Below are positions 1 through 64,000 of a stretch of DNA of 64,000 nucleotides, in pieces (within the stretch, counting starts at the first letter, position 1; the number at the start of each line of letters is the position of its first letter). This stretch comes from an uncultured bacterium (GTDB lineage Bacteria > Zixibacteria > MSB-5A5 > CAIYYT01), in assembly GCA_963726455.1 (NCBI GenBank), contig CAVSCK010000003.1, forward strand, positions 736,001 to 800,000, read 5' to 3'. The notes beneath the pieces were generated by a model. The model saw only the letters and a program-made list of their open reading frames with translations, was not told the origin of the DNA and ran no database searches. The position numbers and the translations under genes were made by a program.

Positions 1-169
1 CGGCCCGAATCCCTGCGCCGCTTGCCCTTAGACATTTCGAGGGAACCCGGCAGACACAACCTATTAGATTGCAGCAGGATACGCTAGGGCTGAATCTCTC
101 TAGGAATCTGCGCCGCCTCGAAAAATCCGCTTGACCATTGCAACCCCATCCATATCTTTGCGTACAATG

Positions 170-196
170 TTAGCACTCGACTGAGAGGAGTGCTAA
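170..196. promoter_or_regulatory. CIRCE element (HrcA operator) upstream of groES
   Basis: Perfect TTAGCACTC-N9-GAGTGCTAA, just downstream of a TTGACC(131-136)/TATCTT(153-158) promoter-like pair. Confidence 0.97.
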
Positions 197-258
197 CAGA
201 AGTTAAAAGGCAGAATAGCTACATACATGCAATCAGTAACTAATAAACACAAGGAGCG

Positions 259-555
259 TTGTTAATGAACATCCAACCGTTGCAAGACCGCGTTCTGGTC
301 AAGCCGCTTGAAACCGGTGAGATGAAGAAAGGCGGAATCATTATCCCCGATACCGCCAAGGAAAAACCGCAGGAAGCAGAAGTGATCGCCATCGGTCCGG
401 GACGCGTCTCGGATGACGGCAAGCTGATCCCCGTCAACGTCAAAGTCGGCGACAAGATTCTGTTCGGCAAATACTCCGGCACCGAAGTTACGGTGGACGG
501 AATCGAATACCTGTTTATGCGCGAGTCCGATATTCTCGCGGTGCTCAAGAAGTAA
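259..555 (+). CDS. groES: co-chaperonin GroES
   Basis: [39 protein letters not shown]; start may be ATG 265. Confidence 0.98.
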
Positions 556-565
556 GGAGAGGTGA

Positions 566-2205
<1,640 letters not shown>

Positions 2206-2227
2206 ACCAAATTGGTTTGACAATCAG

Positions 2228-2256
2228 ACGGCGGGTCGCAAGACCCGCCGTTTTTT
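2228..2256 (+). terminator. intrinsic terminator of groESL
   Basis: ACGGCGGGTC-GCAA-GACCCGCCGT followed by a T run. Confidence 0.9.
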
Positions 2257-2330
2257 GCTTCCTGTAGAATGATCTCTGAGGCCCTGAATAAGAGTCGGGC
2301 TTCAGTTATTTCGCGGCCAATTGAGGTTAC

Positions 2331-2834
2331 CTACTCACGCGCCTTTGGATACGCAGTAATAAAAAGTGGGAGAATGACGTTTCGAATCCCCATTCTTGTC
2401 ATGGTAGATTGAATAAACTCTCTAAAGTAAGGGTTCACAATTAAGGGAAAACTCGTGCCCTTATAGATTTTGATGAACTCCTCATTTACGGTAATCTCGG
2501 AAGTATAGGTTACTGAGAATGTGGCACTCATGTCCGAGATCACCCGCGTCTCATACTTAATAGAGACACCCATTTCTGCCCGAATCTCGAAAACCTTCGC
2601 ATCATTGCCCAAATTGCTTTCCACAACCACATCGTCGATTGAAACGTTTAAGGGGCTCTTACCAGATACCGGAGCTAGAACCGTGGGTTTGCGAATGCCT
2701 CTGAACTTTACCAATGCCACTTCAACAGGTCGAATACCGGAGAGCATACTCGAATATGCTTCAGGGGTCATTGAGAATTTTGAGCGGTTCTCCGTAGGAT
2801 TGTTAGCTGACTTCTCTATTTTGGATCTTGCCAT
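2331..2834 (-). CDS. SecB-like chaperone (TAC-type)
   Basis: 167 aa, beta-rich core then FPLIVNPYFREFIQSTMTRMGIRNVILP, matching the SecB P-Y-x-R-E...M-G...L-P helix; third gene of a TA operon. Confidence 0.75.
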   Translation of the reverse strand: MARSKIEKSANNPTENRSKFSMTPEAYSSMLSGIRPVEVALVKFRGIRKPTVLAPVSGKSPLNVSIDDVVVESNLGNDAKVFEIRAEMGVSIKYETRVISDMSATFSVTYTSEITVNEEFIKIYKGTSFPLIVNPYFREFIQSTMTRMGIRNVILPLFITAYPKARE

Positions 2835-2842
2835 AGCAGACC

Positions 2843-3340
2843 TCAGGCCGCTTCAGGATATGGATGTTTTGGATTACCGCCACACTTTGCGCCCGGTACA
2901 GGCGGTTTTGCTTGGTCACCGTAGTGAAGACCTGTGGTTGTCGGGGAGGTTTCAATTGCGATTGGCAATGCCACGGCATTCCACAGCGCAGCAACCACAA
3001 ATGAGTTGAGGCTCTGATTTTCCAGTTTGGCTCTCTGAGAGAGCTTTTTGTGAAGCTCCGGTCCTGTTCGAACTACGAATTTTCCACTGTAGTCGTAATC
3101 TTCTTCTTCTGGCAACGGGATTGTGACACCGTTCTCATAGTAATATGTTAGGAGTTCGTCTTTGACCTCCGCCAGCATTTCGAGCGCCTGATCGACGGTC
3201 TCTCCTGTGCCATAACAGGACAGCTTCCCAAGTTCAGCTATGAAAGCCGTGTACCTGTCTTCATCGTCATCATGGTGCTTCTCGAGCACGACTTTATACT
3301 CGAGAGCCTTGTATTGCTCCAATGTGAGTTTGTCTTTCAC
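2843..3340 (-). CDS. hicB: HicB-family antitoxin with RHH domain and C-terminal extension
   Basis: YTAFIAELGKLSCYGTGETVDQALEML...IPLP (HicB domain), YSGKFVVRTGPELHKKL...SLNSFV (RHH), then ~40 extra aa ending EAA; GTG overlaps the upstream stop. Confidence 0.88.
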   Translation of the reverse strand: MKDKLTLEQYKALEYKVVLEKHHDDDEDRYTAFIAELGKLSCYGTGETVDQALEMLAEVKDELLTYYYENGVTIPLPEEEDYDYSGKFVVRTGPELHKKLSQRAKLENQSLNSFVVAALWNAVALPIAIETSPTTTGLHYGDQAKPPVPGAKCGGNPKHPYPEAA

Positions 3341-3678
3341 ACTTCCTCCGTTATCGTCTGAATAATCAGTCGGACTGGCCGATCCAAATACCTTCTAATG
3401 TTTTGGACACGAACCATCCTATTATGCTTGCTCTTCCCTCCTATTAATGCCACCTGAAATATCCCCAGAGGCCCGTGGCATCCGTGATTGACCAATGCAT
3501 CATGCCTGTACGAAAGATGCGATCCGCCTTTAGCGGGCAATTGCAGGCATCCAAGTCTCTCTCTCAGATATTTATCAAGATCCCCGAAATTCTTCTCAGG
3601 TGGCTTGCTAGTAAGAAATACTTCCCATTCCTCCGTTAGGGCTTCTCGCTCATTGACATTATCGTCACAGAAAAGCAC
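3337..3678 (-). CDS. HicA-like mRNA interferase toxin
   Basis: FGDLDKYLRERLG...KGGSHLSYRH carries the HicA G-S-H catalytic motif; translationally coupled to hicB. Confidence 0.7.
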   Translation of the reverse strand: MLFCDDNVNEREALTEEWEVFLTSKPPEKNFGDLDKYLRERLGCLQLPAKGGSHLSYRHDALVNHGCHGPLGIFQVALIGGKSKHNRMVRVQNIRRYLDRPVRLIIQTITEEV

Positions 3679-3688
3679 TTGAATTAGT

Positions 3689-3726
3689 GTAGTACTAAAT
3701 ATAGTACTACTTCCTTTCTACGTCAA
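3689..3726 (-). promoter_or_regulatory. sigma70 promoter of the TAC operon with overlapping inverted-repeat operator
   Basis: Minus strand TTGACG-17nt-TATATT; perfect IR GTAGTACTA-AATA-TAGTACTAC (3689-3710) covers the -10 box. Confidence 0.8.
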
Positions 3727-4146
3727 TAATATTGTTATTTCTGGTAAAAACATATGATTTCCCGCCGCATTCGAGTGTTCTTGAGCTCCAACGCTTCAGT
3801 TAAACTCTAGTTTAAGGTCAAGAATTATGTTCGACAAGTCAAGACTTTATTGGTTGGTTTCTTGTCTTTACGGATATGTTCTTGATTTCAAATAACTTAC
3901 GAGCACCTCCTTTTCTGTTCGTTCGAAGCTTCAACACTCTGATTCCACTTCTCCCGACCGTTTGGTCGCCGAATAGGACGTTCAGCCCCCCATATATACA
4001 GCCAGTCAGTACTCTTCCTCCTTGTCGTAAACCAGAATTTCCGCCAGTCGTCTACCTAAGTGCATACCGCCTAGCGAATTAGCTGGCCCATACTTTGGCC
4101 GATAGAGTCAATTGTAGAATATAACGGTCTTTGCAATACGCCGCTG

Positions 4147-4272
4147 CTGGGTTCCAACCAGCCGGTAGCCCAGCTATCCCCTTGATCCCATTGGTTTGCA
4201 TCCTACCCAAAGCCTTGCGGCAGGTGGGTTTTTCATTCTCTGGGTACAGACTCACCAGATGGGTTACAGATT
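4147..4272 (+). repeat. modular intergenic repeat, copy 1 (degenerate motif A + hairpin C + motif B)
   Basis: AGCCGGTAGCCCAGCTATCCCCTTGATC; TTTGCATCCTACCC...GGTGGGTTTTTC; GGTACAGACTCACCAGATGGGTTACAGATT (4243-4272). Confidence 0.85.
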
Positions 4273-4389
4273 AGGCTCATCACATAGGTAACAGTTATAC
4301 TGCGTCGCGAATAAGGAGGTGACGCAGTGTGCCGAAGAGGTTTTGATGTCCAAGCTATCAACAAGCCAATCTTGCAGATACAGCGACAA

Positions 4390-5502
4390 CTACTTGATAT
4401 GGTAGCGGACTAAACGGGATACAGTGCAGGACGCATCATAATTCCAAAGGGCGTGAGAATACCTCTCGATAATGCCCACGCCTTTCGCGAAAATCAAACA
4501 ATCACCAAAGGAAGGGGAGAGCCCATGCAGTGTGCATCTTTCATACGTTGGGTAGAATCTACCGGCTGGAACAGAGTCGACACGGTCCGGCCATACGAGA
4601 GGCACAACGATTCCATCCCCATAGAAGATGCTGTCATTGCGAGCGCCGACATAACTTCCGTCGGACAGTAACCATCGAATGATACCGCCACTCTGGCTGC
4701 CAGACCGTACGTAAATGCTGTCTATTCGCACTTGGGTTGAGTCCCACAAGTACCACCACGTGGGAATGCCAGTGATGTTGGTGTCGTAGTGGCAGGTTTC
4801 ATAGACCCAGTAGTTGCCAACGGCCAGCGGCCAGTTTTCGCTCGGTCTGTAGGGCACGACAGTAATCCTGACCGATTCCGTGTCAGCCAGTTCACCATCG
4901 GAAGCCACAAACACAGGTTCGAAAACACCAAGTTGGGTTGAATCAGGAGTGAAGCTGAAGACACCGGTGCCATTGTTATCGGGGACGAAACTTGCATTCA
5001 CCGGCAGATCATAGGCTGCGACGCTGGGGAAGATGTAGTCGCTGTCATCAGCCATGATCATAAAGCTCAGTGCGATCGTGGTAACGCATGGTTGTGGCGC
5101 TATGGGGAGAAGAACGGGGCGATGTTCGTTTGCCTGAGTTACAGATATGATAGAGACGATCTCGCTGTCAGCGAGTTCACCGTCGGAGGCGTAGAATAAG
5201 ACAGAGTACGTCCCAACCTGACCAGTATCTGGAACGAACATAAAGCGGCCCTTGTTATCGCCCGCGGATGTGAAACTGGAGTGGTCGGGAAGGTTTTGGG
5301 CGGAGAGGGAAGGGATTGTACCGTCTTGATCGTTGGCAGTAACATCGAATCTTAGAGTGTCGCCGGCTCGGACGGCTTGGGGGCCAATCTCTTCCAAGAT
5401 TGGGGCGTGGTTCGACTTCGTCGGTCTTGACGGATTATCCGCGCATTGACACAGCAGAGCCAAGCCCGCCAGAACCAGCGTTAGTCTTAAGAAATGACGC
5501 AT
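4390..5502 (-). CDS. lipoprotein with tandem Ig-like (He_PIG/cadherin-like) domains
   Basis: Lipobox LLCQC; two NHAP/HRPV...ASDGELAD modules; RBS GGAGG upstream of ATG 5502. Confidence 0.75.
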   Translation of the reverse strand: MRHFLRLTLVLAGLALLCQCADNPSRPTKSNHAPILEEIGPQAVRAGDTLRFDVTANDQDGTIPSLSAQNLPDHSSFTSAGDNKGRFMFVPDTGQVGTYSVLFYASDGELADSEIVSIISVTQANEHRPVLLPIAPQPCVTTIALSFMIMADDSDYIFPSVAAYDLPVNASFVPDNNGTGVFSFTPDSTQLGVFEPVFVASDGELADTESVRITVVPYRPSENWPLAVGNYWVYETCHYDTNITGIPTWWYLWDSTQVRIDSIYVRSGSQSGGIIRWLLSDGSYVGARNDSIFYGDGIVVPLVWPDRVDSVPAGRFYPTYERCTLHGLSPSFGDCLIFAKGVGIIERYSHALWNYDASCTVSRLVRYHIK

Positions 5503-5522
5503 GAATCGCACCCTCCATACAT

Positions 5523-5551
5523 AATATAGCCAGACTCCGCGATTTTGTCAA
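5523..5551 (-). promoter_or_regulatory. sigma70 promoter of the 4390-5502 gene
   Basis: Minus strand TTGACA-17nt-TATATT. Confidence 0.7.
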
Positions 5552-5563
5552 GCAGGTTCGTCA

Positions 5564-5685
5564 AGCCGGTAGCCCCGCAATCTTCGTGATCGTCTCGAGG
5601 TACAGCCGGTAGCCCCGCAATCTTCGTGATCGTCTTGATTCGTAATTTGTAGCCCACCCAAAGGCTTCCGACGGGTGGGTTTTTC
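5564..5685 (+). repeat. modular intergenic repeat, copy 2 (tandem motif A x2 + hairpin C)
   Basis: Identical 32-mers AGCCGGTAGCCCCGCAATCTTCGTGATCGTCT at 5564 and 5604; GTAG-CCCACCC...GGGTGGG-TTTTTC at 5649-5685. Confidence 0.9.
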
Positions 5686-5723
5686 TTTGATCGATGAATG
5701 GTCGGCGCAGGCAAGAAAGTTCC

Positions 5724-5786
5724 GTAGGTCGAAACCCCGTACGGTAGCACGTCCGCACCTACGACCGCTTCTCCGTGGGTTTCGAC
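5724..5786 (+). repeat. GTAG-led REP-like palindrome
   Basis: GTAG-GTCGAAACCC...GGGTTTCGAC. Confidence 0.55.
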
Positions 5787-5895
5787 ACTTCCCTTCTTGT
5801 TTTCTGCTTGACATCGACTCGCCGATTATCCCATATTAGACATAAATGTCAGCGCTTACAGCGCAAAACGCCTCTACGAAAGGCAGGTTGAAATC

Positions 5896-6279
5896 GTGAA
5901 GAGAGCTATCGCCGCCCTCATTGTGTCGTGTTTTCTGTTCATTAATTGCGCCGCAATTTTCAAAGGCACGTCCAGCAAGCTGGATCTTTCCTCTGAACCA
6001 GACGGCGCGAGTGTATACGTGAATGGAAACTCGTGGGGCAAGACGCCAATCAAGTTGAAGCTTGAATCCAAGAAGACCTATGTGCTCGAGTTCAAGAAAG
6101 AGGGTTACGAAACGAAGACCTTCAACATCACTAACAGCGTTGGCGCCGGTTGGATTATTCTCGATATTCTCGGTGGCCTATTCCCAATCGTGATAGACGC
6201 TGCCACAGGAGCTTGGTACGATCTTGACATGGACAATATCAATGCAATCCTTGAGCAGCAAGCACAGACTCAACAGTAG
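5896..6279 (+). CDS. PEGA-domain lipoprotein
   Basis: INCAAIFKG, SSEPDGASVYVNG..GKTP..L.L...FKKEGY, hydrophobic segment then DAATGAWY. Confidence 0.85.
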   Translation: MKRAIAALIVSCFLFINCAAIFKGTSSKLDLSSEPDGASVYVNGNSWGKTPIKLKLESKKTYVLEFKKEGYETKTFNITNSVGAGWIILDILGGLFPIVIDAATGAWYDLDMDNINAILEQQAQTQQ

Positions 6280-6280
6280 C

Positions 6281-6425
6281 TTGGGTTCCGTCAGGTCTTG
6301 CGCCGCGACGATCTCTGCGTCCCTGTGTACCATTTGTTTCCGCGGCGTGTGACCTGACGGCCGAGCCGGTAGCCCCGCGATCTTCGTGATCGTCTGGTAC
6401 AGACTCATCAGAAGGGTTACAGATT
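6281..6425 (+). repeat. modular intergenic repeat, copy 3 (long hairpin + motif A + motif B)
   Basis: CCGTCAGGTC..CGCCGCG / CGCGGCG..GACCTGACGG hairpin 6288-6360; motif A 6364-6395; motif B 6396-6425. Confidence 0.9.
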
Positions 6426-6438
6426 GGCTGCAAATGAG

Positions 6439-6897
6439 ATGAAAACGATGAAAACAACAAATCACATAATGGCCCTCGCGCTCTTGCTCATCGTTGGTTG
6501 TAGCGAGCGACCCATCGGCCGAGCAGAACTCATCGGAACGTGGACGATGAGAGCTTCCTGTACAGAATTCTTGCCGGAAACGTTTCACGCCAAGCCTCCG
6601 CATCTGACTCTTAAAGGTGATGGCACCTTCTTGGCTGAAGACTTACCTGCTTCAATATTTGGTGCATCGTTTGAGCTCGAGAATTCGCATGTTGGTGGCG
6701 CAGGCAAGTGGCTTATGCGAGAAGTTGACGGATTCCAGAGACTTGAATTGGAGTTTCGCTCATCAGACTCTCCGCTGCTGAAGAGAATGCCATTCCTGGT
6801 TCGCCTGTGGTCGGAGCGGGAGAGCGGCAAAGCTGTAATCTACTTCTATCATGGCGATATCGATGGTAGCCCTCGGATCTATCTTGACCGAGGATAG
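6439..6897 (+). CDS. hypothetical lipoprotein
   Basis: Lipobox LIVGC followed by ELIGTW...L.LKGDGTF, a lipocalin-like start. Confidence 0.7.
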   Translation: MKTMKTTNHIMALALLLIVGCSERPIGRAELIGTWTMRASCTEFLPETFHAKPPHLTLKGDGTFLAEDLPASIFGASFELENSHVGGAGKWLMREVDGFQRLELEFRSSDSPLLKRMPFLVRLWSERESGKAVIYFYHGDIDGSPRIYLDRG

Positions 6898-6968
6898 TCG
6901 AAGAGGTCAAGAGCGCTCATGCGAATGTGACAGGTTCAGTGACACGCCTCAGCCAGGTTTCTGTATTT

Positions 6969-7041
6969 TTGGGTTCCGTCAGCCGGTAGCACCGCCCTCT
7001 TCGTGATCTTCGGTACAGACTCATCAGATGGGTTACAGATT
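6969..7041 (+). repeat. modular intergenic repeat, copy 4 (leader + motif A variant + motif B)
   Basis: TTGGGTTCCGTC-AGCCGGTAGCACCGCCCTCTTCGTGATCTTC-GGTACAGACTCATCAGATGGGTTACAGATT. Confidence 0.9.
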
Positions 7042-7088
7042 GGATTGGGTTTGGCGCTTCGCTGCGAACCCTGACCTACCCGACTAGG

Positions 7089-7587
7089 TCAATGTCCCGC
7101 TTTTTGGTCAATCGAAATTACGAATTCGCATCGCTTGTCCCCTTGAATGATCGAACCGACAAGACTCACTGCAACGGGAAATCCGAGCACCTGCTCGAAC
7201 AACTGTTTCAGCCAGCCGCAACTGCAGTGGCAGAAGGTGTTACTGAATGGTTCTCGGGTTTGGCTGACGCTGCCGCAGTAGCACTTGTCGTAAACTGCAA
7301 TAATTTGCTTGCCCTGTCGTGACAAGTGACCGCCGCCAATATCCGTTCTCATTCATTTTTGACAGCCAGTCATCGATGGTTGCTGATTCTCGATAGAGAC
7401 GTGCGGCCTTCTCAATGACCGATTGCCCCAGACAATTGCAGTCCTGCATGATGCGAAGACAGTCCTCACGCGAGCACTGTTGTTCGATCAACTCGATGGC
7501 TTCGCGGATAAGCGCCGCCTTTAGGTGTGGCTTTCTCTCCTGTTCGATTTCTGCTGCGATTCTGCTGCAGTTTGCGAACTGACTCAT
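7089..7587 (-). CDS. Cys-rich DUF6144/V4R-like protein, frameshifted near 7341
   Basis: ORFs 7240-7596 and 7089-7352 join into ...CNC...YDKCYC...FCHCSCGW...SIIQGDKRCEF by removing one base. Confidence 0.65.
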
Positions 7588-7739
7588 TCCCCTCAAGATA
7601 CGGGGATGCCGCTTGTCGAAATTTGTCGATGCTGAAAGGCATACATCTCTAAGTTAGCCGGCCTCAAAGGAATAGTCAATATTACCCGTTCCGTCAGGTC
7701 AGGAGGTCAGGTGAACCGGCTGCAAACCCCAACAACAGG

Positions 7740-7850
7740 AAGTGTATAACAATTTAACACTTCGGGAAATCTTGCTAACTCGTTGATTTCTATCACATTG
7801 GTGGCATACTCAAGAGTGGTTCGACAGGTCGATGTAGCAATAACCGACAT
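7740..7850. promoter_or_regulatory. two TGT-N11-ACA enhancer boxes plus an IHF-like site upstream of a PEP-CTERM gene
   Basis: AAGTGT-N11-ACACTT (7740-7762), ATGT-N11-ACAT (7832-7850), AATCAACGAGTTA on minus strand (7776-7788). Confidence 0.65.
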
Positions 7851-7935
7851 TCGTGGCTAATTCACACTGAGTAAGCGGTTTTTTTCTGGCGGATAACCCA
7901 TTCATAATGAATTGGTTGGGACTACTCAAGCTGCT

Positions 7936-7951
7936 TGGCACGCAGATTGAT
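7936..7951 (+). promoter_or_regulatory. sigma54 (-24/-12) promoter
   Basis: TGGCACG-CAGA-TTGAT versus consensus TGGCACG-N4-TTGC. Confidence 0.7.
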
Positions 7952-8025
7952 ACGATAGAGATGGATTGATGTAGTCCTTAACTATTTAGGCAGAAAAGAT
8001 TAACTCAATTTTCATCGGAGGAATA

Positions 8026-8670
8026 ATGACAAAACTCTTCAAGGCGATGCTCGCTGTGGGAATGGTTCTGGCGCTTGCCGGCCCCAGCTTTGCATGGAAT
8101 CTTAACTTCGAGTGGGGCTTGGGCCAAGACGGTCAGAACGTTGCTGCCGGAGTTCCGGGCCTGCAGTTCACCACTACGGACGGTCTCGATTGGAAGTATG
8201 GCGACGCGACCACCAACAACTACAACGTAAGAAATCAGCTTGGTCAGACGTGGGGCGGTGCCTGGTTTTACATGGAAGATTATGTATTTACCTGGTTAGG
8301 CACAACTCAGGGTTCCGGCAGAATCGATTTCCTCAATCAGGACGGAACGTTCTTCAGAACCGGATATTGTTCCGCCAGCAATTTCTATTTGGAAGCCTAC
8401 GATGCCGGCGGCAATCTGCTTGATTCGCAATTTGGTCTGTCCAACTACACGCTGAACGATCAGACTCCAGGTATCGGTCTTGATTACCTGCAGGTAAGCG
8501 GCACCAACATTGCCTACGTGCTGATGCATGACACAGGTAACCAATGGCTTGCCGACAATATGTCGGGCGATGCCACTGGCGTAAATGTTCCGGGCGTCCC
8601 TGAACCGGGTACTTTGGTGCTCCTTGGTCTGGGTCTGGTTGCGATGGGGATCTTTGTCAGACGTTTCTAG
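8026..8670 (+). CDS. PEP-CTERM sorting domain protein
   Basis: Signal peptide; C-terminus VPEPGTLVLLGLGLVAMGIFVRRF. Confidence 0.93.
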   Translation: MTKLFKAMLAVGMVLALAGPSFAWNLNFEWGLGQDGQNVAAGVPGLQFTTTDGLDWKYGDATTNNYNVRNQLGQTWGGAWFYMEDYVFTWLGTTQGSGRIDFLNQDGTFFRTGYCSASNFYLEAYDAGGNLLDSQFGLSNYTLNDQTPGIGLDYLQVSGTNIAYVLMHDTGNQWLADNMSGDATGVNVPGVPEPGTLVLLGLGLVAMGIFVRRF

Positions 8671-8702
8671 TAGTTACATCTAGTCTCTAGATTCAAAATT
8701 CT

Positions 8703-8730
8703 AAGGCAGCCGATTGGCTGCCTTTTTTTT
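8703..8730 (+). terminator. intrinsic terminator
   Basis: AAGGCAGCC-GATT-GGCTGCCTT plus T run. Confidence 0.9.
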
Positions 8731-9034
8731 GGTCCGTTCCGGCGGCTCTTTCACTCTGCGACACAGTATTCTCTCAACTCAGCCAACCAGTTCTTTGTGA
8801 TTGTAGATCGAAACCCCGTTCGATGCGCTTCTGCATCCTCGACAAGGTCACAATGGATTTCGAGATTTCCCTTAATGCTCTCTGCCACAGGGCATCTCGG
8901 CTTGCATATCCACTGAACCTCCTGCATGGCGCGCTCGAGCACTGCAGACATTTGTACTGCAACAGCATCGCAACAAAAAGAGCCCCGGTATAACCAGGGC
9001 TCTTCCACTCAGTAAGATAAATCGAAGTCTGTGA

Positions 9035-9709
9035 TTAGTTGCGGAATCTGATCACGAGCTCACCTGCCAACAAGCCCAAGCATATCAGAGTTAATGATGC
9101 CGGTTCAGGCACCACATTGCCATCCGGGCCGCTGAGTTCAAAAGCCAAATCACCACCATTTACATTCGCCCAATAGCTGGGATCCTGTTGCATAGACTGG
9201 TGCTGCCAGTCGGGGCTACCACTAACGCCGGATGACTGCGCCCAGAACCAATTCTCACCGTAATTGTGCGCCAAAATACTGAACCAGTATTTGCCTGCAC
9301 CCAAGGTAAAGGGAGTATCAAGGTTCAACGAGTACTGGTAAATATCGCCAATGCTAGCATTCGTTTCGAAGTATGTCTCGCCGGCATTCCCGGACAGAAA
9401 CTGGTCGTAGACTTTGGTCATCGGTTTACCAGTAGATTCATCGTTCGACCAAATCTCGAAGGTGAAACCCGTGAGGTTGTTCGTGGCCCCACCGTAGCTG
9501 CCCCACCAGTGGAAGTCGGTGATACTGCCGCTGCCGCCCCAATCATAGTCGGCGAACGACTGATGGTACGGTCCGAAGCTATTGTACCAGAAAGAGGATA
9601 AGGCGTTGGTGCTGGAAGAACTGTAAGGGTTGGAGAAAATGACGGTCGCATTGGCAGCGCCGGATGCGAGCAGAATGACTAGGAATGCGAAAGTTATGAT
9701 TGTCTTCAA
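9035..9709 (-). CDS. PEP-CTERM sorting domain protein
   Basis: Signal peptide; C-terminus VPEPASLTLICLGLLAGELVIRFRN. Confidence 0.88.
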   Translation of the reverse strand: MKTIITFAFLVILLASGAANATVIFSNPYSSSSTNALSSFWYNSFGPYHQSFADYDWGGSGSITDFHWWGSYGGATNNLTGFTFEIWSNDESTGKPMTKVYDQFLSGNAGETYFETNASIGDIYQYSLNLDTPFTLGAGKYWFSILAHNYGENWFWAQSSGVSGSPDWQHQSMQQDPSYWANVNGGDLAFELSGPDGNVVPEPASLTLICLGLLAGELVIRFRN

Positions 9710-10127
9710 GTGATTCCTCCTGTGAATCAGTCAAATGCTAGGGAACATCAGTAGGGTCAAGTACTCGGAGCAAAACCCCTGCCACCACTACCTGAGTTGC
9801 GCCAACATTTTCTATCGCCGTTAATGCATTGATAGTTAATGTGTTGCAGGAATGATCCAGCATTAAATCTGGAGATTTATTCCGACATTCAGGACGCAAA
9901 TAGCCCGATTTCCGGACGACTATTGGCCGAGCATTCCGGACTATCCGGTTAATAAATTGTCCTGCAATAAAATACGGCAGGTCGCAGATTGTCCTGCTTC
10001 TGAACGGTGCGGACCGGCCGGCATCCAAGACCTTGTGCCTGCGGGGCTTGGACATTCTCATTGATTTGATTTGCCCAGCCATCCTCGACTGCCTAACTTT
10101 CCAGTCAATAACGAAAGGCAGGGATCA

Positions 10128-10856
10128 ATGCTCACCGACAAACAAGATGCCTACGGGCATGAAGTCTACGACTACCTTCACGGCATACCAAGTCGCGAAA
10201 TCGTCGAACGTGACGACGGTTACTTCGATATCAGTTCTGGCGCACCGGCATACTTTGCTCCGTTCAAACACTGGTTAACTTATGAGAAGAAGGCGATTCG
10301 TTATGCCCGCGGCCGGGTACTGGACATCGGTTGCGGCGCCGGCAGAGTGCTGTTGCATTTGCAGGAGCGCGGGCACGAATGTGTCGGGATCGATATCTCA
10401 CCGTTGGCGATCAAGACCTGCAAAGAACGCGGCGCCAAGGATGCCCGAATAATGCCAATCACTCAGATCAGTCAGCGCCTGGGACAGTTCGATTCGATTG
10501 TGATGTTCGGAAACAATTTCGGCCTGATGGGAGGACGCCGTCGCGGCAAATGGCTGCTGCGGAAATTGTATCTCATCACCACACCAGGTGCGCGAATAAT
10601 TGCGGCGAGCGCGGATCCCTACCCGACGAAGGAGCCCGATCACCTCTTGTACCAAAAACTTAACCGCAAGCGCGGACGTATGGGCGGACAAATCCGTATC
10701 AGGATCAGATACAAGACGTATGTAACGCCCTGGTTCGACTACCTGCTGGCGTCACGCGAGGAAATTATCGACTTGCTTGCAGGCACGGGCTGGCAGGTGA
10801 AGACCTTCATTGACTCGGGAGCGTATTATTACGCTGCGATAATTGAGAAGAAGTAA
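10128..10856 (+). CDS. class I SAM-dependent methyltransferase
   Basis: VLDIGCGAG, GIDISP, FDSIVMFGNNFG. Confidence 0.9.
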   Translation: MLTDKQDAYGHEVYDYLHGIPSREIVERDDGYFDISSGAPAYFAPFKHWLTYEKKAIRYARGRVLDIGCGAGRVLLHLQERGHECVGIDISPLAIKTCKERGAKDARIMPITQISQRLGQFDSIVMFGNNFGLMGGRRRGKWLLRKLYLITTPGARIIAASADPYPTKEPDHLLYQKLNRKRGRMGGQIRIRIRYKTYVTPWFDYLLASREEIIDLLAGTGWQVKTFIDSGAYYYAAIIEKK

Positions 10857-10858
10857 CA

Positions 10859-11707
10859 TTGAGTTTCGACCTGCCGAACTCGTGTAATAAGGATATGACC
10901 AGGAAGACCGATACTGACGCCAAAACGCGTCGTGTACTCGAGCGCATGGGTGGCTCGCTGAAGGCGTTCTCAACGAAGGCAGCCGATTACTCCGCGTCGA
11001 GACCTGACTATCCCGCAGCGTTTTTCGATACGCTGGTTTCAGATTGTGGATTAAAGACCCATGCAGTGATAGCCGACCTTGGCGCGGGCACCGGATTGCT
11101 GACCCTGGGATTCCTGCAAAGGGGGTATTCCGTAGTTGCCGTTGAGCCGAATGTTGCGATGCGGGAAACTTGCGACAAATTCCTGGGTAAGTTCCCCGGA
11201 TACCGAAGTATCGAGGGCACTGCCGAGTCTAACCCACTTGAGAATTCCTCCGTTGATCTGGTAACTGCGGCCCAGGCATTCCATTGGTTCGATATCGAGA
11301 AGGCAAGAACCGAGTGTTTGCGGATACTCCGGCCGCTGGGCAGTGTCGCCATAGTTTGGAACGACCGGGCTCGTGAGGATCCGCTGCAAGAATCGCTCGA
11401 CAAGATATTTGCCGAATTTGGCGGTGCCAGAAGAGCGGCGTTAGCTGCTCGCGAGAAGGTCAATCGACTACTGGAATTTTTCGGAACGGCGGTTCCGCGC
11501 GAGTATTCGTGGCCCCACCAGCACCTGCTCGGCGAGGAAGGTCTGATCAGCCTGGCTTTTTCCCGTTCCTATATGCCCGGGAGGGAATCGGCCGCAGGTA
11601 AGAAGATCACGTCACGAGTGCGACGCCTGTTCGAACAATTCTCTGAGAACTACCAAGTAACAGTCCGATACAGGACAATCGCGATGACTGGCCGGCCGGT
11701 TAAATAG
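10859..11707 (+). CDS. class I SAM-dependent methyltransferase
   Basis: RPDYP, ADLGAGTG, AVEPN, AAQAFHWF; true start likely downstream. Confidence 0.9.
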   Translation: MSFDLPNSCNKDMTRKTDTDAKTRRVLERMGGSLKAFSTKAADYSASRPDYPAAFFDTLVSDCGLKTHAVIADLGAGTGLLTLGFLQRGYSVVAVEPNVAMRETCDKFLGKFPGYRSIEGTAESNPLENSSVDLVTAAQAFHWFDIEKARTECLRILRPLGSVAIVWNDRAREDPLQESLDKIFAEFGGARRAALAAREKVNRLLEFFGTAVPREYSWPHQHLLGEEGLISLAFSRSYMPGRESAAGKKITSRVRRLFEQFSENYQVTVRYRTIAMTGRPVK

Positions 11708-11852
11708 GTCGCGATTCTTCGCGAAGTGATGCCGGAAACCTTGCAGGTCTGAACTCCTTACGAATTACTGCTGACGCAGGGTTACGCCGGAGAAACGAAG
11801 CGGTAACGAAAGTTTGGCCCACAATCACAATTTGACGCGACCCAACTTCAAC

Positions 11853-12347
11853 TCACACCCCGCTTTTCACCGTCTCTTTGCCATCGTAGGCCCGCTGCAG
11901 GCCTTTGATGTCCAGCTTGTTCATCTGCATCATCGCCAGGAAGACTCGCTTCGACTTTTCCGCGTCTTTGTCTTCCATCATTTCGCCCAAGATGGTAGGG
12001 ACGATGTTCCACGACACGCCGTACTTGTCCAGCAACCATCCACAGCCAAGCGTCTTACCCCCGGCCGACAACTTCTCCCAGTATTCATCGACTTCTTCCT
12101 GGGTCTTGCAGTTGACGAAGAACGACGGCGCCGGTGTGTAGTTGATTTGCGAACCGGCGTTGAGGGCGTAGAATTCCTCGCCGTCGAGTTGGAATGTCAC
12201 AAACAGAACAGAACCTTTCGGCCCGGGACCGACCTCGGTGTGGCGCTGGATTTTTTCAATCTTTGAGTTCTTGAATATCGAGGTGTAGAATTGCGCCGCT
12301 TCTTCGGCCTCGTCATTAAACAACATAAACGGGACGATTTTCCGCAT
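11853..12347 (-). CDS. VOC/PhnB family (3-demethylubiquinone-9 3-methyltransferase-like) protein
   Basis: KIVPFMLF...AEEAAQFY...ALNAG...CGWLLDKYGVSW. Confidence 0.92.
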   Translation of the reverse strand: MRKIVPFMLFNDEAEEAAQFYTSIFKNSKIEKIQRHTEVGPGPKGSVLFVTFQLDGEEFYALNAGSQINYTPAPSFFVNCKTQEEVDEYWEKLSAGGKTLGCGWLLDKYGVSWNIVPTILGEMMEDKDAEKSKRVFLAMMQMNKLDIKGLQRAYDGKETVKSGV

Positions 12348-12462
12348 AACGACTCCTCTCGGTGAGATTCGATTTCCGTGCGAACCGTGCGCATCGTCAA
12401 AAGCGGGCGCCGGCTTTAAGTAGAGTACGAGGAAACAGGAGAGATTTGCGTCACATTTGACT

Positions 12463-12894
12463 TTAGTATTGCCAAAAAACACGGGCGTAGAAGCTCTGAC
12501 GCCCGTCAACGAAAGAATCACTCAGGACCAGCGTGTCGCCGGCCAGGAGTTCGATAATCTCATAGGGAGAATTCGGTTTGGGAATGCTGTCAAAGACAAT
12601 GACTTCGGCCACCGTGTGGCGCCCGATATCGCGGGATCCCGTCCAATATTTTCCGCGAGATACCTCCGTTCCTTCGCTGTAATTGACGAAGTTACATCGC
12701 CAGTCCAATAACAAAACCCTGGAAGGGCCAAACACACCTACCTGACTGCAGCCACCAGTCCAACCACCGCATGTACGCACCCACTTCCAATATCCTGTAT
12801 ATGACGTATTACACGAATCGAACGTGATTTCGTCAGCATGGACGGCGATTGCGGCCACCATGACCAAAATTCCGAGCAACGCTGCGCGCCACAT
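12463..12894 (-). CDS. hypothetical secreted protein
   Basis: Signal peptide, RBS GGAGG, WKWVRTCGGWTG and DTLVLSD..VDG..S.Y.R motifs. Confidence 0.65.
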   Translation of the reverse strand: MWRAALLGILVMVAAIAVHADEITFDSCNTSYTGYWKWVRTCGGWTGGCSQVGVFGPSRVLLLDWRCNFVNYSEGTEVSRGKYWTGSRDIGRHTVAEVIVFDSIPKPNSPYEIIELLAGDTLVLSDSFVDGRQSFYARVFWQY

Positions 12895-13015
12895 AATAGA
12901 CCTCCCGTTGATATAGATCCCGAGTCACCACTTGCGGAATGTGCTTATTCGGCCTGCCGAGGTGCACCAGGAATGAAGTCTTACAATCTGTTTGACAGCG
13001 CGCCCCAGAATTGTC

Positions 13016-13393
13016 CTACGTAGTAATTTGACTGGATGCCGGATCATCCCCCGGAGATCGCGGCGGCAAGTAACCGTCGGTCAAGTGTCGTGGTGGATAT
13101 CCGGTCGGCGGCCAGCGCAAAACCAGGCACGCGAAACCGCATTCCCCATCTTCGTCGCCATCTTCATTACCTTCATCGTCGTCACCCTCGGCGACTCCGA
13201 CAGTTGAGGGAGTTCCCTGACCCGATCTGTGTCTTGGCGACCTGTTGGTCGCTACCTTGTGGCAGGATCGGCATCGTCTGGGATCGTCCTTGTAGCCCTT
13301 TTCGTTAAAGTACTCTTGCGCCGATGCAGGAAAGACAAACTCCTCTTTACAGTCGACACAAATGAGGATCTTATCCGTAAAACGTCCTTGCAT
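13016..13393 (-). CDS. zinc-ribbon (zf-trcl-like) protein with acidic tail
   Basis: DKILICVDC.EEFVF...QEYF.EKGY..DPRRCRSC. Confidence 0.85.
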   Translation of the reverse strand: MQGRFTDKILICVDCKEEFVFPASAQEYFNEKGYKDDPRRCRSCHKVATNRSPRHRSGQGTPSTVGVAEGDDDEGNEDGDEDGECGFACLVLRWPPTGYPPRHLTDGYLPPRSPGDDPASSQITT

Positions 13394-13618
13394 GAAACTG
13401 GCCCTCCCTTCCCTGAGATGAAGCCCGCAAGTAGTTCGGTTGACTTGTGCGAAATATCACAATCTCAACGACATACGCAAGCGTTTTCTTGTCCGGAACC
13501 GGCAGTCGGCAGTACTTTCCCATGCTTCATTCGCGGTCACTTTTCCGCGGCTGCAACTTCCGGAGGGATTTTCCGTAGAGAAAACTAATCGCTGATAGAA
13601 ACAACCGCGGAGGTTCAG

Positions 13619-14233
13619 ATGAGAGCATTTAGCATACTAATTTTGGCCGGCATGCTGACGCTGCCGACGGTGGCGTTTGGGCATACCGTCCATGTCGACC
13701 GTTCGAAAGTGCACCGGCACGAGAGCACGATTAAGCACGATCATAAGGACAACAACCCTACGTGTATCTTTGGTGACGAAGTCCGCAACTTTAGCTTCAA
13801 GCACAATACCGTCATCATTACTTACTCTGAAGGTGTTCCCGAGGAACTTGAGATCAATGATCGGCACGAGCTCTATGTCGATGGCAAACGAGTGAATCTG
13901 AATGGTGACCAACAGAAATTGGTGGGCGAGTTCTACGAAAAGATCAGGGAGCTGATCGACGACGCCAAGGAAGTCGGCCTTGAAGGAGCTGGCGTCGGAC
14001 TGCAAGGAGCCAAGGTCGCCGTCAAAGCCATGGCTGGCGTGTTCGCAATGCTTTGCACCAGCTATACCAGTGACGATTTGGAACGTGACATGGAGCGTGA
14101 GTCGGCCAAGATCGAGCATCGTGCGGCGGAATTGGAAGCCAAAGCGAGCAAGATCGAGGATCGCGCCAACGAGGCCGAACGACTTTACGAAAAGATGGAA
14201 GAGAGTATTCCGGAACTACATCGCGGCATTTAA
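13619..14233 (+). CDS. DUF2884/YggN-like secreted protein
   Basis: Signal peptide; LYVDGKRVNLNGDQQKLV.EFY followed by a coiled coil. Confidence 0.7.
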   Translation: MRAFSILILAGMLTLPTVAFGHTVHVDRSKVHRHESTIKHDHKDNNPTCIFGDEVRNFSFKHNTVIITYSEGVPEELEINDRHELYVDGKRVNLNGDQQKLVGEFYEKIRELIDDAKEVGLEGAGVGLQGAKVAVKAMAGVFAMLCTSYTSDDLERDMERESAKIEHRAAELEAKASKIEDRANEAERLYEKMEESIPELHRGI

Positions 14234-14239
14234 CCTTGC

Positions 14240-14998
14240 ATGAGCGACACAGCAAAACTCAAACTCTACTCCGATCTCGCAGAGTGGTGGCCGCTGTTGT
14301 CATCTCCGGCCGAATACCTGGAAGAAGCTGCGATCTATAAAGATCTTCTGATCTCTGCCTGTGCCATTCCTCCGAAAACCTTGCTCGAATTAGGCAGCGG
14401 CGGAGGCAATAACGCGTCACACCTCAAGAAACATTTCCAAATGACACTGGTTGACCTCTCTGAGAACATGCTCGATGTCAGCCGCAAACTCAATCCCGAG
14501 TGCGAGCACGTTCAGGGAGACATGCGCTCGGTGAGATTGGGGCGCGAGTTTGACGCTGTGTTCGTTCAGGATGCTGTCTCGTACATCGCGACTGAATCAG
14601 ACCTGCAGTCTACGATCCAAACGGTCTGGGTTCATTGCCGCCCGGGAGGCGCTGCCCTGTTTGCACCGGACCGGATTCGCGAGTCCTTCCGAACTACGAC
14701 CGATCACGGCGGTCACGATGCGGCCAACCGCAGTCTTCGATATCTGGAATATGCGTGGGATCCTGATCCCACGGACTCCACCTATATCTCCGACATGGTT
14801 TATCTACTTCGTGATGAGCGAGGACAGATCCGAATCGAATACGATCGCCATGTTCTCGGGCTGTTTTCTCGCGACGTGTGGCTGCGCCTGATTACAAGTG
14901 TCGGCTTCAATGTGCGAGCCGTACCTCTTGTCCACAGCGAAGTCGAGCGCGGATTGCACGAGCTGTTTGTATGCAGCAAGCCACTGGTCACTAAGTGA
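14240..14998 (+). CDS. class I SAM-dependent methyltransferase
   Basis: LLELGSGGGN, VDLS, QGDMR, FDAVF. Confidence 0.9.
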   Translation: MSDTAKLKLYSDLAEWWPLLSSPAEYLEEAAIYKDLLISACAIPPKTLLELGSGGGNNASHLKKHFQMTLVDLSENMLDVSRKLNPECEHVQGDMRSVRLGREFDAVFVQDAVSYIATESDLQSTIQTVWVHCRPGGAALFAPDRIRESFRTTTDHGGHDAANRSLRYLEYAWDPDPTDSTYISDMVYLLRDERGQIRIEYDRHVLGLFSRDVWLRLITSVGFNVRAVPLVHSEVERGLHELFVCSKPLVTK

Positions 14999-15020
14999 AC
15001 TGCTAGTTCGACAGTCGAAG

Positions 15021-15914
15021 TTATTCCACCGTGCTTTTCGGCTGACCGCGTCCGCTTCGTCTTTCAGCCCAATACACGCCGCCAAGAATCAGCAGTGCAC
15101 CAACCGCCGAGGCGACGCCAAATTCCTCGTCAAGGTACGACACCGCCAGAATTGTCGTAGATATCGGCTCAAGGTAGAGGAATATGCCGGCCTTGGCGGC
15201 GCCGACCTTGGCTAAACCCTCTTGCCAGAACCATTGCCCCAACGCCATTCCCAGAATTCCCAGAAAGAGTAACGAAAGTGTAGCCGACATCGGCATCTGC
15301 AAGAAGCGGCTCCAGTCTGACGTCAACAGCATGTAAATGGTAAGTCCAACCGTCGCCGGCAGCAGGACAGCAATCGTCACTACGACGGGATCATGCGCGC
15401 GCGAAAGGTCGCGCGTGGTCACGGTGTATATTGCCCAGGTAAACGCAGACGCGAGCACCAGCCAATCGCCAACATTGCGCAACCAGCCGAGGTGAGTCAG
15501 ATCGCCGTGCGACACCAGGGCGACAACGCCGCACGTCGCGATAGTAATGCCGATAATTTCTCGCTTCCCGATCTTCTCGCGCAAGAATACGGAAGACAAC
15601 ACTGCCAGCACGAGTGGTGTGCAGGCAATCAGCCAGCCGGTGTTGGTCGCTGACGTGTACTTGATGCCGGTTATCTGGATCAGGAAGTGGGCACAAATTA
15701 CGGTAGAGCTTGCAAGGACAACCCACAGTTCCTTGGTGCTGAATCTGAATCGTACGCGCTTGGCAACTGCAATCAGCGCCAGAATCGGCATGGCTATTAT
15801 GAGCCGCAGACCGATCAATTCCGCGGGGTTTACATACGCAACCACGATCTTGGTCGCGACGAAGGTCGCTCCCCAGATGATTACTGTTATCAGAAGTAGA
15901 AAGCGGGCTGGCAT
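15021..15914 (-). CDS. DMT/EamA family transporter
   Basis: About 10 TM segments, IWGATFVA, GDWLVL, YLEPI. Confidence 0.92.
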   Translation of the reverse strand: MPARFLLLITVIIWGATFVATKIVVAYVNPAELIGLRLIIAMPILALIAVAKRVRFRFSTKELWVVLASSTVICAHFLIQITGIKYTSATNTGWLIACTPLVLAVLSSVFLREKIGKREIIGITIATCGVVALVSHGDLTHLGWLRNVGDWLVLASAFTWAIYTVTTRDLSRAHDPVVVTIAVLLPATVGLTIYMLLTSDWSRFLQMPMSATLSLLFLGILGMALGQWFWQEGLAKVGAAKAGIFLYLEPISTTILAVSYLDEEFGVASAVGALLILGGVYWAERRSGRGQPKSTVE

Positions 15915-15992
15915 TGAGTCAATTTGCTATGCTCAAGGACATTGTGCCACGCCTAATTGACGTCGTGACCGGAGTTGCTCGCCGGCAACTCG

Positions 15993-17396
15993 TTATTGAG
16001 TGTAGCGCTTCTTGAATTCCTCGATCGCTTTCTTTCTAGCTTCCTTTACGTCGGCGGGTATATTGCCCGAGAACCATTGGTGGTCATCCATTTCGAGCGT
16101 CGTGCGAACTACTGCTGCAACTTCATTGGCCGCTCTTGCCTTGTCGCCGCCATCGCTTTTCGCTTTCTCGATGATAGCGTTCACCTGCGGCAGGAACTCG
16201 CTGTAGAAACGATCTGCGACTTCGAACATCCCGTGCCACTGGGTATAATCAGGCGCAAACATTGCGGTACCCATGCGGGCGCGTCTGCCCTCGTGGTGCC
16301 AAAGCAGAAAATAGGTCCACTCAATTTCGTCGTCGAACTGTATGTCGGGAGTGATCAATTTCCTGGTGAGCAGCAGATTGTAGATCTTAGTGGCCGGCAC
16401 CGCAAACTTGGTGTTGTAAAGTTGGACGACATCATCGTACTGCTGATAGAAGTTGTCGACGTAACTTGAGGCATGGCAATTATCACAAACCGCCTTCATA
16501 TCAGCCCGCCTGGCCTGCCAGGATTTCACCTGTAAACCCGCCTTGATAGCTGAGGTGTCGATTTTCTCGGAAATTGCCGGTCTGAGCGTCCAACTGATCC
16601 GGTCCCCGACATTGTGTGTTGTCGGCAAATCCATTGTCGCCCCCATATGGCAGGTCGCGCAAGTGGGCGCCGCGGAATAGTCCTTGCCGATTACCCACGA
16701 GGAGTTCGACAAGTTCATGCGACCGATATTGGCGTAATAAGCGATGCCGTGTTTTGACTCCTCGAAAATTTCCTTTTGCGGATGGTCTGGCCCCAGATGG
16801 CACTTGCCACAGTTTTCCGGTTGCCGCGCCAACGCCACGTCGAAGGAATGTCGGCTATGGCAGGCAGCGCAGGAACCTTTGGAACCGTCTGGGTTCAACC
16901 GCCCCATACCGGAATTCGGCCAAGTAGCGGCAGCAAGCTTTCCTTCCGGCAGAACCTTGACGACCGAGCCATGACACTGGTTGCAGCCGCTTACAGCCAC
17001 GGCTTCGCCTTCAACATCCTGTCCCAGAATATTGTCTGTGGAGCCGAGAATCCTGCCGGCATCGGCGTGGTGGGAGGCCTCGAATTGAGTTACCTCGTCG
17101 GTATGACATCTGGCACAGTCGTTGGGAGATACGATCAAGGCGATGAAAGAGCCGTTGTGTTCAAAGGCATCAGCATCTTTCGGATCGGCGGCGTGGCACT
17201 CGTAACAGCCAACGTTCACTGCGCAATGGCGGCTGTATCGCCATTCGCTAAGCAGGCCGGGCATCAACGATTCATGGCACCTGATGCAAGACGCAGACTC
17301 ATCCGACAGTCGTGTCGGAATGACCCTCTCAGTTTGGTCTGCGAAGACAGCGGTTACTGACATCCCAAGCAGTAACCAAATGACTAGCCCTTTCAT
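15993..17396 (-). CDS. octaheme c-type cytochrome, hydroxylamine oxidoreductase (HAO)-like
   Basis: Signal peptide; 8 CxxCH (CIRCH, CYECH, CARCH, CNQCH, CAACH, CGKCH, CATCH, CDNCH); GPDHPQ.EI..ESKHG; HEGRRARMG. Confidence 0.92.
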   Translation of the reverse strand: MKGLVIWLLLGMSVTAVFADQTERVIPTRLSDESASCIRCHESLMPGLLSEWRYSRHCAVNVGCYECHAADPKDADAFEHNGSFIALIVSPNDCARCHTDEVTQFEASHHADAGRILGSTDNILGQDVEGEAVAVSGCNQCHGSVVKVLPEGKLAAATWPNSGMGRLNPDGSKGSCAACHSRHSFDVALARQPENCGKCHLGPDHPQKEIFEESKHGIAYYANIGRMNLSNSSWVIGKDYSAAPTCATCHMGATMDLPTTHNVGDRISWTLRPAISEKIDTSAIKAGLQVKSWQARRADMKAVCDNCHASSYVDNFYQQYDDVVQLYNTKFAVPATKIYNLLLTRKLITPDIQFDDEIEWTYFLLWHHEGRRARMGTAMFAPDYTQWHGMFEVADRFYSEFLPQVNAIIEKAKSDGGDKARAANEVAAVVRTTLEMDDHQWFSGNIPADVKEARKKAIEEFKKRYTQ

Positions 17397-17667
17397 AGTA
17401 GTTACTCCTCTCTGGCTCTAGCTCCCGTTAGATATGCGACTGGAGGTGTCGCCTATCGTTTCTCGATGTTGTATCCCCGAAATCAAGTCGGTCAACAGAT
17501 CCACGTCAACAAACATTTCCAGCGTCGGCGCACACTCTTTTCACTTGCGGAACGGCAAATGGCGGCATAGATTAAGGTATAGACAAAAGAAAATACATCA
17601 CGCTGAGAGGATAAAGCAATCCCTGCTGTTGGGAGTTGGATTTCTAATTCGTCACAGGAGGACGCAG

Positions 17668-18741
17668 ATGAAAATCATAGGTCTTTTCCTCGCAATAACG
17701 CTGGCGGCACTGGCCGCAGGTTGTTCAGACAAACCTGTCAGCACCAATTCGGTTGACAATCAGTCCTTGACGGCGCGCCCGATCCCGCCCGAAGTTCAGG
17801 AGCTTATCGATCAAAATGCTCTGAATGTGACTGCGCTCGCAGGCGATCAGTCCGCCCGGTCGCTCGGATACAATACTCCGGCTGACAATGCGCAATATGA
17901 TGCGTACATCGTGACCTTCATCTGGGGCAGTCTGCTCAATGTTTCGAACCAATCCACGATTCTGCCGATCACAGACTGGTCGGGATCGCTGACCGCTCAT
18001 GCCGGCGGCCGGATTACGACCACCAAGACGATTGCCTTCGAAAGCGGGCAGGATTATCTGCTGCCCGTGTCGACTCCCGGAGTCGTTGCCTGGGTGTCAT
18101 GGACGGGTGCAGAATTTGACGGCATCAGCTCCATCGTGCTTCTGAATCGAAACTCGCCGGCTGCGAACGCCACCGCGATCACATTTGCCACTGCGCCATT
18201 TACTCTGCGCCTGACCGCCCCGCAAATGGCGTACTTCGCTGCCTACTATCAAATCAGCAATACGAGCGGTATCGCCGTATTTTCGCAGAAGATACCGATT
18301 AGCAGTGTCTGCCCGTCTGGTATTATGGCGGGACATTGGATCAAGTCTGATGTCGGCGGCACCAGCGGATCGTTCAGTGGCCTCTGGATGGAGCAGAACG
18401 GTGATACGTCCGGAGTCTTCAGCGGAGCATTCTGGACTGACTCCGACGGCAGCCGCCATTTCAGTGGCAACGTATCCGGAGTCTTCACCGATCAAATCAT
18501 CGCCTACCTGGACGGCACCTGGTACTATGACGATCCCCGGCTATGCCCGATGTGCGGCGCCGGCTTCGGCAAGTTCAAGGGTTTCTTCCGCTATCCTGAT
18601 CACAATGCAAACGATGGTGTTATCAAAGGCGAATTTGGCAGTCTGACTCTTCCTCCCGATCAGCTTGACATGCCGCTGTCGGGCGTCTGGGCGAAATTCT
18701 GTTACTGGACAACTCCCACGGCGGACGCCGCTGGACAATGA
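17668..18741 (+). CDS. hypothetical lipoprotein
   Basis: RBS AGGAGG, lipobox LAAGC, repeated G-x-F-x-G-x-W strands. Confidence 0.75.
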   Translation: MKIIGLFLAITLAALAAGCSDKPVSTNSVDNQSLTARPIPPEVQELIDQNALNVTALAGDQSARSLGYNTPADNAQYDAYIVTFIWGSLLNVSNQSTILPITDWSGSLTAHAGGRITTTKTIAFESGQDYLLPVSTPGVVAWVSWTGAEFDGISSIVLLNRNSPAANATAITFATAPFTLRLTAPQMAYFAAYYQISNTSGIAVFSQKIPISSVCPSGIMAGHWIKSDVGGTSGSFSGLWMEQNGDTSGVFSGAFWTDSDGSRHFSGNVSGVFTDQIIAYLDGTWYYDDPRLCPMCGAGFGKFKGFFRYPDHNANDGVIKGEFGSLTLPPDQLDMPLSGVWAKFCYWTTPTADAAGQ

Positions 18742-18907
18742 GCCGGCGTCATTCGTATCTGTGATACTTTTGCTTTACCAAAATTACCGATTACACTCTG
18801 GGGCGACTGATCATCGCCCCGTTTGTCATCTGAGCCAACGAATTGCCTTTTTGCCGGAGCTTGAATAATGCATGTTTGCGAACTGCGTCTGTCAAAGAGG
18901 AGCAAAC

Positions 18908-19798
18908 GTGGAAAGAGCGTTGCAGATAACCGATCACATCACCCCCATCAAACAAATTCTCGCCAGAGACAACGAGTTCAGACAACTAGAACTACATCGT
19001 CTGATCCATCGACTTCGTAAATTAAACAGCAAACACTTCTACAAGAGCATGTCTGTCGACGAGGCAGTAGACAGAATTTTGGAGCCAGAATGGCGGCGGC
19101 GCGTTAAAGATTTCAGCATAAAGGAGTGGCAGGCCACCACCGAAGTTATCTGGCGGTATGCGCGCAAACTCCTGGGCGATGTCCCGCCTCCCGAGATCAT
19201 ACTGTATCCCGGCTTTAACCGCTGTAATGGGAGAGTCTACCGAGTTGACGACAGGCCGGTAATCGTTTGCTGCCCCGACTTTCCTGCCACAACGAGCAGG
19301 AGCGTAAAGCTGATAATCGCGCACGAGTACGTTCACTTCGCTCGATGGCGCATAACCGGCGTGGCTTCCGACAATCTTCCTATCTACGCCAACCTTTACG
19401 AGGAAGGTCTTGCCACCTGGATCTCGTCGCAGTTGCTTCCAGACTATAAACAAGCAGAAATCTTCATGTCTAACTTGCATCGGCTCGTGGGCCGGCCAAA
19501 TCCTGAGGGTGGTTATCAACTGTGGTGCCGAAGAAATGTAGAAGAGATCGCGAAGTTGGCGCAGCGCAACTTGCACGCTCGGAGCGGCAATGAGACAGGC
19601 CGATTGTTCCAGGGCGCTCGATTCCGTGGCGACAATACGCCAATTCGGACCGGATACTATTTGGGGTACCGCATAGTCGAAATGCTCGCTAAGGATACAA
19701 GGCCGAGAGAACTCCTGACATTGAGACCGACTGCGCGGCTCGTTTCTCATTGGCTTGAGCAATTGACCGACAGCGGCCAGGTCGGTGGAATCTGCTGA
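18908..19798 (+). CDS. DUF2268-like putative Zn-dependent protease
   Basis: IAHEYVH...EEGLA...GYYLGYRIV. Confidence 0.8.
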   Translation: MERALQITDHITPIKQILARDNEFRQLELHRLIHRLRKLNSKHFYKSMSVDEAVDRILEPEWRRRVKDFSIKEWQATTEVIWRYARKLLGDVPPPEIILYPGFNRCNGRVYRVDDRPVIVCCPDFPATTSRSVKLIIAHEYVHFARWRITGVASDNLPIYANLYEEGLATWISSQLLPDYKQAEIFMSNLHRLVGRPNPEGGYQLWCRRNVEEIAKLAQRNLHARSGNETGRLFQGARFRGDNTPIRTGYYLGYRIVEMLAKDTRPRELLTLRPTARLVSHWLEQLTDSGQVGGIC

Positions 19799-19912
19799 TC
19801 GGCTTCATTCTCGCGATAGTTCTGTCTCCTCATACTCCCATAGGATATATTGGAGTAGCCCTGCCAGGGATGGAAGCGCGCGTAGTTGCCGCAACAGAAC
19901 GGAGATTATCAA

Positions 19913-20749
19913 ATGAAATCACTGTGCATTTTCCTGCTATGCCTGCTAATGTCTTATCCCTCAAACATATTAGGCCAGGCGCGCAAAGACCGGCCGTCAG
20001 GTCTGGCGCTCACCGTAATAAACGACTCGGCTTACTCCTGGCGTGCCTTGAGTACACCGCACTTCCGTCTGCACTATCTCGCCAAGACCTATGCCGCAGT
20101 ACATCTTCGTGAACTGGCATCCGGCTTGGAGGATGCCCGCACCAATGCGTTGAAGATTCTGGAAGAAGGGGCTTTCGATTCTAAAATTGACGTTTTGTTC
20201 TTCTCGTCACCCGAAGAGATCGAGCGATTCACTCATAAACTGGTCCGAGCACGCAGTGATGAGTCGTCCCGAACCATATTACTGGCCGTAACGGCGCCCG
20301 TTAAATTCGCGATCAGGCAGGAAGTTATGCGCGTGATCAGCTATAACCTCTGGAGATCGCCTAACGAGGCAGCCAACAATGGCTTCATGTCCCAGGGTCT
20401 CGCCACATGGGCCGGTTCCCCTTGCGGTGAGAAGAGCGTCGATGAAATCGCTGCCTACATTCTCAAGGGAGGAAAGCCGGTGGAAATTGATTCTCTCGCG
20501 ACCAGGTTCGGCGCTTATCCCGACACCACTTCATCATTTCAGGCTGCTAGTTTTCTCGGCTATCTCATCCGCACATTCGGTACTGCAAAACTGCACGCTC
20601 TGTGGACGGAAGGTTTTGAGGAATTTCCGGCCGTTTTCGGCAAAGACCTGAAGGCCGTCAGCAGCGAATGGCGTACGAAGCTATTGAAAGATTATCCAAG
20701 TCCGAAAGTCGAGTGGAATCGCATCACCGAAAAGGGATGCGACCAATAG
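19913..20749 (+). CDS. secreted peptidase MA-like protein with degenerate metal site
   Basis: Signal peptide, TPHFRLHY, RQEVMR / SQGLA in place of HExxH / EG, AASFLGYLIRTFG. Confidence 0.65.
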   Translation: MKSLCIFLLCLLMSYPSNILGQARKDRPSGLALTVINDSAYSWRALSTPHFRLHYLAKTYAAVHLRELASGLEDARTNALKILEEGAFDSKIDVLFFSSPEEIERFTHKLVRARSDESSRTILLAVTAPVKFAIRQEVMRVISYNLWRSPNEAANNGFMSQGLATWAGSPCGEKSVDEIAAYILKGGKPVEIDSLATRFGAYPDTTSSFQAASFLGYLIRTFGTAKLHALWTEGFEEFPAVFGKDLKAVSSEWRTKLLKDYPSPKVEWNRITEKGCDQ

Positions 20750-20866
20750 AAGGAATCGCGGAAGCTCGGCGCCAGTCAATGCTGCATTTGCTTACGTGAT
20801 CGGGACGCCGTCATTTGGCGGCTGATCGCTTGACTAGGGAGTCAGATTAGCATATATATAGTTGTC

Positions 20867-21544
20867 ATGTCCGGCACGCACACCCATCCCCATACTCACG
20901 ATCATGTCCACCCGCATTCCCACGCGCGGGTTCATGAGCGCAAAACTCGTCTTGTCGTTTACCTCACTGCCGTCACAATGGTCGCGGAAATTATCTTCGG
21001 ATATTACACTAATTCGATGGCTCTGCTGGCCGATGGTTGGCACATGTCGTCACATGCGCTGGCACTGGGTCTCTCCTGGGTGGCCTATGTCCTCACACGC
21101 CGCCACGCCGAAAATCCGCACTTTCGCAACGGCACCGCCAAGATCCTGTCGCTCGCCGGATACACTAGTGCTCTTCTTCTGCAAGTAATAGCGATCTGGA
21201 TGGCGGTCGAATCAACGCGGCGCTTCTTCAACCCGGTGGCGATAAAATTCCACGAAGCGATCTTTGTTGCCGTGGTCGGCTTGCTTGTCAATGGCCTCAG
21301 CGCTGTCCTGCTGCATCACAAGCAGGAACACGGTGACCACAACATTCGCTCGGCATACTTGCATGTTCTCGCCGACGGCCTGACCAGCGTGACTGCCATA
21401 ATTGCGTTGACAGCCGGGATGTTTTGGAAGCTGTATGCACTTGATCCCATCTCAGGAATCATATCGTCGGTGATTATCACGCGCTGGGCCATCGGATTGG
21501 CGATAAACTCGGGCAAGGATTTACTCGACTATCACAAGGACTGA
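20867..21544 (+). CDS. CDF family metal efflux transporter (DmeF-like, no C-terminal domain)
   Basis: His-rich N-terminus, SMALLADGWHM, NIRSAYLHVLAD. Confidence 0.9.
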   Translation: MSGTHTHPHTHDHVHPHSHARVHERKTRLVVYLTAVTMVAEIIFGYYTNSMALLADGWHMSSHALALGLSWVAYVLTRRHAENPHFRNGTAKILSLAGYTSALLLQVIAIWMAVESTRRFFNPVAIKFHEAIFVAVVGLLVNGLSAVLLHHKQEHGDHNIRSAYLHVLADGLTSVTAIIALTAGMFWKLYALDPISGIISSVIITRWAIGLAINSGKDLLDYHKD

Positions 21545-21762
21545 CGCAAGGGTGCTGTCATGATCGGCATACCAGCCGGTCGATCCCGGTCGAATTTAGA
21601 CTTGACAGTGTACGTTGCTTCGCTATATTGAATCCGCTGTTAAGAATGACAGAGCAACTTTAGTTACTTACAAATCATTTTCACAGGTTAGCATCAGATC
21701 GATTCTTCGCTAACGTTTTAGACTTTCATCTTAAGGGAGGAACCCCAATCAGAGGAGGTTTT

Positions 21763-23259
21763 ATGTCTAAACGTTGCTCCCCGCTTTCCAGATGCCTGAC
21801 ACTGCCAGGCACGGCCTTTGCACTTTTGCTGCTGGTTGTTCTCACTTTCCACACTGGTGGTCTGGCCAGCGAGTGCACGTTAGGTACGCCGACGGTGTAT
21901 ATCATGAGTCAAGGTGATGTGGCTCTCGGGTCAGTGTTCGATCTCGGCATCGGTATGTGCAATGACACAACACTCGCGCATGGTTTTGGCGGTTTTGACC
22001 TCCTGATCACTTATGATCCGCAAGCTTTGACTTTTCTCGGAGCGTCGAAGGGAGCTTTGCTTGATTCGTGCGGATGGGAGTATCTGGAATATAGGCAAGG
22101 ATTATTGGTCCCGGGTAAATATGCTGTGCGGATCGTGGCCGTAGCCGACACAGGCAATGACGGGAATCACCCCAGTTGTCATCTGGAAGGCAGGCTCGGC
22201 GAGTTAGCTTCACTACAATTCCGCATGACTTCTGACTCGGCCTATATGTTCAACAACATAACTTATGCCAGTTTCTACTGGAACGATTGCGGAGACAATG
22301 TCCTGATATCTCCCGCGAATGATTCAGTCTTCTTGTCGAAAGGAGTGACGGATTGGGGCGGTGGTCCCTATCCGCCACCTTCGAGTCTTGGCACGACGCA
22401 TGGCGCACCGGATACGTGTCTCCAAACTTCGTCTGGGCGAATCCCTTTTCGCCTGACTTATTTCATGGCCGGGTTCGTGAACACGTGGCCGCATTCCGAC
22501 TCGATTTCTCCTCGGGGAGATCTCAATCTTAACGGCATCGCCTACGAAATCGCCGACTTTCTCGTGTACGAAAACTATTTTCTCCATGGTCTGGATGCGC
22601 TGCCTGAAATAGGCCGTGCTATGTCCATCGCGGCTTCCGATATCAATGCCGACGGGGCAACTCTAACTTATCGAGATCTGGTATACATGCAGAAGATTAT
22701 CGTCGGCGACACCCTGCCCAACCCGAAGCAATTCAATGGGAAGGCAATTACGGCGCGATTTTTTCAGGACACAACGGCACATACGATTGGCTCGAGTTCT
22801 CCTGCAGGTCTGGCGGGTGCATACATGTTGGTTAAGGGCGACATTATCCCTACCTTCGTCATTCCAGCCGGAATGGCTCAGAACTATTACTTTGATGGCG
22901 TCTATACCCGCATTGTCATTGTCGGAAGTATGAGTATGCCGTATGCCACTGGAACTTGGCTGACTTACCAGGGCAATGGCACACTGGAATATGTCTCGAC
23001 CACTGACTGGCATAACGCGGAGATGATCGCCCAAATCAACGGTGATATTTTCAATTGCGGCGACTTCAACGGTGACGGCGGCCTCGACATTTCAGATGCA
23101 GTTTATCTTATCTATTTCATCTTCAGCGGTGGCCCGTCCCCTCTTGATAATCGGTATGGCGACATCAACTGCGACGGTGTCTGTGACATCAGCGACGCTG
23201 TGTACCTGATGCAGTTCATCTTCGCAGGCGGGGCAGTTCCCTGCGCTAGCTGTAAATAG
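21763..23259 (+). CDS. secreted cohesin-like domain plus two dockerin-type domains
   Basis: GFGGFDLLITYDPQALTF...LASLQF (cohesin-like); GDLNLNG..EIAD/DINADG...DLVY; CGDFNGDGGLDISDAVYLI...GDINCDGVCDISDAVYL. Confidence 0.75.
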   Translation: MSKRCSPLSRCLTLPGTAFALLLLVVLTFHTGGLASECTLGTPTVYIMSQGDVALGSVFDLGIGMCNDTTLAHGFGGFDLLITYDPQALTFLGASKGALLDSCGWEYLEYRQGLLVPGKYAVRIVAVADTGNDGNHPSCHLEGRLGELASLQFRMTSDSAYMFNNITYASFYWNDCGDNVLISPANDSVFLSKGVTDWGGGPYPPPSSLGTTHGAPDTCLQTSSGRIPFRLTYFMAGFVNTWPHSDSISPRGDLNLNGIAYEIADFLVYENYFLHGLDALPEIGRAMSIAASDINADGATLTYRDLVYMQKIIVGDTLPNPKQFNGKAITARFFQDTTAHTIGSSSPAGLAGAYMLVKGDIIPTFVIPAGMAQNYYFDGVYTRIVIVGSMSMPYATGTWLTYQGNGTLEYVSTTDWHNAEMIAQINGDIFNCGDFNGDGGLDISDAVYLIYFIFSGGPSPLDNRYGDINCDGVCDISDAVYLMQFIFAGGAVPCASCK

Positions 23260-23278
23260 TAGACGAAAATTCCCTGGA

Positions 23279-23303
23279 GCGGCCGGATTCGGCCGCCCCT
23301 TTC
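23279..23303 (+). terminator. putative terminator hairpin
   Basis: GCGGCCG-GATT-CGGCCGC followed by a pyrimidine run. Confidence 0.5.
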
Positions 23304-23383
23304 ACTTTCCAGACCTATATTCGCACCAATCGACTAACAAAAAATCGTTGCCGTATCGATTCCGAGACGATATCGTCACATCG

Positions 23384-24412
23384 ATGTCTGATTACGATCG
23401 ATCTCAGCAGTTTGCCGCAGTCGACGACCCGCAGTTGCCGGAACGGTTTCAGAACTATGCTCTCGATAAGAATGTAATCGGCGAGGGCCCGGCCAGTTTC
23501 TCGTATCGTGCCACTCGCATTGACGGCAATCGCGAAGTGCGTCTGAAAGTGCTGCGCAAGCGCGTTTGTGAGTTGCCGGCAATTGCCGAGGTTTTTCAGC
23601 AACTGAAGCTGGCACAGCCGCAATTCACGGGTGATAACATCCTGAGATTCACGGGCGCAACGGTTCACAACGGCATACTGATCTTCGAATATGAATACTT
23701 CGATTCTCTAAGTCTGCGTTCCGTGATGGACACCGACGCGCCATTCCATCCCGACCTGGTTGCGCTTCTGGCCATGGAAATCATTTGCGGACTCAATCAA
23801 ATCCACGGCGTCCGCCCCTCTCCCGGCTTGGGAAGTCTCGTCCCCTTACATCGAAATCTCAAACCGGAAAATGTGCTGGTATCTTCGACGGGTTGGGCAA
23901 AGCTGACCGACATCGGCATGATTGATGTCCCGGTATACTGCGATGCTGCGCGACTGGGCCTTCCCTACGACAATCGTGTTTATCAGTCGCCGGAGCAACT
24001 GTTGCGCGATGGGTACGCCGACCGCCGCACCGATGTCTATGCGCTCGGACTGATCATGCTGGAAATGGCAACCGCACGATTTCCGTTCCGAGGCGTTGAC
24101 ATCTTCGAAGTCCGACAGAACATCAGAGAGAACCATCGTGAACCGTCTGATTCACTTTATCCCGCCACTCGCGACCGCAATCGTCGTGAACTAATGCATG
24201 ATCTCGGGAAGATCGTCGAAAGAATGATATCGACCGATTCTGAAAAGCGAATTCAGAGTCTGGTCGACGTTGAGGGATCCCTGATTCGCTACCTCGACGG
24301 CTCCAACTACTCGAATCGAAATCGCGCGATTGCCGACTTTCTCAAGGCGCGCTCATTCGAGGTCCAACGTCTGCGCAAACGTGGATTTATCGAGCGTCTG
24401 TTCGGTGGCTGA
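23384..24412 (+). CDS. Ser/Thr protein kinase-like protein (probable pseudokinase)
   Basis: IGEG, VRLKVL, HRNLKPEN, KLTDIG, YQSPEQ, DVYALG. Confidence 0.85.
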   Translation: MSDYDRSQQFAAVDDPQLPERFQNYALDKNVIGEGPASFSYRATRIDGNREVRLKVLRKRVCELPAIAEVFQQLKLAQPQFTGDNILRFTGATVHNGILIFEYEYFDSLSLRSVMDTDAPFHPDLVALLAMEIICGLNQIHGVRPSPGLGSLVPLHRNLKPENVLVSSTGWAKLTDIGMIDVPVYCDAARLGLPYDNRVYQSPEQLLRDGYADRRTDVYALGLIMLEMATARFPFRGVDIFEVRQNIRENHREPSDSLYPATRDRNRRELMHDLGKIVERMISTDSEKRIQSLVDVEGSLIRYLDGSNYSNRNRAIADFLKARSFEVQRLRKRGFIERLFGG

Positions 24413-24499
24413 TTCGAATGTACTATTTGCTGTTCAACGGGAGAGAGGGCATACCAAGAATTGACTTGACCATTTTACTTTGGAATTATTATTAGCAGT

Positions 24500-25066
24500 A
24501 TGATACGATTGATTGTTGGTCTCGGAAATCCTGGCAAAGGTTATGCTCGTACACGGCACAATCTCGGATTCATGGTTGTAGACAGCATGATCGACAAGAA
24601 GCGGGGCCGGTTCGCGGTCCAGAAGAACGACTACCATTTGGCCGTGCTGCGCCTGCGAAGCGAACAAGTCAACTTCGCCAAACCGATGACCTTCATGAAC
24701 TTATCTGGAAAAGCGGTTAAGACACTGTTGGCATTCCTGGAGATTAAGTCCCAGGCAATGCTGGTAATTTGTGATGATTTCGCCCTGCCGTTCGGTAAGG
24801 TACGTGTACGGCTCAGTGGCTCGGATGGTGGCCATAATGGACTGGCTTCGATCATCGAAGAGATTGGAACCGATGACTTTCCGCGGCTTCGCATGGGGAT
24901 TGGACCGTTGCCCGAAGGCGTTGCGGCTCACGAGTTCGTGCTGGAACAATTTTCACCGGAAGAGGTTGACAATCTCGAGTCGTTTGTTAAATTGGGGGCC
25001 ACTTGCGTCGAGACAGCAATCTACAGCGGGCTGACTGATGCAATGAACAAATACAACGGTTTATAG
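24500..25066 (+). CDS. pth: peptidyl-tRNA hydrolase
   Basis: LIVGLGNPG..Y..TRHNLGF, KPMTFMNLSG, GGHNGL. Confidence 0.97.
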   Translation: MIRLIVGLGNPGKGYARTRHNLGFMVVDSMIDKKRGRFAVQKNDYHLAVLRLRSEQVNFAKPMTFMNLSGKAVKTLLAFLEIKSQAMLVICDDFALPFGKVRVRLSGSDGGHNGLASIIEEIGTDDFPRLRMGIGPLPEGVAAHEFVLEQFSPEEVDNLESFVKLGATCVETAIYSGLTDAMNKYNGL

Positions 25067-25069
25067 CCG

Positions 25070-25128
25070 TTCCCTGTCTTCCGGAAATACCGGAAGACCT
25101 ATGGTTTCAACTATAGTCCGGAGGGAGG
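25070..25128 (+). ncRNA. rpsF leader, S6:S18-binding motif-like
   Basis: TCCCT pairs with the SD-containing AGGGA, enclosing two hairpins; unpaired CCG (25118-25120) just before the SD helix. Confidence 0.6.
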
Positions 25129-25134
25129 TCATTC

Positions 25135-25527
25135 TTGCGACTTTACGAAACCACATTCATTACCGACGCACAGCTTTCCGACAACGAAATCGAATCCGAA
25201 GTTAGGAAGGTCGAGGAATTAATCACGGCCAATGGTGGCGAGATCGTCGAGATCCAGCGCTGGGGCATTCGTCGACTTGCTTACGAGATCAAGCACAAGC
25301 GTCAGGGCTTCTACACACATTTCCTTTATCGCGGCGAGACCGGCATGCCTGCCATCATCGAAAGCGCCTTCAAAGTTAACGAGCGAATCGTTCGTTTTCT
25401 GACGGTCGTTTCCGAAGTGGATCTTGAGGAGCGCCAGCAGCAGAAGGAAGCGCTTGAAGCGGCGGCCGCGAAGGTCGTTATCCCGCCGGTCGTCGAAGAA
25501 GGCGAAGCGGGCGAAGCAGAAATCTGA
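25135..25527 (+). CDS. rpsF: 30S ribosomal protein S6
   Basis: RLYET.FI, WGIRRLAYEI, IVRFL; TTG start after GGAGG. Confidence 0.97.
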   Translation: MRLYETTFITDAQLSDNEIESEVRKVEELITANGGEIVEIQRWGIRRLAYEIKHKRQGFYTHFLYRGETGMPAIIESAFKVNERIVRFLTVVSEVDLEERQQQKEALEAAAAKVVIPPVVEEGEAGEAEI

Positions 25528-25554
25528 CACTCAATCTTGGGAGAATAGTGAATC

Positions 25555-25791
25555 ATGGCTGAAGGATTTGATAGAAGACGGCGGAAACCGTGCCGTCTGT
25601 GCGAAAACAAGATCAAGAGCATTGATTATAAAGACGATAAGTTACTGCGCCGATTCATGTTGGAGCGCGGCAAAATTGTGCCTCGGCGCGTCACGGGGAA
25701 TTGCGCCAAGCATCAACGGATGTTGACTACCGCGATCAAACGCGCCCGTCACATTGCGCTGCTGCCTTACACGGCGGACACTTATCGTTAG
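25555..25791 (+). CDS. rpsR: 30S ribosomal protein S18 (Zn-binding form)
   Basis: [27 protein letters not shown]. Confidence 0.98.
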
Positions 25792-25804
25792 CTCCGGCGT
25801 GGCG

Positions 25805-26722
25805 ATGCTGACGGACGACGGACATCGAATCGAATATGTCTGCGCGTTGGCAATTGCGCTGGCGTTCCCGCTTTCATTCAGGTTTCCCCCACTCCTGATG
25901 TTATCGACGTTGGGGATCAGCGGCATGTACTATCTCTGGTTCGCGCGACAATACTGGCTTCTGGGTCTGGCGTCGACGCTGTCAGTGATGGGAGTGTTTG
26001 CCTGGAGGGGATTCGTGCCGGGATTGCTGCTGGCCGGAGGAATAATAGTCCCGACGATGATTATGGTTGTATTAAGACGACGAGGGCTTGGATCTGCAGC
26101 CTCAGTAGCTGCCGCCGTGGTAGTGCCGTTGGGTGCATTGGCAATCAACTACCAGTTTCTAAGTCGGATGCTCGCGTTTCTGGCAGAGGAAATGCGCCGC
26201 ACCGCTATCACGACAGTTGCGCCGGGAGTTTACACTCCGGACCAGCAGCGGTTGCTGATGAACACGTTTGGTCAACTGGCCGACAAGCTCCCGTACTACT
26301 TCCCGGCGACTCTGGTTTTCCTGATCGTATCCTTGTTCGCGATCGGCCTGATCGTCGGTAATCACATTGTGCGGATCAAGGGAGTATTCGCCCGGCCGAT
26401 AACCGACTTTTCGTTCTGGAAAATGCCTGAATGGGCGGTGATACCGGTCGGGATCGTGGCGATAATGGTGTTGACTAATCACCCCCTGTTAGCGATTATT
26501 GGCTGGAACGCGCTGCTGTTTCTGGCAGTGCTGTATTCAGTTTGCGGCTTATCGCTCGTCGAGTATGCGTTGCGAATGCGCCATGCGCCGACCGCGATTA
26601 GAGTTGCTGTATATGTGCTTCTGTTTTTGACGCAGTTGGTGGCGGGGATTCTCCTGCCGCTGCTGGCGTTGTTCGACTCGAAATTTGATTTCCGCAAAAT
26701 TCGGGCAAAACAGCTGGGTTAA
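25805..26722 (+). CDS. YybS/DUF2232 membrane protein
   Basis: Multi-TM, FSFWKMPEW, LFDSKFDFRK; position between rpsR and rplI. Confidence 0.85.
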   Translation: MLTDDGHRIEYVCALAIALAFPLSFRFPPLLMLSTLGISGMYYLWFARQYWLLGLASTLSVMGVFAWRGFVPGLLLAGGIIVPTMIMVVLRRRGLGSAASVAAAVVVPLGALAINYQFLSRMLAFLAEEMRRTAITTVAPGVYTPDQQRLLMNTFGQLADKLPYYFPATLVFLIVSLFAIGLIVGNHIVRIKGVFARPITDFSFWKMPEWAVIPVGIVAIMVLTNHPLLAIIGWNALLFLAVLYSVCGLSLVEYALRMRHAPTAIRVAVYVLLFLTQLVAGILLPLLALFDSKFDFRKIRAKQLG

Positions 26723-26756
26723 CACGTAAAAAGAATGAGTAATAGGAGATATAGCG

Positions 26757-27206
26757 ATGAAGGTGATCCTGAAAGAAGATGTCGATACTCTCGGCAAGTG
26801 CGGTGAGGTTGTGGAAGTGAAATCCGGCTACGGGCGCAATTTCCTGCTCCCGCGCAATCTGGCAATTTCGGCCACCAAAGGTAATATGCACGCGATTGAA
26901 GAGCTGCGCAGCCAGCAGCAACTGCGCCAGGCAAAGGTGCGCCGCGCGGCCGAAACGATCAAGTCGCGCATCGAAAAAGCGTCCTGCACCGCCGAAGTGA
27001 ATGTCGGCGAGGATGACAAAGTATTCGGTTCCGTAACTGCTCAAGCGATCGCCGATCTGCTGGCAACGCAGGGCATCGAGATTGACCGCAAGAAAATCAT
27101 GCTGGAAGAACCACTGAAAGCATTGGGTGTCTATACGATTCCGGTAAAGATTGCCTCCGAAGTGACGGCGAATCTCAAAGTTTGGGTGGTCAAGAAGGTC
27201 GAATGA
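26757..27206 (+). CDS. rplI: 50S ribosomal protein L9
   Basis: MKVILKEDV..LG..G.VVEVKSGYGRNFLLP, KVFGSVT. Confidence 0.98.
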   Translation: MKVILKEDVDTLGKCGEVVEVKSGYGRNFLLPRNLAISATKGNMHAIEELRSQQQLRQAKVRRAAETIKSRIEKASCTAEVNVGEDDKVFGSVTAQAIADLLATQGIEIDRKKIMLEEPLKALGVYTIPVKIASEVTANLKVWVVKKVE

Positions 27207-27697
27207 GCAAGGAAATGCTCCCTGCGAAGATTCACGGACTGGCTCTGGATACAGCGTCCAAGTCGCCGGTTGTGATACTCGCCGCCGAAGGTACCGACAA
27301 AGTTCTGCCGATCTGGATCGGACACTTCGAGGCCTGGGCAATCGCCATGGAGCTTTCCCAAATCAAGTCCAAGCGTCCACTCACCCATGACTTGATCGCT
27401 TCCGTTATCACCGAGCTGAAAGGCAAGGTTGAGAAAGTGGAGGTTACCGAATTGAAGGAACAAACCTTTTACGCCCGCATCTATATTTCCTGTGAGGGCG
27501 AGACCAGACAGATCGACGCTCGCCCTTCAGACTCTATCGCCATCGCGCTCAAGACCGGAGCGCCGATCTTCGTTGCCTCGGACTTGTTTAACATCCGTGA
27601 GGATGCCGGACTGCCGGAGCGGATAAACGATCCGGAAAACCTGAAAGAACGGCTGCGCAACATCAACCCCGAAGATTTTGGCAAGTATTCCCTCTAG
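27203..27697 (+). CDS. bifunctional nuclease family (DUF151) protein
   Basis: LPIWIG.FEA.AI, RPLTHDL, DARPSDSIAIAL. Confidence 0.95.
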   Translation: MSKEMLPAKIHGLALDTASKSPVVILAAEGTDKVLPIWIGHFEAWAIAMELSQIKSKRPLTHDLIASVITELKGKVEKVEVTELKEQTFYARIYISCEGETRQIDARPSDSIAIALKTGAPIFVASDLFNIREDAGLPERINDPENLKERLRNINPEDFGKYSL

Positions 27698-27767
27698 ATC
27701 GGCACCGATGGCGACGGCCGATATCCCTTTGACGTTCGCGTAAGTTACGCGAATGGAGCCACCAGCG

Positions 27768-28622
27768 ATGAGTAATCTGACCGCGACACACGAAGCATTG
27801 AAGACCAAGTACGATACGCTCAAGACGATTCTGCGGTCGTACGAACGGGTCGTGATCGCGTTTTCCGGTGGCTTGGATTCATCTTTCCTGCTCTATGCCG
27901 CCATTGAGACACTGGGAGCGACTAATACGATCGCTGCCATCGGCATTTCCGAATCACTGGCGCGTTCTGAATACGAATCAGGGAGACAGTTCGCATTAGG
28001 TCTGGGACTGCCCGCGGATCACATTATGGAAATCGAAACGGCCGAACTCAGTGATCCGGACTACGTGCAGAATTCGCCCAACCGCTGCTTCTTCTGCAAA
28101 ACGGAACTGTTCCAGAAACTCAATGAGCTGGCTGAGAAATCCAAATTGATGGTTGTCTGCGACGGCGCCAACGCCTCCGATATCGGCGACTTCCGCCCCG
28201 GCATGAAAGCGGCCAAGGAAAAGAAAGTCAGATCCCCGCTGTTGGAGGCCGGGTTGTCGAAGGATGAGATTCGCGAACTGGCGAAGGGATTCGGGTTGTC
28301 GATCTGGGATAAACCGCAGTCGGCGTGCCTTGCCTCAAGGATACCATACGGCTCACAAGTGACGCGAGAGAAACTGGGACAGATAGAACAAGCCGAAGAG
28401 TATTTGCGCTCGCTCGGATTTCGGCAATTGCGCGTGCGGCACCATGACACAGTAGCGCGGATCGAATTGCCGCTGGAGGATTTACCCAGACTACTTGGAA
28501 ACGGCATCGGTGAAAAGATCGTTGAGCGTTTTCGCGAAATCGGTTTCCTGTTTTCCACTGTCGACCTGGCCGGATTTAAGTCGGGCGGCATGAACGTAAT
28601 GTTGAAAGGCGAAAAGAAATGA
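27768..28622 (+). CDS. larE: ATP-dependent sulfur transferase LarE
   Basis: AFSGGLDS PP-loop, RCFFCK, FRPGMKA, KPQSACLASRIPYG, QLRVRHH. Confidence 0.93.
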   Translation: MSNLTATHEALKTKYDTLKTILRSYERVVIAFSGGLDSSFLLYAAIETLGATNTIAAIGISESLARSEYESGRQFALGLGLPADHIMEIETAELSDPDYVQNSPNRCFFCKTELFQKLNELAEKSKLMVVCDGANASDIGDFRPGMKAAKEKKVRSPLLEAGLSKDEIRELAKGFGLSIWDKPQSACLASRIPYGSQVTREKLGQIEQAEEYLRSLGFRQLRVRHHDTVARIELPLEDLPRLLGNGIGEKIVERFREIGFLFSTVDLAGFKSGGMNVMLKGEKK

Positions 28623-28834
28623 CGGATCAGCAGAAACCAAACATCGCTATGAAAATGGTGGTTGACGGCGTAGAGCACTGTATCACCTTCGAGGAATTGA
28701 CGCTTTCGAATAATCTGGCGCAGGAAGCACTCGTGAGTCTGTTGATCAAGAAACAACTGATCCAGGGGCAGGAACTTCTCGATGAAATCTCCCGCATCCG
28801 CAAGGAGCGCTATCATCCTGAGCCGGAGAAGTAG
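28619..28834 (+). CDS. hypothetical protein
   Basis: ATGA overlap with larE stop; amphipathic helical 71 aa. Confidence 0.7.
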   Translation: MTDQQKPNIAMKMVVDGVEHCITFEELTLSNNLAQEALVSLLIKKQLIQGQELLDEISRIRKERYHPEPEK

Positions 28835-28854
28835 TCGAACCGGCTGGTATAGGA

Positions 28855-29328
28855 ATGACTGAACAATCGTCGCAAAATTCAGGGAGCGCTACCGCGCCGG
28901 CAGTGCCGGAAACGCCGCTGTTGACCTGGTCCACGCATCCGGCTAAGACCCGACCCACATTAACGGTGGGCGTAATAGCTCTTCTTCTGCTTTTGGTAGC
29001 GATCGTTTACTTTCTTACGAAAACACCATTGTTCACAGTCATGGCCGCGCTGTTGCTATACGGATCGCTCACACAATTCTTCACGTCGACGACTTTCGAA
29101 TTTACGAATTCGAAAATTCGTGTGAACTACATCGTGAACAAAGTAGAAAAGGATTGGTCGCAATACCGATCATATTATACTGACAAGAACGGTGTTCTGC
29201 TATCACCTTTCCCGGGGCCGTCACGACTGGAAAATTTCCGCGGCCTGTACGTGCGATTTGCCGGTAACAAGGATCAGGTGATGGCAATCGTCCGGCAAAA
29301 AATAAACTACGTCCCTGAAAAGGACTGA
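28855..29328 (+). CDS. hypothetical membrane protein
   Basis: Two TM segments followed by NGVLLSPF..PSRLENFRG. Confidence 0.75.
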   Translation: MTEQSSQNSGSATAPAVPETPLLTWSTHPAKTRPTLTVGVIALLLLLVAIVYFLTKTPLFTVMAALLLYGSLTQFFTSTTFEFTNSKIRVNYIVNKVEKDWSQYRSYYTDKNGVLLSPFPGPSRLENFRGLYVRFAGNKDQVMAIVRQKINYVPEKD

Positions 29329-29354
29329 CCAGCATCCGAGGTTGAACCGATACT

Positions 29355-29876
29355 ATGGGATTCTTTCCACTGAACTCCGCCGACGACATGCGCGCCGCCG
29401 ACAAGTACTCCGATCACGAGAAAGAGCTCCTCGACAAGCTCGCAAAGAAAGTGGTCTACTGGAAGATGACGGTGCCCGCGATCATGGCGCTGGAATCGGT
29501 CAAACCGCTGAATTACATCGGTTCGCAGGCAATGGTTTTCTTTGAGCCGATCGTCCAGTCAATATTCAATCTCAAAGATTACGACACGCTGCGACAGATG
29601 CTGGAACGCCGTGAGACTCTGGAGATGCTGCTGCTGCGGGTAGAGTTTTTCGACGCCATCGCGCGCCGCAAGGAAAAGCTGTTCAATAAACTGAAGAAAG
29701 AATACTTGAAGACGCAGACTCTTGGATTCCGTGTCAAATCATCGATCGTCGGTTTTCGCGTGCCCAAACATCTCGAGGCCGACTGGAAAGCCAAGATGGA
29801 TGCGATCGATGCAGAGGCAGCAGAGGCCGATAAAGGCAGCGCCTCGCAAACGCCCAAGACTGATTCCCCTTCTTAA
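29355..29876 (+). CDS. hypothetical protein
   Basis: Co-oriented ORF; PAIMALESVKPLNYIGSQAMVFFEP conserved-looking core. Confidence 0.75.
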   Translation: MGFFPLNSADDMRAADKYSDHEKELLDKLAKKVVYWKMTVPAIMALESVKPLNYIGSQAMVFFEPIVQSIFNLKDYDTLRQMLERRETLEMLLLRVEFFDAIARRKEKLFNKLKKEYLKTQTLGFRVKSSIVGFRVPKHLEADWKAKMDAIDAEAAEADKGSASQTPKTDSPS

Positions 29877-29909
29877 CTCCCTATTCGCCGAATTTCTATT
29901 ACACACAAT

Positions 29910-30356
29910 TCAGCTGATCGGAAGCACCAGTACAGGCACATGCGTGGCGGCCACAATGTGCTCGGCGCCACTTCCCTTGATATGCTCCAGCAAGTGATCG
30001 CGACCCGTGGTGGTTAGTATTATCAAGTCGCACCCGAGTTGCTCAGCTACCTCAAGAATCTCCTTGTGTGGATCGCCTTCGCGTATGAGAAACTGATGCG
30101 GAATGTCTTCGCCACCCGCCTGCCGCAATTCGGTTTCCATGATCTTCTGTGCGGCAACCGCGGTATCACTTTCATCGGCCACAAAATCATGCCGCGACAC
30201 TCGCAGCATAATCATCTCTTTCTTGTCCATAAATTCCGGGCGGACATTCAGCAACACCAACTCGGCTCCGCTTAATCGTGCGAGTTTGACACCGTAGCTG
30301 ATTGCAGCTATCGATCGTTCGCCCAGTTCGGTGGGACAGAGTATCTTTTTGAACAT
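29910..30356 (-). CDS. universal stress protein
   Basis: FKKILCPT, GDPHKEIL, DLIIL...GS.AEHIV...PVLV. Confidence 0.93.
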   Translation of the reverse strand: MFKKILCPTELGERSIAAISYGVKLARLSGAELVLLNVRPEFMDKKEMIMLRVSRHDFVADESDTAVAAQKIMETELRQAGGEDIPHQFLIREGDPHKEILEVAEQLGCDLIILTTTGRDHLLEHIKGSGAEHIVAATHVPVLVLPIS

Positions 30357-30370
30357 TCTGAATTCCTCCT

Positions 30371-31912
30371 CTAGATAAACGAAACCACGTCTATCAAAAT
30401 GAAGATCGGCACCAGAATGCCAATCGACCAGAGCATGTACCCGAAGAAGCTCGGCATACGTATGCGCGACGCCTCGGCAATGGAGCGCACCATGAAATTC
30501 GGTGCGTTACCAATATATGTCATGGCGCCAAAGAATACTGAACCGGTCGATATGGCCAGAAGTTCCTTCACGAATTGCGTTGCACCGGAATGCGCCAGGT
30601 TGCTGCTGAGGATATTGGTAACGTCGGCAGGATTGATGCCGAGATTGCCCAGCGACAGATTAAAGAATGTCAAATAAGTCGGCGCATTGTCCAGGAATGC
30701 TGACAGCCCTCCCGATGCCCAGAAGAAACGCGCCGGAGTGTCAACTGCATTTACCAAAAACGCAGCCGCGCCGTTCTGGCCGGCTCGCAGGATCAACAAC
30801 GGCGCGGAAATAGTAACGAAGATTCCGAAGAACAGGATGGCAACTTCGCGGATCGGCTCCCAGGTAAAGTCGTTGGCAGAGCGATATTCCTTTCGGGTAG
30901 TAACGAGACTGACAATCGCCAGAATCGCAATGGCCAGGTCGCGCAATACCGACTGATATGTGAATTGAATTCCGAGAAGCGAGAAGCTGCCCAGCGATAA
31001 ACTTCCCGACATCAGCACCGCCCCGACAATTCCGAGAGTAAGCAGCAAATTGTGCCATCCGAGAATTGTCAGTTTCTCGCCTTGATCCGAGTCGATCACA
31101 TCTTTCGCGCCTTCCTTGCGCAGCAAGACACTATCGACAATGAAATACGCAATCAGCAACGGCACGGCAGCCAACAACATCATTGACCATAGTTTCAGTG
31201 TCCAGAAAAATGGCACACCCCGAAGGAAGCCTAGAAACAACGGCGGATCACCCAGTGGGGTCAGTCCACCGCCGATATTCGCGACCAGAAAGATGAAGAA
31301 TACAATCGTATGCACCTTGTACTTGCGCCCTTTGTTTGCGCGAATGAGGGGGCGAATTAGCAACATCGCGGCTCCGGTCGTTCCCATCCACGACGCGAGC
31401 AACGTTCCAATCAAAAGTATGGACGTATTTACGATCGGTCTGCCAACGAGCGTACCGCGGAGATAGATACCACCCGACACGATGAACAGGCCCCCGATCA
31501 GAATGAGAAAAGGTACATAATCCGCCAACAGGACGTGCAGCAGTTCATAGATTCCCTCGCCTCGATACGCATAGATGAGGGGTATCGCCAGGATCAGCGC
31601 CCAAAACAACGAGATTTTCGGAAAATGATGATGCCAGAATGCCGGCGCCATCAACGGTACTATCGCAATCGAAAGCAGAATTCCGACAAAAGGCAGACCA
31701 CTCCAGAGGGGAAGCTGTCGGCCGATCTCTTCTCGTTCAGTTACATTGGCCGCCGCCGGTTGCTGGATCTGAACCATATTCTTAGGTGCAGGGTTTTCGC
31801 GCGTGGCACGTCCAAGTGCATTCGACGACAAGAGACAGATTAACAAGAAGAATATGGTCAGGGTAGACTGTCGTAATGAAGTACGAGTGCGGAATGCGGT
31901 TGCGGCTGTCAT
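30371..31912 (-). CDS. putative Na+/H+ antiporter (CitMHS_2-type ion transporter)
   Basis: GTTGAAMLLIRP, ANIGGGLTPLGDPPLFLGFL, LDNAPTY, TYIGNAPNFMV; start uncertain. Confidence 0.88.
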   Translation of the reverse strand: MTAATAFRTRTSLRQSTLTIFFLLICLLSSNALGRATRENPAPKNMVQIQQPAAANVTEREEIGRQLPLWSGLPFVGILLSIAIVPLMAPAFWHHHFPKISLFWALILAIPLIYAYRGEGIYELLHVLLADYVPFLILIGGLFIVSGGIYLRGTLVGRPIVNTSILLIGTLLASWMGTTGAAMLLIRPLIRANKGRKYKVHTIVFFIFLVANIGGGLTPLGDPPLFLGFLRGVPFFWTLKLWSMMLLAAVPLLIAYFIVDSVLLRKEGAKDVIDSDQGEKLTILGWHNLLLTLGIVGAVLMSGSLSLGSFSLLGIQFTYQSVLRDLAIAILAIVSLVTTRKEYRSANDFTWEPIREVAILFFGIFVTISAPLLILRAGQNGAAAFLVNAVDTPARFFWASGGLSAFLDNAPTYLTFFNLSLGNLGINPADVTNILSSNLAHSGATQFVKELLAISTGSVFFGAMTYIGNAPNFMVRSIAEASRIRMPSFFGYMLWSIGILVPIFILIDVVSFI

Positions 31913-32045
31913 TGCGGCAATCATAATAGCCCAAGCGATACCAGATGGCAACAGGCAATTGCCCGTTCCCATGCTTGCATTTCGCAAAACGATTTCATAG
32001 AATAGTGACACGCAGGCAGACTTGTTGACACTGCACGAGGTGATA

Positions 32046-33409
32046 GTGAGCATACTTGACGATTTGAAAAGTATCGTGAGCGCGGATCGAGTTTCGGATA
32101 ACCCGAGCGTTTTGGAATCAGTCTCCATTGACGAATCATCGCTGGAGCCGGTGCTTCCAGCCGCGGTCGTGCAGACACTTACCGCGGATGAAATCGCGCG
32201 CGTGATATCTTACTGCTATGAACACTCGCTTCCGGTAACCGCCCGCGGAGCCGGCAGTGACCTGGAAGGTAGCGCCATCCCGATCAAGGGCGGAATCGTT
32301 CTTGATGTCTCCCGCATGGACAAGATCACTCAAATCTGGCCTGAGGATTTGCAGGTCAAAGTCGAACCGGGCGTCGTCTACGACAAACTCAACGAATATC
32401 TCAAGCGCGAAAGTCTGTTCTTCCCACCCTCACCGGGCGGCAGCTCCGATGTCGCTACCATCGGCGGGATGGTGTCAACGAACGCCAGCGGCATCTACTC
32501 GGTGAAATACGGCGGCACAAAGGATTTCGTGCTGGAGCTCGAGATAGTCGACGGCACCGGACGAAATCATAAGCTCGGCAACCGCGCCATCAAACGGTCG
32601 TCGGGCTACAACCTGATCGACTTGATATCCGGATCCGAAGGAACGTTGGCAGTGATAACTTCTGTCACTCTGCAGTTGCTCGGCATACCGGAAGGTAATC
32701 GCAAGATCGCGTTCAAGTTCAAGTCGGAATACGAGGCCGCACAAACGGTCTCGGAAATGATGCGCTACGGATTGGATTTGGCGGCAGTGGAATTTCTGGA
32801 CCACAATGTTATTGAAGCACTGAACCTGCTCAACAACTATGGTCTTGAGGTGACCCCCTGCCTGTTCATCGAAATTCACGGCCCCGCGTCCGTGCTTGAT
32901 GCTACCTCGCAGACCGCCACCGAAATTGCAGCCGATATGGGTGGCGTACCACTCGAATTGGCCTCCGGGCAAAATCCGTGGGAAATCAGGCACTACACAA
33001 CCAACGCAATCAAGTTGCGGCGTCCGGGTTATTCGATCATTCGTAACGATGTCGCGTTTCCGATTTCTAAACTTCCGGAAATGGTTCAGTTCTGCCGGCA
33101 ACTGGCGGAGGAATCGGATTACTTATTCACGCCTTCGGACATGTCGGCATGGGTCTGCTGCACGCCCTGATCCTGGCGCGCAAGGATGTGCCGGAGGAAT
33201 GGCAGCTTGGTCTCGAAACTAATCGCAAGATCATCAGGAAAGCGATCGAATGTGACGGTACGATTTCCGGTGAACATGGCATCGGCCTCGGCCACAAAGC
33301 GATATTTGGTCTGGAACATGCTGAGTCGATTGACCTCATGCGTCAGATCAAAGGCGTATTCGACCCCAGGGGAATTCTCAATCCGGGTAAAATCTTCGAG
33401 CCGAAGTAA
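32046..33409 (+). CDS. FAD-linked oxidase (GlcD/D-lactate dehydrogenase family), frameshifted near 33116
   Basis: RGAGS, TIGGMVSTNASG, GSEGTL in the first frame; FGHVG and SGEHGIG, FDPRGILNPGKI in the second. Confidence 0.9.
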
Positions 33410-33597
33410 TCGACCGCACCTTTCTAAACCCGACTACGACATGGGAGTAACTACCGGCGATTTCCCGGCAGGATATCACTTGACAATCGTCAGTAAGCTG
33501 TTATATTTTCACGACTTACGAAAATGGGGTCGGAACATACAATACCAAGTGTCTTGCCATTGTTTCCGCGTCAATGCGGAGAATTGTGAGTCGATAA

Positions 33598-35644
33598 ATG
33601 AAGTCAATTCTAAAGCACGCTATTTCCATTCTTATTGCTTTCCAGTTTTGTACAGCGCTGTCGTCCTCGCACGCTGTCGCACAGAATTCCAGCCAGGAGG
33701 ATATTCGGGCGAAGACTGCCGGAGTATTTCAAGGCGATTCCCAAGGATCAACTCAAGGAATGGATTTACCATAACGGCGGCGACTGGTGCAACACACAGC
33801 ACGCTTATGACGCCAAGCGCGCCAAGCTCGGAATCAATCTTCCTACCTGTCCTCCTGAAGGTCCCTGTGACGATCCGGTGTTGCGTGATTCGCTGATTCC
33901 GACGCCGGGTGATCCAATTATCACGCTCCGGATCAAATTCAATATCTTCTGTAACGACGACGGCTCCAGTTGTGGCGCTACACAGGAACAGGCAGATGCG
34001 CAGCTGGCGACGCTGAATGCGCACTTTCTGCCGCTGCGTATCCAGTGGACTGCGAGAACGTCATTTATCAATTCCACGCAATATCGCACCTTCACCGATA
34101 ACGAAGAAGTCGGGATCAAAACCACATATGCCGACCAGCCGGATTCCCAGTTGAACGTGTTTGTTACCGGTCTCAACACCGGCTATATCGGCATGGGGAC
34201 GTTTCCCTGGGATCCTCAGGCGATGACCGCTATGGGCGGCATCCTGCTCGACGCAAATTATTTCGGCGCTGGCGAAGGCACGCTCACGCACGAGATTGGG
34301 CACAATCTCGGGTTATGGCACACGTTCCATGGAGTAACGGAAGTACAACAGTGTTCCGATTGTTGGGAACGCGCCGACCACCTGAACGGCAATACCACCG
34401 GCGATTTTTGCCTGGACACTGACCCAACTCCTATGAGTTACCAATGCGGCCCTCCGGGCGGCACCGATCAGTGCAGCGGTGTGCCGTGGGGCGAAACTGA
34501 TCCGCAGAATTACATGGGCTATTCCGGTGACGTTTGTTATCGCGAATTCAGCCCGCAACAGTGGGGACGCATTCACTGCTGGATCAACGACAAGCTCAAC
34601 GGTTGGCGGAATTGTCACCCGGATGGAAAACTTGCTTCGGTAGAGGATGGAAAGTCACTCGACAGTGATCGTGACGGAGTGGCTGATGATGTGGATAATT
34701 GCCCGACCACCTTCAATCCTTGTCAGGAGAATGTTGACGGCGATGCAATGGGTGACGCGTGCGATCCTGATATCGACAACGACAACGTACTCAACGCCGC
34801 CGACAACTGCCCTTATGTTCATAATCCCGATCAATTCGACAGCGACGGCGATACTTTCGGGGATGCCTGCGACAATTGTCCGGCCACTGCCAACACCGGT
34901 CAGTTGGACGTCGATGGTGACGGCATCGGCGATGTGTGCGACGCATGCACCGATGTCGACAAGGACGGCTACGGCGATCCCGGATATGCGGCCAGCACCT
35001 GTCCGACCGACAACTGTCCGGCTATCAGCAACCCGATGCAAGCGGACTTGGATGCCGATGGTGTCGGCGATGTTTGTGACAACTGTCCCGGCGATTTTAA
35101 CTCACAGCAGTATGATGAAGACAATGACGGAGTAGGTGATGCCTGTGACGGACAGATGCACATCGAGAGTTACACACTTCCTGACGCCTACTATAACAAG
35201 CCATATTCATACCAATTCTGGTCAGTCGGTGGCGTCAAACCTTATTCGTGGCAATTCATCGGTGGCGATGTCCCCTACGGACTTGAGTTCACCGGTGATA
35301 CGCTGGGCACCATCACCGGCAAACCAAGTTACAGGGCGACATTCTATTTCACGGTGGCTTGTTTCGACGCCGATACGCCGCAGAGAACCGATACGATGAG
35401 CGTGAGTCTTAGTGTGGTTGATCCACCCGCTCCAAGCTACTTGTGCGGCGATGCCGACGGCAGTGATGACATCAACATTTCCGACGTGGTCTATCTTATA
35501 CAGTACATCTTTGCCAACGGATCGGCGCCGGATCCGATAGAGTCAGGCGATCTGGATTGCGGTGGCTCCGTTGACATATCCGATGCGATACTGCTGATCG
35601 CCCACATATTCGGCAACCGACCGCATCCCTGTAGCTGCAAGTAA
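33598..35644 (+). CDS. secreted M43 (pappalysin/ulilysin-like) metallopeptidase with TSP3 repeats, Ig domain and dockerin; +1 indel near 33715
   Basis: Signal peptide [15 protein letters not shown]...AVA from ATG 33598 is one frame off; [28 protein letters not shown] repeats, [19 protein letters not shown]. Confidence 0.88.
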
Positions 35645-35656
35645 GCGGTGCGGCGT

Positions 35657-36133
35657 TCAGCCGTTTCGCGAGAAATCGAGTATAGTCGGCTTCGCCAATC
35701 GCAGATAATCGGCAACTTCCATGATGATGGAATCGGTCAGTGAGCCGGCATTGAATGCAATGCGGTCGTTGGCGAGAATGGAATTATCCACGTACAGCGG
35801 CAGATGAATGATTGGCTCCCCAAACGGCGGTACGCAACCGGGAACACAGCCGGTCAATTCTTGAAGCTCTTCTACCGTGGCGAAACGCGTTCGCTTCTCC
35901 TGAAAATGTTCCTTGATGGCAGCCGAATCAATCTTGAGCGCGCCACTCAGCACAAACAGCTTGAATTCCTCGCCGATCTTCATGACCAGCGCCTTACCGC
36001 CGATTTTCATTGGCTCGCCGCGCGCTTGAGCAGATTGCTCGGAAGTATAGGTCGGTTCATGATGTGCCGCTCGGTATACAATACCGTGACTATCCAGATA
36101 AGACTTGATTGTGGCAAGAAGTTCAGACGACAT
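35657..36133 (-). CDS. YbaK/ProX aminoacyl-tRNA editing domain protein
   Basis: GGKALVMK, TGCVPGCVPPFG, IAFNAG. Confidence 0.92.
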   Translation of the reverse strand: MSSELLATIKSYLDSHGIVYRAAHHEPTYTSEQSAQARGEPMKIGGKALVMKIGEEFKLFVLSGALKIDSAAIKEHFQEKRTRFATVEELQELTGCVPGCVPPFGEPIIHLPLYVDNSILANDRIAFNAGSLTDSIIMEVADYLRLAKPTILDFSRNG

Positions 36134-36410
36134 CGCTTAACACTCTGACAATCTTTAGCTTCGCCGTCGCGCTCTGCGCGGGCGGCAACTTCATCATCGG
36201 CGAACACGAGCACCGGCGGAGCTTCCTTGCCGGCTGATTCATTCCAGTGACTGATGAATTTGGCGCAGCGACCGGCTTATGTCAAGCCCAACTGCGGAAA
36301 TGGCTTGCTTAAATTGCGTCGTGGGTTATATTGTCAAGGAAAGGTACTTACTTCAGTGAAGTTTTTCTTCCTAATCGAGCCATACCATTTCCGCAACGAT
36401 TGGAGCATCA

Positions 36411-39026
36411 ATGTCCAAAAAGTTAACGCTTTTGGTCTTCGCGGCGCTGTTGAGCTTGGCAGTCGCCGGAGCAGCGGAGGCCAGTCAGTATTACTTCAAG
36501 TTTAACATCCAGTCACCCAAAGAATTAGACGAACTCACCAAGATTATCTCCATTGACAACGTCAAGGGCAACGAGGTCTATGCCTATGCCAACGACCGCG
36601 GTCTGGACAAATTCCAGTCGATGGGGTATTCACTCACGATGCTGACAAATCCGGGCGAGCTTATTGTTCCGGAAATGGCGAAGTCGCTTCGTGATGCGCA
36701 GGCGTGGGACGTCTACCCAACATACACGCAATACCTCGACATTATGAATCAATTCGAGTACAACCATCCCGGCATCTGCAAGGTCATAACTATCGGCACG
36801 ACAACGCAGGGACGTCAATTGCTGGCAGTAAAGATATCCGACAACGTGAATACTGACGAAGCCGAGCCCGAGGTTTGGTATGCCAGTTCAATGCACGGTG
36901 ACGAGACCACCGGCTACGTCATGACACTGAGGTTGATTGATTCATTACTGACTTCGTATGGCTCGGATCCCCGCATCACCAACATGATCGACAATATGGA
37001 AATCTTCATCACGCCGCTCTCGAATCCTGATGGCACTTATCATGGTGGCGACGGCAGCGTGAGTGGCGCCTGGCGCTACAACGCCAACAGCGTCGATCTC
37101 AACCGCAATTTCCCCGATCCTGCTGATGGCCAACACCCCGATGGAGAAACCTGGCAGATGGAAACGGTGGCGATGATGAATTTCATGGCGGCTCACCACA
37201 TCATTCTATCAGCCAACTTCCATGGTGGCGCCGAAGTAGTAAACTACCCCTGGGACACCTGGTCGCGCCTGCATCCGGACGACACCTGGTGGCAACAAAT
37301 CAGTCGCCGCTTCGCCGACACGGTGCATGTCTATGCTCCATCCGGTTACTTAACAGACCTGAACAACGGTATTACGAATGGCTATGCGTGGTATCGCGTC
37401 ACCGGCGGTCGCCAGGATTATATGACATATTTCATGCATGGACGCGAAGCCACAATCGAAATATCATCTACCAAGCTTCTTCCTGCCGCAAGTCTGCCGG
37501 CGTGGTGGACGTACTTGCGCAAATCCCTGCTTAACTGGTTATCAGAAGGTCTATATGGCATTCAGGGTACGGCCACCAGTGCAACGACCGGCCTTCCGGT
37601 GGGGGCCAGAGTCACTGTATTGACTCACGACGCCGACAGTTCTCAAGTTTATTCCAATCCCGTGACCGGCGAGTTTCATCGCCTGATTGCTCCCGGCACC
37701 TGGTCGCTGAAGTTCGAGGCAACCAACTATGTGCCATTGACGATCAACAATGTCACCGTAACGAATTTCAACCAGACGGTGCTCAATGCCCAAATGCAGC
37801 CGCTGTCGCCATATCCGATCGTCAATTTCCTCAGCCACAATGCTCCCCCGTCGATTCGACCGGGTGACAACGTGGTTATGAACATCTCGGTGGAAAATGA
37901 CGGTGGCAGCAACGCGTCAAATATGCAGGGCACATTGTCCACGGCCGACGTAAACATAACTGTCACGCAGCCGACCTCGCTGTTCCCGACCATCGCGGCA
38001 TTTGGCGGCACGGGCACATCGATATCGCAATACGGTTTCAACGTCTCTCCGGCCTGTCCGAACAATCATGTCGTGACTTTCCGACTGATTCTCGCGGCTG
38101 ATGGAAATTATCGTGACACAATCTCATTCGACATGACGCTTGCCCGTCCGATTGAGAATTTCGAGACCGGCAACTTCGCAAGTTTCCCCTGGCAGTTTAC
38201 GGGACAACAACCCTGGTCGGTTGTGACGTCCGCTCCGTATGAGGGAACCTATTGCGCTCAGTCGGGTCCGATCACTCATTCTCAAAGCTCCAAGATGTCG
38301 GCAGCACTGAACGTGCTTAACGACGGCAATGTATCGTTCTACTACAAGGTCTCCTCCGAACCCAATTGGGACCTGCTCAAATTTTCAATTGATGGATCAG
38401 TGAAGGGTCAATGGTCGGGTACCGTTGGCTGGACGCAGGCAACTTACCCGGTCACGGCCGGCAATCACATTTTCTTGTGGGAGTATGTCAAGGACGGGTC
38501 GATGTCTCAGGGCAGCGACAAGGCCTGGGTAGATTTGATCATTTTCCCGCCGGTGCAGAGCAGTGCCCTGGGAATCCTTACCGGTTCATTGCCGGACAGT
38601 TGGCTGGGCAAAGCATATTCGCAACAGCTTCAGGCCTCGGGTGGTACGCCTCCCTATACCTGGAGCGACCAGAACAACGGTCTCTCCGGAACCGGCTTGA
38701 CGTTATCGAGTGGCGGCCTCGTGTCCGGAACGCTTGGACGTGCCGGCGCAGTAAGCTTCACCGCCCTTCTTCAAGATGCGGCCAGTGGCTCCGCCACCAG
38801 ACCTTACAGCTTCAGTGTGCGCGTGAGCGGTGACGCTGACGGTTCGGGAACAATCGATATCTCGGATGCCGTTTTCCTGATCGGCTACATTTTCGGCGGC
38901 GGTGCGGCTCCCAATCCAATCACGTTGGGCGATGCTGATTGCAGCGGTTCGGTCGATATTTCCGACGTCGTGTATCTGATTCAGTACATATTCGGCGGCG
39001 GCCCGGCGCCTTGCGTGCTTAAGTAG
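36411..39026 (+). CDS. secreted M14 zinc carboxypeptidase with accessory beta domains and dockerin
   Basis: Signal peptide; HGDE, DLNRNFP, NFHGG, TIEIS; C-terminal GDADGSGTIDISDAVFLI...[18 protein letters not shown]. Confidence 0.93.
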   Translation: MSKKLTLLVFAALLSLAVAGAAEASQYYFKFNIQSPKELDELTKIISIDNVKGNEVYAYANDRGLDKFQSMGYSLTMLTNPGELIVPEMAKSLRDAQAWDVYPTYTQYLDIMNQFEYNHPGICKVITIGTTTQGRQLLAVKISDNVNTDEAEPEVWYASSMHGDETTGYVMTLRLIDSLLTSYGSDPRITNMIDNMEIFITPLSNPDGTYHGGDGSVSGAWRYNANSVDLNRNFPDPADGQHPDGETWQMETVAMMNFMAAHHIILSANFHGGAEVVNYPWDTWSRLHPDDTWWQQISRRFADTVHVYAPSGYLTDLNNGITNGYAWYRVTGGRQDYMTYFMHGREATIEISSTKLLPAASLPAWWTYLRKSLLNWLSEGLYGIQGTATSATTGLPVGARVTVLTHDADSSQVYSNPVTGEFHRLIAPGTWSLKFEATNYVPLTINNVTVTNFNQTVLNAQMQPLSPYPIVNFLSHNAPPSIRPGDNVVMNISVENDGGSNASNMQGTLSTADVNITVTQPTSLFPTIAAFGGTGTSISQYGFNVSPACPNNHVVTFRLILAADGNYRDTISFDMTLARPIENFETGNFASFPWQFTGQQPWSVVTSAPYEGTYCAQSGPITHSQSSKMSAALNVLNDGNVSFYYKVSSEPNWDLLKFSIDGSVKGQWSGTVGWTQATYPVTAGNHIFLWEYVKDGSMSQGSDKAWVDLIIFPPVQSSALGILTGSLPDSWLGKAYSQQLQASGGTPPYTWSDQNNGLSGTGLTLSSGGLVSGTLGRAGAVSFTALLQDAASGSATRPYSFSVRVSGDADGSGTIDISDAVFLIGYIFGGGAAPNPITLGDADCSGSVDISDVVYLIQYIFGGGPAPCVLK

Positions 39027-39048
39027 CATCCGTCTTGTGACAGTATCC

Positions 39049-39087
39049 GGCTTCTCTCCGGCTCGCCCGGAGAGAAGCCCATTTCTT
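39049..39087 (+). terminator. strong hairpin, putative terminator
   Basis: GGCTTCTCTCCGG-CTCGC-CCGGAGAGAAGCC, weak U tract. Confidence 0.65.
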
Positions 39088-39186
39088 GATAGATAAATAC
39101 CTGCCGTTAAGTACAGATGACGAGCGGGTTAGTCCGCCGACTGAAATGACGCTTCTTACCGGCTAGCCGTTAATGACGATGAGGGA

Positions 39187-42100
39187 ATGACCATGGCCGC
39201 AATCAAATTACTGAAAGTTAACCTGACAACATCGGCTCTGCTCGCAGGCCTTTGCTGCCTAATAGGATTATCCTTCACGGCCTCATTGAGCGCGTCGCCT
39301 GCAATTCGACCCTTCGCTATTGACAAGGCATCGCACTCAGACTCCTATGTTCATGGGCGGCTGGATCACGCGGCTTTCGAGGCGCTGAAGATCGGACAGC
39401 AATCACAGTCGATAGAGCTTCAAATCAAGCAGAACGAATTTCTTACTCTCGACGTCGAGCGTTTCAATATTATTGACCCGAACGCACAATTCGTCATCGG
39501 TTCAAAGTCCGGTGATATCGCCACGCCGATTCCTGAAGTCTTGCTGTACCGTGGCACAGTTGGCGGCGACCCAAATACTCACGTCTTCCTCGCGTTCGCC
39601 GAGCATGGCTTTGCGAATGGATACGTCAGACTGGCTAGCGGAGAGACTTACTTCGTGTCACAATCGCCGGAAGAGGCGGCCAAGGGATGGGACGGAGAAC
39701 TGGTCATTCACAACCAAGAGGGTGGGCTCGACCTTCCCGACGGCGTCGAGTTCTGTGGCGTAAAATTGCCTGCGGGATATATACCTCCGGAAATTTCAAG
39801 AGACGAGAGCTCCTTCATACGCGGATTGCGGCTGGGAGCCATCGCTGTCGAGGGAGACCAGCTTTACTACCAGTTGTTCAACAGCACACCCGCAGCACAA
39901 AGCTACATTCTGACGGTAATCGGCGCAGTCAATGACATCTACATGCGCGACCTAAAACTCAAACTGCTGGTCAAATTCATGCGCCTGTGGCCGACCGGCG
40001 CGCCTTTCAACGCTAACGACCTGTGGGGGTTCGAATCCTACTGGCAGTCGCAGATGAATCCCGATCCTTACAACATCATCGATATGTTCAGCGGCCAGCG
40101 CGACATGAGTTACGGCGGCGTTTCGTTTGTCTCCGGCACCTGCAGCCCGGGACGGACCTATTGCATCACGGGATTTCTTAACGGCAGTTTCCCAAATCCC
40201 ATGACGACCCCGAGCATCAGCAACTGGGATGTTATCGTCGTAGCCCATGAGATGGGACACGCTCTGGGAACTTATCACACTCACGACGGCTATACCCCTC
40301 CGATTGACAACTGCGGCAATGGCGTTCCGTCTCGCGGAACAATTATGAGCTACTGCCACGTATTCGCCGGGTACACCTCCAACACCGACCTGTTTATGCA
40401 CCGTCTGGTGGAACAAGTTATCAACGCGGACCTGAACTCGGGCGGCTGCATGCCGTTCGATTGTAACGGCAATGACACATCTGACGTAACCGATATCGCC
40501 ACCGGCCGATCACACGATGTCAACGGCGACGGCGTTCCCGATGAGTGCCAGGACTGTAATGCCAACGGCGTTGCTGACTGGCTCGACATCGAGGATGGCG
40601 CCGCTGATGTCAACGGCAACGGGATTCCAGACCTGTGTGAAACTGATTGCAATTCCAATCTGATTCCCGATAGCTGGGAGATTTCCAACGGTATGGTGGC
40701 GGATGCCGATGGCAACGACCGCCCGGACGGTTGTGACCCAGACTGCAATGCCAACGGCACGCCGGATTTCGCCGAAGTTGCAGACGGAACAGTGGACGAT
40801 TACGACCGCAACAACGTACCGGATATATGTCAGGACTGCGACGGCAACAGCGTTTCCGATTGGATTGACATGCAGCGGCAATACAACCTCTATGTCGCCG
40901 ACCAGAGCAACTGGGTTCGCGAATTCCACGCCGTCTCGGGCTATCCAATTCAGAACCTGGCAGCGGGACTGGTCAACAATCCCTCCGACGTCGCCTTTGG
41001 CTCAGACCGGCAACTGTACATCGCCAATACAGGCGGAAACAACATTCTTCGGCTCAATGTCGACAACAACACGATCACAGCGTTTGTGCCCGCGGGAAGC
41101 GGCGGGTTGTCGAGCCCAAGCGGAGTAGCATTCGGTCCCGACGGCTTCCTCTATGTATCAAGCCGTGGCACCAACAGCGTTGTCAAATACAACGGAGCGA
41201 CGGGCGCTCTTGTCGGAACCTTCGTGGCGTCCGGCTCAGGCGGCCTCTCGCAACCATACGGGCTGGCATTCGGCCCCAACGGCGATCTGTATGTCACCAG
41301 CTCCAATAATCAGGTGTTAGAATACAGCGGCACGACCGGCGTTTTTGTCAAGATTGTGGTGACGACCGGTTCGGGCGGACTGAGTTCGCCACGGAGCATT
41401 GCGTTTCTGAGTGCGTATAGCATGCTGGTAACCAGTTATGGCAGCAATCAGATTCTTCTGTATAGTCTGTTCACCGGTACCTTCTCGAGAGTTTTCAATG
41501 ATGTACAGGCGCCTGAAGATCCGTGGGATATAGTGATTGGTCCCAACGGCGATGTCTTCGTCACGGAAAACTATAAGGGCGGCGTGGTCCCGCAAGTGAT
41601 TGAGTATGTCCCCAGCGGACGTTTTTACCGTCGTTTCGTACGCGGCACCAACAGCGGACTCGTCAATCCGACGGGCATAGCATTTCGACCGCAGGCACTT
41701 ACCGACTGCAACGGCAACAAACGGCTCGACTTGTGCGACATTGCTGCCGGCTTCTCTCTCGACATAAATCATGACCAGATTCCGGATGAATGCCAGGGAA
41801 ATGACCTGGACAATGACGGCGTTCCGAATGCCAGTGACAACTGTCCGGCAACGCCTAATCCCGCGCAGTTGGACAGCGATAACGACGGAATCGGAGATGC
41901 TTGCGATATTTGCGCAACTATCTACAATCCGACTCAGGCGGATGTTGACGGTGACAGCGTCGGTAATGAATGCGACAACTGCCCCAACGACTATAACAAG
42001 GATCAGGCCAACGCTGACGGAGATGCCTACGGTGACGTCTGCGACGTCTGCACCGACACCGACCACGATGGCTTCGGCAACCCGGGCTATCCTGCGAATC

Positions 42101-42462
42101 TCTGTCCGCCCGACAACTGCCCCACCGTGGCAAATGCGTCGCAATATGACAGTGATAACGATGGTGTAGGTGATGCCTGTGACAATTGTCCGTATATCGC
42201 CAATCCGAATCAGGCGGACGCTAACCACAATGGTATCGGAGATGCTTGTGATTACGTCTGTGGTGATGCCGATGGTTCGGCGGGTATTGACATTTCAGAT
42301 GCTGTCCGAATAATTGGCTACATTTTCGCTGGTGCGGAAGCCCCCAACCCGCTGATGTCGGCTGACGCCAACTGCGATAACGCCGTCGATATCTCAGACG
42401 CCGTATATTTGATAAGCTATATCTTCGCGGGTGGGTCCCAGCCGTGCGCCGGGTGCAAATAG
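39187..42462 (+). CDS. secreted M12B/reprolysin-like metallopeptidase with DCN.NG repeats, NHL beta-propeller, TSP3 repeats and dockerin
   Basis: HEMGHALGTYH, TIMSY; FGPDG.LYV repeats; D.D.DG.GD.CDNC; CGDADGSAGIDISDAV. Confidence 0.9.
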   Translation: MTMAAIKLLKVNLTTSALLAGLCCLIGLSFTASLSASPAIRPFAIDKASHSDSYVHGRLDHAAFEALKIGQQSQSIELQIKQNEFLTLDVERFNIIDPNAQFVIGSKSGDIATPIPEVLLYRGTVGGDPNTHVFLAFAEHGFANGYVRLASGETYFVSQSPEEAAKGWDGELVIHNQEGGLDLPDGVEFCGVKLPAGYIPPEISRDESSFIRGLRLGAIAVEGDQLYYQLFNSTPAAQSYILTVIGAVNDIYMRDLKLKLLVKFMRLWPTGAPFNANDLWGFESYWQSQMNPDPYNIIDMFSGQRDMSYGGVSFVSGTCSPGRTYCITGFLNGSFPNPMTTPSISNWDVIVVAHEMGHALGTYHTHDGYTPPIDNCGNGVPSRGTIMSYCHVFAGYTSNTDLFMHRLVEQVINADLNSGGCMPFDCNGNDTSDVTDIATGRSHDVNGDGVPDECQDCNANGVADWLDIEDGAADVNGNGIPDLCETDCNSNLIPDSWEISNGMVADADGNDRPDGCDPDCNANGTPDFAEVADGTVDDYDRNNVPDICQDCDGNSVSDWIDMQRQYNLYVADQSNWVREFHAVSGYPIQNLAAGLVNNPSDVAFGSDRQLYIANTGGNNILRLNVDNNTITAFVPAGSGGLSSPSGVAFGPDGFLYVSSRGTNSVVKYNGATGALVGTFVASGSGGLSQPYGLAFGPNGDLYVTSSNNQVLEYSGTTGVFVKIVVTTGSGGLSSPRSIAFLSAYSMLVTSYGSNQILLYSLFTGTFSRVFNDVQAPEDPWDIVIGPNGDVFVTENYKGGVVPQVIEYVPSGRFYRRFVRGTNSGLVNPTGIAFRPQALTDCNGNKRLDLCDIAAGFSLDINHDQIPDECQGNDLDNDGVPNASDNCPATPNPAQLDSDNDGIGDACDICATIYNPTQADVDGDSVGNECDNCPNDYNKDQANADGDAYGDVCDVCTDTDHDGFGNPGYPANLCPPDNCPTVANASQYDSDNDGVGDACDNCPYIANPNQADANHNGIGDACDYVCGDADGSAGIDISDAVRIIGYIFAGAEAPNPLMSADANCDNAVDISDAVYLISYIFAGGSQPCAGCK

Positions 42463-42472
42463 GCGGAAGCGA

Positions 42473-43900
42473 TTACTTCTTGAGGTTGATGACCAGGAGT
42501 TTGGTCTCGGTCATGTCTTCGATGGCGTAGCGAACTCCTTCACGCTGCATGCCGGAATCTTTGACGCCGCCGTAGGGCATCTGATCAGCCCGGTAAGTGG
42601 GTACATCGTTGATTATCACGCCGCCGGTCTGAATTTCTTCATAGGCATACATGATATCGTCAAGCCGGTTGGTGAATGCACCGGCCTGTAGTCCATAGAT
42701 CGAGTTGTTGATCTCAGCCACGGCCTGCTTGAATTCCCGATATTTTGCGATCGACACCAGCGGGGCGAATACCTCGTTCGCGCAAACTTTCATGTCCGAG
42801 GTTACACCGGCAAGGATTGTCGGCATCAACACGCCATCTTGGACATTTCCGCCACAAACGATCTTGCTGCCTTTCGCTACGGCCTCGTCAATCCACGCTT
42901 TGACTTTCGCTGTGGATTGAGAATCAACCATGGCGCTGATGTCCGCGTCCTCCGCCAGTGGGGAACCGATCTTCAGTCCCTTCACGATGGCCGAGAGTCT
43001 GTTTATGAATTCGTCATAAATCTTGTCGTGCACAAAAACGCGTTGCACTGATATGCAGGATTGGCCATTGCTGGAGAAACCACCGAACAGCAAGCGCTTG
43101 ACCGCCAGATCGAGATCGGCATCATCAGCAATAATCACACCCGCGTTGCCGCCAAGCTCAAGGACGATCTTCTTCTTCCCGCAATGCTGTTTGAGATGCC
43201 AACCGACTTCAGCCGAACCGGTAAACGAAACGAGCTTGACCCGCTCATCTTCGAGAAGTGCAGCCGCATCCGACGATGAGCCGGGCAATATACTGACCGC
43301 GCCCTTCGGCAAGTCAGTCTGGTCAATTATCTCTGCCAACATTAGTGCGATAATCGGGGTCTTTGACGCTGGTTTGAGGACTATTGTATTCCCCGCCGCG
43401 ATCGCCGGCCCGATCTTGTGTGCAATCAGGTTGATCGGGAAGTTAAAGGGTGTGATTCCGGCAATCACACCGATCGGGAATCGCCGCACGATTCCGGTGC
43501 GCTGCTCGTGGCCGGGAAGCCAGTCGAGGTCGAGAACTTGCCCACCGATGCGTTTGGACTCCTCGGCCGAAACACGAAACGTGCTGACGGAGCGAGCCAC
43601 TTCAGCGCGCGAATCACGAATCACTTTCCCCATTTCCAAAGACACCGAGCGCGCGAGTTTCTCCGCATTGCTTTCGACACCGGACGCAATTTGATGCAAA
43701 ATCTTCTCACGCTGGTAAGATGCCAACTTCCGCATTTGCAGAAATGCCTGTTCGGCCAGATCAATGGCCTTGGTATAATCCTGCCTTGAGGCGGAACAGA
43801 CTCTGCCGACCACCGATCCGTCATAGGGGCAGGTTACTTCAATCGTTCTGTCGGAAGTTACCCAGGCGCCGCCCAGGTACATCTTGTGCGGTTCGTTCAT
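42473..43900 (-). CDS. aldehyde dehydrogenase family protein
   Basis: ITPFNFP, FTGS, LELGGN, GQSC, EVFAP, PYGGVKDSG. Confidence 0.96.
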   Translation of the reverse strand: MNEPHKMYLGGAWVTSDRTIEVTCPYDGSVVGRVCSASRQDYTKAIDLAEQAFLQMRKLASYQREKILHQIASGVESNAEKLARSVSLEMGKVIRDSRAEVARSVSTFRVSAEESKRIGGQVLDLDWLPGHEQRTGIVRRFPIGVIAGITPFNFPINLIAHKIGPAIAAGNTIVLKPASKTPIIALMLAEIIDQTDLPKGAVSILPGSSSDAAALLEDERVKLVSFTGSAEVGWHLKQHCGKKKIVLELGGNAGVIIADDADLDLAVKRLLFGGFSSNGQSCISVQRVFVHDKIYDEFINRLSAIVKGLKIGSPLAEDADISAMVDSQSTAKVKAWIDEAVAKGSKIVCGGNVQDGVLMPTILAGVTSDMKVCANEVFAPLVSIAKYREFKQAVAEINNSIYGLQAGAFTNRLDDIMYAYEEIQTGGVIINDVPTYRADQMPYGGVKDSGMQREGVRYAIEDMTETKLLVINLKK

Positions 43901-43944
43901 ATCGTTGCAACGCCAGTCTGAGTCGGCGAATCTGAGGGAGAATT

Positions 43945-44436
43945 CTACTTACCCGCCGACGCGATCATTTCCTCAACACTACGAACGTGTCCGAGCTCGA
44001 AGTTCGCAAGATAATCGAAAGTTTTTCGCAGATCGGCGGCAGCTGCCACTTTGGCCGCGTCCGAATAGAGAGCGTAAGCTTCCTTCTCCAACTCCAGCGC
44101 AATCTGCAACACATCCATCATCGCGCTCGCTTTGCGAAGGCGCTCGATCCGCTTGACATGCTTTTCGCCCATCGACTCATCAATCTCCGGAAGCCCTTCG
44201 CGGCTCATAATGTCGCGATAGGTAACCCATTTCTCGGAACGGACGTACTGGTCATAATGATGTTCGAGAGTGAGAAAATGCTTTCGCTCTTCACCGGCGA
44301 AATGCAGCATCGTTTCTTTCACTTTGCCTTCGCCGACCTTGCCCGATCCAACTTTATAGAATACGTAAGCCGCAATTTCGGCCTGAATGCCCATCGTAAT
44401 GTAGTTCATTACTTCCGCGCTGATTTGCTCTGCCAT
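43945..44436 (-). CDS. ferritin-like/rubrerythrin family protein
   Basis: E...FY / EERKH and E..AY / FELGH di-iron motifs. Confidence 0.88.
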   Translation of the reverse strand: MAEQISAEVMNYITMGIQAEIAAYVFYKVGSGKVGEGKVKETMLHFAGEERKHFLTLEHHYDQYVRSEKWVTYRDIMSREGLPEIDESMGEKHVKRIERLRKASAMMDVLQIALELEKEAYALYSDAAKVAAAADLRKTFDYLANFELGHVRSVEEMIASAGK

Positions 44437-44583
44437 TTTCGCTCCTCACTTTCTGCGCATCATTTCGACCGCCAAGATAAGGACAATGCCGATCTAGTCA
44501 AGCGCTTTCCCGATCTGTATTGACGCGGCTAATCTGTCATTCATACATAGCAACTTTGGGGTTTCGGAAGGGCAGAATTGAGA

Positions 44584-45636
44584 TCAGGGAGCCACGCGTT
44601 CGTAGTTCTTCGCATTAAATAGATGAAGCGCTTCGGGTTTGAATTCAACATGGACATTCGATCCCTGTTCGGACATCTCGCCGCCGCCCCGCGCGATCAC
44701 CGGCTGATCACCAATGCGGCCGAAAATATAGGTCACGGAGCCGTGAAATTCCATGCGCTCAACTGTCAAAGGCGTTCCTTTTGAGCTCGCCGAGACGGTC
44801 AGATCGTCCGGCCTGATTCCGATGAGATATTCACCTTCGGCAACGTCCAGTTTGCCAGCCGGCTCGGAAACCGAATTGAATGTCACAACTCCTCCGCTAA
44901 TTCTGCCGCGAAGTATGTTGATTGGGGGTGAGCCGATGAAGCGTGCCGTAAAGACATTCGCCGGCCGACGATAGACGCAATCCGGCGTACCCTGCTGCAT
45001 GATTCTGCCTTTCTCCAGCACCACCAGCGAATCGGCCATCGTCATGGCTTCGGTCTGGTCATGAGTCACATAAATCATCGTCTTGCCCAGGCGGCGCTGC
45101 AGTGATTTTATTTCACCGCGCATCTGGTTACGTAATTGGAAGTCGAGGTTCGATAGCGGTTCATCAAACAGGAACAGACGTGGATCACGAATGATCGCCC
45201 GGCCCACGGCCGTGCGCTGACGTTCGCCGCCTGAAAGCGTTTTCGGGTAACGGTCGAGCATGGAAGTCAGGCCAAGCAGATTCGCCGCGACTCCGACTTT
45301 ATCGTCTATTTGTTGCTTCTCCACTTTGGCGACACTTAACGGAAACGCCAAATTCTCTCGAACCGTCAAGTGCGGATAGAGGGCATAGTTCTGAAACACC
45401 ATCGCCACATTGCGTTTTCTCGGTTCCACGGTCGTGATATCCTCGCCGTCGACAATGATTGAACCCGCATCAGGTGATTCCAGTCCGGCGATCAATCGCA
45501 ACAAGGTCGATTTGCCGCAACCCGACGGACCTAGTAATACGGTCAATTTGCCGGATTCGATCGTCAGGTTGAGTCGCGGGATTACCTGATTGTTGTCGAA
45601 ACTCTTGACGATGTCTCTTAGCTCGACGTAGCTCAT
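44584..45636 (-). CDS. ABC transporter ATP-binding protein (MalK/UgpC type)
   Basis: GPSGCGKST, LSGGERQR, DEPLSNLD, YVTHDQ.EAM. Confidence 0.96.
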   Translation of the reverse strand: MSYVELRDIVKSFDNNQVIPRLNLTIESGKLTVLLGPSGCGKSTLLRLIAGLESPDAGSIIVDGEDITTVEPRKRNVAMVFQNYALYPHLTVRENLAFPLSVAKVEKQQIDDKVGVAANLLGLTSMLDRYPKTLSGGERQRTAVGRAIIRDPRLFLFDEPLSNLDFQLRNQMRGEIKSLQRRLGKTMIYVTHDQTEAMTMADSLVVLEKGRIMQQGTPDCVYRRPANVFTARFIGSPPINILRGRISGGVVTFNSVSEPAGKLDVAEGEYLIGIRPDDLTVSASSKGTPLTVERMEFHGSVTYIFGRIGDQPVIARGGGEMSEQGSNVHVEFKPEALHLFNAKNYERVAP

Positions 45637-45657
45637 TTTAGTCTCGCAGGCTGCGAT

Positions 45658-47790
45658 CTACTGCTTGAAAATAAACATCTCATTGACGGTTCCAGTATCG
45701 GAGTCAATACCAAGGCCGTAGTTGCCAAATCCGAAATTCTTCGAGTCGCGCGCCGGTCTGAACCAGGTCGCATTATCTCCGCACCCGCTTCGAGTCTGAG
45801 TTGTCTTGGTGGAATCAACATAATCCAGATACCGATCCTTTCCCCCGACGTCGATCAGCACACCGTATGACTGCGCATACCATGTAAACGGCACCGTGGG
45901 TCGCGGTGTGCGGTAGTCGTCGCGAAAAGACGCATCGCCCATTCCGTCGGTTCCGGCATTAAGTTGGTAAAGATCGTCACCGCCGAAGTCAAACAGGAAG
46001 GAATTCGAACGAATCTGAGCGTTGGCAATGGAAATGATCTTGCCGGTATAAGAGTCATTTCCCGCCCAATCGACCATCAGAGTGACAGCAAAGTCCCACC
46101 CGAACGAAAGGCCAGCGCCCGCCGTTTCGAATAATTCGTGCTTGTCGTTCCCTGATTCATCAAACAGTGCTCCGATACAGTAATGTGCCCCCGACGCCTG
46201 CGTGAAATAGCAGCTTCGGTAAACGTCATTGCCGGCGACATCGTAAAGAACTCCGATGCCGAACCAATAACCGACGCCCAGCGTCCAGTTGCCGGAGTAG
46301 TATTCATCGTCACCGTTACAATCTATCAACGCACCCAAACCACCGGCCCAACTATGTCCGTCGGAACCATCGCCGCGCCGTCCACCGCCCCAGCCCTGCG
46401 CATTGTTGGCGTTGATCTTTCCCTGCGAATGATAATCTCCCCTGTTGTTTACGCTCGCAAACGGTTCCGCAGTGTAATGGTCGTTGCCGGAATAGTCGAC
46501 CAAAACTCCGATACCGCCACCGACACCGCCGACGCCCTGTCCGTCGCCCGCGAGATAGTAGGTGTCATCTCCCTCGCGATCAACCAGCATGCCGACGCCA
46601 AAATACCCGCAACCCTGTCCCGAAACCGTTAGGCGATAATCGTCCTTGCCCGCGAAATCGCAAATAACGCCTGTGCCAAAGATCCCCACTCCTTGTGAGA
46701 GTCGCTCGGCACGATATACGTCATCGCCATCGACGTCGACGCAGATGCCGATTCCGCAACCGCCGTATCCAAACTGGCGTGATGTCGTGCTATCACCATA
46801 AACATCGTTGCCGCCAAGATCGACCAGTACGCTGATCGGCAATTGTGGCTTGCTTCCACCACCCGCCAGATATCTATCGTTGCCGCCGAAATCGCAGATT
46901 AACAGAAAGTCCCCCGCAGCTACAAAGTCATCACTTGAGCCATTAACTAATACCATTCCGAGTGGTGTGGCGATACGAAATTTGATGTTCTTGCCGCGAT
47001 CGCGTAGCGGCTTGAGCTTCTTGGCCGCAATATCGGTCGCGGCCGTCGCCTTGAAAGACGCATATACCAGTGACTGCCAGTCAATCAGGCGGGCGCAGTC
47101 ATCGAATTGCGGATAATACACCTGGCCATCGCCTTGCGTGGCGTCAAGATCGTTGATCCGGTCAAGCTCCTCGACAATCTTGTCGGGCACGTTGCGAAAT
47201 GCCAATTGACGGTACTTGTATGCGTCCAGAAGATTGACCAGCCAGACGGCAAGAATCTGTTGAATTTGCGGGTCAATTCCGGCCGCTAAACTGTCAAATT
47301 CCTTCACTGAGACATTGCCGTCGCTCTTACTGCCGAAGGTTCGGTATTCCATATCAGCGCCGCAGGCCGCATATATTCGCTCGATAGCGGTCAGCAACGG
47401 TTTCGACGAAGCCACCGTGTCGATCAGATTGGCAGAGTAGTTGCGGAATCCGCCGATTTTGCGCTCCCAGCACAAGGAATAGCTCATTTGATACAACGAC
47501 GAATTCGAAACATTCCAGAAGATGGAGTCGACCATTAGTTGCATCGCTGAGCTTTTCATTGACTGGCTGTAGTCATAGACCTTCAGCGGCTCGGCCAGCA
47601 GATCGTCAAAGGCCGGTAATTTGTAAGGGATTTCGTACGGGTACCGGTTCCAATAACCTTTCGGGCGGTATCCGAGGTCTGCCTTGGTCTTGCCGACAGA
47701 GGACAACGCTTGATCCAGCAAGTCACCGCAAATCGCGGGCTGCACTAAGAACAAAATCAGACTGATCAATATGACTCGACGAATCGGCAT
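45658..47790 (-). CDS. secreted hypothetical protein with ~12 D-x-x-G-x-D-x-Y repeats
   Basis: Signal peptide; DFGGNDRY, DLGGNDVY, DVDGDDVY, DFAGKDDY, DREGDDTY and others. Confidence 0.8.
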   Translation of the reverse strand: MPIRRVILISLILFLVQPAICGDLLDQALSSVGKTKADLGYRPKGYWNRYPYEIPYKLPAFDDLLAEPLKVYDYSQSMKSSAMQLMVDSIFWNVSNSSLYQMSYSLCWERKIGGFRNYSANLIDTVASSKPLLTAIERIYAACGADMEYRTFGSKSDGNVSVKEFDSLAAGIDPQIQQILAVWLVNLLDAYKYRQLAFRNVPDKIVEELDRINDLDATQGDGQVYYPQFDDCARLIDWQSLVYASFKATAATDIAAKKLKPLRDRGKNIKFRIATPLGMVLVNGSSDDFVAAGDFLLICDFGGNDRYLAGGGSKPQLPISVLVDLGGNDVYGDSTTSRQFGYGGCGIGICVDVDGDDVYRAERLSQGVGIFGTGVICDFAGKDDYRLTVSGQGCGYFGVGMLVDREGDDTYYLAGDGQGVGGVGGGIGVLVDYSGNDHYTAEPFASVNNRGDYHSQGKINANNAQGWGGGRRGDGSDGHSWAGGLGALIDCNGDDEYYSGNWTLGVGYWFGIGVLYDVAGNDVYRSCYFTQASGAHYCIGALFDESGNDKHELFETAGAGLSFGWDFAVTLMVDWAGNDSYTGKIISIANAQIRSNSFLFDFGGDDLYQLNAGTDGMGDASFRDDYRTPRPTVPFTWYAQSYGVLIDVGGKDRYLDYVDSTKTTQTRSGCGDNATWFRPARDSKNFGFGNYGLGIDSDTGTVNEMFIFKQ

Positions 47791-47930
47791 CCTATTCCCT
47801 CCGGTGTTGAGGCAATCTAGTTGATAGCGAAAGCTGCGACAACCAGAAACCTGATGTGATCGGCAGCCCAGAGCGCGATCTCTCAAGATTTTTTGTTGTC
47901 CGCTCCGGTCTATGTCGTAAAATGGTACCT

Positions 47931-48347
47931 ATGGCTACGTACAAACGACAATTTCAGGTGCGTCTGCATGATACCGATGCGGCGGGAATTTTGTTCTTCG
48001 CCAATCAATTCCTGTTTGCCCATGACACCTATGAGGAATTCATGCAGCATATTGGTGTCTCAATCGAGTCGGTACTTCGCAGCGAAGATTTTATCATTCC
48101 CATTGTTCATGCCGAATCCCAGTATTTGTTGCCGTTGCACGACGGCGACCAGCTTGCTATTGTTCTGAAGATTGCCCGGATTGGGCGGACCTCGTTCGTA
48201 CTGGAGTACGAATTATTCAATTCCGAAGGACATCTTGCCGGCGCCTCCAAGACTGTTCACGTAACCGCGAAGAAGCTCACCCAGGAAAAGATCGAACTTC
48301 CGAAGAAGCTTCGGCTGGCATTAGAAGCTTTCCAATCTGCCCCTTAG
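47931..48347 (+). CDS. 4HBT-type thioesterase, likely DHNA-CoA hydrolase
   Basis: VRLHDTDAAGILFFAN, PIVHAE; adjacent to the men operon. Confidence 0.85.
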   Translation: MATYKRQFQVRLHDTDAAGILFFANQFLFAHDTYEEFMQHIGVSIESVLRSEDFIIPIVHAESQYLLPLHDGDQLAIVLKIARIGRTSFVLEYELFNSEGHLAGASKTVHVTAKKLTQEKIELPKKLRLALEAFQSAP

Positions 48348-49828
48348 CTCCCTCTCTTCTCGCAGTAAAGTGTCAAGAGCTTCGACTTGTCGATCTTGTC
48401 GATGCCTATACGTGGTAGTGTATCTACGCGAATTATTGCCTCGGGGACTTTGAAGCCGGGCATACGTTCGCGCAGAAAGCTTCTCATTTCAACAACTACG
48501 CCAGAGTTTTCGGTAGTTGACTCGAAGAATAGCACCGGCCTCTGACCCCACTTTTCATCTGGCACACCAATTACTGCACACGCTGTGACACCCGGAAACG
48601 ACTCGGCGACAACTTCAATTTCCCTCGGGAATATATTCTCACCTCCAGACACCAACATGTCATCCTTGCGTCCCTGAACTGTGAGATACCCGTCCCCTTC
48701 CAGACTTCCCATGTCGCCCGTACGAAACCAGCCATCTCCATCGAAGGTACGGGATCCCTCGTCTCCGAGATAACCCTTGAACAGGACTTCGCCCCTGATC
48801 GCGATTTCGCCGATGGTCCCCTGAGCGCACGTTGCACCCTTATCATCGACTATCTTCACTTCGCGATACCTGAGCGGCCTTCCAACAGTATCCAGTCGGT
48901 CAGAGCCGTCTCGAAGACTGAGCGTACAAATCTGAGAGGCCGCTTCAGTCAATCCGTAGCTTGTCAAGATTGGTAATTTCTGTTTTCGACATTTGTCCAG
49001 CAAATTCATCGGTATCGGTGCGCCGCCAAGCAGAATTGTCTTGAGCGTTTGGGGCAGTGGCCGTCCTTGTCTCTCGCGTAGTAAACCGGCCAGCATTTGC
49101 GGCACGAGTGACAGATGCGTTACCTTCCCGGTATCGATCTGCGAATTGGTCTCTTTCATTTCAAAGTGTTCGGCAATCCTCATCGCGGCGCCACCCAGGA
49201 GCGTTCGGAACACAATCGAGATTCCGCCGACATGAAAAAGCGGCAGCGACAACAGCCAGCAATCACCGGGAAACAGAGGTATATTCTCATTGGAACCGAG
49301 GGCGTTGAAGTAATGATTACCGTAACTTAGAATCACTCCCTTGGGCTCTCCGGAGGAGCCGGAGGTTAAAACTATCGTCGCCTCCCGATCGGTTTCGATC
49401 TCAGTCGGAATTTCTTCCACAGGTTGAACTTCTCTCAGAGGATTGCGAGAATCTTGGCCGCCAATTGTGTACACAGGCACCGAGCTATGCTTGAAATCTT
49501 CGCCAGTGTGCACACCCGTGAGCAGCATTTTGACGTGAGCGAGTTCAATTTGAGTCTGCCAGCTTTTCGGATTAAGCCGCCGGTTGAGTGGCACGACCGA
49601 CGCGCCGATTCGCGGCAGTGACAATAGAGCCAGAACATACTCAAGCGAATTCGGGGCGAGTATCGCCACGCGGTCACACTTATCGATTCCGAGTTGGCGA
49701 AACAGCTGCGCCTGCCCAACGACTCGACTTTCGAGCTCGGAAAACGATGTGGCTGAGTCCCCGGAATTGATGGCGATCTCCTTCGGCCATCGCGCCGCCG
49801 CATCGTGCACGGGACAGGTAATAATCAC
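48344..49828 (-). CDS. menE: O-succinylbenzoate-CoA ligase
   Basis: TSGSSGEPKG, SYGLTEAASQ, GRKDDMLVSGGENI. Confidence 0.93.
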   Translation of the reverse strand: MIITCPVHDAAARWPKEIAINSGDSATSFSELESRVVGQAQLFRQLGIDKCDRVAILAPNSLEYVLALLSLPRIGASVVPLNRRLNPKSWQTQIELAHVKMLLTGVHTGEDFKHSSVPVYTIGGQDSRNPLREVQPVEEIPTEIETDREATIVLTSGSSGEPKGVILSYGNHYFNALGSNENIPLFPGDCWLLSLPLFHVGGISIVFRTLLGGAAMRIAEHFEMKETNSQIDTGKVTHLSLVPQMLAGLLRERQGRPLPQTLKTILLGGAPIPMNLLDKCRKQKLPILTSYGLTEAASQICTLSLRDGSDRLDTVGRPLRYREVKIVDDKGATCAQGTIGEIAIRGEVLFKGYLGDEGSRTFDGDGWFRTGDMGSLEGDGYLTVQGRKDDMLVSGGENIFPREIEVVAESFPGVTACAVIGVPDEKWGQRPVLFFESTTENSGVVVEMRSFLRERMPGFKVPEAIIRVDTLPRIGIDKIDKSKLLTLYCEKRGS

Positions 49829-50967
49829 GCGATGACCTTCAGACGGGGATTATCTCTGAAATTCGGAATCGTCACTCCGAGACCGGGTCTGTCGAGCACT
49901 CTTATACAGCCCCTTTCTATCGGCAGCGACTCCAAAATCAGTGGATCAGACAACAAATCCAGCGTGTCCAATCCGCACGGCAGCACGTTTTGTCCGAGCG
50001 CCGCTGCCAGATGCAGATTCGCCGCAAGACCAACACCACTCTCAATCGCCGAACTGATAACCGACTCGATTCCGTGGCCTTTCAATTCACTTATCAGTCG
50101 AATCATCGACACGATTCCACCGGCGATTGTTGGCTTGATAATGGCGACGTCAAATGCCTGCTGTCCAGCAAACCAGAACGCCCGATCAAGGATATTGAAG
50201 CTCTGTTCTCCCACGCGGGAGTCGAGCAATGTCTCATCAAGTGCAATACGCATGCCGGTCTGCGCCCGCAACGGCGCCAGCCGTTTATGCAATCCAGTTT
50301 GTAACGGTTCCTCAATGTACTCAATGTTATATTTGTGGACGCTCTCTAGAAGACTGGCCGCCTGAGCAAAATCGAATGATCGATTTGCATCCAGGCGAAT
50401 CCGGATGCCATCACCGACACTATCTCGCAAGAGCGCAATCCTGGCAAGGTCATCCTCCCGATCTGTGGTTCCTGCCTTGAGCTTGTATGCCGGGTATCCT
50501 CGCGGCAACTTGAGTTCAATCTGTTTCCTGATTTCAGACAATGATCCTGACACAACGGCGTTTACGGGCACCTCAGCAACCGCGCGAGGATTGAGCCACC
50601 TGGACAACGACATTCCCGCCCTTTGTGATGCCAGGTCACCAAGCAACGTCTCCAATCCAAAACAAACGCTCGGAGGCATCGCCGGGTCTTTCAGCAGTTC
50701 CCCGCAGATATCGTGCGCCTGTGATGGCGACTCGGGTACCAACTTGCCGCGCAATCGTTGCACCATTGTTATCGTTGTCGCGCGGACATCATTTAGAGCT
50801 TCCACGCTAAAACCTTCAAGAGGCGCGATCTCGCCCAAGCCGATCAAACCTGCGTCGGTCTCGGCTCTAATGATCAATCCCTGTCTGTTCCTGATCGTGC
50901 CGACGGCAGTGACCAGTGGAGTACGTAACGGCACCCGGTATTCGGCAATCTCGATCCTGTTGATCAT
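49825..50967 (-). CDS. menC: o-succinylbenzoate synthase
   Basis: GEIAPL.GFS.E, YKLK, RLDAN, YIEEP, ALDE. Confidence 0.92.
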   Translation of the reverse strand: MINRIEIAEYRVPLRTPLVTAVGTIRNRQGLIIRAETDAGLIGLGEIAPLEGFSVEALNDVRATTITMVQRLRGKLVPESPSQAHDICGELLKDPAMPPSVCFGLETLLGDLASQRAGMSLSRWLNPRAVAEVPVNAVVSGSLSEIRKQIELKLPRGYPAYKLKAGTTDREDDLARIALLRDSVGDGIRIRLDANRSFDFAQAASLLESVHKYNIEYIEEPLQTGLHKRLAPLRAQTGMRIALDETLLDSRVGEQSFNILDRAFWFAGQQAFDVAIIKPTIAGGIVSMIRLISELKGHGIESVISSAIESGVGLAANLHLAAALGQNVLPCGLDTLDLLSDPLILESLPIERGCIRVLDRPGLGVTIPNFRDNPRLKVIA

Positions 50968-51866
50968 CGCAACAGCCAGCCGACCGAGAAACATGCTCCG
51001 AACAACAGCAGGAGCCGTCCCGTTCCCGCCAGTGTTTCATTGAGCGCCGCGCCGGCAGACTCACTCTGGACAACTTTGATCAATGGAATTGCGGCCAGAA
51101 TCGTAATGCACGAGAGCATTGCCCCCGGATGCGTACGGAATATCAGATAATGCGCCGGCGCGTACAACATCGCCAGGACAATAGCCACAATATATTCCGC
51201 CTGCGCAAATCGCCTGCCGAATCGCACCGCCAGGGTCCGTTTGCCGGTCGCACGATCGGTGTCGACATCACGCAGATTGTTGACTACCAAAATCGCAACT
51301 GACAACAACCCCGGCGCCAGGCCGGTCGCAATGACCTGCCAATTTACTTTGATAGCCATGACATAATACGTCCCGGCTACCGGCACGAACCCAAAGAAGA
51401 CAAGCACGAATATTTCGCCGAGTCCGATGTATCCGAGCGGGTACGGTCCGGCGGTGTACAGCACGCCGAAGAGTATCGATGTCAATCCGATTATGACAAT
51501 CGGAAGTCCGCCCCGGCTTACCAGATAAAGGCCAACCAGAAACGCCAGCGCGAAGACGATCACCGTCGCCGCGCGCATTTGCGTTTCTGTCACCAACCCC
51601 GCCTGCGTGACACGCAGCGGCCCCAGCCGCTCATGCGTATCAACTGCCTTCTTGAAGTCGAATAAGTCGTTGGCATAATTCGTGCCGATCTGTATCAGCA
51701 GTCCGCCGATCAGCGCCGCCACAAACGACGGCAAATGAAAGACATGGTCGGAGATCGCAAGCGCGCCCGCAATTATCACCGGGGTCAATGAGGCCGGCAG
51801 CGTCTTGGGACGAGCTGCCAAGAGCCAAATCTGCAGCTTGCTGTAATGTCGTTCGGTCTCTGTCAT
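50964..51866 (-). CDS. menA: 1,4-dihydroxy-2-naphthoate polyprenyltransferase
   Basis: AARPKTL, NYANDLFD, NNLRDVDTD...GKRTLAVRFG. Confidence 0.95.
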   Translation of the reverse strand: MTETERHYSKLQIWLLAARPKTLPASLTPVIIAGALAISDHVFHLPSFVAALIGGLLIQIGTNYANDLFDFKKAVDTHERLGPLRVTQAGLVTETQMRAATVIVFALAFLVGLYLVSRGGLPIVIIGLTSILFGVLYTAGPYPLGYIGLGEIFVLVFFGFVPVAGTYYVMAIKVNWQVIATGLAPGLLSVAILVVNNLRDVDTDRATGKRTLAVRFGRRFAQAEYIVAIVLAMLYAPAHYLIFRTHPGAMLSCITILAAIPLIKVVQSESAGAALNETLAGTGRLLLLFGACFSVGWLLR

Positions 51867-51876
51867 TGCTGCGCGC

Positions 51877-52698
51877 TCAGGGGTTGCGCTTGAATTTCGA
51901 GAAGTTCGGTTTGCGTTTTTCGACATAAGCGTTGCGCCCCTCTTGTGCTTCGTCGGTCATGTAATACATCATCGTCGCATTGCCTGCCAGTTCCTGCAAC
52001 CCCGCCTGACCGTCGCAGTCGGCATTCAGCGCGGCCTTGAGGCAACGTATTGCCAGTGGGCTGTTCGCCAAAATTTCGCGGCACCACTGAACGGTTTCTT
52101 CTTCCAACCTTTCGTACGGCACCACTTGATTTACCAGTCCCATTGCCAATGCCTGCTGGGCATCGTACTGCCGGCAGAGAAACCAAATCTCGCGCGCTTT
52201 CTTCTGCCCGACAACTCGCGCAAGGTAGCTGGAGCCGTAACCGCCGTCGAAAGAGCCGACCTTCGGACCGGTCTGGCCAAAGCGAGCATTATCGGCCGCA
52301 ATCGTGAGATCGCACATCAAATGCAGCACTTGTCCGCCACCAATAGCATATCCGGCCACCATCGCGATTACCGGCTTCGGCAGTGTTCGAATTTGCCGCT
52401 GCAAATCCAGGACGTTGAGGCGATGCACGCCCGACTCATCCTTGTATCCCGAGTCGCCTCTGATCTTCTGATCGCCACCCGAGCAAAACGCCTCCTTCCC
52501 CTTGCCCGTCAGAATGATTACTCCAATCTTAGAATCCTCTCGCGCATCTTCAAACGCGACCGACATCTCCTTGACTGTTAATGGCCGAAATGCATTCCGT
52601 ACCTGCGGGCGATTGATCGTGATTCTCGCGATACCCGCAGCCTTGTCATATTCGATGTCTTTGTAGTCGCCGGCCTTAACCCACTTTATTGCGCTCAT
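51877..52698 (-). CDS. menB: 1,4-dihydroxy-2-naphthoyl-CoA synthase
   Basis: [27 protein letters not shown]. Confidence 0.98.
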
Positions 52699-52730
52699 AG
52701 CTTCTATCTCCCTGAATCGATTTTGCGAAC

Positions 52731-53528
52731 TCAAGCACTAATATCATTAAAGAAATCGCGCAGTCGCGCAAGGAATTCCTGCGGACGCTCGAAATGGACA
52801 TTGTGACCGGCCTCTGCGATGATTTCCCGGCTACCATGTCGAAGATGCCTCACGGTCTCCTCCGCGATTTGGGAATACTTCTCGTCGAGAGCACCGGCGA
52901 CGACCAGCACAGGCATTGGCAGCGAGTCCAATTCATCCCATAGTGACGGTTGCCTTCCGACACTGAGACCTCGAAACGAAAGTGCAATTGAACGCGGATC
53001 GTGGCCTGTACGCGTTTGCTTCAGTGTCGCCAGTCGCCCAGGATCACGCTGCAATGATGCAAACAGCGGCGCCTTGTACCAATCATCCAGGAACTTAGCC
53101 AAGCCATCACGCTCAAGCAACAGCGCCAGTTGATCGTCCTGGTCTGCCCGTTCCTGGCGTTCACGCGCGTCGGGAATTCCGGGATTGACGCTCTCCAGCA
53201 CCACCGCTCGGACGCGGTCGGTAAATTTGAGAGAAAAGTAGAGCGCGATTCGTCCACCCATCGAGTAGCCAATGATGGTCACGCGATCTACCCTTAGATC
53301 GTCAGCCAGTTCCATGAGAGAGTCAGCCGCAGCTTTCATGCTCGGCTGAGTATCCGGCGACGCCAGCTTGCTCAATCCATGTCCCGGAAGATCCGGCAGA
53401 ATGCAATAGTGATCGGCGGCAAACGCTTCGGCGATTTCCTGCCAATCCGTACCAAGGCCCAGAAATCCGTGAAGAAACAGAAGTGCCGGTGCCTTCGGAT
53501 TCCCCAGTGTCTGATAATGCAGTTTCAT
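52731..53528 (-). CDS. menH: SHCHC synthase
   Basis: [28 protein letters not shown]. Confidence 0.93.
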
Positions 53529-53539
53529 GAGTGCGTTGC

Positions 53540-55306
53540 TTAATTGGGCGCCAGAGCCCTGCGGACTTCGTCGGCAACAAGTTGCCAGACTTGTTGATGC
53601 TGCTCGAAGTTCCGACTGCGGTCGGTAGTCACTTCAATTATCCCTGACTGGCCGATCAGGTAGCTTTCGTTCATCGCCTTGGCAAACTCCGACAGGCAAC
53701 GCACCCTGCTGTAGCCGATACCAAATTGATGCGAGGCATATTCGAATGTCATCTCGTGCGGCGTGCCGAAATACGGCTCAAAATGATCTTTGACGTCTGC
53801 CACGCGCAGGAATGAGAAAATGCCTCCGCCATTGTTGTTGATTACTACGATCGTAATCGGCTGCTTCGCGCGGCTCACTAACGACAGCGAATTGAGATCG
53901 TGCAACAGCGCCAGATCGCCGGTCAGCAGTGTCACCGGCAATTGCAGACCTTCGGAAAGTCCGACGGCGCTTGCCACCGTGCCATCGATACCATTGACAC
54001 CGCGATTCGCCGCTACGTGAATCCTTGTCTGACACTGCGATACAAATGAATCAGCATCCCGAATCGGCATACTTGTCGCCAGATAGATTCCGCGCTCCTG
54101 TCCGCTTTGCCGGAATATTTCGGGAGCAACCGCCAACTCAAGTGGTTGATCCGCAGATGACGCTACGTAATCATTCACAACCTTTGCGGTCAGTTGATCG
54201 GCTGACAAGAAAACATCTTTCAGTTCCGATTTGCCTTCGTCTACGTGAGCAAACATTGCTTCTGCAAACGTTTCCGGATCAGCGACGATCCGATGACTTA
54301 CTGCGTGCGCCGGATCTTGTCTGACCGGATGGCTCTGCACAACAATCCACCTGGCGCCGCATTCTGCCATGTATCGCTGAACATGCTTCGAGATCGGCAC
54401 TCCTCCGAATTGAAGAATGCAGTCGGCTTTGGGTCTCTCCCTGATCTCAGGAATGCGCAGATAAAGATCGGAATGGCAAATCAGATTCTCGGAGAAATCG
54501 CCGCAAGTTCTTAGCCCTGATGAAATATCCGCCAACAGCGGCCAGTCCAACTTGTCTGCCAGCGCTCTAATACTCCGATGTTCTTGCCAGGACGGCAACG
54601 GCCCGGCGATGATAATTCCCCTTTTCGACGCCGCCAATTCAACTGCGACCGTTTCCAGAGTATCATCGGCGGGCAACCCTCCGATATCATAATTTGTGTA
54701 AGCGGAATCAGATGTCAGCCACCGTTCGACCGGCGAAAGATAGTTCGACCAATCGTTGTTTTCATCTGTCGGAGCAAGCGGCTCGCGGAAAGGGCAGTTC
54801 AAGTGAGTCGGTCCCATCGGAGATGAATTGGCGCGGGCGCAGGCCTTATCAACGGTGGTCAACAGAAATGCCGGCGAAATGGATTCCGTCGGAGTCGGTA
54901 ACGTGGCCGCCCAGCGCGTGTACTTGCCGAAGATTCCGTTCTGATCGATCGTCTGCAACGCGCCTGTGTCCAACAGCTCGGGCGGCCTGTCAGCGCTGAG
55001 TATTATCAGCGGAGTGCCGGATTGACTGGCCTCCACGACTGCCGGAGAGCAATTAGCGACTGCGGTACCCGATGTGCAGATTACTGCCGCCGCAATACCG
55101 GTGGCGCGGGCATAACCGACGGCGCAGAAAGTTGCCCCGCGCTCATCAAAGTGAACTATCGTTTTGATTTTCGGATTTCGTGCCGCGGCAAGCGTTAGAG
55201 GTGACGATCGCGAACCGGGTGCTATGCAGATTAACATAACGCCGTTGCGGGCGAGTTCCTCAATTATCAATTCCGCCCAGAGGAAATTGAGGTGGTCGGA
55301 CGTCAC
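53540..55306 (-). CDS. menD: SEPHCHC synthase
   Basis: PGSRSSPL, HFDER, TSGTAVAN, NRGVNGIDG, GDLALLHD. Confidence 0.97.
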   Translation of the reverse strand: MTSDHLNFLWAELIIEELARNGVMLICIAPGSRSSPLTLAAARNPKIKTIVHFDERGATFCAVGYARATGIAAAVICTSGTAVANCSPAVVEASQSGTPLIILSADRPPELLDTGALQTIDQNGIFGKYTRWAATLPTPTESISPAFLLTTVDKACARANSSPMGPTHLNCPFREPLAPTDENNDWSNYLSPVERWLTSDSAYTNYDIGGLPADDTLETVAVELAASKRGIIIAGPLPSWQEHRSIRALADKLDWPLLADISSGLRTCGDFSENLICHSDLYLRIPEIRERPKADCILQFGGVPISKHVQRYMAECGARWIVVQSHPVRQDPAHAVSHRIVADPETFAEAMFAHVDEGKSELKDVFLSADQLTAKVVNDYVASSADQPLELAVAPEIFRQSGQERGIYLATSMPIRDADSFVSQCQTRIHVAANRGVNGIDGTVASAVGLSEGLQLPVTLLTGDLALLHDLNSLSLVSRAKQPITIVVINNNGGGIFSFLRVADVKDHFEPYFGTPHEMTFEYASHQFGIGYSRVRCLSEFAKAMNESYLIGQSGIIEVTTDRSRNFEQHQQVWQLVADEVRRALAPN

Positions 55307-56730
55307 GCCCTGACTCCGGAGAACACCTCAAGCGCACCCGCAATCTTTTGCTCCAATTCCAACCACTCGGCGTCCGGGTGCGAACCCCGGACAATGCCCG
55401 CGCCGGCAAACAGTGAAAGTCTGTCATCGCTAATCAATCCCGACCGGATCGCGACAGCGAAATCAATCTCTGTCTTCGAAACCATCCCCACGCCGGAAGC
55501 ATACCAACCTCGGTCGAATCCCTCCATTTCACTCGACAGCTCGCGCGCCACTTGCTGAGGCGTTCCGCACACCGCCGCTGTCGGATGGATTGTCTCATAG
55601 ACGTCTGCGGAGGTGACGCCTGCCTTCAGTGTTCCGGCGAATCTTCTGACCAGATGTTGGACTTTCGCGAGCCGAACCACTTCATTGGCCTCAGAAACCG
55701 CAACCGCGTCGCACAATTGGGCAAGCTTGGCGCGCAGATCATCCACGACATAACGATGCTCGCAAATATCTTTGTTGCTTTGCTGCAGGCGAGCAGCGTT
55801 TACGCCGGTTTCGGCAATCGAGTTTCCGGCAGCAATAGTGCCGGCAACCGCCTCGGTCGCAAGTCTCGTCCCGCTCAATTTGAATAGACGTTCAGGCGAC
55901 AAGCCGACGAATGCGGAAGTCCTCGTCGGTTCGATTATGAACGCATAACTGAGTTGGCCCAGTGGCAGCATCACCTCAAGATAATTACACGGTTCAAGAC
56001 GTTCGGACAATTGCAGGTCAGACCTCCGCGCCAGCACAACCTTGTCTGCCCGCTTCATGCTTATCTCGTGCAGTATTCTGTCTGCACCTGTACGCCAGTC
56101 ACCGGCACTCGGAGTATCGGATCGCGACAGAATCTCAGGTATATCAACAGAACTCGAACCATCGGTCTTACGGGAAAAATTCAGTGACTCCAACAACTCG
56201 GCGTGAAGGTCTTCGATAGTTTTCCCGCCTTGCCACAGGGTTGTCGCCGTGATCGTGTAATTGTCGTTTTCACGCATCACTATCACTCGCGGAAGAACAA
56301 ACCATACCGCAGGAAAATGTCTCCAGAGTTGATCCGGCTGTCTCTCGATGTCGAAGCGCGTTCCACCGAAGAATCTCAAGGCGGAATCATCGGGTGACTT
56401 CGCCAGCATGTCTGTCATGCGGCCAAAGGCGCCTTTCAAATCCGACGAGTTGTCCCCGCTTATGACAAGCGTCGCGCCCACTCCGGCAATTTCCAGATCA
56501 CCCTCGCGATTTCGCCAGTAGACACGCGGACTTTCGTTCGACCGCCGCAACCAGCGCACAACATTGACAGCATCGCAGGAAATAGTGCAGGCAATAGGCA
56601 CCGGTTCAGAAGATGCTCCGCGGCTTTCGATGACGTCCAATGCTTTCGCCAGTTGCCTGTCAAGGTCAGACTGAATCTGAGTATACGAGATCGAGTTGAC
56701 TCCCCTGCCGTCATACGCGCTGCTCTTCAT
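55303..56730 (-). CDS. menF: isochorismate synthase
   Basis: KVVLAR, SPERL, EAVAGT, HPTAAVCG, DRGWY, AIRS, FAGAGIV. Confidence 0.93.
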   Translation of the reverse strand: MKSSAYDGRGVNSISYTQIQSDLDRQLAKALDVIESRGASSEPVPIACTISCDAVNVVRWLRRSNESPRVYWRNREGDLEIAGVGATLVISGDNSSDLKGAFGRMTDMLAKSPDDSALRFFGGTRFDIERQPDQLWRHFPAVWFVLPRVIVMRENDNYTITATTLWQGGKTIEDLHAELLESLNFSRKTDGSSSVDIPEILSRSDTPSAGDWRTGADRILHEISMKRADKVVLARRSDLQLSERLEPCNYLEVMLPLGQLSYAFIIEPTRTSAFVGLSPERLFKLSGTRLATEAVAGTIAAGNSIAETGVNAARLQQSNKDICEHRYVVDDLRAKLAQLCDAVAVSEANEVVRLAKVQHLVRRFAGTLKAGVTSADVYETIHPTAAVCGTPQQVARELSSEMEGFDRGWYASGVGMVSKTEIDFAVAIRSGLISDDRLSLFAGAGIVRGSHPDAEWLELEQKIAGALEVFSGVRA

Positions 56731-56736
56731 GTAGGG

Positions 56737-57699
56737 TCAGGAATTCTTGGCGAAATAGATTCGAGTCAAATCGCGCAACAGCCGCTCGAAATGTTCCAGC
56801 GTGAGCGCCTGCTTGCCGTCGGAAAGTGCGGCGTGCGGTTGCGGATGAACTTCCAGCATAATGCCGTCCGCTCCCGCGGCGGTGGCAGCCCGAGCCAGCG
56901 GCGCCACCAGGTCGGCCCTGCCGGCAGCATGCGAAGCATCGGCAATCACCGGATATGTCGATAGCTGCTTGACCAGCGCGATCGCCGCGATGTCAAGTGT
57001 GTGCGCAACCTGCGGCTCGAACGTGCGGATTCCGCGCTCACAGAGGATGATTTCGTTGTTACCGCCCCGACTGATGTATTCCGCGGCCGCGAGCCATTCG
57101 TCGATCGTCGCCGCCATGCCCCGCTTAAGTAAGATCGGCCGCCTTACTGAGCCGAGGGCGGTCAGTAATGTATAGTTGAACATGTTGCGCGATCCCACCT
57201 GCAGAATATCAGCATACTGTGCCACGGTATCGATCTGGGATCGATCCATCACTTCAGTCACGACATACATGCCGTGCAAGTCCGCATGCTTACGCAACAA
57301 CTCGAGCCCGGGTCTTCCGAGGCCCTGGAATGAATCCACGGAGGTACGCGGCTTATATGCGCCCGCCCTCAAATAGCGAACACCCAACCCGCCAAGGAAA
57401 TCAGCGGTCGTAGCCAATTGTGCTTCATTTTCTACCGCACAAGGACCGGCGATTACCGTCAATTGATTGCGCTGGAGAATCTGGCCGTAGCAATCGTTTT
57501 CCCGGCCCCGCATTATCGTCAGGCCGCGGCCGCCATCTGCGACTTCGTCCAGACGACTGCGAAGCTCTTTCGTCAGCGGTCCCAGGACTCGCACGACCGC
57601 GGTATCATGCACCGATACTTCGTAGTCGATGCCCGCTTCCTTCAGGATACTCACGAAGCTTTCTTGTCTCTTATCGTCGATGGCGAAACTGTAAATCAA
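56737..57699 (-). CDS. aroF: 3-deoxy-7-phosphoheptulonate (DAHP) synthase, class I-beta
   Basis: IAGPCAVE, GAYKPRTS, LLKRG, LCERGIRTF, DASH, EVHP. Confidence 0.92.
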   Translation of the reverse strand: MIYSFAIDDKRQESFVSILKEAGIDYEVSVHDTAVVRVLGPLTKELRSRLDEVADGGRGLTIMRGRENDCYGQILQRNQLTVIAGPCAVENEAQLATTADFLGGLGVRYLRAGAYKPRTSVDSFQGLGRPGLELLRKHADLHGMYVVTEVMDRSQIDTVAQYADILQVGSRNMFNYTLLTALGSVRRPILLKRGMAATIDEWLAAAEYISRGGNNEIILCERGIRTFEPQVAHTLDIAAIALVKQLSTYPVIADASHAAGRADLVAPLARAATAAGADGIMLEVHPQPHAALSDGKQALTLEHFERLLRDLTRIYFAKNS

Positions 57700-58433
57700 A
57701 TCTTTCTTCCCGTATAGATTGATACGATGCCGAAACTGAGAGGTTCCGCCGTTATCTCAACGAATCCAGCTTGTTTCATAAGTCGGCAAAAATCCTCTCC
57801 ACGAGGAAACGTCTCTATTGTCCGGTCGAGATATCGATAGGCATCCGAATCGCCGGAAACGAGCCCTCCGATCATCGGCACCACATTTCGCAGGTACAAT
57901 CGATGCAGAAATCTTAGTACACCGCTTGACGGAGAGGAAAACTCCAGGACAATCACCTTGCCGCCCAGATTAAGGAGGCGATTCATCTCTTTCAGGCAAC
58001 CGGGCGCTTCAGGCATATTTCGTATTCCAAATGCAATCATCGCGGCGTCGCACGACAAATCCCTGACCGGAAGCATCATGCCATCTCCCAGCGCCAGCGA
58101 TATTGAACTCGAATTCTGTTTCCCCGTAATTTTCGCTCGGGCCAACTGCAGCATTCTTGACGCCTTGTCGATCCCGATAACTCGGCATTCGCCTTTCAGC
58201 GACTTGACCGCCGCCAGGGCCAGATCGCCGGTGCCGCAGGCCAGGTCAAGTATCACCTGGTTCGGTTTCCGATCGATCTTGTGTACCGCGCGCCGGCGCC
58301 AATAGAAATCCATCCCCAATGACAAAAGGTGATTTAGCAGATCGTAGCGGCGGGAAATTCCGTCGAACATGCGGTGGACATTGACCCGGGATGGCACAGG
58401 AGTCGCATTGGTCGCAATTTGCTTATTAGTCAT
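57696..58433 (-). CDS. menG: demethylmenaquinone methyltransferase
   Basis: MFD.IS.RYDLLN.LLSLG.D..WRR, LDLACGTGD, AFGIRN, AYRYL. Confidence 0.93.
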   Translation of the reverse strand: MTNKQIATNATPVPSRVNVHRMFDGISRRYDLLNHLLSLGMDFYWRRRAVHKIDRKPNQVILDLACGTGDLALAAVKSLKGECRVIGIDKASRMLQLARAKITGKQNSSSISLALGDGMMLPVRDLSCDAAMIAFGIRNMPEAPGCLKEMNRLLNLGGKVIVLEFSSPSSGVLRFLHRLYLRNVVPMIGGLVSGDSDAYRYLDRTIETFPRGEDFCRLMKQAGFVEITAEPLSFGIVSIYTGRKI

Positions 58434-58653
58434 TGATTCACTGTATCCGGACACGTCTGCAAACCCTGTCGATTTGATACGCTCTATCAGTCGATCGCGG
58501 CGGTTTTCAATTCTCTCCACCGCAGCTAAAGAATATACCCTCAGACAGTGGCGAACGCAAATGCTTAGCTGACCGCCGGTGGCGGCAGTCAGCCGGCTGT
58601 AGCCGGACTCAGTGCGCCGGCCTGATCTGGATATTTCTTTGATACTGTTAGAG

Positions 58654-61584
58654 TTACACGGTGTGCGAGGCAGTCTGGTTGGAACCGGGAATTAGGCGTA
58701 CTGCATCGGCGCGTTGGTCGGTGTCAACGAAGCTCACAACTGTACATGGGTGTTCGTGCAGCACGGCGTGAGTGATATTCCCGCGCACGCAGACTTTATC
58801 CGGGCCCACTTGAATTAGGGCATTGTTTTGGCAGGTGGACGCCAGACAAGCATTGGCTGCAGCGACGTCGCCGTCCAGCGCCACAAACTTGTAGGAATCC
58901 GCACCCAGGATTTCGTCCTTGGAACAACCTAAGAAGACGAGCGCCGCGGTATTGGCATCGACTATCTGCTTCGTCTCATCGTCAATTACCAACACGAACG
59001 CCTGAACTGAATTTATGACCGTCTGCAAATACGACTGCGTCTCGCGGAGTGACTCTTCTATGTGAACGCGTTCGCCCACATTTCGCGATATCACGACCAC
59101 CACCGGCATTCCCTGGGGATCGAGCGCAGCCCGGCCGTGACACTCCAATTCCACCCATGTACCATCCTTACCTAGCGCCCGGAAACGCACGTGTTCAGAC
59201 GATTTCACACCCGCCAGCACGTTGCCGAATGCCTCCTGGACTCGCTGAAGATCCTCAGGATGAACATATTCCGCGCACTGCTTCAAAGCCAATTCGTGAT
59301 GCTCGTATCCGAGAATCTCTTTCACCGCGGGGCTCTGGTAACGAAAACGTCCCTCGGCATCGACCACGGTAATCAAGTCCGATGCGTTCTCGATCATCGT
59401 TCGGAAATACAACTCGCTTAATCGCTGTGCTTCTTCCGAAAGATTTCGGTCGGTGATGTCGCGGCTGACGCTTACGACGGCGATCACGTCCCCCGCATCG
59501 TTTCTGATCGGGTAGCGTACCGTGTGGAACACCCGCGATTCGGCATCGAACCCTTTCAGTGTTTCTTCAGGCATATCCAGCGATCTGCCGGTGCGGAACA
59601 CTTCTGCGTCGCTGCGGGCGGATTCGCCCGTGGCCCTGGCTATCGTCTCACGGGCGTCACTGCCGAAAACCTCGTCCGTAAGGCCGCAAAAATCCAGAAA
59701 CGTCCGGTTGGCAAAAACGATTTTGCCCGCGTCATCACGCACCGACACGAGATCGGCGATGGAATCAAGAATCTGCCGGTTACGTTGCTCCAGATCCCGC
59801 ATCATTTCCTGGACGCGCTTGCGCTCCGTAATATCCAGCAGAACACCATCAATACAACAGAGCTTGCCGTCAGAGTCGAACACCGGTTGCCCCTTGTCGT
59901 GCACCCACTTCACCATGCCTTCGACTGTCAGAACCCGATATTCGACGGCAAATGCTTCCCGACGTGTCCCCGCCAACTCAATAGCGTTTTGCACCAGGGC
60001 GAGATCTTCCGGCACGATGATATCCACAAAGGCCCGCACGCGATTGTCGATAAACTCGGATTCAGGCGCGCCACATAACTTCTGCATTTCTCCGCTTACA
60101 TATTTCATGGTTCGGCGGGCGTCGGCCTTGCAACGATACACAACACCCGGAATATTCCCCACGAGCGTGCGGAACCGTTCCTCGCTTTCGGCCAAAGCGC
60201 CTTCGATTTGATTGCGCTTGGTGATATCCCAGCCGGTACCACTGGCTCCCGCTACGTTGCCGTCGGTATCAAGTAACTGCGTTGCCGACAATGAAACCGC
60301 AACTCGATAGCCATCCTTGCGCAGAAATTCCGTCTCGTACTCGCGCAGGACTTCCCCGGCCATGACTCGCGAAAGAGTTCTGATATCCTTCTTTGCGTAC
60401 CGGGGCAACTGAAACTCATCGAATGTCCTGCCTAGCAGTTCCTGTTTGTCGTAGCCAAGGGTCTTGTACGCCGCTTCGTTCAGGTAGAGCAAGCGCCCTT
60501 GTGGATCCACCACCCAGACAATCTCCTGCAGACTGTCCAGCCACTGCAGCAACCGTTCTTCGCTTTTCGTAAGAGCCGTTTGTATCCGAGTTCGCTCCTT
60601 GATCTCATTTTCCAAGACCGTTTTCTGTGCAAAGAATTCAATGATCAGTGACGCAATATCGCTGAACTCGTTCTTGTACCGCATGAGACTCTGCAACGGC
60701 GCCAGATTCTTGGAACGCAAGCTGGCCGTGGTCAAAGCCAGCGGCCGCTGCACCCACCGCTTCAACGAGTACGCCAGAATGATCAGGGCGCAGAGTGTGA
60801 ACGTGATGAACACGCCCGCTTCCCGCCTCGTCAAGCGCGCGAAATCCTCCAGAAATGCTGAATCGTCCTGCAGTCGCAGTATCGCTACCGGATATTCGTT
60901 TAGATCCAGCAGCGGTTTGTCGACCCGGATCATGTCTTTGTTTGTGCTCTCGGTATTCCTCAACGACTGGGGTACAGTGATGACTTGCAGGGTACCGCCT
61001 GTCGATTTGGCGAGATCGAGCAGATACTGTGACGTCCACAACTTGCCGATGAAGAAATATCCTCTGGGAGGTGTCATTTCCAGAGTGTCTGACTGCGGCA
61101 GAATCGCCGCACTTCTCATTTCCATGATTCCGCTGGAAGTCGCGCAGAAATAATGAAGCGAACTGTGCTCGCGTATCTCAATCTTCGCTTCAGGATAGGA
61201 GGGCATATCTCGCAGGAAGTACGCGTTATTCAATGAATTCGTCGCATAGACCAGTTGCATTTTGGGGTCAAAAACCCACGCCGCATCGATACTATATAGC
61301 GGCATAGACTGACCCAAATTCACCTTCACCCACGCTGTATCCGGTTGGGCAACGAACCTTACCATTTCGTCCCAGTGGGAATAATCCACCACGTACGACT
61401 TGAGTGGATTCCCGGTCAACTGCACGATCTTATCGAGGAGAGACGCAAGCTCGACTTCCTCGTCGCGAACCGCCAATGTTGCCCGCTCAGTTTCCCAATG
61501 ATTAAGCACGATCAACGCGACCGCGAATATCGCTGATACACCGAAAAGCAACAGTACGAGTTTGATTGGTATTTTAAGTGTCAT
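58654..61584 (-). CDS. membrane sensor: CHASE4 plus ~5 PAS domains, no output domain
   Basis: TM, DYSHWDE (CHASE4), TM, then PAS/PAC repeats ending DIT.R; no H-box/HATPase or GGDEF. Confidence 0.85.
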   Translation of the reverse strand: MTLKIPIKLVLLLFGVSAIFAVALIVLNHWETERATLAVRDEEVELASLLDKIVQLTGNPLKSYVVDYSHWDEMVRFVAQPDTAWVKVNLGQSMPLYSIDAAWVFDPKMQLVYATNSLNNAYFLRDMPSYPEAKIEIREHSSLHYFCATSSGIMEMRSAAILPQSDTLEMTPPRGYFFIGKLWTSQYLLDLAKSTGGTLQVITVPQSLRNTESTNKDMIRVDKPLLDLNEYPVAILRLQDDSAFLEDFARLTRREAGVFITFTLCALIILAYSLKRWVQRPLALTTASLRSKNLAPLQSLMRYKNEFSDIASLIIEFFAQKTVLENEIKERTRIQTALTKSEERLLQWLDSLQEIVWVVDPQGRLLYLNEAAYKTLGYDKQELLGRTFDEFQLPRYAKKDIRTLSRVMAGEVLREYETEFLRKDGYRVAVSLSATQLLDTDGNVAGASGTGWDITKRNQIEGALAESEERFRTLVGNIPGVVYRCKADARRTMKYVSGEMQKLCGAPESEFIDNRVRAFVDIIVPEDLALVQNAIELAGTRREAFAVEYRVLTVEGMVKWVHDKGQPVFDSDGKLCCIDGVLLDITERKRVQEMMRDLEQRNRQILDSIADLVSVRDDAGKIVFANRTFLDFCGLTDEVFGSDARETIARATGESARSDAEVFRTGRSLDMPEETLKGFDAESRVFHTVRYPIRNDAGDVIAVVSVSRDITDRNLSEEAQRLSELYFRTMIENASDLITVVDAEGRFRYQSPAVKEILGYEHHELALKQCAEYVHPEDLQRVQEAFGNVLAGVKSSEHVRFRALGKDGTWVELECHGRAALDPQGMPVVVVISRNVGERVHIEESLRETQSYLQTVINSVQAFVLVIDDETKQIVDANTAALVFLGCSKDEILGADSYKFVALDGDVAAANACLASTCQNNALIQVGPDKVCVRGNITHAVLHEHPCTVVSFVDTDQRADAVRLIPGSNQTASHTV

Positions 61585-61852
61585 GGCTTTGCGCTCAATT
61601 CAGATAATCTCGGCACCTTCGCAAGCGATGCCATCGTTATGGGAAAGAAATCCCCATGTTTGAACGGCCTGAAACCGCTTCTCCACCTGCCCCGCAGGAG
61701 TGTCTCTTCAGACTATTCCCTGATAATAAACTTATCGGCAAATTGTGGTGATTTACGTCTTCTTGGGGCGATAGAGGCACAAATTGGTGAGCGGATTATG
61801 TATCGACTAGAAACGCCGCTTCAATGCGAAACGGCAATGCCTCCGAAACTGA

Positions 61853-62401
61853 TTATTCAATCTGGCCGATCAGACGGGCCAGAAGTATGGCATTGGTCTC
61901 CAACTTTCTCTCGGCCAATAATCCGTCGCGCCAACGCTTAACAAGCTCCAGGTCTGAAGAGATAAGATCGAAGCCGTTTCGGAACAGGAAATCCCGCGCG
62001 TTGTCCGACGCCTTTGGAATCATGGTAAACAGCAGTCTCAGATCCTTTTCGCGCGCGATCTCGAGTATTTGGGCAAATAGGAATTCGCCGTATCCCTTGC
62101 CGAGATAATCGTGATAGACAAAGGGGCCGCACAGCTCTCCGCAATCATCCAGAGCTTTCAGGCCGACGAAACCGAATGGAAAGTGATCTTCGAATCCCAG
62201 ATAATATTCACCCGCCCCTAAGGTCGCTTCGGCGGCCGGATGCGACGACATGTCCTGGATCAGTTGGCTCTGATGGAGACTTCCACCACCCAGGTCGGCT
62301 GTCGAGTCCATGATGTCCAACAGCAACGGGATCGCATGTGGGTTTGCTTTCACGAAACGACGTTCGCCCATGGCGTTGCCAATATAGAGGTCATTTGCCA
62401 T
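61853..62401 (-). CDS. GNAT family N-acetyltransferase
   Basis: FV...YLGKGYG, A..FLFRNGF. Confidence 0.8.
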   Translation of the reverse strand: MANDLYIGNAMGERRFVKANPHAIPLLLDIMDSTADLGGGSLHQSQLIQDMSSHPAAEATLGAGEYYLGFEDHFPFGFVGLKALDDCGELCGPFVYHDYLGKGYGEFLFAQILEIAREKDLRLLFTMIPKASDNARDFLFRNGFDLISSDLELVKRWRDGLLAERKLETNAILLARLIGQIE

Positions 62402-62480
62402 GAGTGGCGGCTTTTCTCGCGGAAAATTATTGACATCTTCGCGGGTGCTGCGTCATAATATCTATAGGGAGGAAGTTAAG

Positions 62481-63449
62481 ATGCTCAAACGAATTATCCT
62501 GGGGATAGCACTGGCAGGCGCCCTGTTGCTTTGCCAATGCGCTGAAGAGCCGTTGCGGCCGCCTGATGTGACACTGGGTGAACAGTTTACCGTCGGACTC
62601 GGCCAGACCGTGGAACTGCAAGGGGAGAATTTATCCATTACATTTAGCGGTGTCCTACAGGACTCACGCTGTCCGATGGATGTTTACTGCTTCTGGGCCG
62701 GACTGGCGGAAATTGAGGTGCAACTCGTTCGCAAGTCAGGCGACAGAGCCCAACTGGATCTGGCCTTGCTGGGCGGAACCAGATACAACACGCCTAATCC
62801 ATATACTTTTGACACTTTCGGTTACCGTTTTGCGTTGTTGCGACTGGATCCCTATCCGACCGGCGCCCACATATTCAAGCCGTCGTCTGCCTCCACTCCG
62901 CCGGTTCCTTTTGTAGCTACGCTGGTAATCACTCGCGCGAGCGATACCCTGTCTACTCTCGGCCAGGTGACCATTTCAGATCAACAGCCTAACACGATAT
63001 TGCTGGACTATTTTCAGATTAACGCTCTCAGCATCTCAGGTGATACCCTCAGTCTGGATCTTCAATATCCGGGCGGCTGCAGGGATCATTTCTTCTTTCT
63101 GTTCATGAGTCCGGACTCCTTTGCTGATCCGGGTCACCCACGGGCTACTCTCTGGCTCCGGCATTATGCCTCGTACGACTCCTGCAAAGCTCTGATTCAC
63201 CGCAATCTGAGATTTGACTTGAAGCCGATCGCGGATCTATACACTCTGACTTATGGCAGAATCGATCCGATTGCGATAAGTATGTCAGAGTACACCGGCC
63301 ATCAGCCCGAGAATTCGTTTCAAGCAGTTTATAACCCGTCGGGTGCGAAGAGAAATCGGGCGCCGGTGATTGTCCCGGTGGGCAGTTCACTAATAGTTAC
63401 GGATTCTTGTCGATCAACTACGCTGAGGGTCCCTCTGCAAGTACCGTAG
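62481..63449 (+). CDS. hypothetical lipoprotein
   Basis: RBS GGAGG, lipobox LLCQC, DSRCP.DV.C.WAG and Y.GGC..H.F...CKAL modules. Confidence 0.75.
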   Translation: MLKRIILGIALAGALLLCQCAEEPLRPPDVTLGEQFTVGLGQTVELQGENLSITFSGVLQDSRCPMDVYCFWAGLAEIEVQLVRKSGDRAQLDLALLGGTRYNTPNPYTFDTFGYRFALLRLDPYPTGAHIFKPSSASTPPVPFVATLVITRASDTLSTLGQVTISDQQPNTILLDYFQINALSISGDTLSLDLQYPGGCRDHFFFLFMSPDSFADPGHPRATLWLRHYASYDSCKALIHRNLRFDLKPIADLYTLTYGRIDPIAISMSEYTGHQPENSFQAVYNPSGAKRNRAPVIVPVGSSLIVTDSCRSTTLRVPLQVP

Positions 63450-63559
63450 CCTTCGAAAAATAGCCACAAAGGCGTTCTGCCGGTAACATGATTAAACAAT
63501 TGACGCTTTGCCGCGTCCAAACTACATATTACAGGCGTCTAGTCAGTGGGAGGTTTAAT

Positions 63560-64000
63560 ATGGCTTCGAAGGGCTTCTTGACGGCTATGTTAGTCGCGAT
63601 ACTTCTGATAGTATCGTGTTCCAACAAAGGGAATGACCCAAACAATACGAATCAACCGCCACGCGAATTGACCACGGCGGAAAAACAACTTGTTTCTTCC
63701 GGCAATCGATTCGGCTTGAAATTCTTCAAGGAGATTGTCCGCTCCGAGGGCGACAAGAACGTTTTCATCTCGCCGTTGAGCGTTGCGATGGCTCTTGGCA
63801 TGGCCTATAACGGCGCGAACAGCACCACTCGCGACGCCATGCAGAACACGCTCGAATTGCAGGGGATGTCGCTGGAAGACGTCAACAAGTCCTACCGCAG
63901 CGTTATCGACCTTCTGCGCGGCTTGGATCCCAAAGTCAAATTCACCATCGCAAATTCCATCTGGTATCGGGAGGGCTTCAACGTCGAGCAGCCCTTCATT
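63560..64000 (+). CDS. serpin family lipoprotein (5' part, truncated by window edge; absent from the ORF track)
   Basis: Translates as MASKGFLTAMLVAILLIVSC...NRFGLKFFKEI...KNVFISPLSVAMALGMAYNGA...IANSIW, the serpin N-terminal signature. Confidence 0.93.
   Translation, partial: MASKGFLTAMLVAILLIVSCSNKGNDPNNTNQPPRELTTAEKQLVSSGNRFGLKFFKEIVRSEGDKNVFISPLSVAMALGMAYNGANSTTRDAMQNTLELQGMSLEDVNKSYRSVIDLLRGLDPKVKFTIANSIWYREGFNVEQPFI

Follow-up and report, generated by a model that had tools for sequence, protein, structure and literature searches.

A probable HicAB-type toxin-antitoxin-chaperone operon, of a divergent lineage, next to groESL in an uncultured Zixibacteria bacterium

The DNA analysed here, a stretch of 64,000 nucleotides from an uncultured member of the Zixibacteria (hereafter the window), carries three short genes right behind groESL. 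Do they form a toxin-antitoxin-chaperone (TAC) system built on a HicAB pair, as an earlier note had proposed from the letters alone, and, if so, how does such a system relate to those already described? We consider it likely that the operon is a type II TAC module of the HicAB class, for which the architecture and the homologies are observed and the mechanism is proposed by analogy.

Gene order, relatives and control region

The operon reads on the minus strand and starts with a HicA-like toxin gene (3337..3678, 113 aa), for which a GTG start at 3678 is likely but not certain. It continues with a HicB-type antitoxin gene (2843..3340, 165 aa, GTG start), whose product has a presumed toxin-binding domain at the N-terminus, followed by an RHH domain and a C-terminal tail, and ends with the gene for a divergent SecB-family chaperone of the SecB-TA type (2331..2834, 167 aa, ATG start). 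The coordinates of the open reading frames (ORFs) confirm the tight coupling of the three genes that had been noticed before: the toxin gene ends with TGA (3339-3337) within a GTGA overlap of 4 nt that begins with the GTG start of the antitoxin gene (3340-3338), and only an 8-nt gap (2835-2842) separates the antitoxin stop from the chaperone ATG. The genes are thus co-oriented, tightly linked and in the order toxin-antitoxin-chaperone, which is the architecture of a TAC.

Each of the three ORFs has a full-length relative of matching size on another contig, with 69-73% identity (for the toxin, a protein of 112 aa, 71% identical and covering 97% of its length), and the triad is present in 19 of 20 related loci other than its own, and in 21 of the 285 genomes of the phylum. 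Such full-length relatives, together with the recurrence across related loci, indicate that the triad is more than a chance arrangement. It belongs to a divergent lineage that is scattered through one uncultured bacterial phylum. Word-index protein searches returned a single close relative for each gene and, in addition, three distant HicBs, and a locus search with one of our alignments (A7) retrieved six loci, two of them assigned to Candidatus Zixiibacteriota, one to a 'bacterium', and three to uncultured Ignavibacteria/Ignavibacteriales. We could not find any relative in metagenome and genome contigs by a locus search with another alignment (A2), nor any usable match in the ESM Atlas. Our literature search gave nothing that pairs Zixibacteria with HicA and nothing specific to this lineage, a member of which may be included in the sequence lists of PMC3581621 or PMC5105189.

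Upstream of the toxin gene lies a perfect 9-bp inverted repeat with a 4-nt spacer (3689..3710), which contains a 14-nt palindromic box, TACTATATTTAGTA, on the minus strand (3693-3706). This box corresponds to the family consensus and, allowing for up to three mismatches, it is found upstream of the toxin gene in all 20 loci, in eight of them exactly. A one-strand scan of the 3.64-Mb genome for the box gave a single site within two mismatches, which we take to be the box of the window because the reverse complement of the box differs from the box at two positions. A sigma-70-like promoter may be drawn over 3698..3726 on the minus strand (TTGACG at 3726-3721, a spacing of 17 nt, and TATATT at 3703-3698, with 10 of 12 consensus matches), as a match to the consensus only, of which the region holds three against 2.8 expected. 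Its -10 element is inside the inverted repeat and is overlapped by the box, and the palindrome is presumed, from its sequence, to be the HicB operator through which the operon would be autoregulated.

The three proteins

The toxin carries a KGGSH motif at residues 50-54, which includes G52-S53-H54, plus a histidine, H59, that is invariant in its family, and this family amounts to 18 clusters in a profile search of 1.84 billion representatives. The window toxin has no match in Pfam even at E <= 1 and does not reach the gathering score of PF07927, the sole match to which in the whole genome is another locus, on contig C4. In view of the missing Pfam match, we file the toxin as a distant lineage of the HicA superfamily rather than as a member of PF07927. 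Searches of PDB sequences gave no match by phmmer, and 17 matches at E <= 10 with the profile of the toxin family (A3), none of them a HicA; tblastn of the toxin against phages gave no match.

An AF2 model built from the 18-sequence alignment has a pLDDT of 85 (a model from two sequences reached 49 and was unusable), and arranges the toxin as an N-terminal helix, a HicA core and a long C-terminal helix. When the model was compared with 48,161 chains (VIA fold comparison), the HicA structures 1whz_A, 5yrz_D, 6g26_E, and 4p78_D ranked second, third, fourth and sixth, with Z of 4.4-5.0, rmsd of 2.2-2.6 A and each HicA chain covered nearly end to end; the Z values are modest, and an unrelated helical protein, 5a7d_L, ties with them (Z 5.0). 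Foldseek of the same model against the PDB retrieved nothing at E <= 0.001, its best match being at 0.1, with unrelated proteins. The model is consistent, at these modest Z values, with the dsRBD-like alpha-beta-beta-beta-alpha fold of HicA.

Judged from its sequence, the toxin is homologous to HicA at the superfamily level, by way of an intermediate and of a profile comparison. The intermediate, L019, belongs to the toxin family with E 4e-17, and its Pfam HicA score of 37.4 bits exceeds the cut-off of 27 bits. By hhalign, the toxin profile A3 aligns with six canonical HicAs of related genomes at E 1.2e-4 and a probability of only 54.5%, pairing GGSHLSYRH with RGSHRQFHH and placing G52-S53-H54 of the window toxin on the G-x-H that is invariant in canonical HicAs.

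The antitoxin matches Pfam HicB (PF05534) over residues 79-119 with E 3.3e-13 (49.7 bits, against a cut-off of 21), as do all 21 antitoxins of the family at their own level. The extent of the match delimits the RHH DNA-binding domain (residues about 79-119; 2984..3106, minus strand), where the columns SGKFVVRT...H...SLNS are conserved across the family. The N-terminal domain shows weak HicB matches only (PF15919, E 0.18; PDB 6hpb_B and 6u0i_A, E 0.08-0.09); PF15919 is matched at E <= 0.01 by two of the 21 family antitoxins, and the homologues P0007 and P0008 carry it as a precomputed annotation. The two matches that phmmer gave for the antitoxin among PDB sequences were both irrelevant.

Family antitoxins continue for about 40-60 aa past the RHH domain with a tail of variable sequence, in which the alignment reveals no recognisable conserved ChAD motif. 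The tail of the window antitoxin is 42 aa long (residues 124-165; 2846..2971, minus strand) and ends in Pro-Glu-Ala-Ala-COOH. By analogy with other TACs we presume that it is a ChAD element, and its Ala-Ala end is a presumed ClpX degron. An Ala-Ala C-terminus is found in 11 of the 21 family antitoxins, against 15 of 2384 long ORFs of the genome (0.63%); the host tmRNA tag is GNYAIAA, and clpP-clpX are present in the genome. The Ala-Ala of CmdA and the Val-Ala of M. tuberculosis HigA1 are chaperone-masked ClpXP degrons, according to the accessible text of bioRxiv 10.1101/2024.02.24.581848. A complex prediction with four copies of the chaperone and tail residues 118-165 returned a score of 0.00, which, without controls, carries no weight either way.

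Concerning the chaperone, its direct matches are weak and concordant (Pfam SecB, E 0.032; NCBIfam SecB, E 0.001; PADLOC PD-T4-9_C, E 1.3e-5), and its 14.6 bits against Pfam SecB (PF02556) are below the 26-bit cut-off, which relatives in 10 genomes surpass. No match was obtained by phmmer against PDB sequences or by tblastn against plasmids. At the level of the family, Pfam SecB is matched by 20 of 21 chaperones (best E 2.5e-11), and the PADLOC CmdC model by 17 of 21; hhalign connects the clade of the window to this family with a probability of 98.1% and E 7.8e-14, and the family profile recovers E. coli SecB (1qyn, E 1.1e-4) and M. tuberculosis Rv1957 (5mtw_C, E 5.3e-4) from the PDB, as well as 5jtl. 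On account of this profile evidence, we file the window protein as a divergent member of the SecB family (SecB-TA). What the earlier note had read in the three genes, namely a HicA-like toxin with a GGSH motif, a HicB+RHH antitoxin with an extra tail of ~40 aa, and a SecB-like third protein, is therefore borne out, and its inference of a divergent HicAB-type TAC is upheld for each gene (HicA fold and GSH motif; HicB RHH domain and tail; an operon-dedicated SecB-family protein, as discussed below).

Alternative readings and genomic context

Could these genes nevertheless be something else? The first of them might have kept a HicA-like core for another activity or target, or as an adaptor, and not be an RNase toxin of the HicA type. 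This would fit with the extra N- and C-terminal helices, with the fact that most family members escape Pfam HicA (four of the 18 library representatives match it weakly, as do two of the 21 operon-linked members by the same model) and any PADLOC model (0 of 21 family toxins), and with the poor conservation of the canonical histidine. Indeed, the GSH histidine is kept in only five of the 21 operon-linked toxins, so that the chemistry of the family may differ from that of classical HicA; in the other 16 a histidine takes the place of window Ala77, the two positions are mutually exclusive in all 21, and His59 is invariant. Among the 18 library representatives the two positions separate less neatly: one representative has both histidines and three have neither. 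However, the window toxin keeps G-S-H and His59 in the canonical HicA register, the fold matches counted are all HicA toxins, the gene order and the HicB partner are as in HicAB, and one family member passes as a genuine Pfam HicA. We therefore regard a role other than that of an RNase toxin as unlikely.

Rather less likely still is that the operon is the decayed or inactive remnant of a horizontally acquired cassette. The distribution is patchy, as the cassette is absent from all three genomes of the same genus and present in one of 20 other genomes of the same family, its GC is atypical, and the assembly has frameshifts in other genes; but all three frames are intact and equal in length to their 69-73% identical relatives, the promoter-operator box is the exact family consensus, and the residues of the catalytic motif, those of the RHH domain and the SecB C-terminal motif are all kept. 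The least probable alternative is an ordinary two-gene HicAB that lies, without functional link, beside a housekeeping export SecB. Export chaperones, namely those of E. coli and H. influenzae, do figure among the closest solved relatives by profile, and binding of the tail by the chaperone would hold by analogy only. Against this, all 15 Pfam SecB matches among the 285 genomes of the phylum are inside triads, within about 1 kb of the toxin match, and we could not find any free-standing SecB in these genomes by Pfam SecB, nor another SecB in the genome of the window. Because 264 of the 285 genomes have no match to the toxin family and 270 have none to Pfam SecB, the SecB-like protein does not behave as a housekeeping one, and the short distance to hicB and the antitoxin tails past the RHH domain argue in the same direction. 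A housekeeping SecB was rejected on the ground that every Pfam SecB match sits in a triad; from these genome sequences, the SecB-family protein is dedicated to the operon, in agreement with a TAC.

Around the operon, the region 3' of groEL is a variable hot spot and not a recognisable defence or mobile island. The intrinsic terminator of groEL (2226..2253, plus strand) is the boundary where synteny with relatives ends and low GC begins: in five of five relatives synteny stops directly after it, with alignments that end at 2206-2253 of the window, and none resumes beyond the operon within the window when the contigs of three relatives are extended. The low-GC segment that follows (2254..4389, about 2.1 kb) comprises the operon and, upstream of it, 660 bp of non-coding DNA. 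GC is 46.3% over 2331-3726 and 45.9% over 3727-4389, against 57.4% in groEL, in line with the higher AT content already remarked for the operon, and 53.5 +/- 2.1% in the genome, where only 0.23% of 5207 windows of equal length are as low as the operon. The edge of an island had also been proposed at this place; the low-GC insertion and the synteny break behind the groEL terminator speak for it, but the tRNA scan (bases 1-15000) found no tRNA and the Rfam scan (1-12000) no Rfam family, and no integrase, phage or defence domain is encoded in the 10 neighbouring ORFs scanned. Since the neighbours, in the window as in relatives, are mostly ordinary genes that point to neither a defence nor a phage context, the suggested roles in phage defence or in sensing proteotoxic stress are without support here. 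The assembly's only groEL gene contains single-base indels, at 956 and 1848, so small sequence errors elsewhere are possible.

Proposed mechanism, known systems and significance

If the operon works as a TAC, a single promoter would drive the hicA-like, hicB, and secB-like genes as a translationally coupled operon. The toxin, with its HicA fold, would presumably cleave RNA independently of the ribosome, by means of the GSH histidine, the invariant His59, or both; the N-terminal domain of HicB would neutralise it, and the RHH domain would bind the palindrome over the -10 element and so repress the operon. The 42-residue tail, whose Ala-Ala end is like that of the host ssrA tag, would make HicB a substrate of ClpXP unless the SecB-like chaperone holds it. 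Once the chaperone is occupied or depleted, the tail would be exposed and the antitoxin degraded, and the freed toxin would stop translation; candidate triggers are a structural protein of a phage or a sudden rise in unfolded proteins.

CmdTAC and HigBAC of E. coli are anti-phage TACs, and HigB is a RelE-like RNase, in which HigBAC differs from the window operon and its HicA-like toxin. Classical two-gene HicAB systems (6g26, 4p78, 5yrz) have the same toxin core fold, the GSH motif, an RHH HicB and hicA upstream of hicB, whereas the window toxin has about 25 extra N-terminal residues, which form a helix, and a longer C-terminal helix, the antitoxin has its 42-aa tail, and a third gene, for the chaperone, is added. 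CmdTAC (PD-T4-9) provides the nearest PADLOC chaperone model, PD-T4-9_C, and its CmdA ends in Ala-Ala like the window antitoxin, but CmdT is an mRNA ADP-ribosyltransferase and the window toxin is HicA-like (accessible text of bioRxiv 10.1101/2024.02.24.581848). We rejected membership in CmdTAC/PD-T4-9, as only the chaperone resembles its counterpart, CmdC, and no family toxin matches a PADLOC model. The M. tuberculosis TAC HigB1-HigA1-SecB-TA (Rv1955-Rv1957) shares with the window operon the toxin-antitoxin-chaperone order and a dedicated SecB-like protein, Rv1957, which the family profile matches as given above, and the ChAD of HigA1 ends in an aliphatic-Ala ClpXP degron, where the window antitoxin ends in the presumed Ala-Ala degron (available parts of PMC6377645 and PMC5105189). 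It differs by a HigB (RelE-like) toxin and an HTH HigA antitoxin, instead of HicA and HicB-RHH, and by ChAD sequences that are unrelated.

The closest system is the Mmet-TAC of Methylomonas methanica MC09 (HicA Metme_2813, HicB Metme_2812, and a SecB-TA), which, in the text of PMC5105189 available to us, combines a HicA-type toxin, an RHH HicB and a SecB-like chaperone in one operon, as here. The HicB of Mmet-TAC has a ChAD of about 42 aa (cloned region of 126 bp), like the 42-aa tail of the window antitoxin, and in E. coli the HicAB pair was under the control of its cognate chaperone. At 773 nt, the cloned Mmet hicAB region is shorter than the 842 nt here (2837..3678), and the seven codons contained in the Mmet toxin primer resemble, by our own reading, the N-terminus of canonical short HicAs. 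Based on these primer codons and on the length of the region, the Mmet toxin is probably a classical HicA and not a long form with extra helices. The earlier note had called HicAB-type triads far less characterised, a view that two studies temper: Sala et al. (2013; PMC3581621), who catalogued HicB-type TACs, count HicB as one of the antitoxin families that go with SecB-like chaperones, and Bordes et al. (2016; PMC5105189) name the HicAB-type Mmet-TAC as one of the four functional TACs tested in E. coli. As a catalogue of HicAB-type TACs has existed since 2013 and one such system was validated in 2016, the HicAB-SecB kind of system is already known, and the present operon is a divergent new lineage within this kind.

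A bolder reading, which we hold only tentatively and find doubtful, is that of a distinct, obligately chaperone-linked lineage of long HicAs, with a presumed catalytic histidine that has moved, in most members, to the neighbouring beta-strand, a SecB-like protein that is a pure sensor, and a link to groESL. In the toxin model, residue 54 on strand 54-58 may pair with residue 77 on strand 73-77, and in two genomes of one family the cassette is convergent to groESL in the hot spot. If this reading is true, the SecB-like protein would be a sensor with no role in export, in a phylum where no free-standing SecB was found, and either read-through from heat-induced groEL transcription or an overloaded chaperone could tie toxin release to proteotoxic stress.

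The operon is of specialist interest and leaves the picture of what TACs are unchanged. With its lineage, the recognisable HicA fold comes to include a long form, and because current Pfam and PADLOC models miss this form, pipelines that annotate toxin-antitoxin and defence systems overlook such operons. About 20 natural operons that share one operator box and have very different tails and chaperones provide material for studying how the specificity between ChAD and chaperone evolves, and the set is equally useful for asking whether a terminal Ala-Ala is a general ClpXP timer. Finally, a phylum in which no free-standing SecB was found is a good setting for learning what a TAC chaperone senses when it has no function in export.

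Architecture and homology of the three-gene cassette

The earlier note had described three tightly coupled genes and read them as a divergent HicAB-type toxin-antitoxin-chaperone (TAC) operon. We confirmed this three-gene cassette. All genes lie on the minus strand, convergent to groEL: a toxin ORF (3337-3678, 113 aa, GTG start), an antitoxin ORF (2843-3340, 165 aa, GTG start), and a chaperone ORF (2331-2834, 167 aa, ATG start). The toxin stop overlaps the antitoxin start in a GTGA at 3340-3337, and the antitoxin stop is separated by 8 nt from the chaperone ATG. GGAGG and GAGG motifs are present 4 nt and 7 nt upstream of the antitoxin and chaperone start codons, respectively. The region is indeed richer in AT than groEL, with 46.3% GC over 2331-3726 versus 57.4% in groEL and 53.5 +/- 2.1% in the 3.64-Mb genome, where 0.23% of 5207 equal-sized windows have a GC content as low.

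Taken alone, the chaperone matches three models weakly, all in one register: Pfam SecB (E 0.032), the SecB model of NCBIfam (E 0.001), and the PADLOC model PD-T4-9_C, which represents CmdC, the chaperone of CmdTAC (E 1.3e-5). Together with one relative of 69% identity, it aligns to the chaperones of related operons over 129 columns (hhalign probability 98.1%, E 7.8e-14), which bears out the proposed SecB-like nature of the third gene. Within this family, Pfam SecB matches 20 of the 21 members at E <= 0.1 (best 2.5e-11) and the CmdC model 17. The family profile in turn matches E. coli SecB (1qyn, E 1.1e-4; also 5jtl), the M. tuberculosis TAC chaperone Rv1957 (5mtw_C, E 5.3e-4), and H. influenzae SecB (1fx3, E 0.02), the PYFRE...RMG of the family being aligned to PYARE...SRG of E. 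coli SecB.

Concerning the antitoxin, residues 79-119 match the ribbon-helix-helix (RHH) part of Pfam HicB (PF05534, E 3.3e-13), a match shared by all 21 family members. The N-terminal domain is weakly HicB-like (PF15919, E 0.18), and the family profile weakly matches the PDB HicB chains 6hpb_B and 6u0i_A (E 0.08-0.09). Beyond the RHH domain, the tail of about 40 aa that had been pointed out comprises 42 residues (124-165), with Tyr at two places (LHYGD and HPYPEAA) and a Pro-Glu-Ala-Ala terminus. Tail length in the family is 40-60 residues, and tails of different lineages could not be aligned with each other. Among 21 antitoxins, 11 end in Ala-Ala, two in Val-Ala, and one in Ser-Ala. By comparison, Ala-Ala is found at the end of 15 of the genome's 2384 long ORFs (0.63%); since the 21 sequences are related, a binomial P of 2e-19 exaggerates the excess. 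A bioRxiv preprint describes the Ala-Ala end of CmdA as a ClpX degron whose replacement by Asp-Asp abolishes CmdTA toxicity, a Val-Ala degron at the end of M. tuberculosis HigA1, and aromatic residues that mediate recognition of the chaperone-addiction tail, or ChAD (bioRxiv 10.1101/2024.02.24.581848). The genome carries adjacent clpP and clpX genes, and a tmRNA gene (contig C4, 1264149-1264514) with the short tag peptide GNYAIAA.

The toxin is the least certain of the three parts. Scans with Pfam, NCBIfam, and PADLOC gave no family match, nor did a sequence search of the PDB. Its sole close relative, of 112 aa, is 71% identical over 97% of the length, which shows the first 30 residues to be coding. 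The family is small: 1.84 billion representatives, searched exhaustively with the profile, yielded only 18 clusters at E <= 0.001. An AlphaFold2 model built with the family sequences is confident (pLDDT 85, pTM 0.73) and consists of an N-terminal helix (6-23), a second helix (31-41), three strands (54-58, 73-77, and 88-90), and a long C-terminal helix (91-112). Searching with this model, Foldseek returned nothing significant, but with VIA-align, run over all 48,161 chains, the HicA toxins 1whz_A, 5yrz_D, 6g26_E, and 4p78_D came at ranks 2, 3, 4, and 6, with modest Z values of 4.4-5.0 that are tied by one unrelated helical protein (rmsd 2.2-2.6 Å, 57-63 residues aligned, nearly all of the 58-70-residue targets). 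The PDB entries 5yrz, 6g26, and 4p78 name HicAB or toxin-antitoxin complexes, and 1whz is a HicA; the match carries weight because four independent HicA entries cluster at the top. Profile-profile comparison with six canonical HicAs of related genomes goes in the same direction (E 1.2e-4, probability 54.5%), hhalign placing KGGSHLSYRH of the window toxin on the canonical RGSHRQFHH, in line with the GGSH motif noted earlier. Moreover, one operon-linked relative (locus L019) bridges the family to HicA, since it matches both the toxin profile (E 4e-17) and Pfam HicA_toxin (37.4 bits, E 2.7e-9; cut-off 27 bits). From sequence comparison and the modelled fold, we read the toxin as a probable distant and elongated member of the HicA superfamily, beyond reach of the current Pfam model.

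His59 is invariant in the 18 library representatives and in all 21 toxins linked to an operon. Of these 21, only five, including the window toxin, keep the canonical GSH histidine (His54), and the other 16 have a histidine instead at the position of window Ala77; none has both or neither. The pattern is looser among the 18 library representatives (exactly one histidine in 14, both in one, neither in three). In the model, residues 54 and 77 would pair if strands 54-58 and 73-77 make a hairpin.

Distribution and a shared operator-like box

The toxin profile matches 21 of the 285 genomes of the phylum (19/198 high-quality genomes, 18/130 genera), none of the three same-genus genomes, and one of 20 other genomes of the same family. 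In 19 of the 20 loci other than that of the window, we found the same order of toxin (83-131 aa, longest ORF), HicB (155-204 aa), and SecB-like protein (146-181 aa), which together with the homologies of the three proteins supports a divergent HicAB-type TAC; at the twentieth (L022, E 0.009) the triad is missing and the match is a 47-aa fragment. Pfam SecB gives 15 matches in the same 285 genomes (E <= 0.001), all on the same contig as a toxin match and within about 1 kb of it. This search found no free-standing SecB, and no second SecB was found in the window's genome. SecB-family proteins occur, in the genomes searched, only as the third gene of the cassette.

A sigma-70-like promoter, by consensus match only, precedes the toxin (3726-3698, minus strand; TTGACG, 17 nt, TATATT), and its -10 element is contained in a perfect 9-bp inverted repeat (3689-3710) that includes the box TACTATATTTAGTA (3693-3706, minus strand). 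At up to three mismatches, this operator-like box is present in 20/20 loci just upstream of the toxin start, at 319-405 nt from the toxin stop codon (19 at up to two mismatches, eight exact). A one-strand scan of the 3.64-Mb genome at up to two mismatches gave a single site, taken as the operon's own because the reverse complement of the box differs at two positions. Autorepression by HicB would predict a palindrome over the -10-like TATATT and a conserved RHH strand, and both are seen, the latter as SGKFVVRT in the antitoxin family.

The site 3' of groEL

Alignments to five relatives, three of the same genus (91-94% identity) and two of the same family (about 81%), end at window 2206-2253, the groEL terminator, past which all five have different genes (loci L041-L046). 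One relative (G016) carries another TAC-family member in the same place and convergent orientation, with proteins about 24-28% identical to those of the window and no nucleotide similarity past groEL. The site thus represents a variable insertion spot used twice by TACs of different lineages. The proposed edge of an island behind groESL holds in part, as a break in synteny. Neighbours in the window are methyltransferases and secreted proteins with Big_9/cadherin-like Ig (4390-5511), PEGA (5896-6279), and PEP-CTERM (8026-8670 and 9035-9709, one with DUF7901) domains; in relatives, an SDR, an ACT-domain protein, a methyltransferase, an ABC transporter, a cupin, and one IS-like DDE transposase. 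Neither set of scanned neighbours points to phage defence or mobile elements. The transposase (L010:1970-2809, genome G180; weak IS240/IS1 matches), directly upstream of one TAC operon of the family, is the sole mobile-element gene next to the loci with scanned neighbours (10 ORFs, 10 loci). In family f5, five loci (L009, L012, L015, L016, L019) have a same-looking ACT-domain gene convergent to the chaperone gene, as judged by eye from the first 50-60 residues and confirmed by Pfam in L009 only; if true, this would be a second conserved, lineage-specific insertion site.

Compared with two same-genus relatives, groEL itself (572-2205) has one extra C at 956 and one extra G at 1848, which divide it among three reading frames. 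No other groEL was found in the genome by tblastn. A pseudogene seems unlikely in a genome rated 100% complete; most likely these are assembly consensus errors, and they call for caution on exact ORF calls elsewhere. A canonical HicA on the same assembly (C4:774937-775050, L025), with a HicB-like gene upstream, matches Pfam over model positions 19-58 only (E 2.2e-11), and is likely another frameshift or assembly indel because its N-terminal part is in another frame. We also observed, between genes downstream of the operon, a composite repeat (4160-4274, 5564-5688, 6364-6427, and 6981-7043) of 35-nt, 43-nt, and 32-nt modules, one of which has a GC-rich hairpin and, after it, a T run. A blastn search of the genome with two of the copies gave 25 matches (E <= 1e-5), spread over four contigs, and we class the repeat as a REP- or MITE-like family.

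Relation to known TAC systems and possible function

HicAB-SecB systems are already known and validated. A list of antitoxin families associated with SecB-like chaperones includes HicB, always with an RHH domain (PMC3581621). Four TAC systems tested in E. coli are reported to be functional, including the HicAB-type Mmet-TAC of Methylomonas methanica, whose HicAB pair was controlled more efficiently by the cognate than by a non-cognate chaperone; ChADs are described as transferable (PMC5105189). Our literature search, which lay outside the supplementary TAC sequence lists of earlier surveys, found no paper on the present lineage. The novelty lies in a divergent lineage whose putative long HicA escapes annotation models, whose operons share an operator box, whose antitoxins often end in Ala-Ala, and whose host phylum yielded no free-standing SecB in our search. 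By analogy with characterised TACs, the toxin would be an RNase, HicB would neutralise it and repress the operon, and the chaperone would mask a ClpXP-sensitive antitoxin tail, so that titration of the chaperone may lead to toxin release.

Follow-up and report, generated by a model that had tools for sequence, protein, structure and literature searches.

Probable mobile-element debris behind a cassette-like repeat array downstream of groEL in an uncultured member of the Zixibacteria

Downstream of groEL in the genome of an uncultured bacterium of the Zixibacteria, one copy of a modular repeat stands in each of four successive gaps along a run of small genes. Are these genes the cargo of an unrecognised cassette array, captured one after another through the repeat, or did the repeat arrive by some other path? 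The question comes from an initial annotation of a 64,000-nucleotide stretch of this genome (the window), which described a motif A, a motif B and a leader, and proposed that they are scars or recombination sites of an iterative gene-capture mechanism acting in trans. The answer offered here is that the array is probably a heap of mobile-element debris, left by a number of selfish elements that have no relation to one another, in a REP-rich stretch whose content varies, rather than a dedicated cassette system.

As a description of the repeat, the annotation can be trusted. All five of its copies of motif A (at 4160, where it is degenerate, and at 5564, 5604, 6364 and 6981) and all three of motif B (4243, 6396 and 7012, with 0 mismatches to the degenerate pattern) are where they were said to be, and the initial heptamer of B, GGTACAG, is indeed found at 5599-5605. 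Matches to A are exact at 5564-5595 and 5604-5635, carry 1 mismatch at 6364-6395 and fall to 80% at 6981-7011; the two exact copies, which are identical to each other, recur with a period of 40 nt. Every copy is on the + strand, in line with the single orientation claimed. The leader that was reported before most copies, TTGGGTTCCGTCAG, is exact at 6281 and 6969 and degenerate near 4150 and 5552. No further copy of A or B is present in the window at up to 3 mismatches, and dinucleotide shuffles of the window give an expectation of 0 matches to either motif (largest count, 0 in 100 shuffles). The gene calls were broadly right, with matches for the Big_9 Ig protein, the PEGA protein and a DUF6144 fragment; the 157-aa ORF, a putative lipoprotein in the annotation, matches no Pfam or NCBIfam family. 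The features of the locus are collected in Table 1.

The annotation did, however, overlook much of what lies between the motifs. A terminator-like hairpin module occurs at 4195-4237 and again at 5646-5688; the copy of B at 4243 runs on, for 90 nt, into the 5' end of an insertion sequence; a 73-nt hairpin (6288-6360) separates leader from A; and two further repeat families are present, at 5718-5790 and 7047-7086. The "modular repeat" is a mosaic, composed of an IS481-family end, REP hairpins, REPIN-like pieces and one private sequence, motif A.

Table 1. Repeat modules and genes of the array (window coordinates).
Feature	Position	Strand	Remarks
Degenerate leader and A copy 1	4150..4191	+	A = 4160-4191, ~71% to reference copy
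T module, copy 1	4195..4237	+	REP-type hairpin, then T run
IS481-family left-end stub, 90 nt	4243..4332	+	96.7% identical to first 90 nt of full copies
Ig-domain (Big_9) protein gene	4390..5511	-	sigma-70-like promoter 5551-5523, 11/12
Leader remnant, A 2a, first 7 nt of B, A 2b	5550..5635	+	A 2a 5564-5595; B 5599-5605; A 2b 5604-5635
T module, copy 2 (REP hairpin)	5640..5690	+	hairpin module 5646-5688; fold z -2.49
R5 repeat, separate interspersed family	5718..5790	+	29 genome copies, often inverted pairs
PEGA-domain protein gene	5896..6279	+	promoter-like site 5808-5837, 10/12
Complete H-family hairpin element (REPIN-like)	6281..6363	+	first 12-14 nt = "leader"
A copy 3 abutting solo B	6364..6426	+	A 6364-6395; B 6396-6426, 31 nt
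157-aa ORF, no Pfam/NCBIfam family	6424..6897	+	likely start ATG ~6440
Leader (5' end of H, hairpin body deleted), A copy 4, solo B	6969..7042	+	A 6981-7011; B 7012-7042
G hairpin repeat	7047..7086	+	family present across several genera of the taxonomic family
DUF6144-like gene	7089..7596	-	two overlapping ORFs (7089-7352, 7240-7596), apparently frameshifted

Motif B is one end of a 1324-bp element of the IS481 family: it comprises the tip and the first sub-repeat of that element's left inverted repeat, the outermost 31 nt in all. Full copies of this element lie outside the window in the same genome (G000), at G000:C3:4431-5754 and G000:C4:2689-4014, and here the check that the annotation had proposed gives a positive result, a transposase gene being flanked by the same motifs, with B as the left terminus. 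The statement that no recombinase or transposase is present thus holds for the window, where none of the 59 ORFs examined contains a transposase or recombinase Pfam domain, and fails for the genome. The ORFs of the element carry the Pfam domains HTH_32, LZ_Tnp_IS481 and rve_3; the two ORF pieces match NF033577 (IS481 family transposase) at 122.2 and 68.7 bits, scores that lie below the 224-bit whole-protein cut-off because the transposase gene is split.

The termini of the element can be fixed from its copies. Its inverted repeats pair positions 14-54 with 1272-1312 (83%), and B corresponds to positions 1-30/31. The left terminus is set by copies of B with six different left flanks, and the right terminus by three copies with different flanks; a right-end stub of 78 nt is found at C3:862-939. 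Within the left inverted repeat are two tandem 25-nt sub-repeats, and solo B stops exactly where the second of these begins. The stub at 4243-4332 extends further, to include motif B itself (4243-4273), the second sub-repeat, a Shine-Dalgarno sequence and the start codon of the transposase. In all, the genome contains seven copies of B, three of them within the 3-kb locus. No target-site duplication was found at the flanks of the C3 and C4 full copies or of the stubs, so the history of insertion cannot be read directly; this lack is consistent with later rearrangement.

The hairpin between A and B, here called the T module, is a REP. It occurs 21 times in this genome, a low number for a REP family, and many more times in its congeners (G002 and G003). 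In G003, on contig C233, inverted copies of T flank an intact RAYT gene, whose 177-aa protein matches Y1_Tnp at 5.6e-10 and, with 107.5 bits, clears the 80-bit cut-off of NF047646 (REP-associated tyrosine transposase). The cognate RAYT gene of G000 is degraded to N- and C-terminal remnants (C3:5843-6053). Ends of the insertion sequence adjoin REPs on both flanks of the C3 copy and at T-B junctions at 4237/4243 in the window and at C3:4252. In both copies of a related element from another genus (G006), the left flank ends in the first arm or the loop of a T-like hairpin, and the solo B of contig C5 adjoins another hairpin repeat. Such junctions are few and partly non-independent, the A-T-B segments at 4160-4274 of the window and at C3:4222-4334 being homologous (80%).

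The leader, in its turn, is the 5' end of H, a second hairpin family, REPIN-like, with seven copies in the genome and a consensus that begins GTTCCGTCAGG. The leader-A copies are H-A copies from which the body of the hairpin is deleted. By eye the leader resembles the right tip of the insertion sequence, but it belongs to the H-family consensus, and the likeness was treated as chance; so was that between the last 16 nt of the PEGA gene and the start of B. Thus, of the initial proposal, the word "scars" stands: B is an insertion-sequence end stub, and the other modules are pieces of REPs or REPINs. Genome-wide scatter of the REP or MITE kind, which the annotation itself had named as evidence against its proposal, is found for B, for T and for the leader family, and not for A.

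Motif A is a private sequence of 32 nt, with six copies in the genome, five of them at this locus. A search of 20 other family genomes turned up neither A nor B, and A had no match in two public collections scanned (one of genome contigs, one of metagenome contigs). A was considered as a decayed fragment of RAYT, and rejected. Local alignments of the five A copies with three RAYT sequences score like shuffles, with p between 0.39 and 1.0 in 13 of 15 comparisons and lowest values, uncorrected, of 0.025 and 0.072. An A-like copy at C3:4304-4385 adjoins a clear RAYT 3' remnant (E 0.005, 15 residues). Nor is A a general 3' flank of the H family, a weak likeness being seen at just one other H copy (C4:550757-550859, 75%). 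Other sources of the repeats were sought with as little result. A search for fragments of tRNA or tmRNA found none, and base composition is uninformative, the GC content of 0.49-0.54 over 4000-7500 being that of the surroundings.

Comparison with relatives shows the setting to be fluid. The genes that follow groEL are not the same from species to species: at this locus groEL itself (90%) is all that G002 and G003 share, and beyond it they have different genes and copies of T. The locus downstream of dnaN, which holds another solo B, is likewise variable in the genus. The homology of the Ig gene to G003 spans 4354-5552; at either end it breaks off no more than about 20 nt from the repeats. In G003 the Ig gene has no such repeats, and it has other neighbours. 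The best matches of those neighbours in G000 are at 73% and lie on other contigs or 40 kb away, which leaves their orthology in doubt.

From these pieces, a history may be proposed. The intergenic gaps of the locus would first have been seeded by REP and REPIN elements. The IS481-family element, whose landing sites in this lineage would be REP hairpins or the DNA next to them, would then have inserted beside the REPs. Illegitimate and short-homology recombination would subsequently have removed the bodies of the insertion sequences and deleted hairpins. The same recombination may have duplicated A in tandem, with a 40-nt period, and spread the leader-A(-B) junction to neighbouring gaps, reshuffling gene segments as it did so. 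Under this reading, the repeats would now have no role beyond that of passive sequences for recombination and termination.

Several regularities of the locus speak against this view. Decay alone would not predict that five of the six copies of A and three of the seven of B lie inside 3 kb, all direct. The outer limits of leader-A-B are equal at 6281-6427 (the hairpin aside) and at 6969-7043, which points to the copying of one delimited unit, some 78 nt long. All four solo copies of B stop at nt 31, in four different right-hand contexts, and each has G there where the full element has A; such uniformity points to a specific process and not to random truncation. The Ig gene, with its other neighbours in G003, behaves as a mobile cassette would.

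Two readings take these regularities at face value. On one, the IS481-family transposase, using its left-end sub-repeats as alternatives, would move a non-autonomous module in trans, either the 31-nt solo B or leader-A-B with its 78 nt, and gene segments caught between two ends could occasionally travel along. The tandem sub-repeats and the limits of solo B, identical on both sides in four contexts and with the copies at 7012 and C5:548584 alike at 31/31 positions, speak for it. So does a precedent from the IS110 family, for which the available text of PMC12288879 describes three kinds of circle, carrying the transposase gene, a passenger, or the two together. Such movement would be akin to the modular transposition described for ISPpu9, a REP-targeting element. 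We nevertheless hold it unlikely. The module has no inverted partner, and the locus contains no sequence like the right inverted repeat. Leader-A-B has neither terminal inverted repeats, its ends TTGGGTTCCGTCAG and GGGTTACAGATTGG not being complementary, nor target duplications, and no flank duplication is common to its copies or to those of solo B. There are just four solo copies, and both full transposase genes read as frameshifted, which may be an assembly error. Further, the related element of G006 has the same two-sub-repeat left end in both of its copies without any solo stubs, 2/2 matches being full left ends. Going beyond this, the transposase might use the sub-repeats as alternative ends and move the 31-nt module and leader-A-B independently, preferably to REP flanks, the end modules left around genes then looping out and re-inserting by recombination. 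This is a long shot; if true, genes could be shuffled in cassette fashion by a route that a transposase seeds and that involves no recombinase.

The other reading is the cassette array itself, in which leader-A-B would be the site for successive Campbell-type insertions of circular cassettes, driven by RecA or by a recombinase whose gene lies elsewhere, one copy of the site being left between cargo genes. It draws on the single direct copy in each of the four gaps, the sharp boundaries of the modules, cargo genes that are single-copy and unrelated to each other, the variable content downstream of groEL and the coincidence of the Ig-segment homology limits with the repeats. We consider it quite improbable. 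No recombinase was found among the 59 window ORFs, and the would-be site (6969-7043) folds no better than its shuffles (z +0.95 on the + strand, +0.48 on the - strand), which agrees with the earlier statement that it is not attC. Rfam gave no match at the gathering score in the 64-kb window and none at E up to 1 over 4000-7200. The site is, moreover, a chimera with each piece from another class of element, and its make-up differs at every junction: L-A-T-B, L-A-B7-A-T, H-A-B and L-A-B, where L is the leader and B7 the first 7 nt of B. With A and B not found in the 20 family genomes searched, and A without a match in either collection, no shared pool of cassettes is visible. The Ig gene points the other way, has a promoter to itself, and is free of such repeats in G003. 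Iterative capture with A and B as recombination sites, the mechanism first proposed, thus finds no positive support.

It is highly improbable that the repeats are regulatory sequences of co-regulated envelope-protein genes, with B as promoter or operator, T as terminator, or A-T as a small RNA. T is indeed shaped like an intrinsic terminator, and two solo copies of B precede a start codon by 10-45 nt (6396, before the ORF starting near 6440, and C5:548584, before a 148-aa ORF). The other two, however, face the 3' ends of convergent genes, and the T at 5646 is preceded by no + strand gene. A simple scan finds no sigma-70-like promoter in A or B, the Rfam result is no kinder to a small RNA, and neither motif is conserved in any relative. 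Nor are the two ORFs downstream of B detectably related (E 0.083). That faulty assembly of a metagenome bin from long reads created the composites, or raised their number, would be a very great surprise. The bin does have faults: of its essential genes, groEL is split into 2 ORFs and dnaA into 3, where groEL of G003 is one 545-aa ORF, and a 4-kb stretch is duplicated, at 99.65%, at two contig starts. Against this, the copies differ by substitutions and in module content, the genes on either side of them are intact and differ from copy to copy, all within a contig of 822 kb, and indel errors do not produce 30-nt repeats.

The main value of the mobile-element debris reading is that a false lead is cleared: the supposed new cassette array resolves into elements of known kinds together with one private sequence. 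Among the papers listed when the literature was searched for insertion sequences or repeats in Zixibacteria, none contains that name. A REP/RAYT system, and an insertion sequence adjoining its REPs, are here documented in this little-studied uncultured lineage, and the regions after groEL and after dnaN emerge as variable, repeat-rich spots in the genus. The uniform 31-nt stubs and the local copying of the leader-A junction bear, in a small way, on how insertion-sequence ends decay or move.

How, then, does the array compare with known systems? As the annotation said, it is not CRISPR, the copies of A being spaced by 1404, 40, 760 and 617 nt with genes between. Like integron cassette arrays, it has small unrelated genes set apart by a sequence of 75-150 nt that recurs in the same orientation. 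Unlike them, it has no integrase in the 59 window ORFs and no attC-type imperfect palindrome, and its repeat is a chimera. Further, integron cassettes are mostly promoterless and same-strand, whereas here the Ig gene is inverted with its own promoter and the PEGA gene has a 10/12 site.

The element that supplied B resembles the IS481 family in its single DDE transposase (HTH, leucine-zipper, rve), its length of about 1.3 kb and its terminal inverted repeats of about 50 nt. It is unlike decayed ends of that family in that four solo stubs share their inner limit at nt 31, and in the lack of target duplications at the full copies. The two-sub-repeat ends and the REP-adjacent placement were seen in the present sequences and do not come from the description of the family.

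Likeness to REP/REPIN-RAYT systems, as set out in the available text of Nunvar (2010; PMC2817692), Bertels and Rainey (2011; PMC3116915) and Ton-Hoang (2012; PMC3333891), lies in T, a short GC-rich intergenic hairpin whose inverted copies flank the RAYT gene of G003, and in the H and R5 families, which recall REPIN doublets. The differences from what is described there are the low copy numbers (21 for T, 7 for H, 29 for R5), the degraded cognate RAYT, and copies in the window that are direct and not alternating. REP sequences serve as targets of IS1397, ISKpn1, ISPsy8, ISPa11 and ISPpu9/10 in the account of Tobes and Pareja (2006; PMC1525189), the available text of which ascribes experimentally shown selectivity for REPs to the IS3 and IS110 families; the term IS481 does not occur in that paper. 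Like such elements, the ends found here abut or split REP hairpins and have REP fragments on their flanks; here, though, the evidence for the link is a small number of junctions, not all of them independent.

Pneumococcal BOX elements are composite intergenic repeats built of few modules in variable combinations. The present locus has the same kind of architecture, which it shares with the enterobacterial BIMEs as these are presented in the available text of PMC2817692. BIME and BOX elements are, as far as described, genome-wide and present in tens to hundreds of copies, whereas the A-containing composite occupies one 3-kb locus and one other site.

The repeats downstream of groEL are assembled from a small set of modules (Table). 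The initial annotation had placed copies of motifs A and B here, with the first 7 nt of B at 5599, all in one orientation and not noticed elsewhere in the window; these points are confirmed, all copies being on the plus strand and no further A or B copy occurring in the window. None would be expected in dinucleotide shuffles. The intervening genes are likewise as claimed (an Ig-domain protein, a PEGA protein, and DUF6144), with the third ORF belonging to no family. Module order differs by junction, being L-A-T-B, L-A-B(7 nt)-A-T, H-A-B, and L-A-B at the four junctions, where L is the leader. The base composition of the locus is unremarkable. Immediately before the first repeat composite, an AT-richer stretch (2843-3678, GC 0.42-0.47) holds the gene of a HicB-family antitoxin (2843-3340, minus strand), which a 113-aa ORF without family (3337-3678) overlaps.

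Repeat modules and intervening genes downstream of groEL, in window positions
Feature	Position	Strand	Remark
Motif A	5564 and 5604	+	exact
Motif A	6364	+	1 mismatch
Motif A	6981	+	80%
Motif A	4160	+	about 71%
Motif B	4243, 6396, 7012	+	
B, first 7 nt	5599		
Leader	6281 and 6969		exact 14-mer
T, terminator-like hairpin	4195-4237; 5646-5688		between A and B; after A
H, 73-nt hairpin	6288-6360		between leader and A
R5 repeat	5718-5790		
G hairpin repeat	7047-7086		
Ig-domain (Big_9) protein gene	between repeats	-	
PEGA protein gene	between repeats		
157-aa ORF without family	between repeats		
DUF6144 fragment	between repeats		

Motif B is the end of an insertion sequence of the IS481 family. The transposase gene that the initial annotation proposed to seek beside the motifs exists for B: elsewhere in the source genome, at C3:5754 and C4:2689, a 1324-bp element starts with B as its first 30 nt (C3, C4, and C5 are contigs of this genome, and the window is C3:736001-800000). 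The element has two overlapping ORFs, with HTH_32, LZ_Tnp_IS481, and rve_3 domains, which match NCBIfam NF033577 (IS481 family transposase) with 122 and 68.7 bits. Its positions 14-54 and 1272-1312 form inverted repeats; the right terminus is set by three copies with differing flanks, the left by B copies with six differing left flanks. A related element in another genus (genome G006) starts with the same end in both of its copies. This shared left end has a tip and, behind it, two 25-nt sub-repeats in tandem.

Genome-wide, B is found beyond the locus as well as in it. Its seven copies are the three at the locus, C5:548584, C3:4223-4252, C3:5725-5754, and C4:2689-2718, the last a duplicate of C3:5725-5754. 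The stretch 4243-4332 is a truncated copy of the element: it matches the first 90 nt at 96.7% identity, and these take in the Shine-Dalgarno sequence and the start codon. A counterpart, a solo 78-nt right-end stub (93.6%), lies at C3:862-939. Four B copies (6396, 7012, C5:548584, and C3:4223) are solo stubs of 31 nt. All four finish at nt 31, exactly at the start of the second sub-repeat, with G as the last base in place of the A of the full element.

Motif A is private to this genome. When the genome is scanned with a profile built on the six A copies, exactly six matches are significant, the five at the locus and C3:4304-4334 (next-best match, E 1.1); five of the six fall within 3 kb. The motifs did not turn up in relatives, where the initial annotation would have sought them: neither was found when 20 further genomes of the family were searched (A at up to 3 mismatches), nor did A match anything in the genome_contigs or metagenome_contigs scans. 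Adjacency at C3:4304-4385 prompted the idea that A derives from a gene for a REP-associated tyrosine transposase (RAYT); it scored like shuffles.

The T hairpin is a REP. The source genome has 21 copies, in both orientations, and its congeners have far more. In congener G003, T and an inverted T bracket a 177-aa gene that lies downstream of the groEL ortholog, at a distance of about 3 kb; this gene matches Pfam Y1_Tnp (5.6e-10) and NCBIfam NF047646 (REP-associated tyrosine transposase; 107.5 bits, cut-off 80). A RAYT gene bracketed by inverted REP copies is the defining REP/RAYT arrangement (excerpts of PMC2817692, PMC3116915, and PMC3333891). The source genome holds only N- and C-terminal RAYT remnants, adjoining an insertion-sequence copy.

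The leader belongs to the H family (seven copies) as its 5' end; the family consensus begins GTTCCGTCAGG and finishes in the complementary arm. A complete H element (6281-6363) stands at A copy 3. In A copies 1, 2a, and 4, the H start is joined straight to A; the same hairpin deletion is therefore common to all three. The join between leader and A formed a single time and was copied afterwards.

Insertion-sequence ends lie beside REPs. The C3 element copy has an inverted T at its left and T at its right, and in both G006 copies the left flank ends within a T-like hairpin, in its first arm or its loop. At 4237/4243 and C3:4252, the junction of T with B (T|B) lies 14 nt past the hairpin; the two A-T-B units there are homologous (80%) and may represent one event. 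The C5 solo B comes after another hairpin repeat. REPs are documented insertion-sequence targets, with experimental evidence for the IS3 and IS110 families (PMC1525189); that paper nowhere uses the term IS481.

The region downstream of groEL is variable. The groEL gene is 90% identical in congeners G002 and G003, but the downstream DNA of one species is unrelated to that of another; in G003 it contains four T copies, the RAYT gene, a G hairpin, and a small gene enclosed by direct T copies. For the Ig gene, G003 has an 80% ortholog between an MFS-like and an ABC ATPase-like gene (labels read from sequence), and A, B, and T are absent from its vicinity. The homology covers 4354-5552, so that on either side no more than about 20 nt separate its end from the repeats. 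The locus after dnaN, with another solo B, is also variable in the genus and repeat-rich.

Other repeats and genes may be recorded here. Small ORFs after dnaN (G000:C5:548500-549400, in the source genome) are bracketed by a hairpin repeat of type GCGGCGCAC...GCCGCGCACTGAC, found at 100% identity over about 30 nt in all three congeners. R5 has 29 copies in the source genome, often as REPIN-like inverted pairs about 20 nt apart; besides 5718-5790, the window has R5 at 8802-8868, and copies occur in genomes G001, G004, and G010 too. The G hairpin, of type GTCGGGTTTGG...AACCCGACCTAC, has copies 91-94% identical in at least eight genomes, which represent two genera of the family. Beside the PEGA gene of G025 (contig C5 of that genome), from another family of the class, lies a similar hairpin. 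The PEGA gene at 5956-6255 shares 72% nucleotide identity with that gene and, within its own family, had no match among the other 20 genomes, which suggests either strong conservation combined with losses or a horizontal transfer.

Two features of the assembly bear on these comparisons. Here, two ORFs (572-1048 and 1065-2267) make up groEL, which in G003 is a single 545-aa ORF, and dnaA is broken into three (55-1486 of locus L008, G000:C5:545000-553000). The assembly probably contains indel errors; alternatively, these are real pseudogenes. Sequencing errors may accordingly account for the frameshifts in the transposase and for single-base differences from one repeat copy to another. A search for sequencing runs covering the locus found none. 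Further, a 4-kb stretch is duplicated at 99.65% at two contig starts (G000:C3:4431-8442 and C4:1-4014). The two full element copies lie in this stretch, which besides the insertion sequence holds three REPs, RAYT remnants, and about 740 codons (the 3' part) of a 1250-aa subtilase-dockerin gene. As contig C4 begins inside this stretch, the duplication is either real or a join problem.

The locus is probably the product of REP and REPIN seeding, IS481-family insertion, and recombination that left debris. In the order that we infer, gaps of the variable region would have been filled by REP and REPIN elements, and the IS481-family element, presumably landing at REPs, would have inserted there. Illegitimate and short-homology recombination would then have removed hairpins (T at A|B, H at L-A) as well as the bodies of the elements, of which 90-nt and 31-nt stubs stayed behind. 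The same recombination would have yielded the identical 40-nt tandem of A, and the junction would have been copied into adjacent gaps, presumably during reshuffling of gene segments.

This history leaves unaccounted the uniform nt-31 end of the solo B copies, at the second sub-repeat and with its shared G, the recurrence of a defined 78-nt leader-A-B unit, and the clustering of A. These keep alive two alternatives. Mobilization of end modules in trans is unlikely; it has a precedent in another family, the modular transposition of REP-targeting ISPpu9 (excerpts of PMC12288879). Campbell-type capture of cassettes, the initial reading of the repeats as sites or scars of gene capture acting in trans, is more doubtful still. 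Either would have to contend with the lack of an inverted partner end and of target duplications, with leader-A-B folding no better than shuffles (z +0.95) and having no Rfam match, and with neither A nor B being found outside this genome. Against both, too, no recombinase was found in 59 ORFs of the window, in line with the initial annotation. A new cassette system is unsupported. The IS481-family remnants and the REP/RAYT repeats are of known kinds, and this locus is a new example of them.
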